64,000 bases of DNA from the sequence record MN101225.1. The stretch is one strand, 5' to 3'. The position numbers and the translations under genes are program-made. The notes beneath the pieces were generated by a model that saw only the letters and a program-made list of their open reading frames with translations, was not told where the DNA came from and did no database searches. Source of the DNA: Klebsiella phage KMI11. Shown here piece after piece: positions 1 to 64,000 of the stretch (the stretch's first letter is position 1; each line of letters starts with the position of its first letter).

Positions 1-437
1 ATGACCCAGGGTTTGAAGTAAAAACACCTTCTATCAATGATAAAGGATTTTATGCTGAAGCTCCTATTGGAGACAGCGTTATTCATATAGATGATGAAGG
101 ACAAGTTACCAATATTCCGGTTAGTATCACGGACCCCGAAGAATTTTTCAAAGCAATGGACAAAGTAGTTAAAATTGTTAAAACTGATGAAACCATTGAG
201 CTTCCTAAAAACTTTAGTCCAAACATGCAATTGCTAGGTAAGAACCCAGGATATATTACTCTTCCATGGTGGATTTACCAATGGATTAAAGATAACCCGG
301 ACTGGAAATCTCGGCCAACGTCGTTTGAACACCCATCAGCACACCAGACATTGTTTAGTTTAATCTATTACATCAAAAGAAACGGGTCTGTTATGATTCG
401 TGAAACACGTAATTCTTCATTTGTAACTTTAAAATAA
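1..437 (+). CDS. 3' portion of a CDS that starts upstream of the window; hypothetical protein. It occupies the position that inh holds next to hoc in T4.
   Basis: Frame 3 is open from nt 3 through the stop at 435-437, and the listed 93-aa ORF is its C-terminal end. I do not recognise the protein; the position argument is from the T4 map. Confidence 0.45.
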   Translation, partial: DPGFEVKTPSINDKGFYAEAPIGDSVIHIDDEGQVTNIPVSITDPEEFFKAMDKVVKIVKTDETIELPKNFSPNMQLLGKNPGYITLPWWIYQWIKDNPDWKSRPTSFEHPSAHQTLFSLIYYIKRNGSVMIRETRNSSFVTLK

Positions 438-446
438 GGAACACCT

Positions 447-1853
447 ATGGCTTATAGCGTATCTATTGCTCCTTTGGCTGCTTCGGCAGTCATTGGAGCA
501 ACAACCAATTTTACTGCAACAACTTCTGGAGCCGCAGCTGAAGGCACAGAAACGTTTGTATGGACAGTAAATGGCGTAAAACAATCTTCTGTTACCGCAG
601 CTATGAATTATGTTGCTGCAGGACCTGCCGGCAGTAAGACTGTTAAAGTAGTTGCTACTGTTACCCCAGCAGAGGGCGAGGCAGAAACTGCTGAGGCAGA
701 AACCACTCTTACAGTTCAGAACAAAACTATGCCTGCGATTACTTTAACTTTGAGCCCGACTTCTGTTTCTAAAGAAATTGGACAATCACAAGTAGTCACG
801 GCTGATGTTACTGGCGCCCCGTCAGGAGCAAGCATTGCTTATGTTTGGAAACGCGGCTCTTCTGTTATTTCTGGCCAAACGGGTAAAACAATTACCATAA
901 CTGAACCTGCGGAAGCTAATTACACATTGAATTGTGAAGTCACAGTTTCTGCAGCAAATTACAACCCGGCTACTGCAACTAAAGGTATTGCTGTTGCTTT
1001 TACTAAAAAGACCATGAGCGGCGTTTCAGTTGCTCTGACACCTAGTTCAATTACCGCTGAAAAAGGAGCAGAAGCATCTTTTAAAGCCGATGTTACTGGA
1101 GCGCCGGCGGGAGCATCTGTAGCTTACTCATGGACCAAAGACGGTTCTCCTGTAGAAGGCTCAACAAGCACTCTAGAAATTGATACATCCACTATCGGGT
1201 CTCAAGTAATTGAGGTTTCGGCTGTTGTTTCTGCTCCAGATTATAAACCTGTTACAGTTACTAAAACTGGTAATGTAACTATTACCAAAAAGACCATGAG
1301 CGGTGTTTCTGTTACTTTGACTCCTGAGTCTATTACGACCGAACAAGGGTCTGAAGCATCTTTTAAAGCCAACGTTATCGGTGCTCCAGAAGGTGCAACT
1401 GGGGTTTATTCTTGGACCAAAGACGGTTCTCCTGTAGAAGGCTCAACAAGCACGTTAGTGATTGACACGTCTGATATAGGGTCTCAAGTGATTGAGGTTT
1501 CTGTTGAGGTTTCCGCAGAAGATTACACCCCGATTACAGTCACTAAAACTGGCGATGTAACCATTACTAAAAGGGTAGCCCCGGAGCCAGACGGAGAACT
1601 TCCGTATATTCATCCTCTACCGTTCCGTGGAACAGCCTATATCTGGTGTGGATGGTGGGTAATGGATGAAATCCAACGAATGACTGTTGAGGGCAAAGAT
1701 TGGAAACTCGACGACCCTGATAGCGATTATTACCTGCATCGGTATACTCTGGCTAAAATGCTAGATGATTATCCAGAAGTCGATGTACAAGAATCTAGAA
1801 ATGGATACATTGTTCATCGTACTGCGCTGGAAGCAGGTATTATCTATCCTTAA
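447..1853 (+). CDS. hoc: Hoc, the highly immunogenic outer capsid protein, with tandem Ig-like domains and a C-terminal capsid-binding domain
   Basis: Repeated ~97-aa Thr/Ser/Val-rich Ig-like modules (TITKKTMSGVSV...YSWTKDGSPVEGSTSTL...) followed by a Trp-rich C-terminal domain. Sits in the T4 hoc position, convergent with rnlB and 24. Confidence 0.8.
   Translation: MAYSVSIAPLAASAVIGATTNFTATTSGAAAEGTETFVWTVNGVKQSSVTAAMNYVAAGPAGSKTVKVVATVTPAEGEAETAEAETTLTVQNKTMPAITLTLSPTSVSKEIGQSQVVTADVTGAPSGASIAYVWKRGSSVISGQTGKTITITEPAEANYTLNCEVTVSAANYNPATATKGIAVAFTKKTMSGVSVALTPSSITAEKGAEASFKADVTGAPAGASVAYSWTKDGSPVEGSTSTLEIDTSTIGSQVIEVSAVVSAPDYKPVTVTKTGNVTITKKTMSGVSVTLTPESITTEQGSEASFKANVIGAPEGATGVYSWTKDGSPVEGSTSTLVIDTSDIGSQVIEVSVEVSAEDYTPITVTKTGDVTITKRVAPEPDGELPYIHPLPFRGTAYIWCGWWVMDEIQRMTVEGKDWKLDDPDSDYYLHRYTLAKMLDDYPEVDVQESRNGYIVHRTALEAGIIYP
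1003..1581 (+). repeat. tandem direct repeat (2 x ~290 bp) encoding duplicated Ig-like domains of Hoc
   Basis: aaaaagaccatgagcggcgtttcagttgctctgacacc... at ~1003 recurs at ~1294 (aaaaagaccatgagcggtgtttctgttactttgactcc...) at roughly 85% identity. Confidence 0.7.
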
Positions 1854-1931
1854 TATTCGGGAGCCTTCGGGCTCCCTTTTTGCTATTCACGGATTGGTTT
1901 ATTATGTCCTCGTCACATAGATGAGGTTATT

Positions 1932-2159
1932 ATGAAAGCATTACAAGCTCACTTGATGCATGAAAGCGGAAAAGATTTTCAAGAAATTGCAAGAGCGTTA
2001 GATATCACTCCAGCCGAAGCCGCTAAGCTGTGGGTCTCTGTTGAGAAAGCACATGAGCGGTTTAAACAAAAAGAGAAAGTTGTATATCGAAAACGCTTAA
2101 CAAACGTTGATATAAAATCTCGTCATAAGAAACTTGTTAAACACATGAGGACTTTATAA
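1932..2159 (+). CDS. hypothetical small protein
   Basis: ORF with an upstream AGGT RBS, in the position of T4 24.3/24.2. Confidence 0.4.
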   Translation: MKALQAHLMHESGKDFQEIARALDITPAEAAKLWVSVEKAHERFKQKEKVVYRKRLTNVDIKSRHKKLVKHMRTL

Positions 2160-2485
2160 TGTCTAAAGTAGATAAAAAGGTAGAAGAGAAACTTGAGATG
2201 TTCCTAGAGCGCAAGTTTGCTCCTGCGGCGAGCAATATTAATGATTGGCGTTCTGCATCAAGATTTGTTGATAATATGATGGCTCGAATATTCGATAGCA
2301 CTTATTATAAAAATGGCGCACGCAAAATCTCAGATTTGATTAAAGAACGGTATGGAAAAATTGATTGGATGCTAATGGATGTAAATGTTCCGTTAGTATT
2401 AGAAGTTGGACCTAAAAACCAGTTTGAAATCATGCGAAATAAACACGACCAATTAATGTATCGCTTTGTTCCAAGCGGATATTAA
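2159..2485 (+). CDS. hypothetical protein
   Basis: ATGA overlap with the upstream ORF; phage-like codon usage. Confidence 0.45.
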   Translation: MSKVDKKVEEKLEMFLERKFAPAASNINDWRSASRFVDNMMARIFDSTYYKNGARKISDLIKERYGKIDWMLMDVNVPLVLEVGPKNQFEIMRNKHDQLMYRFVPSGY

Positions 2486-2598
2486 TTGCTTTAAAAATCG
2501 ATGTGGTATAATGGGCTCAGGGGAAATCCTCTGATACCATTACCCTTGTCCAAAATAGATGGACTCCTGGTTTTATTTTATTTATTGAGAGAAAAATT

Positions 2599-2856
2599 AT
2601 GAACCTTGCCGATAGAATGGCTAATACAGCCATCAATATTGCTACAGAAGAATTGAGTGCAGCAAAAGAAGAAGTATTAACTCAGATTGAGAAAACCGCT
2701 TTAGCGGGTCAACGTGAGTTAATTATGTATCCTAGCAGTTTAGTTAAAAAACACATCACAAACGTTCTTAATTATTTGCATGACGAAGGATTTGTTACAA
2801 ATTATACCAGTGCCCAGCGTAATGGTGATACTGACTTTATGAAAATCACATTCTAA
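2599..2856 (+). CDS. hypothetical protein
   Basis: ORF with a GAGAGAAAAATTATG RBS. Confidence 0.45.
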   Translation: MNLADRMANTAINIATEELSAAKEEVLTQIEKTALAGQRELIMYPSSLVKKHITNVLNYLHDEGFVTNYTSAQRNGDTDFMKITF

Positions 2857-2866
2857 GGAAATTATA

Positions 2867-3874
2867 ATGTTTGCAAAATATTCTAGTCTCGAGAACCACT
2901 ACAACAATAAGTTCATCGAGAAGATTCGTGGTGCTGGTTTTGATATGCACACTGTTGAGTGGGTAGCTCGTGAGAAGATTCATGGCACTAACTTTAGTGT
3001 GATTATTACTCCTACCGAAATCGTTCCGGCTAAGCGTACTGGACCTATTTTAGAAAGTGAAAGTTTCTTTGGTCATGATATTATCATGAAGAAGTATAAG
3101 GATTCTTTCGTTAAGATGCAGAACATGCTGAACGCCATGGATTTAGTATCTGTTCAAATCTTCGGCGAATTTGCTGGCGGTGGTATTCAGAAAGGCGTAG
3201 ATTATGGTGAGAAAGATTTCTACGTATTTGATATCTTGTCGGATTCCGGTAACGAAAAAGTTTATTGGGACGATTATGTAGTAGAATCGTTTGCTACTGG
3301 TCTTGGTCTTAAATTGGCTCCACTGCTTGGTCGTGGTTCATTCGCTGAGCTATCTCAGTACGTAAATGACTTTAAATCTATTGTCAATTACTACAATGAA
3401 CTTGTTGACACGACTGACCTTGAACATGCAAATAAACATGTGTTCGGTCCACAGGCTTCTTCTGAAACTGGCGTAGCTGAAGGCTATGTTCTTAAGCCGG
3501 TTCATCCTAAGTTCTTCAATAATGGTACTCGTGTTGCTATTAAGTGTAAGAACTCTAAGTTCAGTGAGAAGGCTAAATCCGATAAGCCTATTAAAGCGAA
3601 GGTTGAACTCACCGAGAATGATAAGCGTGTTCTGGAAATCTTTTCTGAATATGTAACCTGGAACCGTGTAAGTAACGTTCTGTCTCATATTGGTACTGTA
3701 ACTGCTAAAGATTTCGGTCGTGTTATGGGTCTGACTATGAAAGATATCATTAACGAAGCAGCACGTGAAGGTCATGACATGCTATTCGCTGATAATCCTT
3801 CTGCTGTTAAGAAAGAAATCACTACTTTAATTCAAAACACTATTCGTAGTAAATGGCATGAGGTTTTAGAATAA
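2867..3874 (+). CDS. rnlB: RNA ligase 2 (Rnl2)
   Basis: Near-collinear with T4 Rnl2: MF(A/K)KYSSLENHYN, REKIHGTNFS lysine-adenylation motif, RVAIKCKNSKFSEK(A/K)KSDKPIKAKVEL. Length 335 aa versus 334 in T4. Confidence 0.9.
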   Translation: MFAKYSSLENHYNNKFIEKIRGAGFDMHTVEWVAREKIHGTNFSVIITPTEIVPAKRTGPILESESFFGHDIIMKKYKDSFVKMQNMLNAMDLVSVQIFGEFAGGGIQKGVDYGEKDFYVFDILSDSGNEKVYWDDYVVESFATGLGLKLAPLLGRGSFAELSQYVNDFKSIVNYYNELVDTTDLEHANKHVFGPQASSETGVAEGYVLKPVHPKFFNNGTRVAIKCKNSKFSEKAKSDKPIKAKVELTENDKRVLEIFSEYVTWNRVSNVLSHIGTVTAKDFGRVMGLTMKDIINEAAREGHDMLFADNPSAVKKEITTLIQNTIRSKWHEVLE

Positions 3875-4422
3875 TGAGATTGGCGCTTATTGGTTCACGA
3901 GAAGCGCCACGCAGAGTTCTGAGTCTAATGACTACAATAGGTCAACGCCTCTCGGAAGAGGGGCATTTTTCATATTCAGGTGGAGCTCCGGGTTCAGATG
4001 AAGCGTGGTTGGCGAAATACGATAGGTCAAATTCTTGTAGGATTATTCCTTATTCTGGCTTTTGTGGTCACTTTCCTGATACAGGTGTTGTTGTATGGTC
4101 TGAGTTATCAAACGAAGCCAAAATCAAAAGCATCATTAAGGCGAGAGAAGTTACGTCGTACTGGGATGAATGCTCGAAGATAGTGCAGACTTTATTCGCA
4201 CGGAATTCTATGCAGGTATTGGGCCTAGAATGCACTGAGCCTGTAGATAAGGTATTATATTGGGCGCCTGAGAAAAGATGCGGGAGTGTATCTGGAGGGA
4301 CGAGAGTAGCTGTTGATATAGCTCGCAGGCACGGGATAGAATGTGTTAATCTATATGATAAGAAAGTGTTTAAATCCCTCGAGGAGGAATACTCTCCGAA
4401 GTTTGACATATTTAGTTTATAG
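3874..4422 (+). CDS. DprA/Smf-like (SLOG-type) Rossmann-fold protein
   Basis: LALIGSREAP...SGGAPGSDEAW and FARNSMQVLGLECTEP...GGTRVAVDIARRHG follow the DprA pattern (GSR..., SGxAxGxDxxAH, RNRxIxxLS). This is an extra gene between rnlB and 24 relative to T4. Confidence 0.5.
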   Translation: MRLALIGSREAPRRVLSLMTTIGQRLSEEGHFSYSGGAPGSDEAWLAKYDRSNSCRIIPYSGFCGHFPDTGVVVWSELSNEAKIKSIIKAREVTSYWDECSKIVQTLFARNSMQVLGLECTEPVDKVLYWAPEKRCGSVSGGTRVAVDIARRHGIECVNLYDKKVFKSLEEEYSPKFDIFSL

Positions 4423-4425
4423 CAA

Positions 4426-4447
4426 AAAGGGAGCCCGAAGGCTCCCA
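4426..4447 (-). terminator. rho-independent terminator after gene 24, with a GGGAGCC-UUCG-GGCUCCC hairpin
   Basis: Perfect GC hairpin with a UUCG loop followed on the minus strand by a T-run. It lies between convergent genes. Confidence 0.6.
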
Positions 4448-4451
4448 TAAA

Positions 4452-5732
4452 TTAGTCCGCAATCAGCTTAGGTAACTTAACACCGAGCATAACAGACATC
4501 TGACTTCTTCCTGCCATCTTATCCATATCCGCAGCATTAATCACACGAGCTTCGTCCTCGTCCAATCCTACAGTATATGGGTTAACCGACAGCGCGTAAC
4601 GAACCAGTAAAGCTACAGAAGGCTGCAAGCTAGCTGGGTCAACAATAACTTTAAATGCACCAACATGCTCAGGGTCGTCTAAATCAAGACCTTCGGTATA
4701 CGGCGCATAGAATAATGAACCTACAGTTTCCTTCCCACCAAATTCTGCCTTAACACCAACAATAACGTAATCAATCGGACTGTTAGTATCACAATACAGT
4801 GGAAGGCCGTTATTCAGAATGCCATATGCGTTTTCTGGAATAGTCCCATCGTTCTTCTGCATTAACCAACCAGAAGCTGCCAGCACCGCCGCGCAACGAG
4901 TAGATGCTACTGCATAAGTACCAGAATAAGAAGTATTACGTTGAACTGCTGAATTCATTTCACAAATGAAACGATACAGAGTACGACCTTGTTCCGGAGC
5001 AGAATCCTGCTTAGTTAAATCTAATACACCTTTATCGGATACACCAGTTACTTTAAACCGAGAAGAAACTGTAATCAATGATTGCAGGATGTCTTTATTA
5101 ATGTCTTCTGCCATTTCAGTAGCAAGTAAATCATCAATAAGCTCTGGAGCATCGAACCCGTTAGCTTCTAAGTCTTGAGCTAATTCTACAGTTAAATCCG
5201 TTTTAAGCTTACGCGATTTAACAGCTGTTTGCCATTTATCAATTTTAAAACTGGCTTCGGTGATTGGGTCTGAATCAGGTCCTTCGAATTTTTCAGTGAC
5301 TGCAGCATCTGACATCATACGAATATTATTAGCTGCTACTGCTTCAGATACAATTCCAAATTCGTCGGTTTCAGCTGTACCAGTAAACGGCCCGTCTTTA
5401 AGTACTTTAAAGACTACGTTCTGGTACTTAAACATGTCATCTTTATTAAAAGAATCTTTATTCGCCATAGTGAGTTCTTCAATTGACTCACGTTCCGGGG
5501 CGCCGATTTGACCTGCATAGGTTGCACCTGTATTAAACGTCAGGTCACCATTAGGGTTAAGATATTTAATACCATACAGTGCTGCTACAGGCTGTTTAGT
5601 ACGCTGTGTAGCAACAAGATCGGTATAGATTAATTTAGTGGTTGCGCGCGTTAATGCAACGAGATTAGGGCGACCAATTAAGTTGCTACTCGTTGTAGTT
5701 GACTCGCGCAGAAGTTCGTTGATTTTAGCCAT
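4452..5732 (-). CDS. 24: head vertex protein gp24
   Basis: 426 aa (T4 gp24 is 427). Paralogous to gp23, and adjacent to 23 on the same strand. Confidence 0.88.
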   Translation of the reverse strand: MAKINELLRESTTTSSNLIGRPNLVALTRATTKLIYTDLVATQRTKQPVAALYGIKYLNPNGDLTFNTGATYAGQIGAPERESIEELTMANKDSFNKDDMFKYQNVVFKVLKDGPFTGTAETDEFGIVSEAVAANNIRMMSDAAVTEKFEGPDSDPITEASFKIDKWQTAVKSRKLKTDLTVELAQDLEANGFDAPELIDDLLATEMAEDINKDILQSLITVSSRFKVTGVSDKGVLDLTKQDSAPEQGRTLYRFICEMNSAVQRNTSYSGTYAVASTRCAAVLAASGWLMQKNDGTIPENAYGILNNGLPLYCDTNSPIDYVIVGVKAEFGGKETVGSLFYAPYTEGLDLDDPEHVGAFKVIVDPASLQPSVALLVRYALSVNPYTVGLDEDEARVINAADMDKMAGRSQMSVMLGVKLPKLIAD

Positions 5733-5762
5733 TGCGCTTTCCTCTGTGGATTTATAAGTTTA

Positions 5763-5770
5763 TTTATATC
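5763..5770 (-). promoter_or_regulatory. T4-type late promoter TATAAATA for gene 24
   Basis: TATTTATA on the plus strand equals TATAAATA on the minus strand, about 30 nt upstream of the gene 24 start. Confidence 0.6.
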
Positions 5771-5788
5771 CATTAAAACAACTAAAGG

Positions 5789-5810
5789 GAGCCCGAAGGC
5801 TCCCTTATTG
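5789..5810 (-). terminator. hairpin terminator after gene 23
   Basis: GGGAGCC-CGAA-GGCTCCC inverted repeat immediately downstream of the gene 23 stop. Confidence 0.5.
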
Positions 5811-5813
5811 GTA

Positions 5814-7373
5814 TTAGATACCTTTAACCCATACACGACGGAAGTAAGCATTCTTACCAACAGAGTTGACGATAGAAGGCATACCAGAGGTAATACGACC
5901 TTTCGGCTGTTGAGCAGCAGAATCGGCGAACGGGTTAATACCGATACCGTAACGGGTTTTGAACCCCATGACCGGTTGGAAGTTCTTCGGATCGGAACCA
6001 CGCAGCGGGGTCAGTGCAACATACGGAGCATAGTAGATACCAGCATCCATTTCGTTAGCACCTTTATAACCGATGGTGAAGTAATCCTGACGAGCATACT
6101 GGTCGATGTATACACGGTAGCGACCACCCAGAACACCAGCAAATACTGCTTTAGTGGTGTCGGTATTATAACCACGACCCAGACCCTGAGCTGCCGGAGA
6201 TACGTTGGTATCAACAGCTGCCAGTACGTTAACTACGTTACGGGAAGCGATAATGAAGTTACCTTCACCGCGACCGGTCTGACGAGCGATTTCAGCGGAT
6301 TCTTTGTCAATCTGGAACAGCAGAGCTTTAAAGCTTTCACCTGCCCAACGAGCACCGCGGATATCAATCGGGTCTTGGAAGTCGAATACACCGGCTTTAG
6401 AACCAATAGTCTGGGTCATACCAGATTTACCAACCTGAGCGGAGTAGTTAATCCAGTCAACAACTTCACGGTTGATTTCCAGCATAATTTCGGTAGCCAG
6501 GATTGAACTCAGTTCAGCATCAGCGTCCATGCCATGAACAGCACGGAGGTCCTGAGCCAGTTCGATGGAATACTGTGCTTTCAGCTGACGAGATTTCGCT
6601 TCGATAGTTTGTTTATCGATACGGAAGCCCATTTCATTCCATGGGTTATCTTTAGAACCGTTAAATGCTTCTTGCAGTTCAGCAACGGAAGTAGCCATAC
6701 CTTCGGCGATTTCAACTACTTTACCAGCTTCCAGAGCAGCAGTAACTGCAGCGTCCAGTTTAGCAGCATCAGTAGCGCCAGCGTCTACAGTGAAATCTTC
6801 AACAACCTGCAGATGAGCACGACCGGTCTGTGCGAAATCGTGAACAACGATATCACCAACAGTCAGAGCATCACCAGCTTTAACTGCTTCGAACTTCTCA
6901 GTTGCACCCTGACCGGAGAACATTGCATCCGGAGCGTACATCGGATGGAAAGCTTCTTTAGCACCAGCAGCCAGAGGGTCTTTGCCGTAAACAGCGCGGA
7001 GAGCGAATACCTGACCGGTTGGGTTAGACATCGGCTGTACACCACAGATATCGAAAGCAATCAGGTTAGGGATAGCACGACGAACCATACCCATAACTGC
7101 CGGGCCAATCTGGGTTACAGCACCAGAGGTCTGACCAGCTGCGATGTTCTGTGCATCATAACCATGGTCACCGCCAATTTCTGCTTCAGACAGGAAAGAA
7201 CCAAATGCTTCAGCGATTTTTTCATCGCGGTATTCCGGAGCCTGATTAATATCAGCTTCCTGGTTTTCAAAAATCTTAGCGATCAGAGCTTTTTTGCTAG
7301 CGCCAACAATTTCCGGCAGAGCTTCGTTCTCAAGCAGCGGCTGCCATTTTTCGATAAGTTTATTCTTTTTCAT
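5814..7373 (-). CDS. 23: major capsid protein gp23
   Basis: 519 aa. The N-terminus MKKNKLIEKWQPLLENE... and overall collinearity match T4 gp23 (521 aa). Confidence 0.95.
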   Translation of the reverse strand: MKKNKLIEKWQPLLENEALPEIVGASKKALIAKIFENQEADINQAPEYRDEKIAEAFGSFLSEAEIGGDHGYDAQNIAAGQTSGAVTQIGPAVMGMVRRAIPNLIAFDICGVQPMSNPTGQVFALRAVYGKDPLAAGAKEAFHPMYAPDAMFSGQGATEKFEAVKAGDALTVGDIVVHDFAQTGRAHLQVVEDFTVDAGATDAAKLDAAVTAALEAGKVVEIAEGMATSVAELQEAFNGSKDNPWNEMGFRIDKQTIEAKSRQLKAQYSIELAQDLRAVHGMDADAELSSILATEIMLEINREVVDWINYSAQVGKSGMTQTIGSKAGVFDFQDPIDIRGARWAGESFKALLFQIDKESAEIARQTGRGEGNFIIASRNVVNVLAAVDTNVSPAAQGLGRGYNTDTTKAVFAGVLGGRYRVYIDQYARQDYFTIGYKGANEMDAGIYYAPYVALTPLRGSDPKNFQPVMGFKTRYGIGINPFADSAAQQPKGRITSGMPSIVNSVGKNAYFRRVWVKGI

Positions 7374-7393
7374 GTGTTGTATAACCTTTTAAA

Positions 7394-8206
7394 TTAAGAA
7401 AGACGAGCCGCTTGGGCCACATAAGCATCCATAACGGATGGGGTTTTAGTCGCAGGAGTTTCTTCTACTGCTTCAGTTGTGAAGTTTAAACCGTCTGCTT
7501 CTTTGTCGATAGTATTTATATCGGCAGATTCCGTTACAGACTGCTCTACAGAACCCTGCACCATTTCAACAATAGCTTTCAGCTTAGTTGAAAATGCGTC
7601 AGAATAATCCATGCCCTCTGTCAGAGAAACTACTTTCTCTTTTTGGGTATCAGTCAGTTCACGGGTTGCTTCTTGAATAGCATACTCGCGTTGGGCGTAA
7701 TTGATATAAGCATCACGCTTAGAAACTTCTTCAAATAAACGAGCAGTTTCTTCTTTTTGCTCAGCAAGTTCTTCTTCCATTTCAGCGACCACGTCTACTG
7801 ATTCTTCAGGAATTACAACATTGTGCTCAACAAACAGTTCTTTCATACCGCTAAACATGGATTCAAACAGGTCAGCTTTAATACCGCGGTCAACCGCCAG
7901 CTGGTTTTCTGCCATCCATTCTGCAGCGATATGGTCAAAGTATTTAGAAGCAGCTTCTTTCAGCTCTTCACGAGCTTCTTCTTTAGCTTTTTCTTTTTCT
8001 TCTTCTACTTTTTCTTCTGCTTTCTCAGCAATCTTTTCAATGTGAGATTCTGCCAGAGCTACGGCGTGTTTTTTGACTGTTGCTTCGAATACAGTGCTGA
8101 AGTTAGCTTTAGCTTCCGGAGAAAGCTGAACTGATTCGAAAATACTGTCAAGAGCGACGGAAGCATCGATAGTTTTAGCTTCGGTCATTAAAAGTTCTTT
8201 AAGCAT
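7394..8206 (-). CDS. 22: prohead core scaffold protein gp22
   Basis: 270-aa Glu/Lys-rich coiled-coil protein between 21 and 23. Confidence 0.85.
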   Translation of the reverse strand: MLKELLMTEAKTIDASVALDSIFESVQLSPEAKANFSTVFEATVKKHAVALAESHIEKIAEKAEEKVEEEKEKAKEEAREELKEAASKYFDHIAAEWMAENQLAVDRGIKADLFESMFSGMKELFVEHNVVIPEESVDVVAEMEEELAEQKEETARLFEEVSKRDAYINYAQREYAIQEATRELTDTQKEKVVSLTEGMDYSDAFSTKLKAIVEMVQGSVEQSVTESADINTIDKEADGLNFTTEAVEETPATKTPSVMDAYVAQAARLS

Positions 8207-8234
8207 TTTTGATGTCCTGTGTTAAGTTACATAA

Positions 8235-8242
8235 TTATTTAT
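8235..8242 (-). promoter_or_regulatory. late promoter TATAAATA for gene 22
   Basis: TATTTATA on the plus strand, about 30 nt upstream of the 22 start on the minus strand. Confidence 0.55.
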
Positions 8243-8889
8243 AACGCTTTTAACTTCTCTGCGAGAGCCATAAAAGCATCATCAGCACTATTGGCAACTT
8301 GTGCCGAGGTATTTTCCGAAATTTGTTTCGGTTGTACCCATGCATCCGGAGCACTAGGACCCCAAACTGCGTCTACACCAACAGTCAGGCGAAAGCCTTC
8401 TTGTACGATGTTATATCCTTTTCCTGAGTCTTTTAAAGAACCGAGTCCACGGCTTGATACACCAGGAATCCAACCAGCACGGATGTTAGCGGCTAATTTA
8501 TCACCTGGACCGTGGTCTCCTTCGATGATTCTTGCACGCCCATAAACATCGTTGCCTTTCCACCACATATCTTCGATAATGATTGCGGCTTGCATCGGGT
8601 CAACATTTGCGCGAGGTGGATGGTTTAATTCTCCTAGAGCCTGACGAGTAGCAACCTGCTCCTTAATATAACGACTTACCGCAGTCTCAAGAATGCGTTT
8701 TGGATAAAGACGTTTATTACGGTTTACTACTTCTGCCTGCATAAAAACACCTTCAATATACAGACCAGGTTTTAAGCCAGATTCATTTTCGCCTTCAACG
8801 ATAATAGATTCTAGCATTGGTTTACCATCAATTACATCGCCCGGTTGACCCCAATGCTCAATTAAAAGTTGTTCATTGAGGTTTTCCAT
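8239..8889 (-). CDS. 21: prohead core protease gp21
   Basis: 216 aa (T4 gp21 is 212). Conserved order 21-22-23. Confidence 0.85.
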   Translation of the reverse strand: MENLNEQLLIEHWGQPGDVIDGKPMLESIIVEGENESGLKPGLYIEGVFMQAEVVNRNKRLYPKRILETAVSRYIKEQVATRQALGELNHPPRANVDPMQAAIIIEDMWWKGNDVYGRARIIEGDHGPGDKLAANIRAGWIPGVSSRGLGSLKDSGKGYNIVQEGFRLTVGVDAVWGPSAPDAWVQPKQISENTSAQVANSADDAFMALAEKLKAL

Positions 8890-9314
8890 TAACTTAGCCC
8901 CAGAGCCTGACGGCGTTTAAGTGCTTTCTTACGTTTACGTAATCCACGAGTTTGAGCCGATGGATTAGCACGTTTTGATTTTACTGCTTTACGCGCGATT
9001 TGACGGCGTTTAGCTTTAGAAAGTCCAGTTGTTTGGAACGCGTTACGCTCACGTGTTTTACGATCCTTAGTACGTGTAATAGTACCTTTAGAATCAACAT
9101 GTTTAACGATAAATTCATTTAGTTGTAGAGATTCATTGATTGAACCTAAAGCAATTGCTAAATCAGGCTCAGAAACAACAAGATTCTCTACAATTTTATT
9201 TATATCATCTTTAGAGAGCGCTGCGGACAACTTATCAAAACGTGCCTGGGCTTCAGGAAGAAGAGCTTCGACAGTGTCGATAACTAATTCATGATTTTCA
9301 GGCAGTATAAGCAT
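8889..9314 (-). CDS. 68: prohead core protein gp68
   Basis: 141 aa, the same length as T4 gp68, with a basic C-terminus. Confidence 0.7.
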
Positions 9315-9538
9315 TACTCGTCCTCTTCGTCGTCTTCGTCTTTATCAGACTTATCTTCGTCTTCGTCGTCTTCATCTTCGTCCTCATCGGGCTCTTCACC
9401 CTCAATCATGACAGACGCTGCGATAATTTTTTTGCGCTCTTCAATTAAACCAGATGTCCGTTCAGCCATAATTGCACCAAAAGCTTTTTTGGCTGCTACG
9501 AGGTCTCTGGATTCAATTGCGGAAATATAATTTTCCAT
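9314..9538 (-). CDS. 67: prohead core protein gp67
   Basis: 74 aa with a poly-acidic C-terminal tail ([12 protein letters not shown]...), as in T4 gp67. Confidence 0.7.
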
Positions 9539-11106
9539 TAGAAATCCTCTTCATTTTCTTGGTCTTGGAAGCGAGCCTCTTTAGACTCTAATTCAATTTG
9601 CTTGGCTTCTTGTTCAATTTCTTCATCTGACATCTGAAGGAAATCTTTCATTGCTGTCTTATGAGAAATATACTTGCCGATAAACTGTTCAGCCATTGTG
9701 AGCATATTGATTCTACGCTCCATAACTTCAGCATCTTTCAACTCGGTGAAATATGAATCTTTATGGAACACAATCTTAATATTATTTATTTCGTCTTCCC
9801 ACTCATCTTTAGACAAAACTTTTTTAAGAATTAGATTAGTGCGAAGTGGATCAAGCATAATCTCTTCAAATTTATGCTGTAATCTACGAATAAATTTGGC
9901 AAAATCAAGTTCATCACGTGTGATTGATGTACCAGCATCAAACTGCACACCACCTTGATTATTTGCATCTGGCATGCGCGAAAGAGGAACTCGCAATGCC
10001 ATGTATAACGCTGTTCTAAAGTAACGGACGTCATCCATATCACTCATACCGGACATACCAGGAAGAGTATCTACTTCAGTAACTGCTTTACCATCTCTAC
10101 GCTGCAACCAATAGTCTTCTGTCATTGACATATTATGTTGCTGATTTTTAATCTTACCGGTTGATGCATCATATACAACGCGATTTTTCATCGTGTTCAT
10201 AATATGTTGCATATGAGCTGCCGCTTTACGAGAAGGCATATTACCAGTGTCAATGTAAAACACACGACGGTCAGGAGCACGAGTAATACGATAAATTACC
10301 AACGCATCTTCTAATAGCTTTAACTGGTTGGCGGGTTTAACGGCTCGGTGTAAATAACCGATGATGTTTTGACCTGAACAATCAACTAGTCCAGAATGTG
10401 CATATACGATAGCATCGCGTGGAATTTTAATTTTCGTTCCGGCGGAATATAATCTGCCATCTGCGTAATAACTTTCTTTGCCAGTATCGTAAATGAAATA
10501 CTCTTTGTACCCCTTAACGATTTTAGTACCAGCGTCATCAGCGGTAACGATTTCACGGATGAATTGTAAGTTGCGCGGGTCAAGACGTCTCAGTTCCTGA
10601 ATTCCGTCTTTCATTTTCTTTGTGTTGACGATTTTATGGAAGAATATTCTTGAGTCAACATACCAACGGCGGAAATGGTCGGCTCCTTTTCGCTCGAAAT
10701 TAAGGCATGTTAAAACTATATTAAATTCTTCAAGAATGCGGTCTTTAATTGCTTGACTGAAGTCGGTAGAATCTAAATCAAGAGAAACTACTGGATGACC
10801 GTCTTCGTATACAACTGCGTCAGAAACTATTTCTTCAACAGCATTGTCAACTTCGTAGTTATTCATTAAACTACGATAAGTGTTGATTAAATCAGCAGTT
10901 GTTTTCATTCCAGGTTCATTGGAACCAAACATCATTTGGTTGAATGAATTGTACTGGATTTCGTTTTCGTTTGATTCAACTTCACGAGCTCCATCATCAA
11001 ATTTTGGAGCAGTGATTGACTCTAGGTCATTGTTGATTTGTTGCTTATATTCAGCTTCGTCGCGTTTTTCCCACGGAGCGAATAAGTCCAAAATATGAAA
11101 GGCCAT
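9538..11106 (-). CDS. 20: portal vertex protein gp20
   Basis: 522 aa (T4 gp20 is 524). Position matches the order 19, 20, 67, 68, 21. Confidence 0.9.
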
Positions 11107-11133
11107 TGGAGTCTCCGAAATTATCTATAAGTA

Positions 11134-11141
11134 TATTTATA
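11134..11141 (-). promoter_or_regulatory. late promoter TATAAATA for gene 20
   Basis: TATTTATA on the plus strand, about 30 nt upstream of the 20 start. Confidence 0.55.
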
Positions 11142-11210
11142 TCGAAGTTTTGTCAGATATTTAAGCAAATAACTCACAGAACTTCGATACGGGGCCGAAG
11201 CCCCATAGCA

Positions 11211-11702
11211 TTATTCCCACCAGTCGATGGCAAAGGTAGTTTCGAACGTTTCTACCTCATTATTACTGTCCCAGTCCATCTGTACTTCACCAACGTTAGT
11301 TGGCCACAGACCGGTAATGGTGTGTTCATTTGTGATAGTTTTGCCATCACGACTAAACTGGCGTACCGTAGCAACCTTTTTGTAATCGGCTGGAGTCATA
11401 CCAGAGATATCATTGCCTTGAGCGTGGGCCTGAGCCTGCCAAGCAATAATTGCCTTACGTACTTCATGTTTATCATCGTTATAGATGGTAACAGTCCAGT
11501 CGTCATAAGTACGGTCACCGGCGACGTTAATCTTACGGTTCATATACCCGACTGGAACTTTTTCTACGATACCTGCCGGCATCGGTGCTGCTTTACATTT
11601 GAAACTGAAGTTACGACCCAGATAAGGAATTTCTACCTCAAACAGGTTAGGACGCGCAAAGTCACCAGATTCAAACGCACGAGTGATGTCTGTTAATTCC
11701 AT
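11211..11702 (-). CDS. 19: tail tube protein gp19
   Basis: 163 aa, identical in length to T4 gp19. Confidence 0.9.
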   Translation of the reverse strand: MELTDITRAFESGDFARPNLFEVEIPYLGRNFSFKCKAAPMPAGIVEKVPVGYMNRKINVAGDRTYDDWTVTIYNDDKHEVRKAIIAWQAQAHAQGNDISGMTPADYKKVATVRQFSRDGKTITNEHTITGLWPTNVGEVQMDWDSNNEVETFETTFAIDWWE

Positions 11703-11718
11703 CGTTGTTTCCTATAGA

Positions 11719-11726
11719 TATTTATA
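11719..11726 (-). promoter_or_regulatory. late promoter TATAAATA for gene 19
   Basis: TATTTATA on the plus strand, 17-24 nt upstream of the 19 start. Confidence 0.5.
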
Positions 11727-11828
11727 TAGCCTCTCGATTGACTACATCATCGTAGAGGCTATTAAAGTGTGCGGTAATATAATTTATCATCTAAAGGTTA
11801 GATGACCCAGAATGTCCTGGGGTTCATA

Positions 11829-13802
11829 TTACTGTGGTCCGATTAACTCATCGAAATCTGCACCAGTTGCCGTAGCAACGAAGTTCAGAGTGATATAGTT
11901 AATTGAACGTGCCGGCTTGATGTAGAAGCTCGCTACAAACTCGTTGCGGTCGATAACTGCTGGAGTGTTGTTCGTGGTATCACATACAACTCGGAAGTCA
12001 TATACACCACCCAGAGCTTTAATACCTGCGAGGTATTGGCTGGTTTCCATACGGAAAGAACTACGGGTAAAGTTATCGTTTAATTCAAACAGCTGCCACT
12101 TAGAAGAATCACCGATGTTGTTCTTCAGCATGTTAAACAAGCGACGAACGTTAATTCGGTCAAACGGAGTTGGAACAGTGGTTGCAGTCTTATCACCAAA
12201 CAGAATGAAACCTTCACCTGTACCTTGACCAGTCACTGGGTTAATACCTGCTTGGTACATGCGGTCACGATGTGCCTGACGCGGTTCAATTGCCAATTTG
12301 ATGCAATTTAAAATCTGACCACGACGATATCCAGCCGGTGACATCCAAGGCTGAGCAATATCATCAGTACGAGCACACAGGCCTGCAATATCAGCAGCTA
12401 ACGGAACCCAACGGTTTACGTCGTTATATTTATCATACTGATATTTATAGTTACCATCAATTGCCGCGTACGTGGTATTAATGTTCATATTGGCAGAATC
12501 ATAAGTTCCATCGCCTTGACGCCAGTCGATTAAATTATCAACAGCACGAGTCAGAGGAATATTTACAATCGTTGACCTTGGAGGCGAAATGAGTGCTAAA
12601 CAGTCTTGACGCTCATCTGCAATAGACGAAACGTGTTTTTGTACTGTGCTTGCGATTTCATCTGTTTCACCGGCACAAGCACCAGCAATCAGAAGGTTTA
12701 CACGCAATGCTTCACGGTCACCAAATAAATCCCAACCTTGAATTAAATCGCCAGCAGTAACTGATTCATTAGCTGAAACCCCACCACCCAGACGAATAAC
12801 ACCGGAAAATCCTTCAGGCCATCCTTGCGCAGTAGCAAATATATAACGTGAAGAACCTTTGGAGAAATAATCGTCCATAAAGATGTTATTTCCGTAGATG
12901 TCTTTATCTTGACGGTTTGTTGATAACACCGTTGATTCAACTACCGCGCCATCTCTACGAACAATGATAGCGTACTGAGTATCGGACTGAGGACCATATC
13001 CAAATACGGCTTTTGCGGTTGATGCACGCTGTCCACCACTCGGATAAATCGTCAGTTGTTCGCCTTTATCAAAAGCGGCTTTTGATACAATTTCAATTTC
13101 CAGTTGGTTTCCGAGCTCGCCCGGATACGCAGCTACAATTCCAGGCATTTTATATTGCGCAAGCGCAGTCTGGAATTCGGTTTTTGTCATTTCTTCATGG
13201 GCAGTTTCATGCTCAGTCAGTAAAACTGTAGACTCAGAAATAATTTTACCTAAAGTAATGACAGCGGAAACACCAGAACTCTGTGAAGTAATGGTAGTTG
13301 TCCACGAAGACCCTAAATCTGGGTACTGATTAATGCTTTTTGCATATGCAATAATCTTCGATGTCGGAATGAACACCGACTTAATTTTTCCGTCACTATC
13401 TACTTCAGTAACTGAACCGGTGTCATCTACAGTTTGGTCTGCATATTTAACCGTAATTTTATCACCAACTTCATAGTTACTACCAGCAGTAGTGATAGTC
13501 CATTCAATATTATCAACCAGCGGAGATGCGTTTTTAGCAGCTTCACGGTTAACTACACGGACGGTGCGTAGATCATTACCATATTGCAGAAAGTTCATTG
13601 CTGACATAAAGTAATCAGCAGTTTGGTTATTAGGGCCGCCAAACATATCAACCAGTTCAACTTCATTAGTGATTTGAGTAACTTGATATGCAGGACCCCA
13701 TTGGAACTTCCCGACAATTGCGGCACGACCTGTAGCGTTAAGTACTACCGTGCTCTGTACGCTCGTTTCTTTGAGCTCAATTCCAGGAGAGACTAAAGGC
13801 AT
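11829..13802 (-). CDS. 18: tail sheath protein gp18
   Basis: 657 aa (T4 gp18 is 659). Confidence 0.9.
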   Translation of the reverse strand: MPLVSPGIELKETSVQSTVVLNATGRAAIVGKFQWGPAYQVTQITNEVELVDMFGGPNNQTADYFMSAMNFLQYGNDLRTVRVVNREAAKNASPLVDNIEWTITTAGSNYEVGDKITVKYADQTVDDTGSVTEVDSDGKIKSVFIPTSKIIAYAKSINQYPDLGSSWTTTITSQSSGVSAVITLGKIISESTVLLTEHETAHEEMTKTEFQTALAQYKMPGIVAAYPGELGNQLEIEIVSKAAFDKGEQLTIYPSGGQRASTAKAVFGYGPQSDTQYAIIVRRDGAVVESTVLSTNRQDKDIYGNNIFMDDYFSKGSSRYIFATAQGWPEGFSGVIRLGGGVSANESVTAGDLIQGWDLFGDREALRVNLLIAGACAGETDEIASTVQKHVSSIADERQDCLALISPPRSTIVNIPLTRAVDNLIDWRQGDGTYDSANMNINTTYAAIDGNYKYQYDKYNDVNRWVPLAADIAGLCARTDDIAQPWMSPAGYRRGQILNCIKLAIEPRQAHRDRMYQAGINPVTGQGTGEGFILFGDKTATTVPTPFDRINVRRLFNMLKNNIGDSSKWQLFELNDNFTRSSFRMETSQYLAGIKALGGVYDFRVVCDTTNNTPAVIDRNEFVASFYIKPARSINYITLNFVATATGADFDELIGPQ

Positions 13803-13832
13803 GATATATCCTCAATGTTGTTTGCTTTTTAT

Positions 13833-16157
<2,325 letters not shown>

Positions 16158-16161
<4 letters not shown>

Positions 16162-17012
16162 TTTTCACCTCTCGGTCCAGGAGCCTCCGGATTTACCGGA
16201 ATAGGAATATCGTGAGAATAAGTTTGTTTACTAGAACCGTCCCAATTTTCGTGTTGAACATCTCGTGGAGTAACTTCGCTATCCACAGATTCAAAGTTTC
16301 CTTCTGGTGTTAATTCTTTACTATTAGCGAAGAAATCCAAATAAATGGTTCTAATTTCGCCGTCAACCTCGGCAACAGGAGGATATAGCCATCCGTTGAC
16401 TTCAAACATCAATGACCATTCTAATCTACGACGAGTAATATTATCTCCGTCAACAGCTTCATCCTGAGAAAATGATTGTAATACAATTCTAACATCACGG
16501 TTAAAGCTCGTGTCTTTGTCGTAAAGTTCAGTTATAGTCGTGTTAAAATGCGGCTGAAAATAAGGAACGATTTGCTCGATGATTTGATACATATCATCTT
16601 GGTTCCGTGTATAAATCCCCAACTCAAAAATCATCTTAATCGGAGTAGGATTATACTGAGATGTAATTTTTGAAGGGGTTTTATATGATTTGGTTCTGTT
16701 TAATTGTGATGTTTTATACATCGCGTTGTATTGCATATCAACCAAGTGCAAATTCATTCTTGGCAAAACAGTTTCTATTTTTGCTTTATTCTCGGTAGAC
16801 TGAATAGCAGTCCATTTTCCGAGTTGAGAAAGGAACTTTTCCTTTGAAGCGTAAGTGATAGGTACTTTAATATATTTTAGTCCAGTGTCTTCACGCCAGC
16901 GTGCGATTTGTATATGAGAAAACAAGTCTCCCATCAGCACGATGTATCGGCGTAAGGACGAATTATACCAATGTCCAAACATGATTTCTCCTAAGGGACC
17001 CAAAGGTCCCAT
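16158..17012 (-). CDS. 15: tail sheath stabiliser / tail completion protein gp15
   Basis: 284 aa between 14 and 16. Confidence 0.8.
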
Positions 17013-17023
17013 CTTTATTTTAT

Positions 17024-17800
17024 TTATTCGAAGAACCCGTCATCAAACGAATCTGCTTTAGGAGGAGACTCAAGTCCTCTTCCGTTATTAACATAATACG
17101 GATGAACATATTCAGCGGCTTCTTTATTGATTGCGTCGCTTTCTGCGTATTGCACGTCAGAAATATCAGCAAGAGAATCAATGTTTTTGATTGGTTCTAA
17201 ATCAAGCTCAGAAAATTCAGGAATATTAATGCCTTCATTACGTTGCAATTCTGGCTGAAGCTGCTCACCAGAATAAATGTATTTCTGCGCAGTAATCTTG
17301 CGCTGAACATTTTGACCTAACTGATAAAATGGATCGTATGGCTGAACCCAGTTAATTTCGAATAATGAGTTATCCATAGGAAAATAAATTAGGTCACCGG
17401 CTTTTGGTTCAGAATTATTAGTTTGATGCTTGAATAAATTAGGATTAATAGTCAGATTGACTTCATCATTAACCATCATACCAAACTTACTAAAGAATGT
17501 ATTATCACCAGAATAACCGTCAAAGGAATCTAAGTAAGCTGCAAATTTCCAAGCCTTGGTGAATTTACTTGATGGGTCTTCTCCAAAAAGCAAATCTGGG
17601 TTGTTGTATTCACGAGGAAGGAAATAAAACTCAATTCCTCTCATTTGAATAGCCTCAGCTGATAAAACATCTGCCAGGGTTTGGCTATTTCTGTGATTAT
17701 AAAAATTCACATAAGGATTGAGAATTTCGGTTTCATTAGTTTTATTGTATCCTCGATAATCTTCGAGTTTAGCGAAGAGCCTAGAATCAAATGTAGTCAT
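17024..17800 (-). CDS. 14: neck protein gp14
   Basis: 258 aa (T4 gp14 is 256). Confidence 0.8.
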
Positions 17801-17803
17801 CTT

Positions 17804-18745
17804 TTACCCCAACAGAATAGGACAACCCGGGTCAAGTAAATCAAGTTCCTCTCGGAGCTTCTCGATTTCTTCTTGGGCCTCTACTTTAAGTGTTTGACCA
17901 TCAACTGTAACGCCGCCGGCTAATTGTAGCCCTTGGTGTTTAAACAGAATTTCACCCCACAATTTTTTAGTCAGTGCTGTAGCATAATCTTTTACCCAAC
18001 GATTATTATAAGCACCTTCTCTATTTGTATTACCTTCACCTGCATATTGGCCGTTATTGCGAAGGTTAGGATTCTGATACCTATCTCCTAAGCCCCAATG
18101 GTCGGAAGTTTGTTCACCAGCGAAGCCGTAACCTGCCGTATTGCCTACCATCACATCTGTATTCATAAATGATTTGGTCCAGCATTCACAGACAATGATG
18201 TCTCCCTTCATGAAGTTGCCCATTACTTTAAGCATTTCATTATCAGAGTTATACCAATAGTCTGGAAGTGGGGCAAGCAAATCCTGCATCATTGACCAAT
18301 AAGTCATTAATTGAGTAAAATAGCCCAGGTCAGCACCGAAAGCGTTTGGTCCATAACTCTTATTACAGCTTGACCCCATTCCGCCATTAATTCCGGCCAT
18401 TCCCATTAAAAAGTCAGTAAACCACGGATAGGTAGCATTACCATCCATTGAAGTTAATGAACCTACATTTGTTCTAACGATTTGAGTGACAGCAAATACA
18501 TTACGACCACGCAAATCAAACACACCATTTAAAAATCTTGCGTTGTCAGCTTCATCTTTTCCAATATAAAAAACTTGATAGCCTTTATTCAATCCGTTAA
18601 AGTGGTATTCACCATACAACTCTAATGCTCGTTGAATACAATCATAAATTTGGTCTTCAGTTACTTCGACATTAATTACCGGCGCTCCTAGACGTCGAAG
18701 TATAGCGTCTTTAAGCGTTTTTGGGTTGTATGTGTTGTATGACAT
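17804..18745 (-). CDS. 13: neck protein gp13
   Basis: 313 aa (T4 gp13 is 309). Confidence 0.8.
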
Positions 18746-18766
18746 ATAAGCTCCTCTTTATATTCT

Positions 18767-18774
18767 ATTTATAC
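18767..18774 (-). promoter_or_regulatory. late promoter TATAAATA for gene 13
   Basis: TATTTATA on the plus strand, about 22 nt upstream of the 13 start. Confidence 0.5.
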
Positions 18775-18777
18775 GAA

Positions 18778-18800
18778 AAAGGGACCCGAAGGTCCCTTTC
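18778..18800 (-). terminator. rho-independent terminator after wac
   Basis: GGGACC-UUCG-GGUCCC hairpin followed by a T-run on the minus strand. Confidence 0.6.
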
Positions 18801-18801
18801 A

Positions 18802-20568
18802 TTATACTGCTGGATGAATAGTAATATCCAATGATTTAATACTAACAGGAACTTTTGATTCTTCTGAAGCAGCTCTATACACAATTTTGATTGCATCGCC
18901 AGACGAAAACTTAATAAGTTTCTTGGTTTTCAACAGTTTCTCGCCGGTTACTGCTTTAACACCTAGGCTATAAGTAAACACCTCAATGTTATTGACGAGA
19001 ATAACAATTTGGACGGCTTTATCTGAATCAGAAGCTTCGATAACTGTATCAGTTTCTACACAAAATACGCCATCGTCATCAACAATAATATCATCAACAA
19101 TACGAATGCCAGCATTAAATGAAGCAGCGACCAATGAGTTAGGATTTACCAATGCATCAGAACTTAAATCAACAGTGAAATCTTCTTTACTGAATTCACC
19201 TATTGATGAAGGCTTCTTAAACCATTCGCCCCGTTTACGGAGGTATGCTCCATCTTGTTCTACGTCAGTAACTGCAGTAACAAATTTATCCTGTAATTCT
19301 ACTACAGTGGCATACACACCATCCCGCTGAACCGGATTTTCTGATGAAAAATCACCGTTCATTTGAGTCTGCAATGTAAATACAGAACCCTTTAGGCCTT
19401 CACTGTTATTACCAAGTTCTACTTGAATGTCCTGGATAGCAGACTGCTGAGAGTTTTGCATCCCTTCAACATTGGTCATTCTCGCTAAAATTGACCCCGG
19501 AGGAATCGGCTGTCCGCCAGGAACAATACCAACTTGCTGATTTATCCATGCTACTTGACCCTGAAGCCCTGATGAAGTATCACGTCCTACAACATCAGAA
19601 ATGTATCCTTGGTCAGTTGAAAGAGAACTAATTTTTCCTTCAATAGTATCAGGCTTATCAGAAGACCCCAAACGAGCATCAATATTATTGACACGAGGAA
19701 CTAACCCGGTTTGTGCAGAGTTAAGTGTTGCGTCAACTATACGATAATCGTTTTCTAATTTAGTAGTACGAGCTCCAATTTTTACCGGATTGGTAAAATC
19801 AATGGCCTGGTTAATAGCAAAGATTTCATTATTAGCTGCGGAAATAGCATCAGCGTTATTCACAAGCCTTGCATAAATTGAAGCTGACGTAGCTCCGGAT
19901 TTAGGACCAACTTCTTTACGCAGGTCATTTACTTCAATAGTCAGAGAACCTACGTCTGAATCATTATATGCATCCTCTAGCGCTTGAATACGCTCGTCAT
20001 GTTTTACTATAGCTGACGCGTTATTAATGATTCGGTATTTCATACCAGAACCTGGAGCGTCTTGCTTAGGCTGTCCGTTAACATCTTGCCCAGGATATGC
20101 CCCAATTTCCCGTTTAACCCAAACTATATTATCACGAACTGTTCTGTAATAGTCATCTTTACTAGAATCATAAACACCTACATCCTCTTCGAGAAAATCA
20201 AGGTCAGTTCGAAGTTTTTCGGTGTCTTCTTCTAATTTAAGAATTTGTCCATCATGCTTTTCAATATTCTTTTTATTGATATAAACCTGCTCAATGGCGT
20301 CAGAAGAACCTGTAATTTCTAACGATTTTTTGATTTGGTCTACATCTACTTGAATATTTTCTACAGCAGTTCCAACGTTGTTCAAATCGTTATGTACCTG
20401 AACCACATTTTTCTGAATCTGCACAGAAGCTCTATTCAGTTCTCCATCATTTCCATAGCGGGTTGAAGCCCCATTAAGAGGCTCTGTATTTTTTATCCAG
20501 TTAATTCTCTGTTGAAAATCGTCTGGAATTCCGTCTACAAACGGAAGCGAATCTACTAGTTTGGTCAT
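18802..20568 (-). CDS. wac: fibritin (whisker antigen control protein) carrying an extra C-terminal domain
   Basis: N-terminus MTKLVDSLPFVDGIPDD...WIKN resembles T4 fibritin. Long heptad coiled coil. Foldon-like DGAYLRKRGEW near residue 440, then ~130 further residues not present in T4 (588 aa versus 487). Confidence 0.8.
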   Translation of the reverse strand: MTKLVDSLPFVDGIPDDFQQRINWIKNTEPLNGASTRYGNDGELNRASVQIQKNVVQVHNDLNNVGTAVENIQVDVDQIKKSLEITGSSDAIEQVYINKKNIEKHDGQILKLEEDTEKLRTDLDFLEEDVGVYDSSKDDYYRTVRDNIVWVKREIGAYPGQDVNGQPKQDAPGSGMKYRIINNASAIVKHDERIQALEDAYNDSDVGSLTIEVNDLRKEVGPKSGATSASIYARLVNNADAISAANNEIFAINQAIDFTNPVKIGARTTKLENDYRIVDATLNSAQTGLVPRVNNIDARLGSSDKPDTIEGKISSLSTDQGYISDVVGRDTSSGLQGQVAWINQQVGIVPGGQPIPPGSILARMTNVEGMQNSQQSAIQDIQVELGNNSEGLKGSVFTLQTQMNGDFSSENPVQRDGVYATVVELQDKFVTAVTDVEQDGAYLRKRGEWFKKPSSIGEFSKEDFTVDLSSDALVNPNSLVAASFNAGIRIVDDIIVDDDGVFCVETDTVIEASDSDKAVQIVILVNNIEVFTYSLGVKAVTGEKLLKTKKLIKFSSGDAIKIVYRAASEESKVPVSIKSLDITIHPAV

Positions 20569-20576
20569 ATTATTCC

Positions 20577-21923
20577 TTACGGTCTATTTGTACAGAATGT
20601 AAGCATGCAGTCATAAAATATAATACGACTGTCTTCTGTTGGTCTTATTTGAACAGTGGCATTTGGAGGAATGTTATTGAAGAAAAAGTTGCTAGATGCG
20701 TAAGCTTCAAATCTCCATGAATGACCATTTCGTCCGCCTTTAGTATTTTCGATGTTAAGAGTAAGTTCACCGCCCCATTGGGAACCGTTAACTATTAAAA
20801 CAAATTTGAAAATACGATTGTCATATCCGTCGTTGTTACGCTCAAATTTTACATTAACATTTAGAGCTAATCTACTAGAAGCTTCCCATGGTGCATTACA
20901 TGTAAACGTTGCACCTCGACTAATCCAAGATTGTCCTTCAACCCAAGTAACATTACCTACTCTGGTTCCAGCTGGCATGTAACGCCCGTCAGATTCTTGT
21001 CTTGTATAACAATTAATATCATTATTAGTAATTGTTATGTCATTGTCAAGAGTTTTTCCGTTTATTCTACGGGTTTTAAAAACAGCATCTGTTGCCGCAG
21101 CTGCCAGTGAAGCATCAGTAGTTGGAGAACCTGATAATCTGGTTAATCCATATTTATCCTTGGTGGATTTTAGCGCTTGAAGACTTTTTGGAGTAACAGC
21201 CAAATTGTTAGAAGTAGCTGAAGCCACATCTGAGTCTTTAGCAAATTTTACTATACCAAATACACTGTCAGACGCTTTTGATGCCATGAAGGTTTTTGGA
21301 GTTACTGCGTATCCATCGTGAACAGCACCTGCTGCTACCTGGGCTTGGGTTGCGACACGAACTAATCCCAAGTTGCTTTCTGTCGCAGAGGTATAACTAG
21401 GAGGACTGACACTGAACTTTCCAATCATTTCTACAACACGCTTAGGAGTTACTGCGGTAGTTTCGTCAGTTCCTGCTTGTGCTTGAGCCGCAGTAGTTAA
21501 CCTAACAGTTCCATCTACGTTTTCTTGGGCTTTCACAGTTTTAAACACATGACCGAGAGCCGCCGCGGTAATAGTTCTATTTCCTGCAGTTAATGCTGCG
21601 GCTTCAGTATTAGTAGCATACCGTGTTAAGCCAAGAATTGCTGTAGTTGCTTCAGGACGGGTAACTGTGGATTTTAATGTAGCAGGAGTTACCGCAGCAT
21701 TACCAATAGTTCCAGCATCAACTTCAGCCTGTGTTGCTGTGCGAATTACACCGGCTACTGTAGGAGATGCTACAGGTAATCCAGTATCAGTTCTTGCCCA
21801 GCTTCCAATCAGCGCTAGCGCTGATTGGACGTCTTTTGTAGCAACTGGCCATTGTGTATTTGTTGGGTCAAATATCGTATATTTGGCCAAATCACTGTAG
21901 TGATTATAGTTATTCTGGGCCAT
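20577..21923 (-). CDS. 12: short tail fibre protein gp12
   Basis: N-terminus MAQNNYNHYSDL and repeating (A/T)VTP(K/A)T motifs as in T4 gp12. 448 aa versus 527 in T4. Confidence 0.8.
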   Translation of the reverse strand: MAQNNYNHYSDLAKYTIFDPTNTQWPVATKDVQSALALIGSWARTDTGLPVASPTVAGVIRTATQAEVDAGTIGNAAVTPATLKSTVTRPEATTAILGLTRYATNTEAAALTAGNRTITAAALGHVFKTVKAQENVDGTVRLTTAAQAQAGTDETTAVTPKRVVEMIGKFSVSPPSYTSATESNLGLVRVATQAQVAAGAVHDGYAVTPKTFMASKASDSVFGIVKFAKDSDVASATSNNLAVTPKSLQALKSTKDKYGLTRLSGSPTTDASLAAAATDAVFKTRRINGKTLDNDITITNNDINCYTRQESDGRYMPAGTRVGNVTWVEGQSWISRGATFTCNAPWEASSRLALNVNVKFERNNDGYDNRIFKFVLIVNGSQWGGELTLNIENTKGGRNGHSWRFEAYASSNFFFNNIPPNATVQIRPTEDSRIIFYDCMLTFCTNRP

Positions 21924-22594
21924 TATCCCATCCTTCTAAAATAGTGGAATGTAAATGTGTTTGCACCGAAGGTTTTAGTTTCGTTACCAATAGCGTCCCA
22001 TTGTCCATAACCCGCTTTAGCAGGTGAAGTAACAGTAAACTCAACAGTTAAACCATATTTTTTATATGTTTCAAAATTATGGTTCTGATAATCCAGATGA
22101 ATAATATCAACATACTGAGGAGTTGCAGGTGATTGAGTAACCTGTTGAACCACCTTTCCAACAGCTTCTAATTCTTTTACCTTATCATACCACCTGGTAG
22201 CTACAGCTGCGAAGTCATCACCATTCGCAATTCTAATCGGCAATCCGAGAATATGAATTATTACTGGGTCACCATCAGAACCGTCTTCTTTAGGTTCTAA
22301 CGAAACTACGCCTGAAAAAGTAGCACGCGTAATTTGCTGTGCTGGTTGTGGAGATATTCCGGTGTCATTACAAATAATAGTTCCAATTTCTGCTGACTGT
22401 AATGACATTAAATCATTAATAGCAGCTTCTGCGTTTGGATACCAAACACCTAAATCCATTTGTTCAAAGGTTAGGCTCCCTATAGGAGCCTTATTTCCCA
22501 CAGCGATATTCTGCGGGTCTACACGATATTCTGAAAAAGCAGTTAATCTTGAATTAACTTTAGCTCCTTCACGAGTTTTAGTTTCAATAGTCAT
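21923..22594 (-). CDS. 11: baseplate wedge subunit / tail pin gp11
   Basis: 223 aa (T4 gp11 is 219). Confidence 0.8.
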   Translation of the reverse strand: MTIETKTREGAKVNSRLTAFSEYRVDPQNIAVGNKAPIGSLTFEQMDLGVWYPNAEAAINDLMSLQSAEIGTIICNDTGISPQPAQQITRATFSGVVSLEPKEDGSDGDPVIIHILGLPIRIANGDDFAAVATRWYDKVKELEAVGKVVQQVTQSPATPQYVDIIHLDYQNHNFETYKKYGLTVEFTVTSPAKAGYGQWDAIGNETKTFGANTFTFHYFRRMG

Positions 22595-22595
22595 T

Positions 22596-24419
22596 TTAAC
22601 CTACCCTAATCCAACGATAAACGGTGATTGTTGGCTGAATTTTAGTGATGTCATTTGGAACTACACCATTGTTTACTGCAACAGTGTCTTCACGGTATTT
22701 AGAATAACCTGGACCTTGTGCATCTGGGTCTAATTGACATCCGCCAATAACTACGCTGCCATGTTCAGGGTCTGAAATTAGAACTTTGTCCCTTGACATT
22801 AACTCAGGAATGTGTTCTTTTCCTAATGTAAATGTCAAATCACCAACTGTTCCACCTGCTGTTAACGATGGTTGCCCGTTTTCGTTTAGGTTATTATTGT
22901 TACGCGCAAAATAAGGGTCAGATGAATCATTATTCCAACCCGCAGTAACACGACCCTGAGAGTAAAGCTTCCATACACCAAATCCCATGTAATCGGCAGG
23001 GTTTGCATGGTTATGAGCGTTTTCATAAATCGTACCAATCGGATAAATTACGTCAAAGAATGCTGCAATGTTATTGACTTTAATCATAACATCATCAGCG
23101 ACAGGACGCATATTTTTCTGATTTGGTTCATCATAGTTAGTGTATTCAATGCGATTTTTTAGAGTTACTAATTGCTCAGCATTCATATACACTTGGTCGG
23201 TTTCTGCCATGATATCATCGATGTTCATAGTAGTACCGATGTTGTTGTTGAACCAACGAACAGTAAGAAGGTCTTTATCCTCGAACGCTTCGCCAAAAAT
23301 AATAGCTTCTACGTTAATACCAGTCGAGTCAAATTCCAGTCTGTAATCTTGGTTAGAATTTACCCATTGACCACCGTTGTTTATACAGTCTTCTGCATAT
23401 CCGCCTTCCGCGCCTTCACAATAAAATAAAGGAAGACCTGCAGTTCCAGCTTCGAGTAATTCCTTTCCGTTCAATGAAATTTCAAGCGAGTTAGGATTTA
23501 CCCCTACGCCTGGAAGTACACCCATGTCATCCAGAGTGATTCTGCGGAGAGTAGCAAGGTTATCTACTATCATTGACCCAGGAATCGTCTGGGATGCAGT
23601 CTGGGCTGAATCTCGTATCTGGATAGCTAACTTGTTGTATGAAGAACGATATACACCAATTCCATCTAAGAAGGTTTCAAATGTTATCACTTCCCCTTCA
23701 ACACATGGAACTTTTAAACGAATGTCTTTACCGTTTAATTCTACCAATTGACCCGCTACCGTTCCAGGAGAACCGTAATCAGCATTGGCTTTATCCATAA
23801 CGCTGGTTTCACCGTAATATAAAATATTACCACGACGATATACATTAAGCGAGTCTTCGTTATATTCTACGCCATCAAAAATGTTAAGAAAGTCAGTCTG
23901 ACCCGCAGTAGCAATAATTGATTTTTTCGCTACAGTACTTAAGTTACCATTAGTTAGCTTATCTACAGTTTTATTTTCAATATATTCCCAGCGGCCAGGG
24001 GCGCAATAAACCAATTCCAAATCTTGGAAGTTAGTATTGAAAATTTTAGGAGAAGCTGAACCTTTTAATGTATCGCCTTGAGCAGGAATAACTGTGATTG
24101 GGCTTAATCGCCAGGTTGACCAAACATCACGAAGTTTAATAACTTTGTTATAGTCGTTGGCTGTACCCTTTGGAAGCTGAACGTTAACTCTTGCTGCCTG
24201 GGTATTAATAGCAAAGGCCTGACCAAACTTAGCATTTAAAGTAGTTCCAGTAGGGCTAGCTTTAAAAGTTTTCCATGCACCTGCTGCGAATGGAACTGAA
24301 CCATCACCTAACTCTGAATATAAATCATCAAAGTTGTTATTAATTTTAAGACCACCTTTACGGAGGTAATCACCAGACCCATCATCTACTGATTGGCCTA
24401 CTATCAAATTTTGTTTCAT
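22596..24419 (-). CDS. 10: baseplate wedge subunit / tail pin gp10
   Basis: 607 aa (T4 gp10 is 602). Confidence 0.8.
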   Translation of the reverse strand: MKQNLIVGQSVDDGSGDYLRKGGLKINNNFDDLYSELGDGSVPFAAGAWKTFKASPTGTTLNAKFGQAFAINTQAARVNVQLPKGTANDYNKVIKLRDVWSTWRLSPITVIPAQGDTLKGSASPKIFNTNFQDLELVYCAPGRWEYIENKTVDKLTNGNLSTVAKKSIIATAGQTDFLNIFDGVEYNEDSLNVYRRGNILYYGETSVMDKANADYGSPGTVAGQLVELNGKDIRLKVPCVEGEVITFETFLDGIGVYRSSYNKLAIQIRDSAQTASQTIPGSMIVDNLATLRRITLDDMGVLPGVGVNPNSLEISLNGKELLEAGTAGLPLFYCEGAEGGYAEDCINNGGQWVNSNQDYRLEFDSTGINVEAIIFGEAFEDKDLLTVRWFNNNIGTTMNIDDIMAETDQVYMNAEQLVTLKNRIEYTNYDEPNQKNMRPVADDVMIKVNNIAAFFDVIYPIGTIYENAHNHANPADYMGFGVWKLYSQGRVTAGWNNDSSDPYFARNNNNLNENGQPSLTAGGTVGDLTFTLGKEHIPELMSRDKVLISDPEHGSVVIGGCQLDPDAQGPGYSKYREDTVAVNNGVVPNDITKIQPTITVYRWIRVG

Positions 24420-25330
24420 TATTGAGATACCCCTACGGTCTGTGTAGCAATAACTTTAACTGCCAAACGTGCGTTTCCATAAGATGTTGAAGCTGTGCAT
24501 ATTAAATCTTTCTGCGCGTTAATAGAGTATGAAATAGAATACATCTTTTCATTTTCAGATGATTCACCGCTTCTTAACACTGCATATTCAGTGTCAAATA
24601 CTCTTCCGTTTGGCGCTGATGAAGTAATAGTCGGATCAATCATAAGCATAACTTCAGATGATTGCCTTTTGATGGTTTGACCACCCGGATTTGCACTGAA
24701 GCTTAATAACAATTTAACGGTGGAGTAATCATCATTATATCCAATGCGGATATTAATAGGAGAACTTGTTAAATTATATGTAGCTTCTAATGGCGAATAT
24801 GTGCTGCCAAACATACTTGAAATTGAATAATCCCAAACAGCAGCACCGTTAGCTTTTACCTCAACACACCATAGCTCAATTCTGCATCTTGGGGTATTAA
24901 TAACTAACTCTCGCGATCCATCTTTAAATGCATCTGCTACGCCTTCACCATTTGTTGTTATTTTTATGGGTCTAGCTTTTGACGCTGATCCATTACTATT
25001 TACAATGAATACAGCTTCTCCCGCTTTACCCTTTGAAAGACGTATTTGAACTGCACCTTCTGAACAATCTGCGTCTAAACATGCTCCCATTGGAACTGTT
25101 CCTGCAGAGTTAGCATCACCAAATTTTACCTTTTGATAATAGCTTGTTGCATGAATTTTTTGACTTCCTTTTCCAGACCCTGCAGCAAATAACCTTTGAT
25201 CTCCAAATGCGTTATAAATGGCGTCATAGTTTTGATTTATTTTGACGCCGCCAGCATATAAAATGTCGCCCGTAGAAGCATTACCTACTTCACCGACGTC
25301 AATAACCTTTTTACCTTCATCTACATACAT
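24419..25330 (-). CDS. 9: baseplate wedge protein gp9 (long tail fibre connector)
   Basis: 303 aa (T4 gp9 is 288), between 8 and 10. Confidence 0.75.
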   Translation of the reverse strand: MYVDEGKKVIDVGEVGNASTGDILYAGGVKINQNYDAIYNAFGDQRLFAAGSGKGSQKIHATSYYQKVKFGDANSAGTVPMGACLDADCSEGAVQIRLSKGKAGEAVFIVNSNGSASKARPIKITTNGEGVADAFKDGSRELVINTPRCRIELWCVEVKANGAAVWDYSISSMFGSTYSPLEATYNLTSSPINIRIGYNDDYSTVKLLLSFSANPGGQTIKRQSSEVMLMIDPTITSSAPNGRVFDTEYAVLRSGESSENEKMYSISYSINAQKDLICTASTSYGNARLAVKVIATQTVGVSQ

Positions 25331-25349
25331 AGTAGTAACCTCTTATCAA

Positions 25350-25357
25350 AGTATAGT
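25350..25357 (-). promoter_or_regulatory. late promoter TATAAATA for gene 9
   Basis: TATTTATA on the plus strand, 20 nt upstream of the 9 start. Confidence 0.5.
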
Positions 25358-25372
25358 CCTATTTATATAAAA

Positions 25373-25396
25373 ATGGGGAGCCGAAGGCTCCCCATA
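25373..25396 (-). terminator. rho-independent terminator after gene 8
   Basis: GGGGAGCC-UUCG-GCUCCCC hairpin plus a T-run on the minus strand. Confidence 0.6.
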
Positions 25397-25397
25397 A

Positions 25398-26426
25398 TTA
25401 AAACTCGAAAATTAAGTTTAATTCTTCCGTTTGGTCCATTGAACGAATAATAGGTTGCCGATTTTCCATGTAAATCATTTCACCTGACTGTCTTTCAAGA
25501 CCAGAAGCACTATACCAGCCTTTTTCAGCCTTAACGTTAGGAGAATTTGGCATTGGCTTAACTTCAAGCGGATTAGTTATAATTGATAGCTGTCTAAATC
25601 CGGTATTTCCTGGAAGACTGAACTCCGGAAAATAAACCGCATCAAGATACGCTTTAAATCTAATCGTATTACACTTCATACGATAGATTAGGTTAAAGTC
25701 GTTTTGTTGCCAAGTTAAGTTGTTTTGAAATCCCCATCGAGCTGGAGATTCTTGAATCTCTTCTGGCCAAGGAACTACAATATATTCATTTGTGCATCTA
25801 TTGATTGATACATCAGCTGGGATTTCATATAGATATTCCCAAAGATATCCATCACCTAAATCGACAGTACCATTTGCATCACCACGACCACGAGGAGCTG
25901 AACCTGAAATAGCTGATGGTGTCCATTTACCCCCAAGCTTAATACATTCGTCTTTGCTTGTAAGATTTCCAATTGAACACATTCCGTCTTTTGGAACATC
26001 AATACATCTATATACCATCCATCCAAATCCAGCGTCAGTTCTGTTATATGGCGCAGAGTTAGCAACAACAATGTCGCCAATCAAAAATGTACGCGGGTTA
26101 GGATATCTAGTATCACCCCAGTCTCTTCTTGGAACAACACAATCAAGCATTGATGATTCAATTTTGACCGCGCCCATCATATTTGTCCAAACATCAACCA
26201 CACCGTCTTCATTATCGGCCGGGTATGGAGGTGCAAATCCGGGTTCAGATTCGTTATCTGACCACGGAGTGCTTTTACCAAATGAAACATACAACGTGTT
26301 TTGGTCCGTTCCCGGACCAATTGATTTATAAAATGTGTACATCTTTTCAGTTCTAAACTTAGATGTAATGATAGCACGATAAATCGTGCTACGCGTTGAA
26401 CTTGCTCTTGTTGAATTACTCATCAA
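25398..26426 (-). CDS. 8: baseplate wedge protein gp8
   Basis: 342 aa (T4 gp8 is 334). Confidence 0.8.
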   Translation of the reverse strand: MMSNSTRASSTRSTIYRAIITSKFRTEKMYTFYKSIGPGTDQNTLYVSFGKSTPWSDNESEPGFAPPYPADNEDGVVDVWTNMMGAVKIESSMLDCVVPRRDWGDTRYPNPRTFLIGDIVVANSAPYNRTDAGFGWMVYRCIDVPKDGMCSIGNLTSKDECIKLGGKWTPSAISGSAPRGRGDANGTVDLGDGYLWEYLYEIPADVSINRCTNEYIVVPWPEEIQESPARWGFQNNLTWQQNDFNLIYRMKCNTIRFKAYLDAVYFPEFSLPGNTGFRQLSIITNPLEVKPMPNSPNVKAEKGWYSASGLERQSGEMIYMENRQPIIRSMDQTEELNLIFEF

Positions 26427-29400
26427 TTTTTACCTGTGTCGGATTTTCAGGATCGCGAGGATTACCTGCATCGTCTTTAAGACGTTGGTTAACTAAATCG
26501 CGATAATTAGCAAACGTTACTGCTGATTGGTCAAACGTAGGACTTAACGGTTTACGTCGTTGTCCAGGGTTTTGTCCAGCGATAACACTATTGTTATTTT
26601 CTTGATTATAGTTAGCAGGTAACGGGAAAGGTTCACCAGCTTGAGTCCGTGAAGAATACCTAGGCTCATTGGTTATTGGGTCTCTTTCTATTGTATCATC
26701 TGAAGCGATAATAGCAACTCTATCAGGATAAACTGATGGCAGTCCTGCATCCCATTTATAGTTCTTGAGTTTATTTATGATAGTCTCAACATGCTTCATA
26801 TTTAAGCCACTATTGATAAACATTGTCAGCAATGTTATACCAATGAAACCGAAACCTACCGGATGAACAAACCTTAATACATCGTCGCGGAAACGAGAAG
26901 TAGGAAGCTGAGACTTAATTTTCATAACATAGTAAGAACGGCTGCGGTTTATATAATCAATGTTATTACTCAACATATCCTTTCCGCGGACACCTTGAAC
27001 TATAATACCCTCAAAGTCCGTACGCTCTGATTTAATTTCCTGGCCTTCAATGAACCGTCCTGATAAGTTATGAATAGTAATACGCCATAACAGACGACCA
27101 TCCCAGTATTCTCTCTCGATATAAGTCACATTGCTACGACCGGAAGCAGTATAAATCGTACGACCAACTAAATCGTCAGAAATATTTGTGCTTTCAACAA
27201 TAATGTCATATTCGGTAGTGTTCTTTGACTCAATATCGATTTCAACATCTTCGTTATAAAGAAGCTTAAACAGGAACTTATATGAGTCTTCAATTCCTTT
27301 AGTAGCATAGAAATCATTCTTGCGTGCTTCAAAGAAACGGACGACAGCGTCACGAGCGTCTTTACTCAGATAAATGTTGCGTTTATAAACTTCTGACCAC
27401 AGATATTCCCATGCATTTTCTTCGCGAGGATATTTGTTCTTAACAAGATTAACGAGACTGTTGTAATGTGTTCCATTTCCATCTGAAAGGAATTGGAGAT
27501 AGTACTTACAAAAGTGTTCAAAATTACTATCTTGTAGCAAGTAACTATCCGGCATCATTTTAGTAAGATACGGACGTAAATCTGGGTCACGTAAGCCTGG
27601 AGTATGTTCAGGTGTCCAGTCTTCTTCCCGTGTTTGGTTCTGTAGAAATGCCTTAAACATTACATCAGTTGGTTTCCAGTTAAGCGTTACCTGGTCACGA
27701 ACACGGTAGTCAAATGCGTAATAGCCTATCAGTTTTCCGTCTGGTTCGTGAAACATGATGCCAGAAGCATACTGCAAAAATCCATTAAATGAAACTGGAG
27801 GGCAATAAAACGTTGCGTCACCTTTATCCCACACTTCCGATAGAATACGCTCGGTAGTTCCCTGCGCCGCTGCATCTACTCTTTTTTGATAAAGAATATC
27901 ATTATAAATGACAACTGCATGGTCAGCTGTACTTATCCAGCATCTGTTGCCTTCACGAGCCATCCAGACAAACCAAGGTTCAGCATAAAACCTCATAGGT
28001 CCAGGAACAAATGTTTCCCATCTTGAAAATTCATCTGCTCTGAAACTCATCATGTGATAATGCTTATCAGAGTGATACTGAATTGGGTTAACATTTTTAA
28101 CTGCGGTAGAAATTAGTTCTGGATATTTCGTCTCAAGCTCAATATCCTGAGCGTACTCTGTTGTCTTAAAATTAGCTGATGAAAAGAATATTTCCTTTCC
28201 GTCAGTTGACATAGAAGTCCATAAATGCTCTATACGACGTTTTTCTTCATCTGTATTACCGAATACACGTTTCCATTTATTTGTGTCTTCCTGGTAAACA
28301 TAGACGCCTTTAGTTGCAGAATCCACAACGTTCCTTGGGTCTGTTGGGTCTAATCCTAAGGTTTTAACTTCCCCGGTAATAAGGGCAAAGATTTTGCCTC
28401 CAACGGAATCCATTTTAAAGCATACAGATTTAGGATTGCCTGTTATATGAGATACTTCCTTTTCAAACACCTTTTCACCAAATGTAGGACTTAAAGGGTC
28501 AGTATCTATTGGAGCATCTTTTAATTTAACTTTACGGACAGTGTCTTTTGCAACAACGTACAAATAGTCATCATTACATGTAAACGCTTCAGCATATTTG
28601 GTAACGTCAGCGGGCAATGATGCATACGTTCCGAATAACTCTACTTCAAAGCCAAGCTTTAACTGGTCTCCCAATTTAGCAAATGTAACTTCGTTATCGC
28701 TAAACTTAACCTCGTTTGATGACCAGCGTACGTCAGATGATTTCCTTCCGTAAAAGATTTTATCATATCCTAAAACATAAGAAGTAGTTTTAGATTGATA
28801 AATGACTACTCGTGAAACCGGATTTCCGACGCGGTCATTAAATAACTGAACGTATTGCCAATTCTGTCCTTTGTCATTTGATACTTTAACCATATGTTGG
28901 AATCTTTCAAACAGATACAAAATTCCGTCTATTTCTCCCAGCATAGTTCTATTTTTATCAACACACACTGCTTCAATAGGTCCCTGAATTTCATGATATC
29001 CAGATTCACCTACAACGAAGTTTTCGATAGCTGATAAATGAGAATATTCAGGACTAAACTGAAAAGACTCAGTCATCAAAGACGCCATCATGGCAGATGT
29101 GTTGAAGTTAACATACGACATGTTGTTTAAAGAAAACTTCTGTTTAATGAATTCTTTCACTAAACTGAATTCTTGCATATGCTCAAATGTGTATGCGTTT
29201 TCTTCAAAAGTTTGGAACTCTTCTGTTTCAACCCATTCAGACGGTTCAAATCCTGCTGACGTAGTTTGAACACGCATTTTATAATAAGTAAGCGGTTCAA
29301 TACGATTTTGTTCGAACCAATCATTATCCGCGGTATAACCCAGTGAAGACCAACTCAAGTTATCAGCGGGGATAATTTCCCCCGCTCTGTTTCGAGTTTC

Positions 29401-29514
29401 GGCCAGTTCTACAAAATAGTAGAAGTTTGCACCAACGTCATCCCAACGAATATTGACCTGATTCGCAGATAGCTTATGAATTCGTAAGCTGGTGACGAAC
29501 GGTGCAATTGTCAT
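26416..29514 (-). CDS. 7: baseplate wedge protein gp7
   Basis: 1032 aa, identical in length to T4 gp7. Confidence 0.85.
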   Translation of the reverse strand: MTIAPFVTSLRIHKLSANQVNIRWDDVGANFYYFVELAETRNRAGEIIPADNLSWSSLGYTADNDWFEQNRIEPLTYYKMRVQTTSAGFEPSEWVETEEFQTFEENAYTFEHMQEFSLVKEFIKQKFSLNNMSYVNFNTSAMMASLMTESFQFSPEYSHLSAIENFVVGESGYHEIQGPIEAVCVDKNRTMLGEIDGILYLFERFQHMVKVSNDKGQNWQYVQLFNDRVGNPVSRVVIYQSKTTSYVLGYDKIFYGRKSSDVRWSSNEVKFSDNEVTFAKLGDQLKLGFEVELFGTYASLPADVTKYAEAFTCNDDYLYVVAKDTVRKVKLKDAPIDTDPLSPTFGEKVFEKEVSHITGNPKSVCFKMDSVGGKIFALITGEVKTLGLDPTDPRNVVDSATKGVYVYQEDTNKWKRVFGNTDEEKRRIEHLWTSMSTDGKEIFFSSANFKTTEYAQDIELETKYPELISTAVKNVNPIQYHSDKHYHMMSFRADEFSRWETFVPGPMRFYAEPWFVWMAREGNRCWISTADHAVVIYNDILYQKRVDAAAQGTTERILSEVWDKGDATFYCPPVSFNGFLQYASGIMFHEPDGKLIGYYAFDYRVRDQVTLNWKPTDVMFKAFLQNQTREEDWTPEHTPGLRDPDLRPYLTKMMPDSYLLQDSNFEHFCKYYLQFLSDGNGTHYNSLVNLVKNKYPREENAWEYLWSEVYKRNIYLSKDARDAVVRFFEARKNDFYATKGIEDSYKFLFKLLYNEDVEIDIESKNTTEYDIIVESTNISDDLVGRTIYTASGRSNVTYIEREYWDGRLLWRITIHNLSGRFIEGQEIKSERTDFEGIIVQGVRGKDMLSNNIDYINRSRSYYVMKIKSQLPTSRFRDDVLRFVHPVGFGFIGITLLTMFINSGLNMKHVETIINKLKNYKWDAGLPSVYPDRVAIIASDDTIERDPITNEPRYSSRTQAGEPFPLPANYNQENNNSVIAGQNPGQRRKPLSPTFDQSAVTFANYRDLVNQRLKDDAGNPRDPENPTQVKIDE

Positions 29515-31517
29515 TGAGTAATAGGCTCCAATTTAATAGTTGTGTATTGAGGACGAAGGTCATTCTCAAATACGATAAGTGTTCCATCGCGGGCGAATAT
29601 GATATCCTGAGTAGGAGTAGAGTAAAGCTCAATACTCTGGTCTTCAAATTGAAGAGGATCGGCTCCAATAGCTCCAAGGCTCCAGTAAATATTATCACCA
29701 TAATAATCTACTTCACCGATTTTGTACCAACGAGTTCTTTCGCCGACGGTATTTCTATCAAAATCGTTTTCAGTATATGGCTGGATATGAGTATTCTCTT
29801 TAATGTCACCTGGCTTAAATGGTCCAATGACCATATTTCCTTTACCATTTTTATCTGGGTCAGTTCCAACGATATTAACTGAATACGGTTCAGCAGTTGG
29901 GGTAACAGTAAAGACCAAATCACCAGAACGTAACGTCCGCGGAGTAATAGTATTATAGTATTTAATACCTGCGCTAGGAAGAGTGAAATAGTTGACAATT
30001 TCACGAACCATCTGAATATCCACAGAAGAACCGATGATTGAGTGGTCAGTGTCATCAATGTAAGTCAACAACTTAGATTTACTGAAATTTTTGTTGAACA
30101 TTTCAACTTCATCAACGTAATATCTATTAATCGAGTCTATAATTTTTGACTGTAACCACTGCTCTGATTCTTGCAACTTATTCAATGCATAAGAAGCTTT
30201 AATATTATGACGAATGAATAAGTAATCTGGGCTCATTACCGAAGGAGTAATCGGAGCAAGACAGAAAGGTTTTAGATAATCCTGAATGTCTTCTCTTTGA
30301 ACAGCGGTTAACTGCAACCCAGATTTTGGTTTAATTGCGATAAATGCATATCCGGGTTTGTCCTGATCAGTAAAGCATTGTACTGCTTGTACGATAGAAC
30401 CAAAGCGTGAACTAACGAATGATTCATAGTCAGTTTTAGACACGCAACGCATTTGAGATTCGCGCTTAATCTGGGCTAGCTCACGAATACGCTCTATGTC
30501 TTCAGGTTCACCACCGCCATCAGCGCCAACATAATCAGGAGAATCTGACCAGTTTTCAATGATTCTATTTACTACGATATATTGCAGAGTATCCGCATAA
30601 CTAAATTCAGTCGCGCCGTTAGCAGCTTCACCGTCAGTACGAATATATTCAATAACGACTTGCGCGCCTTTAGTGGGTTTTAATCCACCAATGAAGTTGC
30701 TTTCAAGAACTCCTCCTGCCACAGATGCTTCTGCCACACCTTCACCAAAGAAGAATTCTGTATTTCCATCGACGGTTTCACGCATATAATAAATTGTTGA
30801 AATAGACGAAGCATGAACCATTGATCGGTCTGTCCAGTTAGTCCATTCAGCGCCATCCACCCACAGCTTAACCTGCTTGCGGTCAATTGACTGATCGCGA
30901 ATAACAATAGGTTTCTTCGGGTCATATGACAATTGAGTACGAATAATACGTCCTTGTGCCAAATTAACAATGGGCCAATATTTCTGGTCGTTATCACGAA
31001 TAGCCACAACGTTTTCAGTAACAACGAAGTTATATGGGTTGGCTTTATCGGATTTTGAGTATGCTAAAAATTTAGTTCCTCGTGGAATTACAACTCTCAG
31101 CGTGCTGCTCGGGTTCATGTGAGTTACCTCAAGCATAATAGATGCAGTAGCCGCTGATTTGGAACTTGGCAAATACCCGTTTTGTTGAGCTGCTTGAACA
31201 ACGGAACTTCTCAAGTTAGCTGTTCCAATAAAGCTTTCGTATAAAGCAGTATTACTAAATTGCTGTATGTAAAGCGTGTTATATGCTAATAAGTCTAATA
31301 GCACGTTTAAACGCGAACCAGCAAAATCAAAGTCCTGAAACTCTTTTTGACCGCTAAGCCAGTTAATAAGCTGATTTTTAATTTCATCGAATGTTGCTCC
31401 AGTAAATGCGTCTGGGATAGCGTTTGCAGTACGCGTTAACTGATAATTTAAAGGTTCTTTAATAGCCATTAGTGTATGAATACCTTTGAGCTTGATTGCG
31501 CGACAGTGTCGCCACAA
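29511..31517 (-). CDS. 6: baseplate wedge protein gp6
   Basis: 668 aa (T4 gp6 is 660). Confidence 0.85.
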
Positions 31518-31762
31518 GAAATTGGATCGGCCATTTGAACAGCTTTTTTGCCTGTTACAAATACCTTGGATGTGCGAGGTTGAACAACTCCTCCATGCGT
31601 ATCATGAGGGTCAACCGTCTTGGTGTGTGGGGTAATTGAGTCGCCATCAACTAATACCGCTATTCCACCAGTGAATACTTTACTTTGTGTAGCATTTACT
31701 TCTGTCGGAGGATACGCACTATGCCCGGCAGTTAAGCATTTATTAAATGATAGTCCAGCCAT
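31469..31762 (-). CDS. 5.4: PAAR-repeat spike-tip protein gp5.4
   Basis: 97 aa, the same length as T4 gp5.4, with a conserved Cys/His pattern. Confidence 0.8.
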
Positions 31763-32266
31763 TTAGTTCCCCGCATATACATAAGCACGAAGTTGGTCGC
31801 CCCATCTGCTCCAGTTACCTTTAACGGTTTGAGAGTAAACCTTTTGCTTTTTATATTCTGTTACGATTGGAGCGCTAGAACCTCCGGATGAACCTCCAGA
31901 CGATTCTTCTGTCACTGTATATATTATCTCAACTGTATAGGTAAATGTCTTCTCTAGTGTTCTGGGGGCTTTCCACAGATATAAATCAGCAGTTTTGGGA
32001 TTAGGTAAATCCTCCCACGCTGAAGCGGACTTCAGCTCATCGCCTTCACGGTATTTAAGCACATCGTTTCCAAAAGTAAAAACTGAGTTATAATTACCTT
32101 TATAATAGGTTTCAGACACAGAGATATCAGATACTGGTTGATAGTCGATAATATTTATTGATTTTAATGTTTCGTTGGTAGATAATTGAGCAGTAAAGTA
32201 CTGCTCAACATATTCACCTTCTATTACTTCACGTAACGTAGTATTGATTGGGAGTATATCAGCCAT
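31763..32266 (-). CDS. 5.1: gp5.1 hypothetical protein
   Basis: 167-aa ORF between 5 and 5.4, with a Gly/Ser linker. Confidence 0.55.
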   Translation of the reverse strand: MADILPINTTLREVIEGEYVEQYFTAQLSTNETLKSINIIDYQPVSDISVSETYYKGNYNSVFTFGNDVLKYREGDELKSASAWEDLPNPKTADLYLWKAPRTLEKTFTYTVEIIYTVTEESSGGSSGGSSAPIVTEYKKQKVYSQTVKGNWSRWGDQLRAYVYAGN

Positions 32267-32268
32267 GA

Positions 32269-33999
32269 TTAACCTACATCAATTCGTGAACCATCAACAG
32301 TGTATTGACCTTGGGCGATTGAGCTCATAGAAGCCATTGTTTCAGTCCAAGCACCACCAACATTCCAATTCACAGTACCTGCTACCTGCCAAGTTAAATT
32401 ACCACCGACGGTCACGTCGTGGTTGCCATCTACTTTAGTAGTGGCATCACCATTGACTTGGATATCAGCATTTCCTTCAACGACTATCTTAATGTTACCC
32501 TTGACAAAAATAGTACCATTGCCTTCAATCGTTTTAGTTTCATTTCCACGTACGTAAAGCGTGTTATCGCCATCAATTTGCTGTCGACGATTATACATGT
32601 TATAATAGGTCTCGTTCCCTCCAACGTTAACCTTCTTATCCCCAGAGATTAAAATATTTCCATCACCCTGAGTCATGTCATATAAATCAGCTACAGTTTT
32701 TCTGGTACGACGTCCATCAGGAGCAACTTCTTCATATGAACCTGTTGGATGAACAATACGATAGCGTTCATAGCCAGGTGTATCATCAAATTCTTGGATA
32801 TGGCCTGATTCTGTTTCCATCGTATGAACATACGGATATTGACCGTTATATGAAGATTCGGGTTCTTTGAAAAGAATTCTTGAATCCTCTGGGGTCCACG
32901 GGTCTTCAGGATTACCACCAGACTTCGGTTCTACGTAAGCCGCAGACAGTGTTTTTCCTTCAGGCTTTGGAGCAGGAACTCCATATGATTCCATGTTACC
33001 CGTTAGAATAATCATAGAAACACGAGAAGCACGACCTTTTGTTTGATTAAACCACACGGAGTTTCTTGCTTCAGTATAGGCGGTTTTCCAATCACCAATG
33101 AGCATGGCATCAAGCATTTTACCAAATTTTGCTAATCCACCTACACCCATTTGAAAACTCATATTTTCTAAAGCCATCTGCCTTGACTTGTTGACTTTAG
33201 CATATACAGGTCCTACCCGTGAATTTGTTTTAATGTCAGAAAGCATTTTATCACGATCTTTCTTAAATAGTGCAACTGCTTCGTCCATTGTAATGATACC
33301 GGGATTTCCTGTAACAGTACGACCAACCTGATTAGATAAAGTTTTATTAATGACAGACATATCACGTACTTTTTGTGCCATGATAAGGTGTCCAATACCG
33401 ACTGTAGGATATCCTTCTGTATCCCAATAGACTTTCAATCTAAGACCTTCATCCCTATTAAGCATATCTGTTATTGTAATTGCAGGATTTGGGTCTTCAG
33501 GAATATCGCTTAGGTCAGCATCGTCAGGATTAATGCCAATATCCAAGTTTCTATCTTGGATGATGTTTGGTATAGCACTATACCCAGTTTCATCGCCTTG
33601 AACTAGTGGGTTGGTATCTGACCCAACCTGTCTAGGATATTGACCTGTGGGGTCAGAAAAACCTTCCGTGTAGTTTGGCTTAGTTTTTCTGTGCGCAGAA
33701 TATGTTCCTATTACTAATCCTGCTGTTTTGAATTCATCAAGCCATAAGCCAAATACAGATGTTCCTTCAACCATTCCGGTTATAGATGAGCCAACTCCGG
33801 AAATTCCAGCTGAGTTTGTAGGCTGAATCACTGACATCCAAGGAAGGTCTTCGGTAGGAAGACCAGTTATAGCTCCTTGCACCTTTTCAAACGGATGAAG
33901 CCCGTAAACGCGTACTCGCACTCTTCCTTGTTTCAACGGGTCTTGTCTGTCTTCAACAACACCGGTAAACCATTTCAACGAATCATTCATTTCAATCAT
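32269..33999 (-). CDS. 5: baseplate hub / cell-puncturing spike with lysozyme domain, gp5
   Basis: 576 aa (T4 gp5 is 575). N-terminal OB domain. Central T4-lysozyme-like domain (RDEGLRLKVYWDTEGYPTVGIGHL). C-terminal VxGxxxx beta-helix repeats. Confidence 0.9.
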   Translation of the reverse strand: MIEMNDSLKWFTGVVEDRQDPLKQGRVRVRVYGLHPFEKVQGAITGLPTEDLPWMSVIQPTNSAGISGVGSSITGMVEGTSVFGLWLDEFKTAGLVIGTYSAHRKTKPNYTEGFSDPTGQYPRQVGSDTNPLVQGDETGYSAIPNIIQDRNLDIGINPDDADLSDIPEDPNPAITITDMLNRDEGLRLKVYWDTEGYPTVGIGHLIMAQKVRDMSVINKTLSNQVGRTVTGNPGIITMDEAVALFKKDRDKMLSDIKTNSRVGPVYAKVNKSRQMALENMSFQMGVGGLAKFGKMLDAMLIGDWKTAYTEARNSVWFNQTKGRASRVSMIILTGNMESYGVPAPKPEGKTLSAAYVEPKSGGNPEDPWTPEDSRILFKEPESSYNGQYPYVHTMETESGHIQEFDDTPGYERYRIVHPTGSYEEVAPDGRRTRKTVADLYDMTQGDGNILISGDKKVNVGGNETYYNMYNRRQQIDGDNTLYVRGNETKTIEGNGTIFVKGNIKIVVEGNADIQVNGDATTKVDGNHDVTVGGNLTWQVAGTVNWNVGGAWTETMASMSSIAQGQYTVDGSRIDVG

Positions 34000-34634
34000 A
34001 AAACTTCTCCGATGGTAGTCTGGGATTTGTACCGGCCTGATTCGTATTCGCTGTCAGGTGCTTTTTCCATTTCTCGTATAATATCAGAAAGAAATGCCTC
34101 AATATCGCTAGGATTGATAATGTTTATTTGGCGCAGTTTTTCATTTTCTATGATAGAGTCTTCATAAATGTCAACACCCGCCAAAGCACCAGTATATTGA
34201 GGATACTGATGATTAAAGTCCCCTTTATCATACCAAACACCTGAATTTTCAGGATATTGCTCGAGATTGTAATAGCGATTGCCGTACGCATCCACGTGAT
34301 AGAGTATTTGGTCTCCACCTACATCTGCATATTTTTGCTGCGCAAATTGATAACATGCGTCTTGTGTTTTAATCCAATCTCTGAATGGGTCATATACATT
34401 ATTACACATTAAAAGAATCCAGTACAGCTGACTATTTCCATAAAGAATATACGCTAATTCTTCTGGTCTAGGAGCTCCACTTATGTAATATGTTTGTAAA
34501 AGATAGTTTTCTGCTACAGTGTCGAAGTATTTGCGGTAGTTGCGAAATATATCAGCGGTTGGGATAGCTTTTGCCTTAGCACCTTTTACGGTCTTTGCAG
34601 AATAATCTATCGGACTAAAAAATGAGAAGAGCAT
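33996..34634 (-). CDS. 53: baseplate wedge protein gp53
   Basis: Close to T4 gp53: PRPEELA...NSQLYWILLMCNNVYDP and YPQYTGALAGVDIYED. Confidence 0.85.
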   Translation of the reverse strand: MLFSFFSPIDYSAKTVKGAKAKAIPTADIFRNYRKYFDTVAENYLLQTYYISGAPRPEELAYILYGNSQLYWILLMCNNVYDPFRDWIKTQDACYQFAQQKYADVGGDQILYHVDAYGNRYYNLEQYPENSGVWYDKGDFNHQYPQYTGALAGVDIYEDSIIENEKLRQINIINPSDIEAFLSDIIREMEKAPDSEYESGRYKSQTTIGEVL

Positions 34635-34646
34635 AGTTTATCCTCT

Positions 34647-34654
34647 TATAAATA
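34647..34654 (+). promoter_or_regulatory. late promoter TATAAATA for gene 4
   Basis: TATAAATA 30 nt upstream of the gene 4 ATG. Confidence 0.55.
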
Positions 34655-34664
34655 TTAATAACAG

Positions 34665-34672
34665 TATTTATA
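34665..34672 (-). promoter_or_regulatory. late promoter TATAAATA for gene 53 on the minus strand
   Basis: TATTTATA on the plus strand, 31 nt upstream of the gene 53 start. The two divergent late promoters cross one another. Confidence 0.55.
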
Positions 34673-34683
34673 AGGAGGCCACT

Positions 34684-35133
34684 ATGGCATATTCCGGCAA
34701 ATTCATGCCGCAGAATCTCCACAAATATAAAGGCGACTTCAGAAAGATTACTTATCGTTCTACGTGGGAACAGTACATGATGAGATGGTTAGATAACCAT
34801 CCTGATGTAGTTCAATGGAATTCGGAGGAGGTCGTAATACCTTACTTCAGCAATGCTGATGGAAAGAAACGCAGATATTTCATGGATTTCTGGGCTAAGT
34901 TTTCTAATGGTCAACAGTTCTTTTTTGAAGTTAAGCCGAAGAAAGAAACTAGACCTCCGGTCAAACCCACAAAGTTGACGACATCAGCGAAGAAACGGTA
35001 CATTGATGAAATTTACACTTGGTCTGTAAACGTTGATAAGTGGAAAGCAGCTCAAGCTACCGCCAACAAAATGGGTATAGAATTTAGGTTAATTACTGAA
35101 GATTCACTTAAAAAATTAGGATGGAAAGGCTGA
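34684..35133 (+). CDS. 4: head completion protein gp4
   Basis: MAYSGK..KITYRS.WE...[11 protein letters not shown]...PKKET match T4 gp4. 149 aa versus 150. Confidence 0.85.
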
Positions 35134-35960
35134 TGGCTATATTTGAATTTATCACTGAAGCTGCAGAATCGCCTAAAGCTAAATCCCGTAGTGAAAATCA
35201 ATGGGTAGCATTAGGAGTTGAATACTCTGCTGCTCGTAAAAAAGGCATGACATCAAAATCATTTGCTGAAAGTAAAGGAATAAATCCTGCTACGTTTAGT
35301 AAAGCAATGGCTCGTCATGCGTCAAGAATTAAAACGGCAATTAAAGTAGCAGAAATTGAGAAAAAACCTGCTAATAAAATGACCAAGAAAGAGCGCGCTC
35401 TTGTGATGGTAAATTCATTTCGTAGTTCTATCAAAGATAAAATTCGTAATGAAGGCGCAGCAGTAAACAATAAATCTGCAAAATGGTTTGCTGAAACCAT
35501 GAAGAAAAACATCAGAGGTCATTCTGTAACCAAGCCTCAACCTGGAAAGCTATATGCTTACATGTATGATGCTAAACATAAAGACACTCTTCCATTCTGG
35601 GATAAATTTCCTTTGATAGTTTATCTCGGTCTAGGAAAGCAAGGTACAACCACACTGATGTATGGGTTAAACCTTCACTACATTCCGCCAAAGGCTCGTC
35701 AGCAGTTTTTAGAAGAACTTCTGAAACAGTATGCTAATACTCCAGTGATATCTAATAAGACCAGGTTAAAGATAAACTGGAGCCAAGTTAAAGGATTCGC
35801 TGGTGCTGATAAAATGATTAAAGCGTATATTCCTGGTAATATAAAGGGTGCTTTAATCGAGATAAAACCAGCTGATTGGGCAAATGTAGTCATGCTACCA
35901 ACTCAGCAGTTTATGTCGAAAGGCAAACGTTATTCTGCTACTTCTGTATGGAAATCATAA
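35133..35960 (+). CDS. 2: DNA end protector protein gp2
   Basis: About 275 aa. ATGA overlap with the gene 4 stop and a GGAAAGG RBS. The ORF track also offers an alternative start at 35121. Confidence 0.8.
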
Positions 35961-36562
35961 TGTCTACTGGACTGTTTAATCAAACTAACACAACTAACTT
36001 TATACTAGAGGTCCCCGATGGGGGCCTCACTCAGGCCTTTAAGGCTAATCTTCAAACGGCGGTAGTTCCTGGAATTCATATTCCTGCTACTGATACTGTG
36101 GGTTCTCCACAAGGCATGCACCGTGCTAAATTGCCTGGGTCTACTTTTGAGTTTGACGCTGTTCCTGTTAGATTTTTAGTAGATGAAAATCTTGATTCAT
36201 GGGTACAAATGTACAAATGGATGTTAAGCTGTCAAAACTACATTGACCGAGACAAGTCTGGATGGAATAACGGCGGTGAAGGATTTCCTGGTGCAGTTTT
36301 AATGCATGTTCTTGATAACGATAAACATGATATAGTATTAACTGTCCGCTACATCGGGGGTTGGGTGAGTGATTTGTCAGAAATTGAGTATTCTTTAACT
36401 GAAGAATCTGACCCTGCCATGGTATGTGTAGCAACTTTGCAGTACAAATACATTGAAGTTGAAAAAGATGGTATAATAATTACTGGTAGACCTTCTGTCA
36501 ATGATACTCGTGAATCTCAGTATCAGCAAAAGGTCATGGGAATGCATCCTTCTATGAGGTAA
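35960..36562 (+). CDS. 3: tail completion / sheath stabiliser gp3
   Basis: The in-frame ATG ([10 protein letters not shown]...) overlaps the gene 2 stop (TAATG). The longer listed ORF start lies inside gene 2. Position is that of T4 gene 3. Confidence 0.65.
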   Translation: MSTGLFNQTNTTNFILEVPDGGLTQAFKANLQTAVVPGIHIPATDTVGSPQGMHRAKLPGSTFEFDAVPVRFLVDENLDSWVQMYKWMLSCQNYIDRDKSGWNNGGEGFPGAVLMHVLDNDKHDIVLTVRYIGGWVSDLSEIEYSLTEESDPAMVCVATLQYKYIEVEKDGIIITGRPSVNDTRESQYQQKVMGMHPSMR

Positions 36563-36566
36563 TAAT

Positions 36567-37300
36567 TTGAAGCTTTTATTTTTGATTGGTAAAAAACGCA
36601 GTGGCAAAGACACTACTGCTGATTACATTATGGATAACTACAATGCAACAAAGCATCAGTTAGCGGGTCCAATTAAAGATGCGTTGGCTGATGCAATGCT
36701 TACTGAGTGGTATCGCGATACGTCTCGTGAGTTTCCGCGCATTACTCGGTCAATGATTGAAGGTATTGATTACGATCGTGAGCAGGATTTAAATCTGTCT
36801 ACTAAAGACGTGATTCGTATTATGGCGAATGCTATTGAATATGTCCATCATGATTTGCCTTTACCTGGGGTGGTTTATGATAGCAAGCGTAAAATTCTTG
36901 ACGGCGATACGATGGAAGTCATCCGTCAAGTTGTAATAAATAAACCTGTTGAGCCATGGTCAATTCGTCGTCTCATGCAGACCCTTGGGACTGACATTGT
37001 CTGTGATAAGCTCGATCGCATGTATTGGGTAAAACGATTTACTTTGGTTATGGCTGATACTTTTGGTGATTATGATTATTTCATTGTCCCAGATACTCGT
37101 CAAGACCATGAACTTGATGTAGCCAGGGCGATGGGTGCTACAGTTATTCATGTAGTTCGTCCTGAGCAAGAAGGTTCTAAAAAAGATACTCACGTCACAG
37201 AGCGTGGACTTCCGATTCGCGAAGGCGATATCGTAATAACTAACGACGGTTCTCTAGAAGAACTTTATTCAAAAATCAACACTATATTAGGAATTCAAAA

Positions 37301-37304
<4 letters not shown>
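36567..37304 (+). CDS. 1: dNMP kinase gp1
   Basis: P-loop GKKRSGKDTTAD and VPDTRQDHE..ARAMGATVIHVVRP are near-identical to T4 gp1. Confidence 0.9.
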
Positions 37305-37992
<688 letters not shown>

Positions 37993-38004
37993 GAATTTAT
38001 TTCA

Positions 38005-38042
38005 CAAAGTTGTTTACAACGGGTTGTAGTAGTGATACTATA
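38005..38042 (+). promoter_or_regulatory. T4-type early promoter (AAAGTTGTTTACA-N18-TACTAT)
   Basis: -35 GTTTAC at 38012-38017 and -10 TACTAT at 38036-38041, with an A-rich upstream element. Confidence 0.55.
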
Positions 38043-38614
38043 ACCCTATCAACTTGAGGAGAATAAAATGAAACGTTGTGAATTAATTAGAAATGTTGCA
38101 TCAACTATCTGCATGGGAGCGTTAGGTTTTGGCATTATAGGTGCAGCCTTTATGTCTCTTCCTGAAACAGTATCAGTGTTAAGTGTTGCATTTCTAATGG
38201 GTATCATTTCTTTCATAATGGATAAAATAGCACATGAAAAAGATTAAGCAGTGGTTCATCAAAAACTATGATTTAAACCGTGAAGAAGTAACTAAGTATG
38301 ATTATGTTACTTTGGGTGTAGGACTAGGTGCACTACTGGCAGCATTGCATTCATCACTACTTGCCATTGCAGTGCTTCTTATTTTGGCTCACTACAGCTG
38401 GAAACGTAAGTAATGTACGCACTTTTAACTTGGTCTAATTATTATCCTGCTCCTGGCTCTGACCAAATCAGAGGTGTATACTCTACGGTAGAAGAATGCT
38501 ATGAAGCACTCCAGGGAACGTATCAAGACTATTTTGAGATACTGAATTCTCGGTTTGAGACCGTTGCTAAAGGTTCAACTGAAGCATACAAAGATTAATT
38601 GTGAGGAAATTGTG

Positions 38615-38965
38615 ATGAATATCAGAGCTGCGTTTAATACTTTCTATCAAGAGAATTATAAGCTTCTTGCCCATGAATACCATGATGCACAAGGCGTTCC
38701 AATTCCTAATGATTTAGTTACGCCTAAGCATGTCAAAACCGATTCTCTTGACAATGAAATCCAGCCTGGTGATTTGGTATCATACTATTGCGGCGGGTCA
38801 CTTTCTGCAGCAAGCGTTGGTATTTTGCTAGGATTTACTCCTAAAGGTTATCGTGTGGTTCCTTTCCATACAAGTCCAATTCCTGAGCACCGGGTATTGC
38901 TCTCTCATATGGATTCACCACATAGGGTATTCCTGGTTAAATCAAAGAGCTCACCGATTGTGTAA
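38615..38965 (+). CDS. hypothetical protein
   Basis: ORF with a GAGGAAATTGTGATG RBS; small membrane-protein ORFs (under 60 aa) precede it. Confidence 0.4.
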   Translation: MNIRAAFNTFYQENYKLLAHEYHDAQGVPIPNDLVTPKHVKTDSLDNEIQPGDLVSYYCGGSLSAASVGILLGFTPKGYRVVPFHTSPIPEHRVLLSHMDSPHRVFLVKSKSSPIV

Positions 38966-39027
38966 TATGCTTTAGGTTTTCTTTGTTATTATTAATCTAT
39001 CAACTGCTCTGATTAATTTCAGGGCAG

Positions 39028-39035
39028 TATAAATA
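39028..39035 (+). promoter_or_regulatory. late-type TATAAATA promoter upstream of the tRNA cluster
   Basis: TATAAATA 13 nt upstream of the first tRNA. Confidence 0.4.
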
Positions 39036-39047
39036 AAATTACCCATT

Positions 39048-39134
39048 GGGGAGTTAGACCGTAGGGGTAGCGGGACAGACTGTAAATCTGTTGCTCAAAA
39101 GGCTCGAGTGGTTCGACTCCATTACTCCCCACCA
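39048..39134 (+). tRNA. tRNA-Tyr (anticodon GUA), type II with a long variable arm
   Basis: Hand-folded cloverleaf: 7-bp acceptor GGGGAGT/ACTCCCC, anticodon loop CUGUAAA, long variable arm, T-arm GGTTCGACTCC, 3' ACCA. Confidence 0.75.
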
Positions 39135-39140
39135 AATTTA

Positions 39141-39217
39141 GGGATACTAGCTCAGTTGGTTAGAGCACCGGACTTTTAATCCGGGTGTCCGAAGTTCGAG
39201 TCTTCGGTGTCCCACCA
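39141..39217 (+). tRNA. tRNA-Lys (UUU)
   Basis: Canonical cloverleaf with anticodon loop CUUUUAA and T-loop TTCGAGT, ending CCA. Confidence 0.8.
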
Positions 39218-39222
39218 AATTC

Positions 39223-39307
39223 GGGTCGTTGGCTGAGAGGGTAAGCGACGGACTGTTAATCCGTGTCAGAAATGACTAGGCAGGTTCGATACCTGCACGG
39301 CCCGCCA
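39223..39307 (+). tRNA. type-II (long variable arm) tRNA with anticodon GUU (Asn codons); identity uncertain
   Basis: Acceptor GGGTCGT/ACGGCCC, anticodon stem ACGGA/TCCGT, loop CUGUUAA, 15-nt variable hairpin, T-arm GCAGGTTCGATACCTGC, ending CCA. Confidence 0.55.
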
Positions 39308-39429
39308 AATGAAGAAGTCAGAAGACGTTCTGATAAAATCGTCGGCACAGAAATCCCTGGCATGGCGTTTGTATTAAGGAGTATGATTTCATCCTGCTTA
39401 ATGCTTGTTCATGTTATAATTTCTTACGG

Positions 39430-39550
39430 CGTTGAAAGTTCGCTTTCAGGGATACATCTTAGAGCAGAGTGTTAAACAAGATTCATCTGGTACCAAGGTG
39501 ATGAGAGCCCTGTTCCCCTTTGCTTCGGCATCGTGCCAGAGTATCTCTGA
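39430..39550 (+). ncRNA. candidate structured small RNA between tRNAs (analogous to the T4 RNA C / RNA D slot)
   Basis: Local hairpin TGAAAG-TTCG-CTTTCA. Long-range complementarity between 39436-39458 (GAAAGTTCGCTTTCAGGGATAC) and 39527-39546 (GTATCTCTGAAAGCGAA). No plausible ORF. Confidence 0.35.
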
Positions 39551-39561
39551 AAGCGAATTAT

Positions 39562-39638
39562 GGACCTATAGTTTAGTTGGTTAAAATACTCCCCTGTCAC
39601 GGGAGAGAGCACGGGTTCGATCCCCGTTAGGTCCGCCA
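39562..39638 (+). tRNA. tRNA-Asp (GUC)
   Basis: Acceptor GGACCTA/TAGGTCC, anticodon loop CUGUCAC, T-loop TTCGATC, ending CCA. Confidence 0.8.
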
Positions 39639-39800
39639 AATAAGAACGTGGCAGTTCTTGAAGATGAGTTTGAGTCCTATAAGATAATGCCGAGGACGAA
39701 GCTGTTTGTTCCCACGGAATAAGCTCTATATTCGTAAGATTATATCTTTAGCGTGTTCTACATCAAGCTACTTGTTAGTACTTCAAGAACCCGGATAAAT

Positions 39801-39876
39801 GCGGAGTAACTTCAGTTGGTAGAATGTTGGGCTCATATCCCGACACGCGCAGGTTCGAGTCCTGCCTCCGCCTCCA
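39801..39876 (+). tRNA. tRNA-Met (CAU) or Ile-lysidine type
   Basis: D-arm TTCAGTTGGTAGAA, anticodon loop CUCAUAU, T-arm GCAGGTTCGAGTCCTGC. The acceptor pairing is imperfect at the base, so the 3' end is uncertain. Confidence 0.6.
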
Positions 39877-39881
39877 ACAAT

Positions 39882-39956
39882 TGGACTATAGACAAGCGGT
39901 TAAGTCACCGGCCTTTGACTCCGGTATCTCTGGTTCGAATCCAGATAGTCCAGCCA
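39882..39956 (+). tRNA. tRNA-Gln (UUG) with a U1-A72 pair
   Basis: Acceptor TGGACTA/TAGTCCA, anticodon loop CUUUGAC, T-loop TTCGAAT, GCCA end. A 5' U is what I recall for T4 tRNA-Gln. Confidence 0.75.
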
Positions 39957-40052
39957 AATTAATATTCATTCAACGCGTCTACAGGGGTTGAACTGATCAT
40001 TCTTCTCTTAATTTCGTATGAAGTCCTCATGATGGATGGAGTGAATATTGAT

Positions 40053-40128
40053 GTGGCCGTAGTTCAGTTGGTAGAACTCAGCATTGTGATTGCTGTCGTC
40101 GACGGTTCAAATCCGTCCGGTCACCCCA
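40053..40128 (+). tRNA. tRNA-His (GUG)
   Basis: Anticodon stem CAGCA/TGCTG, loop UUGUGAU, T-arm GACGGTTCAAATCCGTC, ending CCA. Confidence 0.75.
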
Positions 40129-40224
40129 ACAATGAAGGAATGGTGGAAAAATACACGGCCCGCAAAACGCTGTGGCTGTCGCTAAGCGAATTGTGTCTAT
40201 ATGACACTTCCTTCACCAAATACT

Positions 40225-40309
40225 GGAGAGTAGCGCTAGTGGTAGCAAACCGGACTTGAAATCCGGGCCATCGGAAACGGTGAGGGTTCAACTCCTTTAC
40301 TCTCCGCCA
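40225..40309 (+). tRNA. tRNA-Ser (UGA), type II
   Basis: Acceptor GGAGAGT/ACTCTCC, anticodon loop CUUGAAA, long variable arm, T-loop TTCAACT, GCCA. Confidence 0.8.
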
Positions 40310-40375
40310 AATTTATGAAAGTTAAACGCTGCCCATAGCAGTGGTACATCAACAATTAGATGATTAGCTTTCCAT

Positions 40376-40451
40376 GGGAGTATAGCTCATTTGGTAGAGC
40401 TCTCGACCGATAATCGAGCGGTGACTGGTTCGAGTCCAGTTACTCCCACCA
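40376..40451 (+). tRNA. tRNA-Ile (GAU)
   Basis: Acceptor GGGAGTA/TACTCCC, anticodon loop CCGAUAA, T-loop TTCGAGT, ACCA. Confidence 0.8.
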
Positions 40452-40457
40452 AATAAC

Positions 40458-40532
40458 AGGTTCTTAGTATAACGGCTATTATGCTGGGCTCCAAACCCAG
40501 TGATGAGGGTTCGATTCCTTCAGGGCCTGCCA
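40458..40532 (+). tRNA. tRNA-Trp (CCA)
   Basis: Acceptor AGGTTCT/AGGGCCT, anticodon stem CTGGG/CCCAG, loop CUCCAAA, T-loop TTCGATT, GCCA. Confidence 0.7.
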
Positions 40533-40537
40533 AATTT

Positions 40538-40612
40538 GCATCCATCGTATAACGGCTATTATAGGTGACTTCCACTCACTTGATAAGGGTTCGATTCCCT
40601 TTGGATGCTCCA
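40538..40612 (+). tRNA. tRNA-Gly (UCC)
   Basis: Acceptor GCATCCA/TGGATGC, anticodon loop CUUCCAC, T-loop TTCGATT, TCCA. Confidence 0.8.
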
Positions 40613-40617
40613 AATTA

Positions 40618-40694
40618 CTCCGTATAGCTCAGTCTGGTAGAGCGTTCCATTTGGGATGGAAAGGTCGAATGTTCGAGTCATTCTATGGAGACCA
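40618..40694 (+). tRNA. tRNA-Pro (UGG)
   Basis: Acceptor CTCCGTA/TATGGAG, anticodon stem TTCCA/TGGAA, loop UUUGGGA, T-arm GAATGTTCGAGTCATTC, ACCA. Confidence 0.8.
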
Positions 40695-40700
40695 AATTAA

Positions 40701-40844
40701 CGGTATGACACAATACAAGATGGCGTAAGCTGAGTAGCGGGATTGCAGTCTCGTTCAGATATGCTATCGAGTATGGGTGATATATTAAACACATGGATTC
40801 TGCAAAGTCCATGTGACTCGGTTCGAGGCCGGGCATACCGTCCA
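40701..40844 (+). ncRNA. tRNA-like stable RNA of ~144 nt: acceptor stem plus T-arm plus CCA, with an internal insertion of ~70 nt
   Basis: 5' CGGTATG pairs perfectly with 3' CATACCG, followed by T and CCA. T-arm CTCGG-TTCGAGG-CCGGG. Internal hairpin CATGGA-N10-TCCATG. There is no standard D or anticodon arm. Confidence 0.45.
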
Positions 40845-41018
40845 ATCACTTGCCATTGAGAAATATATTATGAAATATTACGGCTTCAAAACATCCCATT
40901 TCGGGAAAGCATATCGTACAGAAAACATTGATAGACGTCGAGCATATTACGAATCACTGCATAAAGCAGGACGTTCTCGTGCACGACAAGAAGGCCAAAA
41001 ACAAGCGAAGGAAATAGA

Positions 41019-41384
41019 ATGAATATTTTTATTGGTGTTGCAAATAACGTAAATGCTATTACGGTGAAATTACAATGGAATCGTCCAACTAATTTTGCTT
41101 TAGGATTATGTAAATCTGAACGTGATTTAATGCTTCATGCTGATTTTGCATACACTTTTGATGAACGCAAAGGTATGTGGGTCTGGATTAAATGCAGATA
41201 CGAAGCATTAATCAAATATGAGTACTTCAGTGAGCGTGATATTCAAGAAGTTATTGCTTATCATTCTGGCTGTAAAGTAAGTAAACTGCGTCAAGTTATT
41301 CCGTTTACTAATGCTTCAAATGTAGAAGAGCTAATTACTGATTTTAAACGAATTTATCAGGCGAAATATGATGAAAGATTCTAA
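41019..41384 (+). CDS. hypothetical protein
   Basis: 121-aa ORF, ATGA-coupled to its neighbours. Confidence 0.45.
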   Translation: MNIFIGVANNVNAITVKLQWNRPTNFALGLCKSERDLMLHADFAYTFDERKGMWVWIKCRYEALIKYEYFSERDIQEVIAYHSGCKVSKLRQVIPFTNASNVEELITDFKRIYQAKYDERF

Positions 41385-41601
41385 AGGTCGAGACGTACAA
41401 GTTGGTGATATCGTTTTCTACGGAGAACGTACATATAATAAAGGTGGTCGTGGTTCTATGCGCTGCGGTCGTATTACAGATATTGCTTCAGGATTGGCTA
41501 AAGTAGATAACGACTACGTTGCAATGCGAAGCAAATCATTCGTTAAGGTTTCTCCTATGTTCGCAACAATGTGGGAAAACGGAACGATTTTCGAGATTTA
41601 A
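41368..41601 (+). CDS. hypothetical protein
   Basis: 77-aa ORF overlapping the upstream stop. Confidence 0.45.
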   Translation: MMKDSKGRDVQVGDIVFYGERTYNKGGRGSMRCGRITDIASGLAKVDNDYVAMRSKSFVKVSPMFATMWENGTIFEI

Positions 41602-41655
41602 TGCTACAAGAATAACCTGTTATTATTACTACATCAAAACAAACAAGGAAAAAGA

Positions 41656-41880
41656 ATGAAACGTATCGCACTGATTGTTGACCAAGAAGCTATGTTCGCT
41701 GCTACCGGTAAATTTCATCCGGTGAGTAAATTTGTTGCTCGCAGCGAGAAAATCGTTGGTCTGGTAGAAACTGTCGCAGGTGATGTAATTGTTTCTATTA
41801 AAACGTCTGAAATTTCTCCAGTAGTTAAAGTAGCAGTTGAAAATGACTTCTGGGAAGTAGCTGATTTTATGTGTGAGTAA
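41656..41880 (+). CDS. hypothetical protein
   Basis: 74-aa ORF with an AAGGAAAAAGAATG RBS, followed by a terminator. Confidence 0.5.
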   Translation: MKRIALIVDQEAMFAATGKFHPVSKFVARSEKIVGLVETVAGDVIVSIKTSEISPVVKVAVENDFWEVADFMCE

Positions 41881-41912
41881 TTCTGCCTAGCAGGTGGATA
41901 AGCCCGACAAGG

Positions 41913-41938
41913 CGCCCTCTTCGGAGGGCTTTTATAAA
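41913..41938 (+). terminator. rho-independent terminator
   Basis: GCCCTC-TTCG-GAGGGC hairpin followed by TTTTAT. Confidence 0.6.
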
Positions 41939-41958
41939 AGTCATAAGATTTCTATAAA

Positions 41959-42035
41959 GGCCCTGTAGCTCAATTGGTAGAGCGTTCCCCTCATAAGGGA
42001 TTGGTTGCATGTTCGAGTCTTTGCCAGGGTCACCA
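41959..42035 (+). tRNA. tRNA-Met-like (CAU) with a degenerate T-stem; possibly an elongator Met/Ile2 tRNA or a pseudo-tRNA
   Basis: Acceptor GGCCCTG/CAGGGTC, D-arm GCTCAATTGGTAGAGC, anticodon loop CUCAUAA, T-loop TTCGAGT. The T-stem pairs poorly. Confidence 0.45.
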
Positions 42036-42054
42036 AATTAATGAGGAAAATATT

Positions 42055-42255
42055 ATGATGCGATTAGTTAAAGTAGTTGTAGAAGAATCTGAATACATGG
42101 GCGATAGCCGAATGATTGAAGAATTCGTTACTGTTGAGGCAGATTCTGAATCTGAAATCGCTGATAAAGTTTATCGTCATTTTGATAATATGTCTGATTC
42201 GTATGGCACAATGTATAACATTTATCGTTTAGATGTAATAGTACATATCAACTGA
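42055..42255 (+). CDS. hypothetical protein
   Basis: MMRLVKV start with an AATGAGGAAAAT RBS. The longer listed ORF start falls inside the tRNA. Confidence 0.45.
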   Translation: MMRLVKVVVEESEYMGDSRMIEEFVTVEADSESEIADKVYRHFDNMSDSYGTMYNIYRLDVIVHIN

Positions 42256-42265
42256 GGAAATTGAA

Positions 42266-42823
42266 ATGCATATTAAATTTGGACAAGTTATTCCTAAAGG
42301 CTTAGCAATGGCAATTACCACTTGGGAAAACGATGCTGATCGGTATTCTACCCAAATGGTTTATGGCTTAGAAAAAGAAGAGATTAATCAAGTAATTCAC
42401 GTTCTTGAATGGTTCTCTTCTAATGGTCGGCGTGGTGAATACCTTGGAAATAATGATTACAACCATGAAGCAATTCTTGAAAAGCTTCATACTGAACAGA
42501 AGTATGTAACTCCTGAATTTTCCAAGAAATTCTTTGGCGTTGATGTTCCTGCATATGATTGTTCAGACGAAGAGTTTGATGCTTATTTAGATAACCACTA
42601 TTCTTGTTCAAATGAAGTTATGTATGCTATTCAGGCTTGGTTGGGTAATCCAATTGAATATGATTATGATTTCATGCGAGTATTTGAGAAAGTTGAAATC
42701 TTTGATATTAAAGAAGAAATTCGTATTCCTGATGCTCCGGTTGCATTCCATATTGGAATTACGTATAAGCAGAAAGAAAGCCCATTAAAAGTTGATTGGT
42801 TGAAATACGTGAAGGAAAAGTAA
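42266..42823 (+). CDS. hypothetical protein
   Basis: 185-aa ORF with a GAGGAAATTGAAATG RBS. Confidence 0.5.
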   Translation: MHIKFGQVIPKGLAMAITTWENDADRYSTQMVYGLEKEEINQVIHVLEWFSSNGRRGEYLGNNDYNHEAILEKLHTEQKYVTPEFSKKFFGVDVPAYDCSDEEFDAYLDNHYSCSNEVMYAIQAWLGNPIEYDYDFMRVFEKVEIFDIKEEIRIPDAPVAFHIGITYKQKESPLKVDWLKYVKEK

Positions 42824-43273
42824 ATGGATATTGGTTCAGGTAGTTCATATCCATCATGTGCTTTGAGCAACTTTGCTCCTCATAAATTTATCTATGATGG
42901 CGTAGAATGTGCATCAATGGAGGGATTCTTGCAGTCCCTCAAATTTTCTTCGCCTGAAATGCAAGCACATGTATGTACATTAGTTGGTAAATCGGCTAAG
43001 TTCAAAGGTAAAAAGAAACGGTGGTGGCCAACTCAAACACTTTATTGGAAAGGCGTGCCAATCCATCGTGCTTCAGAAGCGTATCAGAATTTACTGACAG
43101 GAGCATACGATGCACTTAGTAAAAATGAAGGATTCAGAAAAGCTTTGGCTGCTACCCGGAATGCTACGCTCACTCACAGTATGGGCAAAAACAAAATTTC
43201 TGAAACGATTTTGACTGAACGCGAATTCTGTAATCAACTTTATCGTTTGAGAAATGCTATAAATAATCAGTAA
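42824..43273 (+). CDS. NADAR (YbiA-like) domain protein; predicted ADP-ribose N-glycosidase
   Basis: ALSNFAPHKFIYDGVECASMEGFLQSLKF and GFRKALAATRNATLTH follow the YbiA/NADAR pattern (LSNF...F..G..F.S.E..FQ..KF). ATGA overlap with the upstream ORF. Confidence 0.6.
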   Translation: MDIGSGSSYPSCALSNFAPHKFIYDGVECASMEGFLQSLKFSSPEMQAHVCTLVGKSAKFKGKKKRWWPTQTLYWKGVPIHRASEAYQNLLTGAYDALSKNEGFRKALAATRNATLTHSMGKNKISETILTEREFCNQLYRLRNAINNQ

Positions 43274-43284
43274 TATAATTATCT

Positions 43285-43412
43285 TGTTCAGTGTTGAAAT
43301 CGGTAGACATGGTGACGGACACCTTTTGAGCTCGCATATTGCATCATATGCTGGCGACGGTGGTAAATCGCTGACGGAATCAGTCGTGCAGGTTCGAGTC
43401 CTGCCTGAACAA
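43285..43412 (+). ncRNA. tRNA-like stable RNA of ~128 nt (tRNA 3' half plus an insertion); resembles T4 species 1/2 RNAs or a degenerate tRNA
   Basis: 5' TGTTCAG pairs with 3' CTGAACA. Perfect T-arm GCAGG-TTCGAGT-CCTGC. D-loop-like AAATCGGTAGA. No canonical anticodon arm and no encoded CCA. It abuts tRNA-Arg. Confidence 0.4.
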
Positions 43413-43415
43413 TCT

Positions 43416-43492
43416 CGGGGCATAGCTCAGTTGGATAGAGCAGCGGACTTCTAATCCGCAGGTCGAAGGTTCGAATCCTTCTGCCTCGACCA
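43416..43492 (+). tRNA. tRNA-Arg (UCU)
   Basis: Acceptor CGGGGCA/TGCCTCG, D-arm GCTCAGTTGGATAGAGC, anticodon loop CUUCUAA, T-loop TTCGAAT, ACCA. Confidence 0.8.
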
Positions 43493-43496
43493 TTTC

Positions 43497-43581
43497 GCAT
43501 CGATGGTGGAACTGGTATACACAGGAGACTTAAAATCTCCCGCCGCAAGGATTGAGGGTTCGAATCCCTCTCGGTGCACCA
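43497..43581 (+). tRNA. tRNA-Leu (UAA), type II
   Basis: Acceptor GCATCGA/TCGGTGC, anticodon stem GGAGA/TCTCC, loop CUUAAAA, long variable arm, T-arm GAGGGTTCGAATCCCTC, ACCA. Confidence 0.8.
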
Positions 43582-43583
43582 AA

Positions 43584-43681
43584 TTAAGACCCCGGGAATA
43601 GTTGCTTAAACTTAGTGAGGAATTCAACGGCAGATACGTCTGTGCAACTACATAAGGTTCGAATCCTTATTTCCGTCTTAA
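43584..43681 (+). ncRNA. tRNA-like element of ~98 nt between tRNA-Leu and tRNA-Thr (pseudo-tRNA or stable RNA)
   Basis: 5' TTAAGAC pairs with 3' GTCTTAA. T-arm ATAAGG-TTCGAAT-CCTTAT. Internal hairpin CAGA-TACG-TCTG. It does not fold as a standard cloverleaf. Confidence 0.35.
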
Positions 43682-43757
43682 GCCGATTTAGCTCAGCTGG
43701 TAGAGCGCTTCACTTGTAATGAAGATGTCGCGGGTTCGACTCCTGCAATCGGCACCA
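43682..43757 (+). tRNA. tRNA-Thr (UGU)
   Basis: Acceptor GCCGATT/AATCGGC, anticodon loop CUUGUAA, T-loop TTCGACT, ACCA. Confidence 0.8.
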
Positions 43758-43958
43758 AATTCGAAGGGAAACTTGCGTATGCCCTCGTTGAGTCGTCAGA
43801 TAGAAGAGAATGGTTCGTCCATTGCCGCTAGTCGGTTGTTCCCTGTCGCAAGCATAACCTCCTGACGCTATACTCCTTTGGATGAGACTGATGCCTCCGA
43901 GTTCAAAGGAATGAATTTAGCAGGTCATCTGCCAGTAGGTGATGCTGTCGATTCTCAG

Positions 43959-43986
43959 AGCCCTGTCTTCGGACGGGGCTTTTTAG
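43959..43986 (+). terminator. strong rho-independent terminator closing the tRNA region
   Basis: 9-bp stem AGCCCTGTC-TTCG-GACGGGGCT followed by TTTTT. Confidence 0.7.
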
Positions 43987-44124
43987 TATACAATAATACC
44001 GCAATTATAGCCCAGATACCTTCTAGAGGTCGTCTGGGCATTTCTATATCCCCAGCTGTATAAATCCATTCTACTCTCTAGAAAGTCCTTCCAGATTCCC
44101 TAAAATTATTTGAAAATTTGTGCA

Positions 44125-44163
44125 CAAAGTTGTTTACATCAGTAGTCAACTAGGTTACTATAG
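44125..44163 (+). promoter_or_regulatory. T4-type early promoter
   Basis: AAAGTTGTTTACA at -35, and the -10 lies within AGGTTACTATAG (TACTAT at 44157-44162). Confidence 0.5.
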
Positions 44164-44198
44164 CTACATCGAAACAAAACAGAGTAACGGAGAATAAA

Positions 44199-44489
44199 AT
44201 GTCTAAATTCAACTTTATCCAAATTGAACGTGGTTATAATCAATATGGTACTCCTGATCGTTATCGTGCAGTTTGGATTAAAGGTGAACACGAGAATGCA
44301 GTATTCAACGTAGCAGAAACCCGTGAACTGAAAGATTTGATTAAGCATGTTCGCAAAGATTGGCCTGCTGTTGAAGAGTACTACGTTCGAGTTTACCATG
44401 AAGAAGCTGCTACGGTTCAAATGGCTATCAAGTTTGCTAAAACCGTTCCTGCTTTGGTTAAACGAATTGAAGCGGTAATTAACTGCTAA
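44199..44489 (+). CDS. hypothetical protein
   Basis: 96-aa ORF with a GGAGAATAAAATG RBS. Confidence 0.5.
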   Translation: MSKFNFIQIERGYNQYGTPDRYRAVWIKGEHENAVFNVAETRELKDLIKHVRKDWPAVEEYYVRVYHEEAATVQMAIKFAKTVPALVKRIEAVINC

Positions 44490-44507
44490 TAATTTTGGGG
44501 AGTTATA

Positions 44508-44771
44508 ATGAACTCCCCGCCTACTGAGGAAATTGATATGTATCAGGATAAGTTGAGATTAGTAGCGCAAACTTATTTTAAATCTTTTGCTAGGCTGTTT
44601 GGTGAAACTCCAAATTTTCCATCCGGTGAAGAACGAATGGCTGCTCTGAAAACTATTGAGAACCTGGTGATTTCAACTTACAATGAGTTTGCCGATGACC
44701 CGGCGGTTAATCGTCTTGTTGATATCGCAGTTTTGGACAAAATGGAGGAACTCATTAATGCATACAAATGA
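44508..44771 (+). CDS. hypothetical protein
   Basis: 87-aa ORF with a GGGGAGTTATAATG RBS. Confidence 0.45.
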   Translation: MNSPPTEEIDMYQDKLRLVAQTYFKSFARLFGETPNFPSGEERMAALKTIENLVISTYNEFADDPAVNRLVDIAVLDKMEELINAYK

Positions 44772-44985
44772 AGTTCCAAAAACCCTTGCTGATATTCGTC
44801 TTGAAGCTAAAATAGCCATCGAGCGTTTAATTAAAGCAACAGTAGAAGAAGGCAAAGAGTCTGTACTTATTCTCGGATTAGAATCATATGTTACTGATTA
44901 CATCGAGATATTCGAGCGCAGCAAAAATGAACAGGGTCTAATCATTAAACCATATGTTTATGATTGGATTAATCCGTACGAATAA
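44758..44985 (+). CDS. hypothetical protein
   Basis: MHTNEVPKT start overlapping the upstream stop. The longer listed ORF (44683) overlaps the upstream gene. Confidence 0.4.
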   Translation: MHTNEVPKTLADIRLEAKIAIERLIKATVEEGKESVLILGLESYVTDYIEIFERSKNEQGLIIKPYVYDWINPYE

Positions 44986-45015
44986 AACCACCCATAACTA
45001 TTGAAAGGAAATAAA

Positions 45016-45609
45016 ATGTCTATTCTGAAAAAACTTGTTGAATTCATCCGTTCTAAATTCGGTACCTTCGTTGCACAGAACACTTCTGTTGAAGACCAGT
45101 ACACCACTGCAGCAAATCGTATTATTGATGAAATCACTAAACTGCGTACCACGCATGTTAAATCAGTAAATGAAGAAAAGCGTCTGCTGAAACTTGCTGA
45201 CGAAAAAGACCAGGCAGGTGCTTCCAAAGAGCGTGAAATTCGTCGCTTGATGGCAGAAGGTATGAATGTAGAAACCCATGCTAAACTGGGTCTTCTGTAT
45301 CGTCGTACTGCTAAGGCTTTACGTGATAAAGCTGCCGAATATAAAGAAATGCGGGCCCAAATTGAAGAAACTGTAGTTAAGCTTGATGACCAGCGTCTTG
45401 ATTTGGCAGTGAAACTCGAATACATCCGTGAGACCCGTAATGCTTCTGCTCTGGGTATTACCTCTGCTGATGACGTGATTGAAATCGCGGAACTCGCTAA
45501 AGTAGATGTACAAGACATCATGATGAAAGTTGAAACCTTCAGCGGTACTCAGCCTGGTATTGAAACCACCACTGCTGATGTCCATGAATATCTGGAAAGT
45601 CTGAAGTAA
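45016..45609 (+). CDS. coiled-coil protein, possibly PspA/IM30-like
   Basis: [15 protein letters not shown] amphipathic N-terminus followed by a long charged coiled coil. The profile loosely resembles PspA. RBS AAAGGAAATAAAATG. Followed by a GGGGCC-TTCG-GGCCCC terminator. Confidence 0.4.
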
Positions 45610-45613
45610 TTTT

Positions 45614-45636
45614 ACCGGGGCCTTCGGGCCCCTAAC
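45614..45636 (+). terminator. hairpin terminator
   Basis: GGGGCC-TTCG-GGCCCC, with weak T content downstream. Confidence 0.45.
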
Positions 45637-46239
45637 TTGGATAATAAAATGTTATATGAATGCGCTGGAGATATTCCAATGGCAACACCTCAAATTAAAG
45701 AATTAATTGCAGCAGGATTCCCAACAGAAATCACTGATGTTCTCGAAAAATTTGCTTATCCTGATACTCGGCCTGAAAATTGGAAAACTCGCTATAACGG
45801 GTATAACACCACAGTTTTGCCGCGGGCTATCGTTCTTAAAGACTATTCCAAGCTGAAAAACTTAATTTCTAATATTTCGTCTATTTCCGACGGAGTTAAG
45901 CTTGTAGATATCTTTGCACTTCGGTACGGAATTTATTCTTTCAACGATTCTCCGTCAAATCTAACATCAGCTCGTGCTAATGCCGATGGATATTTTACCT
46001 CTAGCTCCACAACATATACAGTAGTTATCGAGATTATCTATAATAAAACTAGTTATCGTCTCGGTATTAACCTGGTTAAATACGTGACATCTCAGGATGA
46101 TTATAGCAATTATTTAAATTACTGCGTCAATGAATTGCCCCAAAAAGTCATGGGTATGTTTGACTCTAACAACATGGTAGGCAAACAATTAATCATTGAT
46201 GAATTTATCAAATATTGCCGTAAGAGGGTGCAGAAATGA
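45637..46239 (+). CDS. hypothetical protein
   Basis: 200-aa ORF. Confidence 0.45.
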   Translation: MDNKMLYECAGDIPMATPQIKELIAAGFPTEITDVLEKFAYPDTRPENWKTRYNGYNTTVLPRAIVLKDYSKLKNLISNISSISDGVKLVDIFALRYGIYSFNDSPSNLTSARANADGYFTSSSTTYTVVIEIIYNKTSYRLGINLVKYVTSQDDYSNYLNYCVNELPQKVMGMFDSNNMVGKQLIIDEFIKYCRKRVQK

Positions 46240-46595
46240 GTAATTTATATCTGCCAAGTGAACCTCCCGTTTATAATTATGTCTATAAATTTGACCAAAT
46301 TGATTATGCCCTTGTTCCTGGTATTGGTGCAACTGTCGGCGCAATGTGTACCTTTACCGCGATTGGTATCATGCAGTTAACTGATATTACACCGGCAGTG
46401 TTATTCGGAATTCTGCTTGCATGGTGGGGAACTAGTTTGCTCATCATGGGATTAATTGAATGTTCCCGATGGGTTAAATGGTCTCGCAATAATTATAAGC
46501 GTAAAGCTGAATGGAAAGAACAGTGCAAGAATTTAACTCTTGAATGGAATCGCAAAAAGTCGTTTGAGTTTATTAAAGAGGTGAGAAGAAAATGA
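46236..46595 (+). CDS. small membrane protein
   Basis: Two predicted TM helices; ATGA overlap with its neighbour. Confidence 0.45.
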   Translation: MSNLYLPSEPPVYNYVYKFDQIDYALVPGIGATVGAMCTFTAIGIMQLTDITPAVLFGILLAWWGTSLLIMGLIECSRWVKWSRNNYKRKAEWKEQCKNLTLEWNRKKSFEFIKEVRRK

Positions 46596-46888
46596 ATGAA
46601 TATAAACCCGACGGATTTTGGAATCAAGATGGGCTCGCGCCAGGTTTTGGAATTGTGACATGGATTTTATATTGTGCTTTTGTAATTGTTGGAGGGACAT
46701 TCTTTGGATTGAACGTCTCAGAGTTTATGATTATGCTTTTATTTTTAGGTGTTTTCGCATTCAGCCTCATGTGGATGCTAATTATCGCGTTGATTAATTG
46801 CTGCACATTTTTAGCTTACCGTATGAAATACAAGAAGTGGAAAGAAAAAGAAGATTTCAACACCTGGATTAGGAGCTGCAGAAAATGA
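46592..46888 (+). CDS. small membrane protein
   Basis: Hydrophobic helices; ATGA-coupled. Confidence 0.45.
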   Translation: MNEYKPDGFWNQDGLAPGFGIVTWILYCAFVIVGGTFFGLNVSEFMIMLLFLGVFAFSLMWMLIIALINCCTFLAYRMKYKKWKEKEDFNTWIRSCRK

Positions 46889-47211
46889 TTAAAACTTGTT
46901 ATCGTGGAATGATTAAAGACGATGAGCCTGGGTATTTTTTCCTATTTCTGCTTATCTGGTTTTCATTTTCAGCTTTTGTTGGATTTGGGACTTTTTGGGG
47001 TTTTTACTTCTTTTCACCAATCTTTGGAGATACTTTGTTCTATTTAGGTTGGATGTCAGGTGTTGGAACTTGGTTTGCAATGCTTGCTCGTTGGTTGCAA
47101 TTCGTTTCCCAGCGACAGCGGGGTGTATTTGATAAGCCCAAAGTAAAGAAAGAAAAATCTAAAGATGATTCTCGTAATGAAACTTTATCCTGGATTAAGG
47201 AGATGAAATAA
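46885..47211 (+). CDS. small membrane protein
   Basis: Hydrophobic helices; ATGA-coupled. Confidence 0.45.
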   Translation: MIKTCYRGMIKDDEPGYFFLFLLIWFSFSAFVGFGTFWGFYFFSPIFGDTLFYLGWMSGVGTWFAMLARWLQFVSQRQRGVFDKPKVKKEKSKDDSRNETLSWIKEMK

Positions 47212-47447
47212 TGGCTGTTGCAGTGCATGTAAAATTTGAAAACGGTGATACTCGCCTTCTGTGTTACAGTGATAACGAATCACTGAGCGGTATCGAGATT
47301 TCACTTAAAGAAGAACTGCTTGGTATTAATGGACCTATCTGTGATTTCTCAGTAGAGGGTTCATATAATTGTGATGGTGTACTAGAGTCTATGGTCTATA
47401 CTGCCATGGAAGATATTCTTGAAGAAAGTTGGAATGAATGCCAATGA
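47211..47447 (+). CDS. hypothetical acidic protein
   Basis: 78-aa ORF, coupled to its neighbours. Confidence 0.4.
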   Translation: MAVAVHVKFENGDTRLLCYSDNESLSGIEISLKEELLGINGPICDFSVEGSYNCDGVLESMVYTAMEDILEESWNECQ

Positions 47448-47890
47448 AAGAGCTCAGTGCAGGAATCTTATTCTTTACCGATGACAAACGGCTTTTCATG
47501 GGTCGTATGACAAATACATATGTCAAGGGCAGAGGCTCTAGATGGGATATTCCGAAAGGTCATGTTGAGCCTGGTGAAACACCGAAAGAAGCTGCTATTC
47601 GTGAATGCCAGGAAGAAACAGGGTTTACTGGGTTTGACCAGGACTTCTTATATGACCTCGGACGACACGATTATGACAGCAATAAGGATATTCATTTGTT
47701 TGGATATATGCTCCCTGTGAACCCAGAAGTGTTTAAGAATTGCTGTTGCACAGCTTACCATAAAGATGAAAATGGAATTTCTTTCCCGGAAACCGACGCA
47801 TTTGCTTTAATTAAACCTTCTCAATGGAAATATGTGATGGGACCAAGTTTGTATAAAATCATGACACAAATGTATAGCACAGCTCAGTGA
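47438..47890 (+). CDS. nudE: Nudix hydrolase
   Basis: Nudix box GHVEPGETPKEAAIRECQEETG. Lies directly upstream of e, as T4 nudE does. Confidence 0.8.
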   Translation: MPMKELSAGILFFTDDKRLFMGRMTNTYVKGRGSRWDIPKGHVEPGETPKEAAIRECQEETGFTGFDQDFLYDLGRHDYDSNKDIHLFGYMLPVNPEVFKNCCCTAYHKDENGISFPETDAFALIKPSQWKYVMGPSLYKIMTQMYSTAQ

Positions 47891-47897
47891 GGTTATT

Positions 47898-48206
47898 ATG
47901 GAAGAAGCCATTGAATTAGGCATTCCACACATTTATAAGCATGAGCTACGATTTATTCACGATGGAAAATGGGTTAGCATATTTCATCCTAGAGATAAAA
48001 TGTCGCGTATACTAATGAAATCACGATACGTCTTCGGTGACGGCGAGTATACAAAATCAGCATATTACATAGCAGAACAGCTATATCCGGGATTTAGTGA
48101 ATTGCCCGAGGACGATAAAAGAGATTATGTATGGTGGAAAGATAAATGGACGCCGTATGAAAATTGCAGCATTGACATGTTTATAGCCAAGTGTAGGGCC
48201 AAATAA
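47898..48206 (+). CDS. hypothetical protein
   Basis: 102-aa ORF between nudE and e. Confidence 0.45.
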   Translation: MEEAIELGIPHIYKHELRFIHDGKWVSIFHPRDKMSRILMKSRYVFGDGEYTKSAYYIAEQLYPGFSELPEDDKRDYVWWKDKWTPYENCSIDMFIAKCRAK

Positions 48207-48235
48207 ATACTCCTATAATTTAATAGGAGGTCCTT

Positions 48236-48730
48236 ATGGATATTTTTGGCATGCTGCGTATTGATGAAGGATACGATAGCAAAATTTATAAAGATACCGA
48301 AGGGTATTGGACCATTGGTATTGGCCACTTACTGACTAAAGACCCGTCAAAATCTTTGGCTATTTCTAACCTGGACAAGCTAGTAGGTCGTTCTACAGGT
48401 GGACAAATTACTCAGGCTGAGGCAGAAGTAATTTTTGCCAAAGATGTTGAGAAGGCAATTAAAGGTATTGTTGCTAATGCTACATTAAACCCGGTATATA
48501 ATGTATTAGATGATGTTCGTAGAGCTGCTCTGGTTAACATGGTATTCCAAATGGGTGTGTCTGGTGTAGCCGGGTTCCCAGCTTCAATGAAGTTATTACT
48601 CGCTAAAAAGTGGGAAGCTGCTGCCAAGGAACTTGCAAATTCACGTTGGTATCGTCAGACGCCAAATCGTGCTCGTCGTGTAATTGAAACAATGCGGACC
48701 GGAACTTGGTCTGCTTATCAAGGAAAATAA
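48236..48730 (+). CDS. e: endolysin (T4 lysozyme)
   Basis: M(D/N)IF(G/E)MLRIDEG...[20 protein letters not shown]...[24 protein letters not shown] is collinear with T4 lysozyme. 164 aa, the same as T4. Confidence 0.95.
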
Positions 48731-49210
48731 ATGAAAACTTATCAAGAATTTTTAAATGAATCCCGTTTAGCAACAGTTGGCGTAATGACTGAGTCTGTTG
48801 GAAGTAATCTTCTGAAATTTAAAAAAGGTCAGAAGATGACCGCCACGTTAGAAGATGGTACAGAAATTGAAATGGACGTTGTTGGATATAACTACGTAGT
48901 AGACGGCAAGTTATATAATAAGAGCCATGCCAAGTTTGATTCATTTGATGATTTCACCTCTTCTATTGAAGATGAGTCTTCTCGCAAAGCAGTAGCATCT
49001 GGCGATGCACGCTCCTTAATGGCACTTGGTCATGAGCGTATTAAGTCTAAGCAGAACAAACCTGGCGAAGATAACTTTGCATTAGTAGGTTATCAGTCTG
49101 GCAAAACTTCTAACGGTTACCAACGTACTGTCACTATGTACATGCGTAATGGTAAAATTGCATTCGTAAACGATCGCGGCGCTATTCGTTACGCTAAATC
49201 AATTAAGTAG
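48731..49210 (+). CDS. internal protein (IP) with capsid-targeting leader MKTYQEFLNE
   Basis: N-terminal MKTYQEFxxE matches the T4 capsid-targeting sequence, which the gp21 protease cleaves after LxE. Sits in the ipII/ipIII position next to e. Confidence 0.65.
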   Translation: MKTYQEFLNESRLATVGVMTESVGSNLLKFKKGQKMTATLEDGTEIEMDVVGYNYVVDGKLYNKSHAKFDSFDDFTSSIEDESSRKAVASGDARSLMALGHERIKSKQNKPGEDNFALVGYQSGKTSNGYQRTVTMYMRNGKIAFVNDRGAIRYAKSIK

Positions 49211-49242
49211 TTTACATTGAGACGGTAATGTGGTATAGTAGC
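49204..49242 (+). promoter_or_regulatory. early promoter GTTTACA-N19-TATAGT
   Basis: -35 GTTTAC at 49210-49215 and -10 TATAGT at 49235-49240. Confidence 0.45.
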
Positions 49243-49291
49243 CTTATTAAATGAAGGCTACTATGACACGCATTAACTTAAAGGATATAAA

Positions 49292-49864
49292 ATGAAAACC
49301 TATAAAGAATTTATCACCGAAGCTTCTGTAGGAAAGGTCCAAGGCATTAATAAAGATGAGTGGACCTACCGAGGAAACGGTTTTGACCCTAAAACAGCTC
49401 CTATTGAGCGGTATTTAGCTACAAAGGCTTCCGACTTTAAAGCCTTCGCCTGGGAAGGACTTCGCTGGCGTAACGATCTAAATATTGAAGCCGATGGGCT
49501 TAAATTTGGTCATATTCAAGATGTTGTTGCTAGTAACTTAGACGCAGCTTTTGTTAAAGCCGATGCAGACCTTCGCCGTTGGAATTTAAAACTATTCTCT
49601 AAACAGAAAGGCCCGGTATTTGTACCTAAAGCAGGTAAATGGGTTATTGATAATAAATTGGCTAAGGCTGTCAACTTTGCAGGCCTCGAATTCGCCAAGC
49701 ATAAGGCAGCCTGGAAAAATCTTGACGCCATGGCTTTCCGTAAAGAATTCGCCGAGGTTATGGCTAAAGGCGGATTTAAGGCAGATTTAGATACCACTAA
49801 AGGTACGTTTAAAGACGCTAATGTTCAATACGCTTACGCCGTTGCTAATGCAGCCCGTAATTAA
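49292..49864 (+). CDS. internal protein (IP) with capsid-targeting leader MKTYKEFITE
   Basis: Leader is identical to that of the next IP gene. Basic protein. Confidence 0.65.
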   Translation: MKTYKEFITEASVGKVQGINKDEWTYRGNGFDPKTAPIERYLATKASDFKAFAWEGLRWRNDLNIEADGLKFGHIQDVVASNLDAAFVKADADLRRWNLKLFSKQKGPVFVPKAGKWVIDNKLAKAVNFAGLEFAKHKAAWKNLDAMAFRKEFAEVMAKGGFKADLDTTKGTFKDANVQYAYAVANAARN

Positions 49865-50056
49865 AACTAATTCCTAATAAAGCTAAACACGACCTCTCCT
49901 CATGAACGTCGAGTCCTCTGAGTGAAGTAGCTTTCCCTACCTGTAATAAGGTCGAGCGCAAGTGCGGTAAGGGGTTTACATAGTGTGTCGATGGATTAAA
50001 CATGTGCCAAGGAATGGCCCCATTTAATTTAAAACTTTACCATTCTAGGATATAAA

Positions 50057-50362
50057 ATGAAAACTTATAAAGAATTTATCACCGAAGCAAAAGCACCAAA
50101 AGTATTCCAGATCTGTACCCAAGGAAATTTGGATAAAGAATTCGTCGATGCTATTGTGTCAAATCTTCGTAAGGAAGGCGTGCAAGTAGATTCAGTTGAA
50201 TGGACCAAAGGCAGTGATAATTTTATTATTACTGTATCTAAAGGTTCTTTGGCTAAAATTAAAAAGTCTTGGGGTGTAATGCGTGCTTATGATTTAAGCC
50301 ATGACGGCGATCAAGCCAAAGTACGAATGAATACCCTTAAGGGAGGCCGGGAATACGTTTAG
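50057..50362 (+). CDS. internal protein (IP) with capsid-targeting leader MKTYKEFITE
   Basis: The first 14 codons and the RBS (GGATATAAAATG) are nearly identical to those of the 49292 gene. Confidence 0.65.
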   Translation: MKTYKEFITEAKAPKVFQICTQGNLDKEFVDAIVSNLRKEGVQVDSVEWTKGSDNFIITVSKGSLAKIKKSWGVMRAYDLSHDGDQAKVRMNTLKGGREYV

Positions 50363-50440
50363 ACTTATTGCCTATACTTATCAAAATATTACACGGACTA
50401 AGCACGCGCCAAGGAATGGCCCCTTTAACTGGAATCTAAA

Positions 50441-50974
50441 ATGAAACACTTAACTCCCATTTATTTGACCCTGATGCATGCTTTCAGAGACGCTGCAGAC
50501 AGACGATTGAATAATCCCAACTACAGTTTTTATGAACCGTCTTGCCTTATGCGAGAGTACGGTACCCTTCGTCTAGACGGTGGAAGACAAACCGGAAAGA
50601 CTGCAGCCTTATGTCAATTCGCTACCGATTGGTTGCTTGAAGATGGTTCGGTTATAATCTTATCTACTCGATACACACAATCATCTGAATTGATGGAAGG
50701 TATTCTACGAGAATATAATTCATCGCATTTAATTAATAAATTACCGGCTAACGAGATAGCTAAATCAATTGTTCCGATGACAATCAGGGAATTTCTATCC
50801 AATGATTCCTCTTACAAGTTTAGGGGAAGAAAGTTTGGAAGAGCATTAATTATCATTGAAGAACCAATGAAAGTTCCCGATATGATGAAGTTCTATGATA
50901 TGTACCAGGAAGCTATCAGATGGTCTATGCCTAATGATACCTTACCTTTATTTTTCGTGATAGGAATGCAATGA
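50441..50974 (+). CDS. P-loop containing hypothetical protein
   Basis: Walker-A-like GGRQTGKT and a hydrophobic acidic motif LIIIEEP. Confidence 0.45.
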   Translation: MKHLTPIYLTLMHAFRDAADRRLNNPNYSFYEPSCLMREYGTLRLDGGRQTGKTAALCQFATDWLLEDGSVIILSTRYTQSSELMEGILREYNSSHLINKLPANEIAKSIVPMTIREFLSNDSSYKFRGRKFGRALIIIEEPMKVPDMMKFYDMYQEAIRWSMPNDTLPLFFVIGMQ

Positions 50975-51282
50975 TGACACAGACAGAAATTGTTGATATG
51001 ATTACAGTAATGGAAAATACAGGATTTGCCGATATGAAGCAATTAATAACAATGGTTACGGCTGGCAACCTGCTTGAGTACAAGCGCTACAAGTTTCTGT
51101 CTGGTCCGTTTAAAGGTGCAGAATTCATTTCTAACGCTCCTAACACGAAGTGGATGAATCGCTATCCTAATTTTAGAATTGAGTTTATATCCGGTAAGCT
51201 CAAAGGCGTGATTAGTTCAAGCTTAATCACATATGACCAACGCATTCAAGAGAAAACAATGCAATGGCTGAAATTGTTATAA
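50971..51282 (+). CDS. hypothetical protein
   Basis: 103-aa ORF, ATGA-coupled. Confidence 0.4.
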   Translation: MMTQTEIVDMITVMENTGFADMKQLITMVTAGNLLEYKRYKFLSGPFKGAEFISNAPNTKWMNRYPNFRIEFISGKLKGVISSSLITYDQRIQEKTMQWLKLL

Positions 51283-51755
51283 AGTGTCCTCCACATTTAG
51301 TTGAAAGCTTCTGCGATTGGTTCAGTAATTCTGGCGAGCAAGATTTCTATGAAGCCCATCAGAATGGAACTTGGAATGAAACCACAAAACAGTGGGAAGA
51401 AGCTACAACGTATATAGGCACTCGCGGATATGGAGTTGACGAGCCTATTGAAATTGTAGAGTACGATAAAGAAACTGATGAAGAAATACTTTATGCTAAT
51501 GATACCAGAGAACGTTTATGGCGAGAATCTGAATTAGAAGCAGAAGTTATTCGTCTTAAAGAAGAATTAAAAGGACCAACGGGTTTTGCTACGTGGAAAG
51601 ACGCTGCTATTTCTGAACGTTTAGCACGGGTAAAATTGATGCCAGAGGGTAAAATCTCGTACTTACAAGCTGCATCCAAGTTCCATTCTACTGAGTGGAA
51701 TACTATGGACGTAATTACCGCATACATGCATGGTTGGAATAAAGAATCTAATTAA
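51264..51755 (+). CDS. hypothetical protein
   Basis: 163-aa ORF. Confidence 0.4.
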
Positions 51756-51763
51756 GAGGAAAT

Positions 51764-52126
51764 ATGAAAGCATATCAAATTCTTGAAGGTGAACTTAAAG
51801 GCACCATTTACATCGAAGATGGTGATGACGCACGAGTAATCGTTTCAAAAGTTCTTAAAGAAGATACTATTACGGATGCTGAAACTTTTTATGGCTACAA
51901 GGCTCGTGAAGTAGAAATTGAATACCAGCCAACGGTAAAAATTGAAGGCGGTCAGCACCTGAACGTTAACGTGCTGCGTCGCGAAACCCTGCTGGACGCG
52001 GTTGAGCATCCGGAAAAATATCCGCAGCTGACCATTCGTGTTTCTGGCTACGCGGTACGCTTCAACTCCCTGACGTCGGAACAGCAGCGCGACGTTATCG
52101 CTCGTACTTTCACAGAGGCACTATAA
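51764..52126 (+). CDS. autonomous glycyl-radical cofactor (GrcA/YfiD-like)
   Basis: The C-terminal ~60 aa ([55 protein letters not shown]) is nearly identical to E. coli GrcA, including the RVSGYAV glycyl radical motif. That segment is visibly GC-richer with E. coli-like codons. Confidence 0.75.
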
Positions 52127-52401
52127 TGTCAATTGAAGATATTAAAGGATATAAGCCACATACCGATGAAAAGATTGGTAAAGTGAATGCTATCAAAGAC
52201 GCAGAAGTCCGTCTTGGTCTTATCTTTACTGCTCTTGAAGAAGAGGCATTAATTAATTACCAAGTGTCAGTCAATGAACCTAAGCAGGTACTCGATGAAG
52301 CATACGAACGTATTGCCCAGATTCGTACAGCAAAACAGAAACTGAAGGAAGCTTCTATGTGGGCTTGCCGTGCAGTGTTCTGTCCAGAAGAAAAATATTA
52401 A
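52126..52401 (+). CDS. hypothetical protein
   Basis: 91-aa ORF. Confidence 0.4.
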   Translation: MSIEDIKGYKPHTDEKIGKVNAIKDAEVRLGLIFTALEEEALINYQVSVNEPKQVLDEAYERIAQIRTAKQKLKEASMWACRAVFCPEEKY

Positions 52402-52440
52402 AAAGTAGTTTACTTTCCTTACGGGCCATGATACTATGGC
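52401..52440 (+). promoter_or_regulatory. early promoter with its -10 inside an inverted repeat
   Basis: AAAAGTAGTTTAC...GGGCCAT-GATACT-ATGGCCC. -35 at 52408-52413 and TACTAT at 52432-52437. Confidence 0.5.
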
Positions 52441-52464
52441 CCTACAAATAAAGGAGAATGAACT

Positions 52465-52923
52465 ATGTCAACTAACCCAGAAGTATTCATTCGCAGAACT
52501 AAACTGCGTCGTAAGTTTGAGGAAGCTTTTCGCTCTTTGAATTTATCAGTTCGTGCCCGAGCTAAGGCTGAGGGCAAAGAGCCTTTCTTCACTAAGTACT
52601 CTGATCATTTGTTGGACCGTGCTATCCAACGTGAAATTGATGAAGAGTATGTATTCTCTGTTCTTTCCAAAATTCCTAATCATCTTAAAGAAATTAATGA
52701 ATTTTTAGCAATGCCTTGGCTTCCAATTGACCCAAAAGACATTGATGAAAATATCGAGTATAAGCCAATGCGGTTAGAAATTACGGATGGAAATCTGTGG
52801 CTAGGATTTACCATGGATATTCCAAGACCAGGAAAAGGACCTAGTATAAAGTGTCGTATGGCATTCGTTAATGATAAACGTTTGAAAGGTAAAATCAGCA
52901 CAAAAGTTATACACATTAATTGA
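52465..52923 (+). CDS. regB: RegB sequence-specific endoribonuclease
   Basis: EVFIRR.KLRR.FE..FR and HLLDRAIQREIDE.YVF and RLEITDGNLWLGFT are collinear with T4 RegB. 152 aa versus 153. Confidence 0.8.
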   Translation: MSTNPEVFIRRTKLRRKFEEAFRSLNLSVRARAKAEGKEPFFTKYSDHLLDRAIQREIDEEYVFSVLSKIPNHLKEINEFLAMPWLPIDPKDIDENIEYKPMRLEITDGNLWLGFTMDIPRPGKGPSIKCRMAFVNDKRLKGKISTKVIHIN

Positions 52924-52930
52924 GGTAAAC

Positions 52931-53476
52931 ATGAAAAAAGCGCTTATCGGTCTAATGGCCTTGTGTTCAACGGCCTTTGGGTCTGAGCCAACTTTCAGTA
53001 ATGTTCAACTTGACAACTTACATTACGCATATAATTTTGGTGAACAATATCAAAAATCCGGAAAGGAAAAATCTCCGCATAACCGATACGATAATAACGG
53101 CTTAGGATATATAATGGCTGCTATATCATGGAAAGAATCTTCGGCAGGAGCCAATTTAAAAGCAGGAAAGGGGCATCATTCTTATGGGGTTTTTCAAAAT
53201 TACTTACCCACCGTTAAGGCCAGAGCTAAACTGGAAGGTAAAAACCTTAGTGATTCTGAAATAAGAAAAATGCTTAAATCCAGACGTAATTCTGCGGAGT
53301 GGGCATATATTGAGCTTTCATATTGGTTAAATATACATAACGGCAATATGCGAAAAGCTCTTGCTAGTTATAACGCAGGATGGAATGTCAAAAGAGGAAA
53401 CTCTTATGCGTCAGATGTCCTAGAGAAAGCTCATTTCTTAAAGAAACATAAAATGCTACATATAAAGGTGGAATAA
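52931..53476 (+). CDS. secreted/periplasmic protein with an SLT-like (lytic transglycosylase) motif set
   Basis: Signal peptide MKKALIGLMALCSTAFG. ISWKESS...GVFQN and ASYNAGWN resemble the SLT ES...G(L/V)(M/F)Q...AYNAG motifs. Confidence 0.45.
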   Translation: MKKALIGLMALCSTAFGSEPTFSNVQLDNLHYAYNFGEQYQKSGKEKSPHNRYDNNGLGYIMAAISWKESSAGANLKAGKGHHSYGVFQNYLPTVKARAKLEGKNLSDSEIRKMLKSRRNSAEWAYIELSYWLNIHNGNMRKALASYNAGWNVKRGNSYASDVLEKAHFLKKHKMLHIKVE

Positions 53477-53796
53477 TGATAAAGTACGCCGCGCTTCTTG
53501 GATTAGTATTGGCATTCTCTGTTAATGCTGAAAATTCAATGTCGGATTCACTTCGTATTGCTAAAACATTTTGTAATACGAATTCTGAATGTGTTGATAT
53601 ATTAGCGCTTGAATTAGATTCGGCATTCAGCGATGGAGTAAAAGATTCACGTAGCCCGGCTCAGTGGACAACACTAATAAATCGTAAGGCTAAGAGCATG
53701 AAAGATTTATGTGTCAATGCTCCTAACGAAAATATATGTTTAATGTATCGTGACCAATTAATGGCTCGTTATATGTCAGGACTATCGTCAAAATGA
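53476..53796 (+). CDS. small secreted Cys-containing protein
   Basis: Signal peptide MIKYAALLGLVLAFSVNA and 4 Cys residues. Confidence 0.45.
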   Translation: MIKYAALLGLVLAFSVNAENSMSDSLRIAKTFCNTNSECVDILALELDSAFSDGVKDSRSPAQWTTLINRKAKSMKDLCVNAPNENICLMYRDQLMARYMSGLSSK

Positions 53797-54185
53797 AAAA
53801 AGCAGCTATTTTATTATGCTGTGCATTTTCAGTTAATGCCTGGGAAAAGCTCCCAGGCTATCCTGAACCTGTACTAGCGGCGCAGGGGACTAAAATAGAA
53901 AGCAACGGTCCATTCAAGAACAATATTGAAATAGCATTTGTGCCTAGTAGTAGAAAACTGCTAATGTCATTTTATAATTATCAAGATAAAGATGACCAGG
54001 TGATAGTTCCACATGTTGAGTATAATGCTCGCGGATGTGGAATGCAGAGTGACGGTGTTTCTGTTGATGGAGTAATGCATCCTAAAGAACAAGGAGTGCT
54101 GAACCCTATCCTTAATTGTAACAATGCTATATTTTTAAGAGTATACAATAATCTTAATGAATATGCAACATATAAAATTCCATAG
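53793..54185 (+). CDS. small secreted protein
   Basis: Signal peptide MKKAAILLCCAFSVNA. Confidence 0.45.
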   Translation: MKKAAILLCCAFSVNAWEKLPGYPEPVLAAQGTKIESNGPFKNNIEIAFVPSSRKLLMSFYNYQDKDDQVIVPHVEYNARGCGMQSDGVSVDGVMHPKEQGVLNPILNCNNAIFLRVYNNLNEYATYKIP

Positions 54186-54193
54186 GTGAATAA

Positions 54194-54661
54194 ATGATTA
54201 CTGGATATATTAAGGGTAATATTGTAGAATTATTCATGAAGCATGAATGCGATATCGCTCATGGGTGTAATTGCTTTACTACAATGGGTGCTGGTGTAGC
54301 AGGACAACTTGCTAAAGCATATCCTCCAATTCTCGATATTGACATCGATGAAGACCGTTATTATGACAACAATTTAGCTAAGCTTGGAACTCATACTCGA
54401 GCCATTCACAAAAAAGGCACTGCATATTGCTATAATTTGTATACTCAGTATGCTCCAGGTCCAAATGTTGATTACGGCGCAATTTTTAATGCATTCCATG
54501 AACTAAATTCTGGTCGTATTGTTTATAATCGTCCTCTATACATTCCAAAAATTGGAGCTGGTATTGCTGGCGGTGATTGGGAACTAATTGAGAAATTAAT
54601 CAATTTAGCAACACCTGATATTGACATTATGGTGGTAGAATATGAAGAAGCTAAAAGCTAA
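54194..54661 (+). CDS. macrodomain protein (TARG1/Poa1p/DarG-like ADP-ribose hydrolase fold)
   Basis: HGCNCFTTMGAGVAGQLAKAYP (NC..MG.G(I/V)A motif) and IPKIGAGIAGGDWE (compare TARG1 MPRIGCGLDRLQW). 155 aa. Confidence 0.6.
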   Translation: MITGYIKGNIVELFMKHECDIAHGCNCFTTMGAGVAGQLAKAYPPILDIDIDEDRYYDNNLAKLGTHTRAIHKKGTAYCYNLYTQYAPGPNVDYGAIFNAFHELNSGRIVYNRPLYIPKIGAGIAGGDWELIEKLINLATPDIDIMVVEYEEAKS

Positions 54662-54852
54662 ATCCGTCTTGTTAGAGGTAAATAGATGATTACTGAAGAG
54701 CAAAAAACTAAACTGTGGCAGTTGATTGACGATTATGCAGGTGCCGAGCAAGTAGTAGCTATTAGTGCCATTTACGGAAATGGTCTACCTGAAGAATACG
54801 ATGAACTCATTCGTTCTAAGAATGCTATTTCTGATTTTATGGAGACACTTTA

Positions 54853-55452
54853 ATGGCACAGCTTTATTTCAACTACGCGAGCATGAATGCAGGCAAATCG
54901 GCTAATCTTCTTACCGCGGCGCATAATTACAAAGAACGAGGAATGGGAACTCTCATTCTTAAACCTGCTATTGATACTCGTGATTCTGCCACCGAGGTAA
55001 CATCACGTATTGGTCTTCGTCATGAAGCTAATACAGTAGACGAATCTATTGATATCCTTGAGTTTTTCAAGTGGGCACAAACACAACGTGATATTCATTG
55101 TGTGTTCGTTGATGAAGCCCAATTTTTAACTACTGAGCATGTTGTTCAGCTGTGTAAGATTGTTGACCTGTATGATGTTCCGGTAATGGCATATGGTCTT
55201 CGCACTGATTTTCGCGGAGAGTTATTCGAAGGTTCTAAAGCACTGTTGGCTGTTGCTGATAAACTGGTCGAGCTTAAGGGGGTTTGCCATTGCGGCCGTA
55301 AAGCTACTATGGTTGCTCGTATTGATGAAAACGGAAATGCTATTACCGATGGTGAAGTAGTAGAACTTGGTGGTGAAGATAAGTATGTTTCTCTTTGCCG
55401 TAAGCATTGGTTTGAACTAATTGGTGTTTATAATGAAGCCAAGAACGTATAA
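54853..55452 (+). CDS. tk: thymidine kinase
   Basis: P-loop MNAGKSANLL, FVDEAQF, and a C-terminal zinc ribbon CHCGRKA...LCRKH. Confidence 0.9.
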   Translation: MAQLYFNYASMNAGKSANLLTAAHNYKERGMGTLILKPAIDTRDSATEVTSRIGLRHEANTVDESIDILEFFKWAQTQRDIHCVFVDEAQFLTTEHVVQLCKIVDLYDVPVMAYGLRTDFRGELFEGSKALLAVADKLVELKGVCHCGRKATMVARIDENGNAITDGEVVELGGEDKYVSLCRKHWFELIGVYNEAKNV

Positions 55453-55911
55453 CACTATCCTGATGCTAATCGTAGGTATGCTATTCATTTGGATTGCTGC
55501 AGCAGCGTCTGTACAAAGCGACAGACGAGAAGAAGCACAAAATCGTCTTGATTCTAGCTGTAAAGTATTAGCACAAGGTAAAGACTTTATTGCTAATATG
55601 AATGGGTGTTATATTAAACATGAGTAGCTTATTTGCCATAGCAAGTGGTATAGTACTAGTACTCATAATTGGATTCTTGCTGTACGTAATATTGCTTTCG
55701 TTGATGGTTTAATATGAAAAAATATGTGATGTGCTACCGTTGTCTTCATGTATATGATTACAACACTGCTCCAAAGACAGCTACCAAGCGTCTTAAGAAT
55801 AAAGAACCTGAATGCCCCAAATGTAAATGTAAGGTAATCTATTCATGAATATTAAATTTTTTAAATCAGGATTTTACTATCGTTGAGGTACTTTAACTTA
55901 GCGAGGTAATA

Positions 55912-56295
55912 ATGTCTAGAACAATTCGCCGTAAAGGCTGGCATGTAGTAAAATCTTCCAAATGGAACGATCAGAATAATAACGAATTTGCTTATATTAA
56001 AAGCTATAACGAATACGTTAAAACTCAGAAAGATAAAGAAACCCAACAGAAATATGTTGAACTGCGTATTTCTGAAAATCGGGAAAGACCGCTAGAGGCC
56101 AAGAAACTGATTGCTAAATCAAAGCGCGATGGATTCTGGAAAACTCTACGTTGGACCCGTTATGCTATGCCGATCCCACGTCTATTTCATAAAGCCGAAA
56201 TTAAACGCGCATTGAAGTATGACGAAGAATATAACTGGGACGAAGCTGGTGCTAGAACTATTGAGCAAGGCATCTGCGAATGGCTTTGGGATTAA
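55912..56295 (+). CDS. hypothetical basic protein
   Basis: 127-aa ORF with an AGCGAGGTAATAATG RBS. Confidence 0.45.
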   Translation: MSRTIRRKGWHVVKSSKWNDQNNNEFAYIKSYNEYVKTQKDKETQQKYVELRISENRERPLEAKKLIAKSKRDGFWKTLRWTRYAMPIPRLFHKAEIKRALKYDEEYNWDEAGARTIEQGICEWLWD

Positions 56296-56309
56296 GTAAC
56301 ACATACTTA

Positions 56310-56317
56310 TATAAATA
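56310..56317 (+). promoter_or_regulatory. late promoter TATAAATA
   Basis: TATAAATA about 20 nt upstream of the 56336 ORF. Confidence 0.45.
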
Positions 56318-56335
56318 CTATTACTAACTGATGAG

Positions 56336-56554
56336 GTGTATATGCAGCATTTAAGTGAAAAGCAACTTCGTAATCTTACTGTAGAACAACTGGACGAACT
56401 TCGTCGTGAGATTGGGCATGGTATTTCGCACCTTCAGGAAGAAATTCGTCAGCACAGTTCAAAAGCAGATTATACCCGTAAACGTAAGCTGGAAAAATAC
56501 CTCAAAGAAGTTAAGGCTGTACTTCAGCACAAACGTAATACTGGACAAAAATAA
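56336..56554 (+). CDS. hypothetical protein
   Basis: 72-aa ORF with a TGAGGTGTATATG RBS. Confidence 0.45.
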
Positions 56555-56565
56555 TAGGAGGCCGT

Positions 56566-56853
56566 ATGGCCTTTAAACCAATTTGCTTAGCCCTAGTGTT
56601 GGGCTGCGGGATTTCATTCCCAGCTGCATCACACGACGACATTTCGGATTATAACTCGTATGTTGAGGGAGCTCTACAAGTTTATGCTAAATTTAAGGAG
56701 CCTAGTAAGCAAGAGTCTGAACAGTTCTATTCTTTCATACAAAGTAAATGGAAGAGTGAGTCTTGTTCTAAAGATTGTGATTCTTTAGGACGTTCAGCAG
56801 GTGAAGAATATGCTAACCGCATGAGGATACAACTCGATAATGAAGTTCAATGA
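56566..56853 (+). CDS. rI: RI lysis-inhibition regulator (antiholin), periplasmic
   Basis: N-terminal signal-anchor MAFKPICLALVLG. SEQFYSF and the overall 95-aa size match T4 RI. Located downstream of tk as in T4. Confidence 0.65.
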   Translation: MAFKPICLALVLGCGISFPAASHDDISDYNSYVEGALQVYAKFKEPSKQESEQFYSFIQSKWKSESCSKDCDSLGRSAGEEYANRMRIQLDNEVQ

Positions 56854-57226
56854 TTTTGTAAAGGACGGTAAACTTACTCCACAAGATGAATTCATCGGTT
56901 TACTTATGGCGTCTCAGGCGTATTTTCATTCAGCGCATTTTGATACCAAATCGTATGCCAGACATAAAGCGTATGAAGTTTTCTTTAACGAGATTCCAGA
57001 TTTGATAGATGCTTTTGGTGAGCAGTGGTTAGGATTCTCAGGTAAGAGTTATACACCGGCTTTACCATCACAGAAAGAGCTGCCAAAGGACACCATTGAA
57101 ATGCTAGACCTCATTCTGGCTAAGGCCGATGGTATCTACAAGTCAGTTCCTGCCGCCCTCCAAAGTGTTCTGGATGACATTACAGGTCTATGCTACAAGA
57201 CTAAGTATTTGTTATCATTGCAGTAA
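56840..57226 (+). CDS. hypothetical protein
   Basis: 128-aa ORF followed by a terminator. Confidence 0.45.
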   Translation: MKFNDFVKDGKLTPQDEFIGLLMASQAYFHSAHFDTKSYARHKAYEVFFNEIPDLIDAFGEQWLGFSGKSYTPALPSQKELPKDTIEMLDLILAKADGIYKSVPAALQSVLDDITGLCYKTKYLLSLQ

Positions 57227-57227
57227 T

Positions 57228-57252
57228 ACCCTCCGCCTCCTTCGGGAGGCAT
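57228..57252 (+). terminator. rho-independent terminator
   Basis: GCCTCC-TTCG-GGAGGC hairpin followed by ATTTTCTTTT. Confidence 0.6.
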
Positions 57253-57261
57253 TTTCTTTTC

Positions 57262-57300
57262 AAAAAGTTGTTTACTTCCCTTCATTACATGATACTATAG
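57262..57300 (+). promoter_or_regulatory. T4-type early promoter
   Basis: AAAAAGTTGTTTAC at -35 (57270-57275), a 17-nt spacer, and TACTAT at 57293-57298. Confidence 0.55.
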
Positions 57301-57330
57301 ACATATCAACAACCAAACGAGAAAAACATT

Positions 57331-57819
57331 ATGATTAAGTTAACTACCGAGCTTCAACCTGGAAAAATCTTTTATCACGTGTGTGGTGTTAATCGCACAG
57401 AAACTAAAAGCGGCGAAATAACGCGTTACATTGTTGCATCAGGCACGTATGATGTTGAACTTGGTCTTCGTGGTGTGTATTCGCGAAAATCTCCTTTCTT
57501 CCAGGTGATTTGCGAATATGAAAACTATGCTGGCCAAACTGAAAGCTATTCAACTGAGCGTTCTGCACATGATATGGGCGTATTCAAGCCAGGTGAAAAA
57601 CGTTCGGTTCATAATCTTAATCGTGGGTTTTGGACACGTGAAGAAGCTGAACAGTTCATTAAAGAATTGCAAGAAGATAAGTTCAGCGATCCAGATGATC
57701 AAGCATATGCAGACAGACTGACCCCTTCTGAAGATTTCCGCCGTCAACAAGAATTTATGGATTCTTATCTTGACAGTTGTGATTATGATTACTACGACTT
57801 TGATGATGGCGAAGAATGA
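57331..57819 (+). CDS. hypothetical protein with an acidic C-terminus
   Basis: 162-aa ORF with a GAGAAAAACATTATG RBS. Confidence 0.5.
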   Translation: MIKLTTELQPGKIFYHVCGVNRTETKSGEITRYIVASGTYDVELGLRGVYSRKSPFFQVICEYENYAGQTESYSTERSAHDMGVFKPGEKRSVHNLNRGFWTREEAEQFIKELQEDKFSDPDDQAYADRLTPSEDFRRQQEFMDSYLDSCDYDYYDFDDGEE

Positions 57820-57910
57820 GAAACGTTTTACTTATCATCTATATTGTGGTACAATACCAGCATCCGATGTTTACATATAATTTGGTGCAAATGATTCTGG
57901 AGAGTTTGAA

Positions 57911-58177
57911 ATGAATGGATGGGGTCCATCAGATGACGGATTTGCAACTCGTGAAGCTACAATAGCTGACGGGATTGAATGGGCCCGTCTTCAGAAACAA
58001 CTCCAAGAACAGCGGGAATCCGAAGAGTTCTGTGTTGATTGTGATGAGGAAATCCCAGTAGCTCGTCGTCTGTTGGTTAAAGGCTGTCAACGGTGTGTAG
58101 AATGTCAAGGAAAGTGGGATACAGTAATGACTTCTGCCTATAATCGTCGCGGTTCAAAAGATTCACAATTGAGGTAA
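57911..58177 (+). CDS. DksA/TraR-family C4 zinc-finger protein
   Basis: CVDCDEEIPVARRLLVKGCQRCVECQ gives a CxxC-x17-CxxC spacing with the EIP..R...P...C..C signature. Confidence 0.55.
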   Translation: MNGWGPSDDGFATREATIADGIEWARLQKQLQEQRESEEFCVDCDEEIPVARRLLVKGCQRCVECQGKWDTVMTSAYNRRGSKDSQLR

Positions 58178-58179
58178 TT

Positions 58180-58371
58180 ATGGAAAGTATTCTTGATAGT
58201 ACCAATTTAGATAATCCGTACAGCGATGTGCATGTAAAGGTTGTGAATTCGTATTTCACTAAAAAGTTGAGTCGTATCGTGCTAAAACAAGGCAATGATA
58301 TAATTCATCTTGACACTAAACAAATTGATTCATTAATTCAATTCTTGATAGAGGCAAAAGATGGCGAGTAA
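58180..58371 (+). CDS. hypothetical protein
   Basis: 63-aa ORF, ATGA-coupled. Confidence 0.35.
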   Translation: MESILDSTNLDNPYSDVHVKVVNSYFTKKLSRIVLKQGNDIIHLDTKQIDSLIQFLIEAKDGE

Positions 58372-58585
58372 ATTAGTATGGGACGGAAAATCCCGTAAAG
58401 GCGATGCAGTAATTGAAGATGAAAGCCCGCATGTTATTGATTTGTATCTTACGGTATTCCACACGTATGAACATAATACTATCATCGAAATTGAACGTGG
58501 CGCAGCTTGTGTAGCTATTGATAAAAGCGACGCTATTGAACTGGTCAAATATCTTACCGCAATGATTCCAACTATGAAGGACTGA
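58361..58585 (+). CDS. hypothetical protein
   Basis: 74-aa ORF. Confidence 0.35.
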   Translation: MASKLVWDGKSRKGDAVIEDESPHVIDLYLTVFHTYEHNTIIEIERGAACVAIDKSDAIELVKYLTAMIPTMKD

Positions 58586-58587
58586 TA

Positions 58588-59088
58588 ATGAATATTAATA
58601 AAAACTCTTGGCATTTCAAAATGAACCTGTGGTTTAAATCTGACAACATGTGGAAAATGCCAAAAACTCTATGTGGATACTTCTGGACAACAGTACTTCA
58701 TGTTCTATTCTCTTCAGCGATTATCACATTCATCGGTTCTGTTGCATGGATGTTCGGTTGGCCGATTGTGGCAGAGACAGGAATTCTCGCTTGGATAGGT
58801 ATTAGTTTATCCGCGTTTTGGTTAAACGTTGTGGCAGTACCAGTTGGCGCAGTGGTTATAGCAGCATTTGTGCTTTTATTTGCAGCTATAGCGTTTGGAT
58901 TTATTTTTGGTTTAGAAAAATTTAAACACTACCGCAATCAGAAACAGTATACCAAAAAACTGGCTCGAGTAAAAGCGGGTCTTCCGGCAGAAGCCGAACC
59001 ATCGGTATTTGTCCAGTATTTAAAAGCCCGTAAGCGGAAAGTCTGCCCAATGATTGATTATGTAGAAGGTAAAACTAGTGAAGAATGA
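58588..59088 (+). CDS. integral membrane protein
   Basis: Three or four hydrophobic helices. Confidence 0.45.
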   Translation: MNINKNSWHFKMNLWFKSDNMWKMPKTLCGYFWTTVLHVLFSSAIITFIGSVAWMFGWPIVAETGILAWIGISLSAFWLNVVAVPVGAVVIAAFVLLFAAIAFGFIFGLEKFKHYRNQKQYTKKLARVKAGLPAEAEPSVFVQYLKARKRKVCPMIDYVEGKTSEE

Positions 59089-59299
59089 TCAAGTTTATAT
59101 CGTGAACGGCCTTCGGGCCGTATTTCGTGCTAAAACCGAACGTGGTATAATTTCTACATACCCTATTGCCGAATTTACTTTTGATGACGGCGAAAAGGTT
59201 ACAGTTAAATTTATTCCTTTGACTGGCAAGTACAGCGGCAAAGATAACATTGATTTAGACATATATTATGAGGGCGGGTCATGGAAATTGAACTCGTAA
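59078..59299 (+). CDS. hypothetical protein
   Basis: 73-aa ORF. Confidence 0.35.
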   Translation: MKNDQVYIVNGLRAVFRAKTERGIISTYPIAEFTFDDGEKVTVKFIPLTGKYSGKDNIDLDIYYEGGSWKLNS

Positions 59300-59703
59300 C
59301 TACTAAGAAAAAACTTAGTATGAGCATTGTGAAACAGATGCCATTAGCTTCAGCCGAAAACATTAAATTCGCAATGATGGACCCGGAATCACGGGTACTA
59401 GGATATATCAATGCATTTCGCTGGAACAGACTTGACATTCAGGTGGCAATCATTAGCACAGGAATTGATTGGGCATTAGTTCCTATGTATGAAACAACAT
59501 TACGCGAAGAAACCTGTCGTGAGCAGCATCCTGATGGACAAGAGTATCATACTCATGAGGTAGTGTATTATTACACCAGTCAAAAAATTGGTAATGTTTA
59601 TCGTACATCAAAAAGAACTACAGATAAAACTCGAGCAGAAGAAGCCGCCAAGCGTTCTAATGCATTAGTTAAATTCGCTAAAGGGAATCATATTTACTTA
59701 TGA
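59281..59703 (+). CDS. hypothetical protein
   Basis: 140-aa ORF. Confidence 0.4.
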   Translation: MEIELVTTKKKLSMSIVKQMPLASAENIKFAMMDPESRVLGYINAFRWNRLDIQVAIISTGIDWALVPMYETTLREETCREQHPDGQEYHTHEVVYYYTSQKIGNVYRTSKRTTDKTRAEEAAKRSNALVKFAKGNHIYL

Positions 59704-60710
59704 AAACAATCGTAAAATCTTATTTTGGTTCACATCTGTATGGTACTTCAACTCCCGAGTCAGATGTGGATTTTAAAGAAATCTTTGTACCTCATCCGCG
59801 TGATATTCTGTTGTGTCAAGCGATGAATCATACTAATCGTAATACTAATAACAGCGCAACCAAAAATACGAAAGACGACGTCGACCATGAGCTGTTCAGC
59901 TTAAAGTATTTCTTCAAGCTCGCTGCTGACGGTGAAACTGTCGCGTTGGATATGCTGCATACTCCACCGGAATTGGTAGTTGCATCTGACCTTCCTGAAG
60001 TATGGAAATTCATTCAAGACAACCGAGCTCGTTTCTATACTACTGACATGAAGGCTTATCTTGGATATGTCCGTAAGCAAGCAGGTAAGTATGGCGTTAA
60101 GGGTTCTCGTTTAGCCGATTTACATAAAGTCCTGGATGTTATCAGAGATGTTCCTGAATGGAAATATGACGATCGTCCTCAGCAGAAGGGTATCAATGAG
60201 CGTTGGAAAGTACAGGATATCGCAGAGAAACTTCCTCTCGGTGAATTCCTCGAATGGACCACCTTCGTTGACCACAAATCAGGCGAGCAGAAGTTTTATA
60301 ACGTTCTGGGTCGTAAATTCCAGACGACTATCACTATCAAAGAGATGAAGTATTCTCTTGAGAAACTTGATGCTGAATATGGTGAACGTGCTCGTAAGGC
60401 AGAAGCTAACGAAGGCGTTGACTGGAAAGCACTGAGTCATGCTCTTCGTGCAGGTCTGCAGCTTCAGGAAATCTATATGACTGGTGACCTTCAATTCCCT
60501 CTGACCCATGCTAAAATGGTCAAGATGGTCAAAGCAGGTGAGTTACCGTTCAAAGAAGTACAGGAGCTTCTCGAGTCTGTAGTAGATGAAGTAGAAATTC
60601 TAGCTCATACTGCTGAAAAGAACGGAATGCCTAAGAAAGTAGACATGAAGTTCTGGGACGATTTCGTCGAGAAGGTTTATCTTGAAAACCACAATTCTTA
60701 CTACAAATGA
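59700..60710 (+). CDS. Pol-beta superfamily nucleotidyltransferase (cGAS/DncV-like GS..G..SDVD active-site motif)
   Basis: N-terminal GSHLYGTSTPESDVDF is a textbook h-G-S-x(n)-D-h-D NTase motif. A candidate third acidic residue sits in VALDML. The C-terminal half is alpha-helical, about 200 aa. Confidence 0.55.
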   Translation: MKTIVKSYFGSHLYGTSTPESDVDFKEIFVPHPRDILLCQAMNHTNRNTNNSATKNTKDDVDHELFSLKYFFKLAADGETVALDMLHTPPELVVASDLPEVWKFIQDNRARFYTTDMKAYLGYVRKQAGKYGVKGSRLADLHKVLDVIRDVPEWKYDDRPQQKGINERWKVQDIAEKLPLGEFLEWTTFVDHKSGEQKFYNVLGRKFQTTITIKEMKYSLEKLDAEYGERARKAEANEGVDWKALSHALRAGLQLQEIYMTGDLQFPLTHAKMVKMVKAGELPFKEVQELLESVVDEVEILAHTAEKNGMPKKVDMKFWDDFVEKVYLENHNSYYK

Positions 60711-60899
60711 TACAATGAAGGTCTTCTTGAATTACGGAAGACCTCATAAAGGTAGACGATGGTATTTGGAAGCAGTTTGTAGAGAGACTGGTCGTAGAGA
60801 GAATGCTAAGTTCTCTGCTCGACCTACTCGAAAACAAGTACATCGTTTTATGTCATGGGCCGGAGAAACTCTTCGGTTCTCACTTTACTGGGCTGAAAT

Positions 60900-61139
60900 A
60901 TGATTTTACTTTGGAGCATAGTAGTGCCAATCGTTGTTGCAATAATTTACTTTATCGTAGGTTGGTCTGTCTGCAAACATCTAATCAAAAACGGAACTAT
61001 TGAGAAGGTAGGAGAGTATTGGTTCTATCTCATCTTTTGGTTCCCTGCTTTTATTGTTGGAGCGATTATCATGTTCTTCCGCTGGGCAGGTAAACTTCCA
61101 AAGCGTATCGCAGAAAACGCTATCAACAAGCACGCATAA
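60900..61139 (+). CDS. small membrane protein
   Basis: Two TM helices; followed by a terminator. Confidence 0.4.
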   Translation: MILLWSIVVPIVVAIIYFIVGWSVCKHLIKNGTIEKVGEYWFYLIFWFPAFIVGAIIMFFRWAGKLPKRIAENAINKHA

Positions 61140-61140
61140 C

Positions 61141-61167
61141 TGAGGAGCCTTCGGGCTCCTCTTTTTG
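61141..61167 (+). terminator. rho-independent terminator
   Basis: GAGGAGCC-TTCG-GGCTCCTC hairpin followed by TTTTTGTTT. Confidence 0.7.
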
Positions 61168-61257
61168 TTTCAAAAGAATGCATAAAGTAGTATACAAGCT
61201 CGTTAGCTGATGATACTATAGACCTGTACCACCCAAACAGATACAACGGAGAATAAA

Positions 61258-61473
61258 ATGAAAACTTTAGAAATCGTCGTAAACAACATTGATAAAGCTT
61301 TTAAAGCTGCTGAAGCTCACGGTGTAGAATTTGAACCAATGATGGTGGGAGAAGCGTTCTCTAAGCTTGCTATCATCCGTGGTGAAACTGACAACTTGAT
61401 TGATTTTGTGGATGACTTCTATCTCGGTTCAAAGGTCCGTCCTTACTACATCAACGAAATTTTAGAAAAATAA
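61258..61473 (+). CDS. hypothetical protein
   Basis: 71-aa ORF with a GGAGAATAAAATG RBS. Confidence 0.45.
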   Translation: MKTLEIVVNNIDKAFKAAEAHGVEFEPMMVGEAFSKLAIIRGETDNLIDFVDDFYLGSKVRPYYINEILEK

Positions 61474-61475
61474 TT

Positions 61476-61514
61476 AAAAGCAGTTTACTTTGGAGCTGTA
61501 GAATGATACTATAG
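61476..61514 (+). promoter_or_regulatory. T4-type early promoter with an inverted repeat around the -10
   Basis: AAAAGCAGTTTAC (61483-61488) ... GGAGCT-GTAGAATGATACTAT-AGCTCC. Confidence 0.5.
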
Positions 61515-61549
61515 CTCCATCAAAACAAAACAGAGTAACGGAGAATAAA

Positions 61550-62527
61550 ATGTCAACTATCACCATCAAGAAAGGGATTTACTTCGGCAAAGAGATTTCA
61601 GGTACTTATGAGTTACTCGGTGAGTGGTTCCCGGATAGCTTAAGTGCTGAAGATTCTCGCCAGGGTGATGGTAAAGTCTTTGTTGAACTTAATGGTAAAA
61701 AGCGTGGTGTTTGGGTATTCAAAGATGATATTACAGTTGACGGTGTAGCTGCTAAAATTGAAGTTGTTGAATCCGTTGATGAAATGAAAGAGCGTATCAA
61801 GAAACGCTTTAACGTCATGGGATTAATGACTAACGGTTTAATCCACGGGAACATTCGTTCTCTGATTATCTCCGGAGCAGCAGGTATCGGTAAGACTTAC
61901 TCTTTGGATAAAGCATTACAACATGCTCATGATACTAACGCTATTGATTACAAATCAGTGAACGGTAAAATCTCAGGAATTGGTTTATACTGCCGTCTCT
62001 GGGAATCACGTGAAGCAAATTCAGTTCTGCTTATTGATGATGTGGATGTATTCTCTGATATGGACATTCTTAACCTTCTGAAAGCTGCTTTGGATTCAGG
62101 GGAGAAACGTAAAGTGTGTTGGAGCACTGCATCTTCTTTCTTGGAAGATAAAGGAATTCCTAATGAGTTTGAGTTTGAAGGTACTGTGGTCTTTATCACT
62201 AACGTTGATATTGACCGTGAATTAGAGCGCGGTTCTAAACTTGCTCCGCATCTTCAAGCTCTGGTATCACGTTCGGTTTATCTTGACCTTGGTGTTCACA
62301 CTAATGAAGAGATTATGGTTCGTGTTCAAGATGTAATAATGACCACTTCTATGTTACAGAACCGTGGGTTAAGAAATTCTGAAGTTATTGAAGTTTTGGA
62401 ATTTATGAAAGATAACGTAAATCGTCTGCGTAACGTATCTCTCCGTACTGCTCTTTATATTGGTGATTTCGTTGCGACTGACCGTAAAAACTGGCGTGAA
62501 ATTGCTGAAGTAACAATGCTGAAATAA
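61550..62527 (+). CDS. AAA+ ATPase
   Basis: Walker A GAAGIGKT, Walker B VLLIDDVD, sensor-like TN/TASS. Confidence 0.6.
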   Translation: MSTITIKKGIYFGKEISGTYELLGEWFPDSLSAEDSRQGDGKVFVELNGKKRGVWVFKDDITVDGVAAKIEVVESVDEMKERIKKRFNVMGLMTNGLIHGNIRSLIISGAAGIGKTYSLDKALQHAHDTNAIDYKSVNGKISGIGLYCRLWESREANSVLLIDDVDVFSDMDILNLLKAALDSGEKRKVCWSTASSFLEDKGIPNEFEFEGTVVFITNVDIDRELERGSKLAPHLQALVSRSVYLDLGVHTNEEIMVRVQDVIMTTSMLQNRGLRNSEVIEVLEFMKDNVNRLRNVSLRTALYIGDFVATDRKNWREIAEVTMLK

Positions 62528-62703
62528 TTTAAACGGGAGGAGAAATCCTCCCTAACTGAGGAAAATATAATGGCTACTTTAATTTCTAATGATGTAAAAC
62601 GTGTTCTCTTTAAAAGCGGAATGTATATCGTTGATACTCCTAAAGGTGATACCTCTTCCTGGACTATTAACGAGTGGATTAATTACATTGATGAAAATGG
62701 AGC

Positions 62704-63138
62704 GTGGGTACAATGAGTTTAGCAGCTATTAAAGATATTGAATGTTGGTTAAACGATATTAAAGTATATCCGCCTGGTCATATCTTTGCAGGTAAACCCA
62801 AGGGTAAAGCAGAGAAAGCCTGTGAAGCAATCTGTGAAAAGCTTTATAAGTTTAATTTTGGCGATAAGAAAAATGTATTAGCTGAAGTCCATTCTTCTTA
62901 TCATGAACTACGTGTAATGGTAAACGTATTTCGTGCTCCTCCGTTCATTGAGCTAAGGAAAGAATACGCTAATAAAGTATTTGATACTTTCCTTGCAAAT
63001 GTGCAGGATGCAGTAAAGCATTTAGACGAAATGCATAAACAACACCAAGATTTAAATGCCTATTATAAGCCTTGGCGTAAATCATACCAAGAGCTTAAAA
63101 ATCGTATTGAACTTATTCGTTATGAGGTGCTAAAATGA
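62704..63138 (+). CDS. hypothetical protein
   Basis: 144-aa ORF. Confidence 0.4.
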   Translation: MGTMSLAAIKDIECWLNDIKVYPPGHIFAGKPKGKAEKACEAICEKLYKFNFGDKKNVLAEVHSSYHELRVMVNVFRAPPFIELRKEYANKVFDTFLANVQDAVKHLDEMHKQHQDLNAYYKPWRKSYQELKNRIELIRYEVLK

Positions 63139-63470
63139 AATGGGTAATGACAGAAAGTGAAGCCTATGCAGCGTATGTTTCACCAGACGATCGCCGTAGT
63201 GAGTTGTTTGGTTATTATGGTTCATATTGCGTTGCCGAAGAAGCAGTTAAGGGGCAGTCTTGGTGGGGCTCAGATGGTACAGTTAATCGTAAGCCAACGG
63301 AACTAATTACATTCACCGATGAAAATGGCGAATCATGGACTTTTCCTAAAAGCGCTGCTATTAGTGTTCAGGAAGAAACACCTGAAGCTAAGCGTAAACG
63401 GTTGGAAAAAATTAAAGAAGCCGCTTTGGCTAAATTAAATCCTGATGAACGCGAGGCGCTCGGATTATGA
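63135..63470 (+). CDS. hypothetical protein
   Basis: 111-aa ORF, ATGA-coupled. Confidence 0.4.
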   Translation: MKWVMTESEAYAAYVSPDDRRSELFGYYGSYCVAEEAVKGQSWWGSDGTVNRKPTELITFTDENGESWTFPKSAAISVQEETPEAKRKRLEKIKEAALAKLNPDEREALGL

Positions 63471-63787
63471 ACAAAGAATTTAGTACTACTCGTATGGTAG
63501 ATGCTTTTGGATATCCGTGCAACGGTTATCGTGAATTTATTCACCCGGAAGTTGAAAATCAATTTAAAGAAGTTGTAAGAAATATTTTGATCAATGCATT
63601 TAAAACTCAAGGAACTAACCCGAGAGATTTAGGCATTTATCTTGAAGAAGCCATCAGAGACGTACAAAAGAGCGTATCGGCTAAACTTCACTGGGCTGAA
63701 GAAAATATTGCTTGGTCAAACAAGAAACGTTCTGATTTAAATTGGCCCGCTGACCGTGAACAAATTGTCAATTATGCTAAAGGGTAA
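63467..63787 (+). CDS. hypothetical protein
   Basis: 106-aa ORF, ATGA-coupled. Confidence 0.4.
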   Translation: MNKEFSTTRMVDAFGYPCNGYREFIHPEVENQFKEVVRNILINAFKTQGTNPRDLGIYLEEAIRDVQKSVSAKLHWAEENIAWSNKKRSDLNWPADREQIVNYAKG

Positions 63788-63790
63788 CCC

Positions 63791-64000
63791 ATGTTTAACA
63801 CTTTAGAGTCGATACATGCGTATTACGAAGGGCAGTTAAATGCTGCCCGAACCAAGTATACACGAGGGATGGAGGAATCTGCGGAATGTCTCAAAGGTAT
63901 TCAGACGTTTGCCCAGAAGACCCAGAACCTCATCTTGATGGACCGTAAACAGGTCTCATTGGCTGAAGAGCTAAAAGCCTCTAAGATGATTATAGAAGAC
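63791..64000 (+). CDS. 5' portion of a CDS that runs off the end of the window
   Basis: The frame stays open from the ATG at 63791 to the window edge (70 codons). Confidence 0.4.
   Translation, partial: MFNTLESIHAYYEGQLNAARTKYTRGMEESAECLKGIQTFAQKTQNLILMDRKQVSLAEELKASKMIIED

Follow-up and report, generated by a model that had tools for sequence, protein, structure and literature searches.

What does the small open reading frame between vs and tk of Klebsiella phage KMI11 encode, and which ADP-ribose linkage, if any, would its product remove? The window analysed here is the whole 64,000-nucleotide stretch of record MN101225.1, to which all coordinates refer. The original prediction assigned both macro motifs to the 155-residue product of this frame, and both are present in the following arrangement.

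54194..54661, + strand: stand-alone macrodomain coding sequence of 155 residues, ATG start and TAA stop, ortholog of T4 tk.4 (adfM)
54184..54189, + strand: Shine-Dalgarno sequence AGGTGA, read from the sequence, 4 nt before the ATG
54260..54304, + strand: motif 1, HGCNCFTTMGAGVAG (residues 23-37), distal-ribose/phosphate-binding loop with the invariant His23, Gly24 and Asn26
54269..54271, + strand: codon of Asn26, equivalent to DarG Asn22 and SCO6735 Asn27 in an alignment with solved macrodomains
54446..54448, + strand: codon of Gln85, in the invariant N-L-Y-T-Q motif
54542..54583, + strand: motif 2, IPKIGAGIAGGDWE (residues 117-130), diphosphate-binding glycine loop

All 155 codons are open on the + strand, and many stops interrupt the reverse strand. 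The TAG stop codon of the preceding ORF (54183..54185) overlaps the Shine-Dalgarno sequence of the macrodomain gene. A homology search found 627 clusters of homologous proteins (E<=1e-3), including one 100%-identical cluster of 277 members, and by tblastn 2835 of the 50,697 phage records contain a Tk.4-type homolog. Given this large set of homologs, the gene is real beyond chance, and thousands of phage genomes carry similar genes, as judged by sequence similarity. The region 53000..56000 shares 99.8% identity with Klebsiella phage JD18 and at least 99% with many Klebsiella T4-like phages, in whose records the same gene is labelled “hypothetical protein”, “phosphatase” or “macro-like domain protein”. 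The protein also matches PHROG 335 (“phosphatase”) with an E-value of 2.7e-56.

The single sequence scores 21.3 bits against Pfam Macro (PF01661), just under the cut-off of 22, with a match confined to 31 N-terminal residues (23-53); a precomputed PF01661 match exists for about half of the listed homologs. A family profile of 51 members, searched against the solved macrodomain structures, matches six of them over the full length with E-values from 4e-20 to 9e-12: BT1257 (3.8e-20), TARG1 (5.6e-17), SCO6735 (3e-16), Poa1p (1.7e-14), Mycobacterium tuberculosis DarG (6e-13) and Thermus aquaticus DarG (9e-12). The motifs were expected to align to the macro fold in profile searches, which holds for the family profile and narrowly fails for the single sequence in Pfam. 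An AlphaFold2 model, computed from 50 homologs with the T4 sequence left out, has a pLDDT of 91.8 and a pTM of 0.88. Foldseek places Poa1p, TARG1, BT1257, the DarG macrodomains and SCO6735 at the top ranks for this model, with TM-scores of 0.72-0.78. The full-length matches to solved macrodomains reveal the three-layer α/β/α macro fold with its ADP-ribose cleft, which is nearer to the ALC1/TARG1-like class than to the MacroD, viral or PARG classes. Altogether, family profile and structural model identify the protein as a predicted macrodomain of the ALC1/TARG1-like class, bearing out the assignment to the TARG1/Poa1p/DarG group.

Yeast Poa1p is the best PDB match by single sequence (1e-6) as well as the best Foldseek match (1.7e-10, TM-score 0.78), and it carries the H-x-C-N-C motif at the same residue numbers as the window protein. 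In the metabolism of tRNA splicing, Poa1p is a phosphatase for a small molecule, ADP-ribose-1''-phosphate. By analogy, the window protein might be an ADP-ribose-1''-phosphate phosphatase or an O-acetyl-ADP-ribose deacetylase, cleaning up the by-products of RNA repair or of NAD-consuming defence. The labels of its relatives (“phosphatase” or “O-acetyl-ADP-ribose deacetylase”) point the same way, as do the NUDIX genes that adjoin two bacterial homologs and two RNA-repair genes in the window.

59700..60710, + strand: RlaP-family RNA-repair nucleotidyltransferase (4.2e-14)
2867..3874, + strand: RNA ligase 2

Nevertheless, we consider a small-molecule substrate improbable. The “phosphatase” annotation derives from the motif only, and a weak Appr-1''-p phosphatase side reaction is seen in many macrodomains. 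To our knowledge, no 2'-phosphate remains after T4-type RNA repair by Pnkp/Rnl, which hence yields no Appr>p. Moreover, the single known phenotype of an ortholog is sensitivity to DarTG2 (bioRxiv 10.1101/2025.11.20.689424).

That ortholog is Tk.4 of phage T4 (NP_049723), also of 155 residues, which shares 46% identity and 68% positives with the window protein (E 7e-47 over 152 of the 155 residues) and is described in the T4 record as “phosphatase; contains A1pp phosphatase motif”. The motifs AHGCNC, NLYTQ and P[KR]IGAGI..W are invariant in both proteins, whereas 54% of the residues differ, and the host of the window phage is Klebsiella. In T4, tk.4 immediately follows vs and precedes tk.3-tk.1 and tk. 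The order regB-vs.1-vs-tk.4-...-tk is conserved in the window, with one additional ORF between vs and the macrodomain gene.

52465..52923: regB (Pfam REGB_T4, 1.6e-65)
52931..53476: vs.1, assigned by its size (181 residues) and position, which match T4 vs.1
53476..53796: vs, 31% identity to T4 Vs
53793..54185, + strand: additional ORF of 130 residues with a signal-peptide-like N-terminus, MKKAAILLCCAFSVNAWE
54686..54853: small ORF, DUF7438
54853..55452: tk (Pfam TK, 4.9e-56)

By sequence and position, the macrodomain gene is the ortholog of T4 tk.4/adfM. Compared to the window, the T4 region is without the 130-residue ORF and has tk.3-tk.1 in place of the single DUF7438 ORF. The 130-residue ORF gave no Pfam match and does not resemble T4 Vs, and T4 has no such ORF at this position; the Vs ortholog beside it bears a similar leader (…AFSVNAEN). 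A scan of 52300..55600 gave 7 promoter-like sequences against 10.6 expected and 2 terminator-like sequences against 2.0 expected, and the macrodomain gene is presumably early, as its synteny with T4 suggests. In Klebsiella phage Roth01, the regB annotation consists of two CDS that overlap, as if the gene were frameshifted or split, whereas the RegB of the window is intact, with 152 residues.

What the T4 ortholog does is already known from the preprint literature, and the macrodomain reading of the window gene is correct in substance. DarT1 modifies guanosine, a reaction reversed by NADAR proteins, namely DarG1 and the phage protein AdfN, which is T4 gp30.3; thymidine is modified by DarT2, and this mark is reversed by the DarG2 macrodomain (PMC11825919, LeRoux lab). 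The original prediction had attributed thymine ADP-ribosylation to DarT1, which is the wrong enzyme, as the mark is made by DarT2 (PMC11825919). T4 without both adfA and adfN still shows full resistance to DarTG2 (PMC11825919). In a T4 transposon library grown on a DarTG2 host (HIDEN-SEQ), tk.4 was the single significant gene, and a clean knockout of tk.4 turned T4 sensitive to DarTG2; the gene was accordingly named adfM, for anti-DarT factor Macrodomain (Humolli et al., preprint dated 20 Nov 2025, bioRxiv 10.1101/2025.11.20.689424). Enzymatic removal of ADP-ribose by T4 Tk.4 “seems likely” according to the same preprint, on genetic support (bioRxiv 10.1101/2025.11.20.689424).

How such an enzyme might work is indicated by its active site. 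The window protein and T4 Tk.4 were aligned with the solved macrodomains, taken from PDB alignments, as well as with PhiPA3 gp108 and a PhiKZ-like phage macrodomain. The columns of this alignment recover all of the published catalytic residues: Asn22 and Lys80 of DarG, Lys84 and Asp125 of TARG1, Val25, Asn27, Gln85 and Gly128 of SCO6735, and Asn23 and Lys78 of the chimallivirus protein. Asn26 of the window protein occupies the column of the conserved asparagine, and Gly123 corresponds to SCO6735 Gly128. The catalytic Lys and Asp of DarG and TARG1, to which the original prediction had drawn attention, are both missing. Gln85 stands at the position of the lysine in DarG (Lys80), TARG1 (Lys84) and chimallivirus AdfM (Lys78), and is matched by Gln85 of SCO6735, Gln82 of BT1257 and Gln84 of T4 Tk.4, whereas Ala125 replaces TARG1 Asp125. 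His23, Gly24, Asn26, Asn81, Tyr83 and Gln85 are invariant in 120 family representatives, save one truncated entry.

In SCO6735, the glutamine is positioned by the conserved asparagine, and a role is also described for Gly128; the Q85A mutant is inactive and N27S nearly so (PMC9411070). SCO6735 was also the most efficient of three enzymes tested on ADPr-dT-DNA (PMC9411070). Superposed on these residues in the alignment, Gln85, Asn26 and Gly123 of the window protein match Gln85, Asn27 and Gly128 of SCO6735, in addition to two local differences. Gly24 replaces SCO6735 Val25, so that neither Val nor Ile is found at this position, and the extended mobile loop bearing Lys89 and Lys94 in SCO6735 is missing, the window protein being five residues shorter than SCO6735 after Gln85 and six residues shorter than BT1257. 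Because Gln85 and Asn26 are arranged as in SCO6735, the Tk.4 family has a Gln-type active site instead of a Lys or Lys/Asp one. The active site of T4-type AdfM is, as judged by these aligned residues, of the SCO6735/BT1257 type, a point that goes beyond the literature. Given a Gln-type site, catalytic mutants of T4-type AdfM should be aimed at Asn26 and Gln85, not at a lysine.

The absence of the canonical catalytic Lys and Asp could be read differently, with the Lys-to-Gln exchange as the mark of a protein that only binds, and that protects the phage by blocking DarT2 directly or by sequestering ADP-ribose molecules. Precedents exist in AdfA and AdfB, which are direct inhibitors of DarT, and in the dead Q85A mutant of SCO6735, which remains an inhibitor of DarT in vitro through “interaction-inhibition” (PMC9411070). 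Yet the pair that is essential for catalysis in SCO6735 (PMC9411070), Gln85 and Asn26 in the window protein, is invariant across the 120 representatives, and the 155-residue protein consists of the macrodomain only, with no counterpart of the C-terminal DarT-binding domain of DarG. Protection by binding alone would thus seem an unlikely role.

A protein or RNA substrate has to be weighed as well. Editing of Alt/ModA/ModB marks had already been put forward from reading the sequence, and the phage's own transferases would be their source. Such transferases make arginine-linked ADP-ribose, a linkage that ALC1/TARG1-like macrodomains are not known to cleave, and no Alt/Mod gene was found among the window ORFs scanned. 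On account of both the linkage chemistry and the absence of such a gene among these ORFs, we rejected this alternative, which found no support. In a broader form, the protein might de-ADP-ribosylate other proteins or RNA, or reverse other ADP-ribosylating defences such as the mRNA-modifying CmdTAC, and indeed TARG1 and SCO6735 also de-modify Glu/Asp-linked proteins (PMC9411070). However, CmdTAC strongly restricts T4 despite Tk.4 (PMC11618068), and tk.4 is non-essential without DarTG2 and, of the hosts screened, scored on the DarTG2 host alone (bioRxiv 10.1101/2025.11.20.689424). We therefore give this possibility, Alt/ModA/ModB editing included, a low probability.

The companion of the macrodomain gene is found upstream, in a region that also includes two anti-CBASS genes.

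37537..37992, + strand: Acb1, anti-CBASS (Pfam Acb1, 1.8e-61)
42824..43273, + strand: AdfN/gp30.3 (NADAR) ortholog, anti-DarTG1 type (Pfam Phage_30_3, 4.6e-56)
52126..52401, + strand: Acb2/Vs.4-type sponge, anti-CBASS (Pfam Acb2_Tad1_hairpin, 5.3e-17)

The AdfN ortholog shares 41% identity with T4 gp30.3 over the full length and keeps the equivalents of the catalytic Glu36 and Lys43 as Glu33 and Lys40; compared to RB69 gp30.3, which is truncated, it is full length. As the window holds orthologs of both T4 Tk.4 and AdfN/gp30.3, candidate erasers for both DNA ADP-ribose linkages are present, in agreement with what had been predicted from the sequence. Acb1, Acb2, AdfN and AdfM together place four counter-defence genes within ~17 kb of one early region.

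Three further ORFs of this region deserve mention in their own right. A 149-residue ORF with a TnsA-like endonuclease N-terminal domain (34684..35133, + strand, 1.1e-23) opens the early block of the + strand. A 177-residue ORF (50441..50974, + strand) has a weak match to Terminase_6N (8.3e-6), which represents the ATPase at the N-terminus of large terminases of the T4 type; its counterpart in Roth01 is labelled “terminase large subunit”, for which it is far too short, and it sits among early genes. A 120-residue protein (51764..52126, + strand) resembles the autonomous glycyl-radical cofactor GrcA, with an RVSGY motif (Pfam Gly_radical, 9e-18), and is the counterpart of T4 vs.6.

Building on the reading frame, fold, orthology, synteny and active-site conservation observed in the window, we propose that the early macrodomain acts as a free enzyme that hydrolyses the thymidine-linked ADP-ribose made by DarT2 on single-stranded phage DNA, by means of Asn26 and Gln85, and that it complements AdfN. 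Expressed among co-directional early-region genes, the gene would give rise to a free 155-residue macrodomain. Once a host DarTG2-type system is triggered, DarT2 would ADP-ribosylate thymidines in the single-stranded phage DNA, and the two glycine-rich loops of the macrodomain protein would bind the ADP-ribose moiety. Hydrolysis of the thymine N3-ribose bond would then release ADP-ribose and restore a replicable DNA. Catalysis is probably lysine-independent, with Asn26 holding Gln85 and Gln85 orienting the distal ribose as in SCO6735, and water might serve as the nucleophile and/or proton donor. AdfN (gp30.3) would take off the guanine adducts, so that both DarT chemistries would be covered.

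We regard this mechanism as the probable one. SCO6735, which has the same Gln/Asn arrangement, cleaves ADPr-dT-DNA (PMC9411070), and a similar hydrolysis would be expected of the window protein and of T4 Tk.4; the 46%-identical ortholog would presumably meet the same target in Klebsiella. Several points weigh against it. The window protein has neither the catalytic lysine found in DarG2, TARG1 and chimallivirus AdfM nor the extended, Lys-bearing mobile loop that serves for DNA in SCO6735; an identity of 46% to T4 Tk.4 leaves room for a shifted specificity; and the T4 tk.4 phenotype is genetic and comes from a preprint.

Is the protein then an antitoxin captured from a bacterial DarTG2 system? 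Against the NCBIfam DarG model (NF048014) it scores 18.3 bits, which does not reach the equivalog cut-off of 250, and the PADLOC DarG model matches at 7.7e-5. No adjacent darT (DUF4433) was found, the neighbours being the 130-residue ORF, the DUF7438 ORF and tk. With no DarT-binding domain, no neighbouring DarT, Lys80 absent and a low NCBIfam score, membership in the DarG family was rejected. The Tk.4-type bacterial relatives (80 loci, 31-44% identity) are likewise free-standing, of ~150 residues, with HGCNC and NxYTQ motifs, and occur in Desulfobacter, Ruegeria, Pseudoalteromonas, Bacteroidota, Verrucomicrobiota and others, many of them environmental. A survey of these 80 loci, in which 124 neighbour ORFs were scanned and the 25 commonest neighbour families listed, found housekeeping genes as the immediate neighbours, in addition to NADAR genes at two loci and NUDIX genes at two. 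In Desulfobacter-type genomes, the Tk.4-like gene recurrently lies beside a semialdehyde dehydrogenase gene. No DarT/DUF4433 was present among the 25 commonest neighbour families, and an “orphan DarG antitoxin” origin of the Tk.4 clade was rejected on this ground; as a control, plasmid DarG2-type genes do adjoin DUF4433. The plasmid search for DarTG2 retrieved Citrobacter and E. coli, with no Klebsiella in the ten commonest genera or the 25 matches listed, and the literature search found no figure for the prevalence of DarTG2 in Klebsiella.

The low identity to DarG2 and the bacterial relatives, with no DarT among their 25 commonest neighbour families, set the Tk.4 clade apart from DarG2. T4-type AdfM does not have the look of a DarG2 antitoxin that was captured recently; it is predicted to work like DarG2 and, by its sequence, belongs outside the DarG2 family. 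As the bacterial relatives are not linked to DarT, repair of DarT damage to DNA need not be the ancestral role of the clade. More speculatively, T4-type AdfM, found in at least 2835 phage records, may represent a stand-alone, lysine-independent Gln-type lineage (SCO6735/BT1257/Poa1p-like) that was recruited independently and is not a captured DarG2, an idea that we put forward as doubtful, if somewhat less so than the alternative activities weighed above. If it were true, the substrate range might be wider than that of DarG2, extending for example to variants of DarT2 that have diverged, to Glu/Asp-linked proteins or to ADP-ribose linked to nucleic acids through phosphate, and the 46%-identical Klebsiella copy might be tuned to targets beyond the E. 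coli DarTG2 of the T4 work.

The JD18-like phages of Klebsiella, which are considered for use in phage therapy, thus carry the T-even pair of predicted DNA de-ADP-ribosylases, AdfN for guanine and AdfM for thymine adducts, which should help to predict their host range on DarTG strains. The assignment also corrects a misleading “phosphatase” label in many phage genomes. What it adds to the literature is modest: the Gln-type character of the active site, and the existence of two clades, not orthologous, that both go by the name “AdfM”.

Compared to the known systems, the window protein is closest to T4 Tk.4 (46% identity), followed by BT1257 and SCO6735 (24-26%), TARG1 (22%), DarG (20-21%) and chimallivirus AdfM (16-17%). 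SCO6735 of Streptomyces coelicolor (PDB 5E3B) and BT1257 of Bacteroides (PDB 2FG1/2AFC) are likewise stand-alone Gln-type ALC1-like macrodomains, but differ in that the window protein is phage-encoded and has the shorter loop. Human TARG1/OARD1 belongs to the same class, but uses the Lys84/Asp125 dyad where the window protein has Gln85 and Ala125. DarG2 (PDB 5M31/5M3E for T. aquaticus, 5M3I for M. tuberculosis) shares the asparagine, its Asn22 being aligned with Asn26, whereas its Lys80 corresponds to Gln85. The chimallivirus protein PhiKZ gp104, with its counterpart PhiPA3 gp108, was independently named AdfM (Cell Reports 2026, PMC13309987). It is also a phage-encoded free macrodomain that counters DarTG2, and it strips DarT2-made ADP-ribose off DNA in vitro (PMC13309987). 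It differs, however, in belonging to a DarG2-like clade with Lys78 and in being imported into the phage nucleus (PMC13309987). Of its Asn23/Lys78 pair, the window protein keeps the asparagine and has glutamine for the lysine. In the same alignment, chimallivirus AdfM shares 32-38% identity with DarG, whereas the T4 Tk.4-type (Gln84) and chimallivirus gp104-type (Lys78) macrodomains share 16-19%. A DarG2 query retrieved 291 phage records, including chimalliviruses, N4-like phages and Thermus phage phiMa, compared to the 2835 with Tk.4-type homologs, and no T4-like phages were among the 40 spread matches listed for it. Altogether, these comparisons indicate that the two “AdfM” groups are analogues within one macrodomain class, not orthologs, and that the name has been coined twice.
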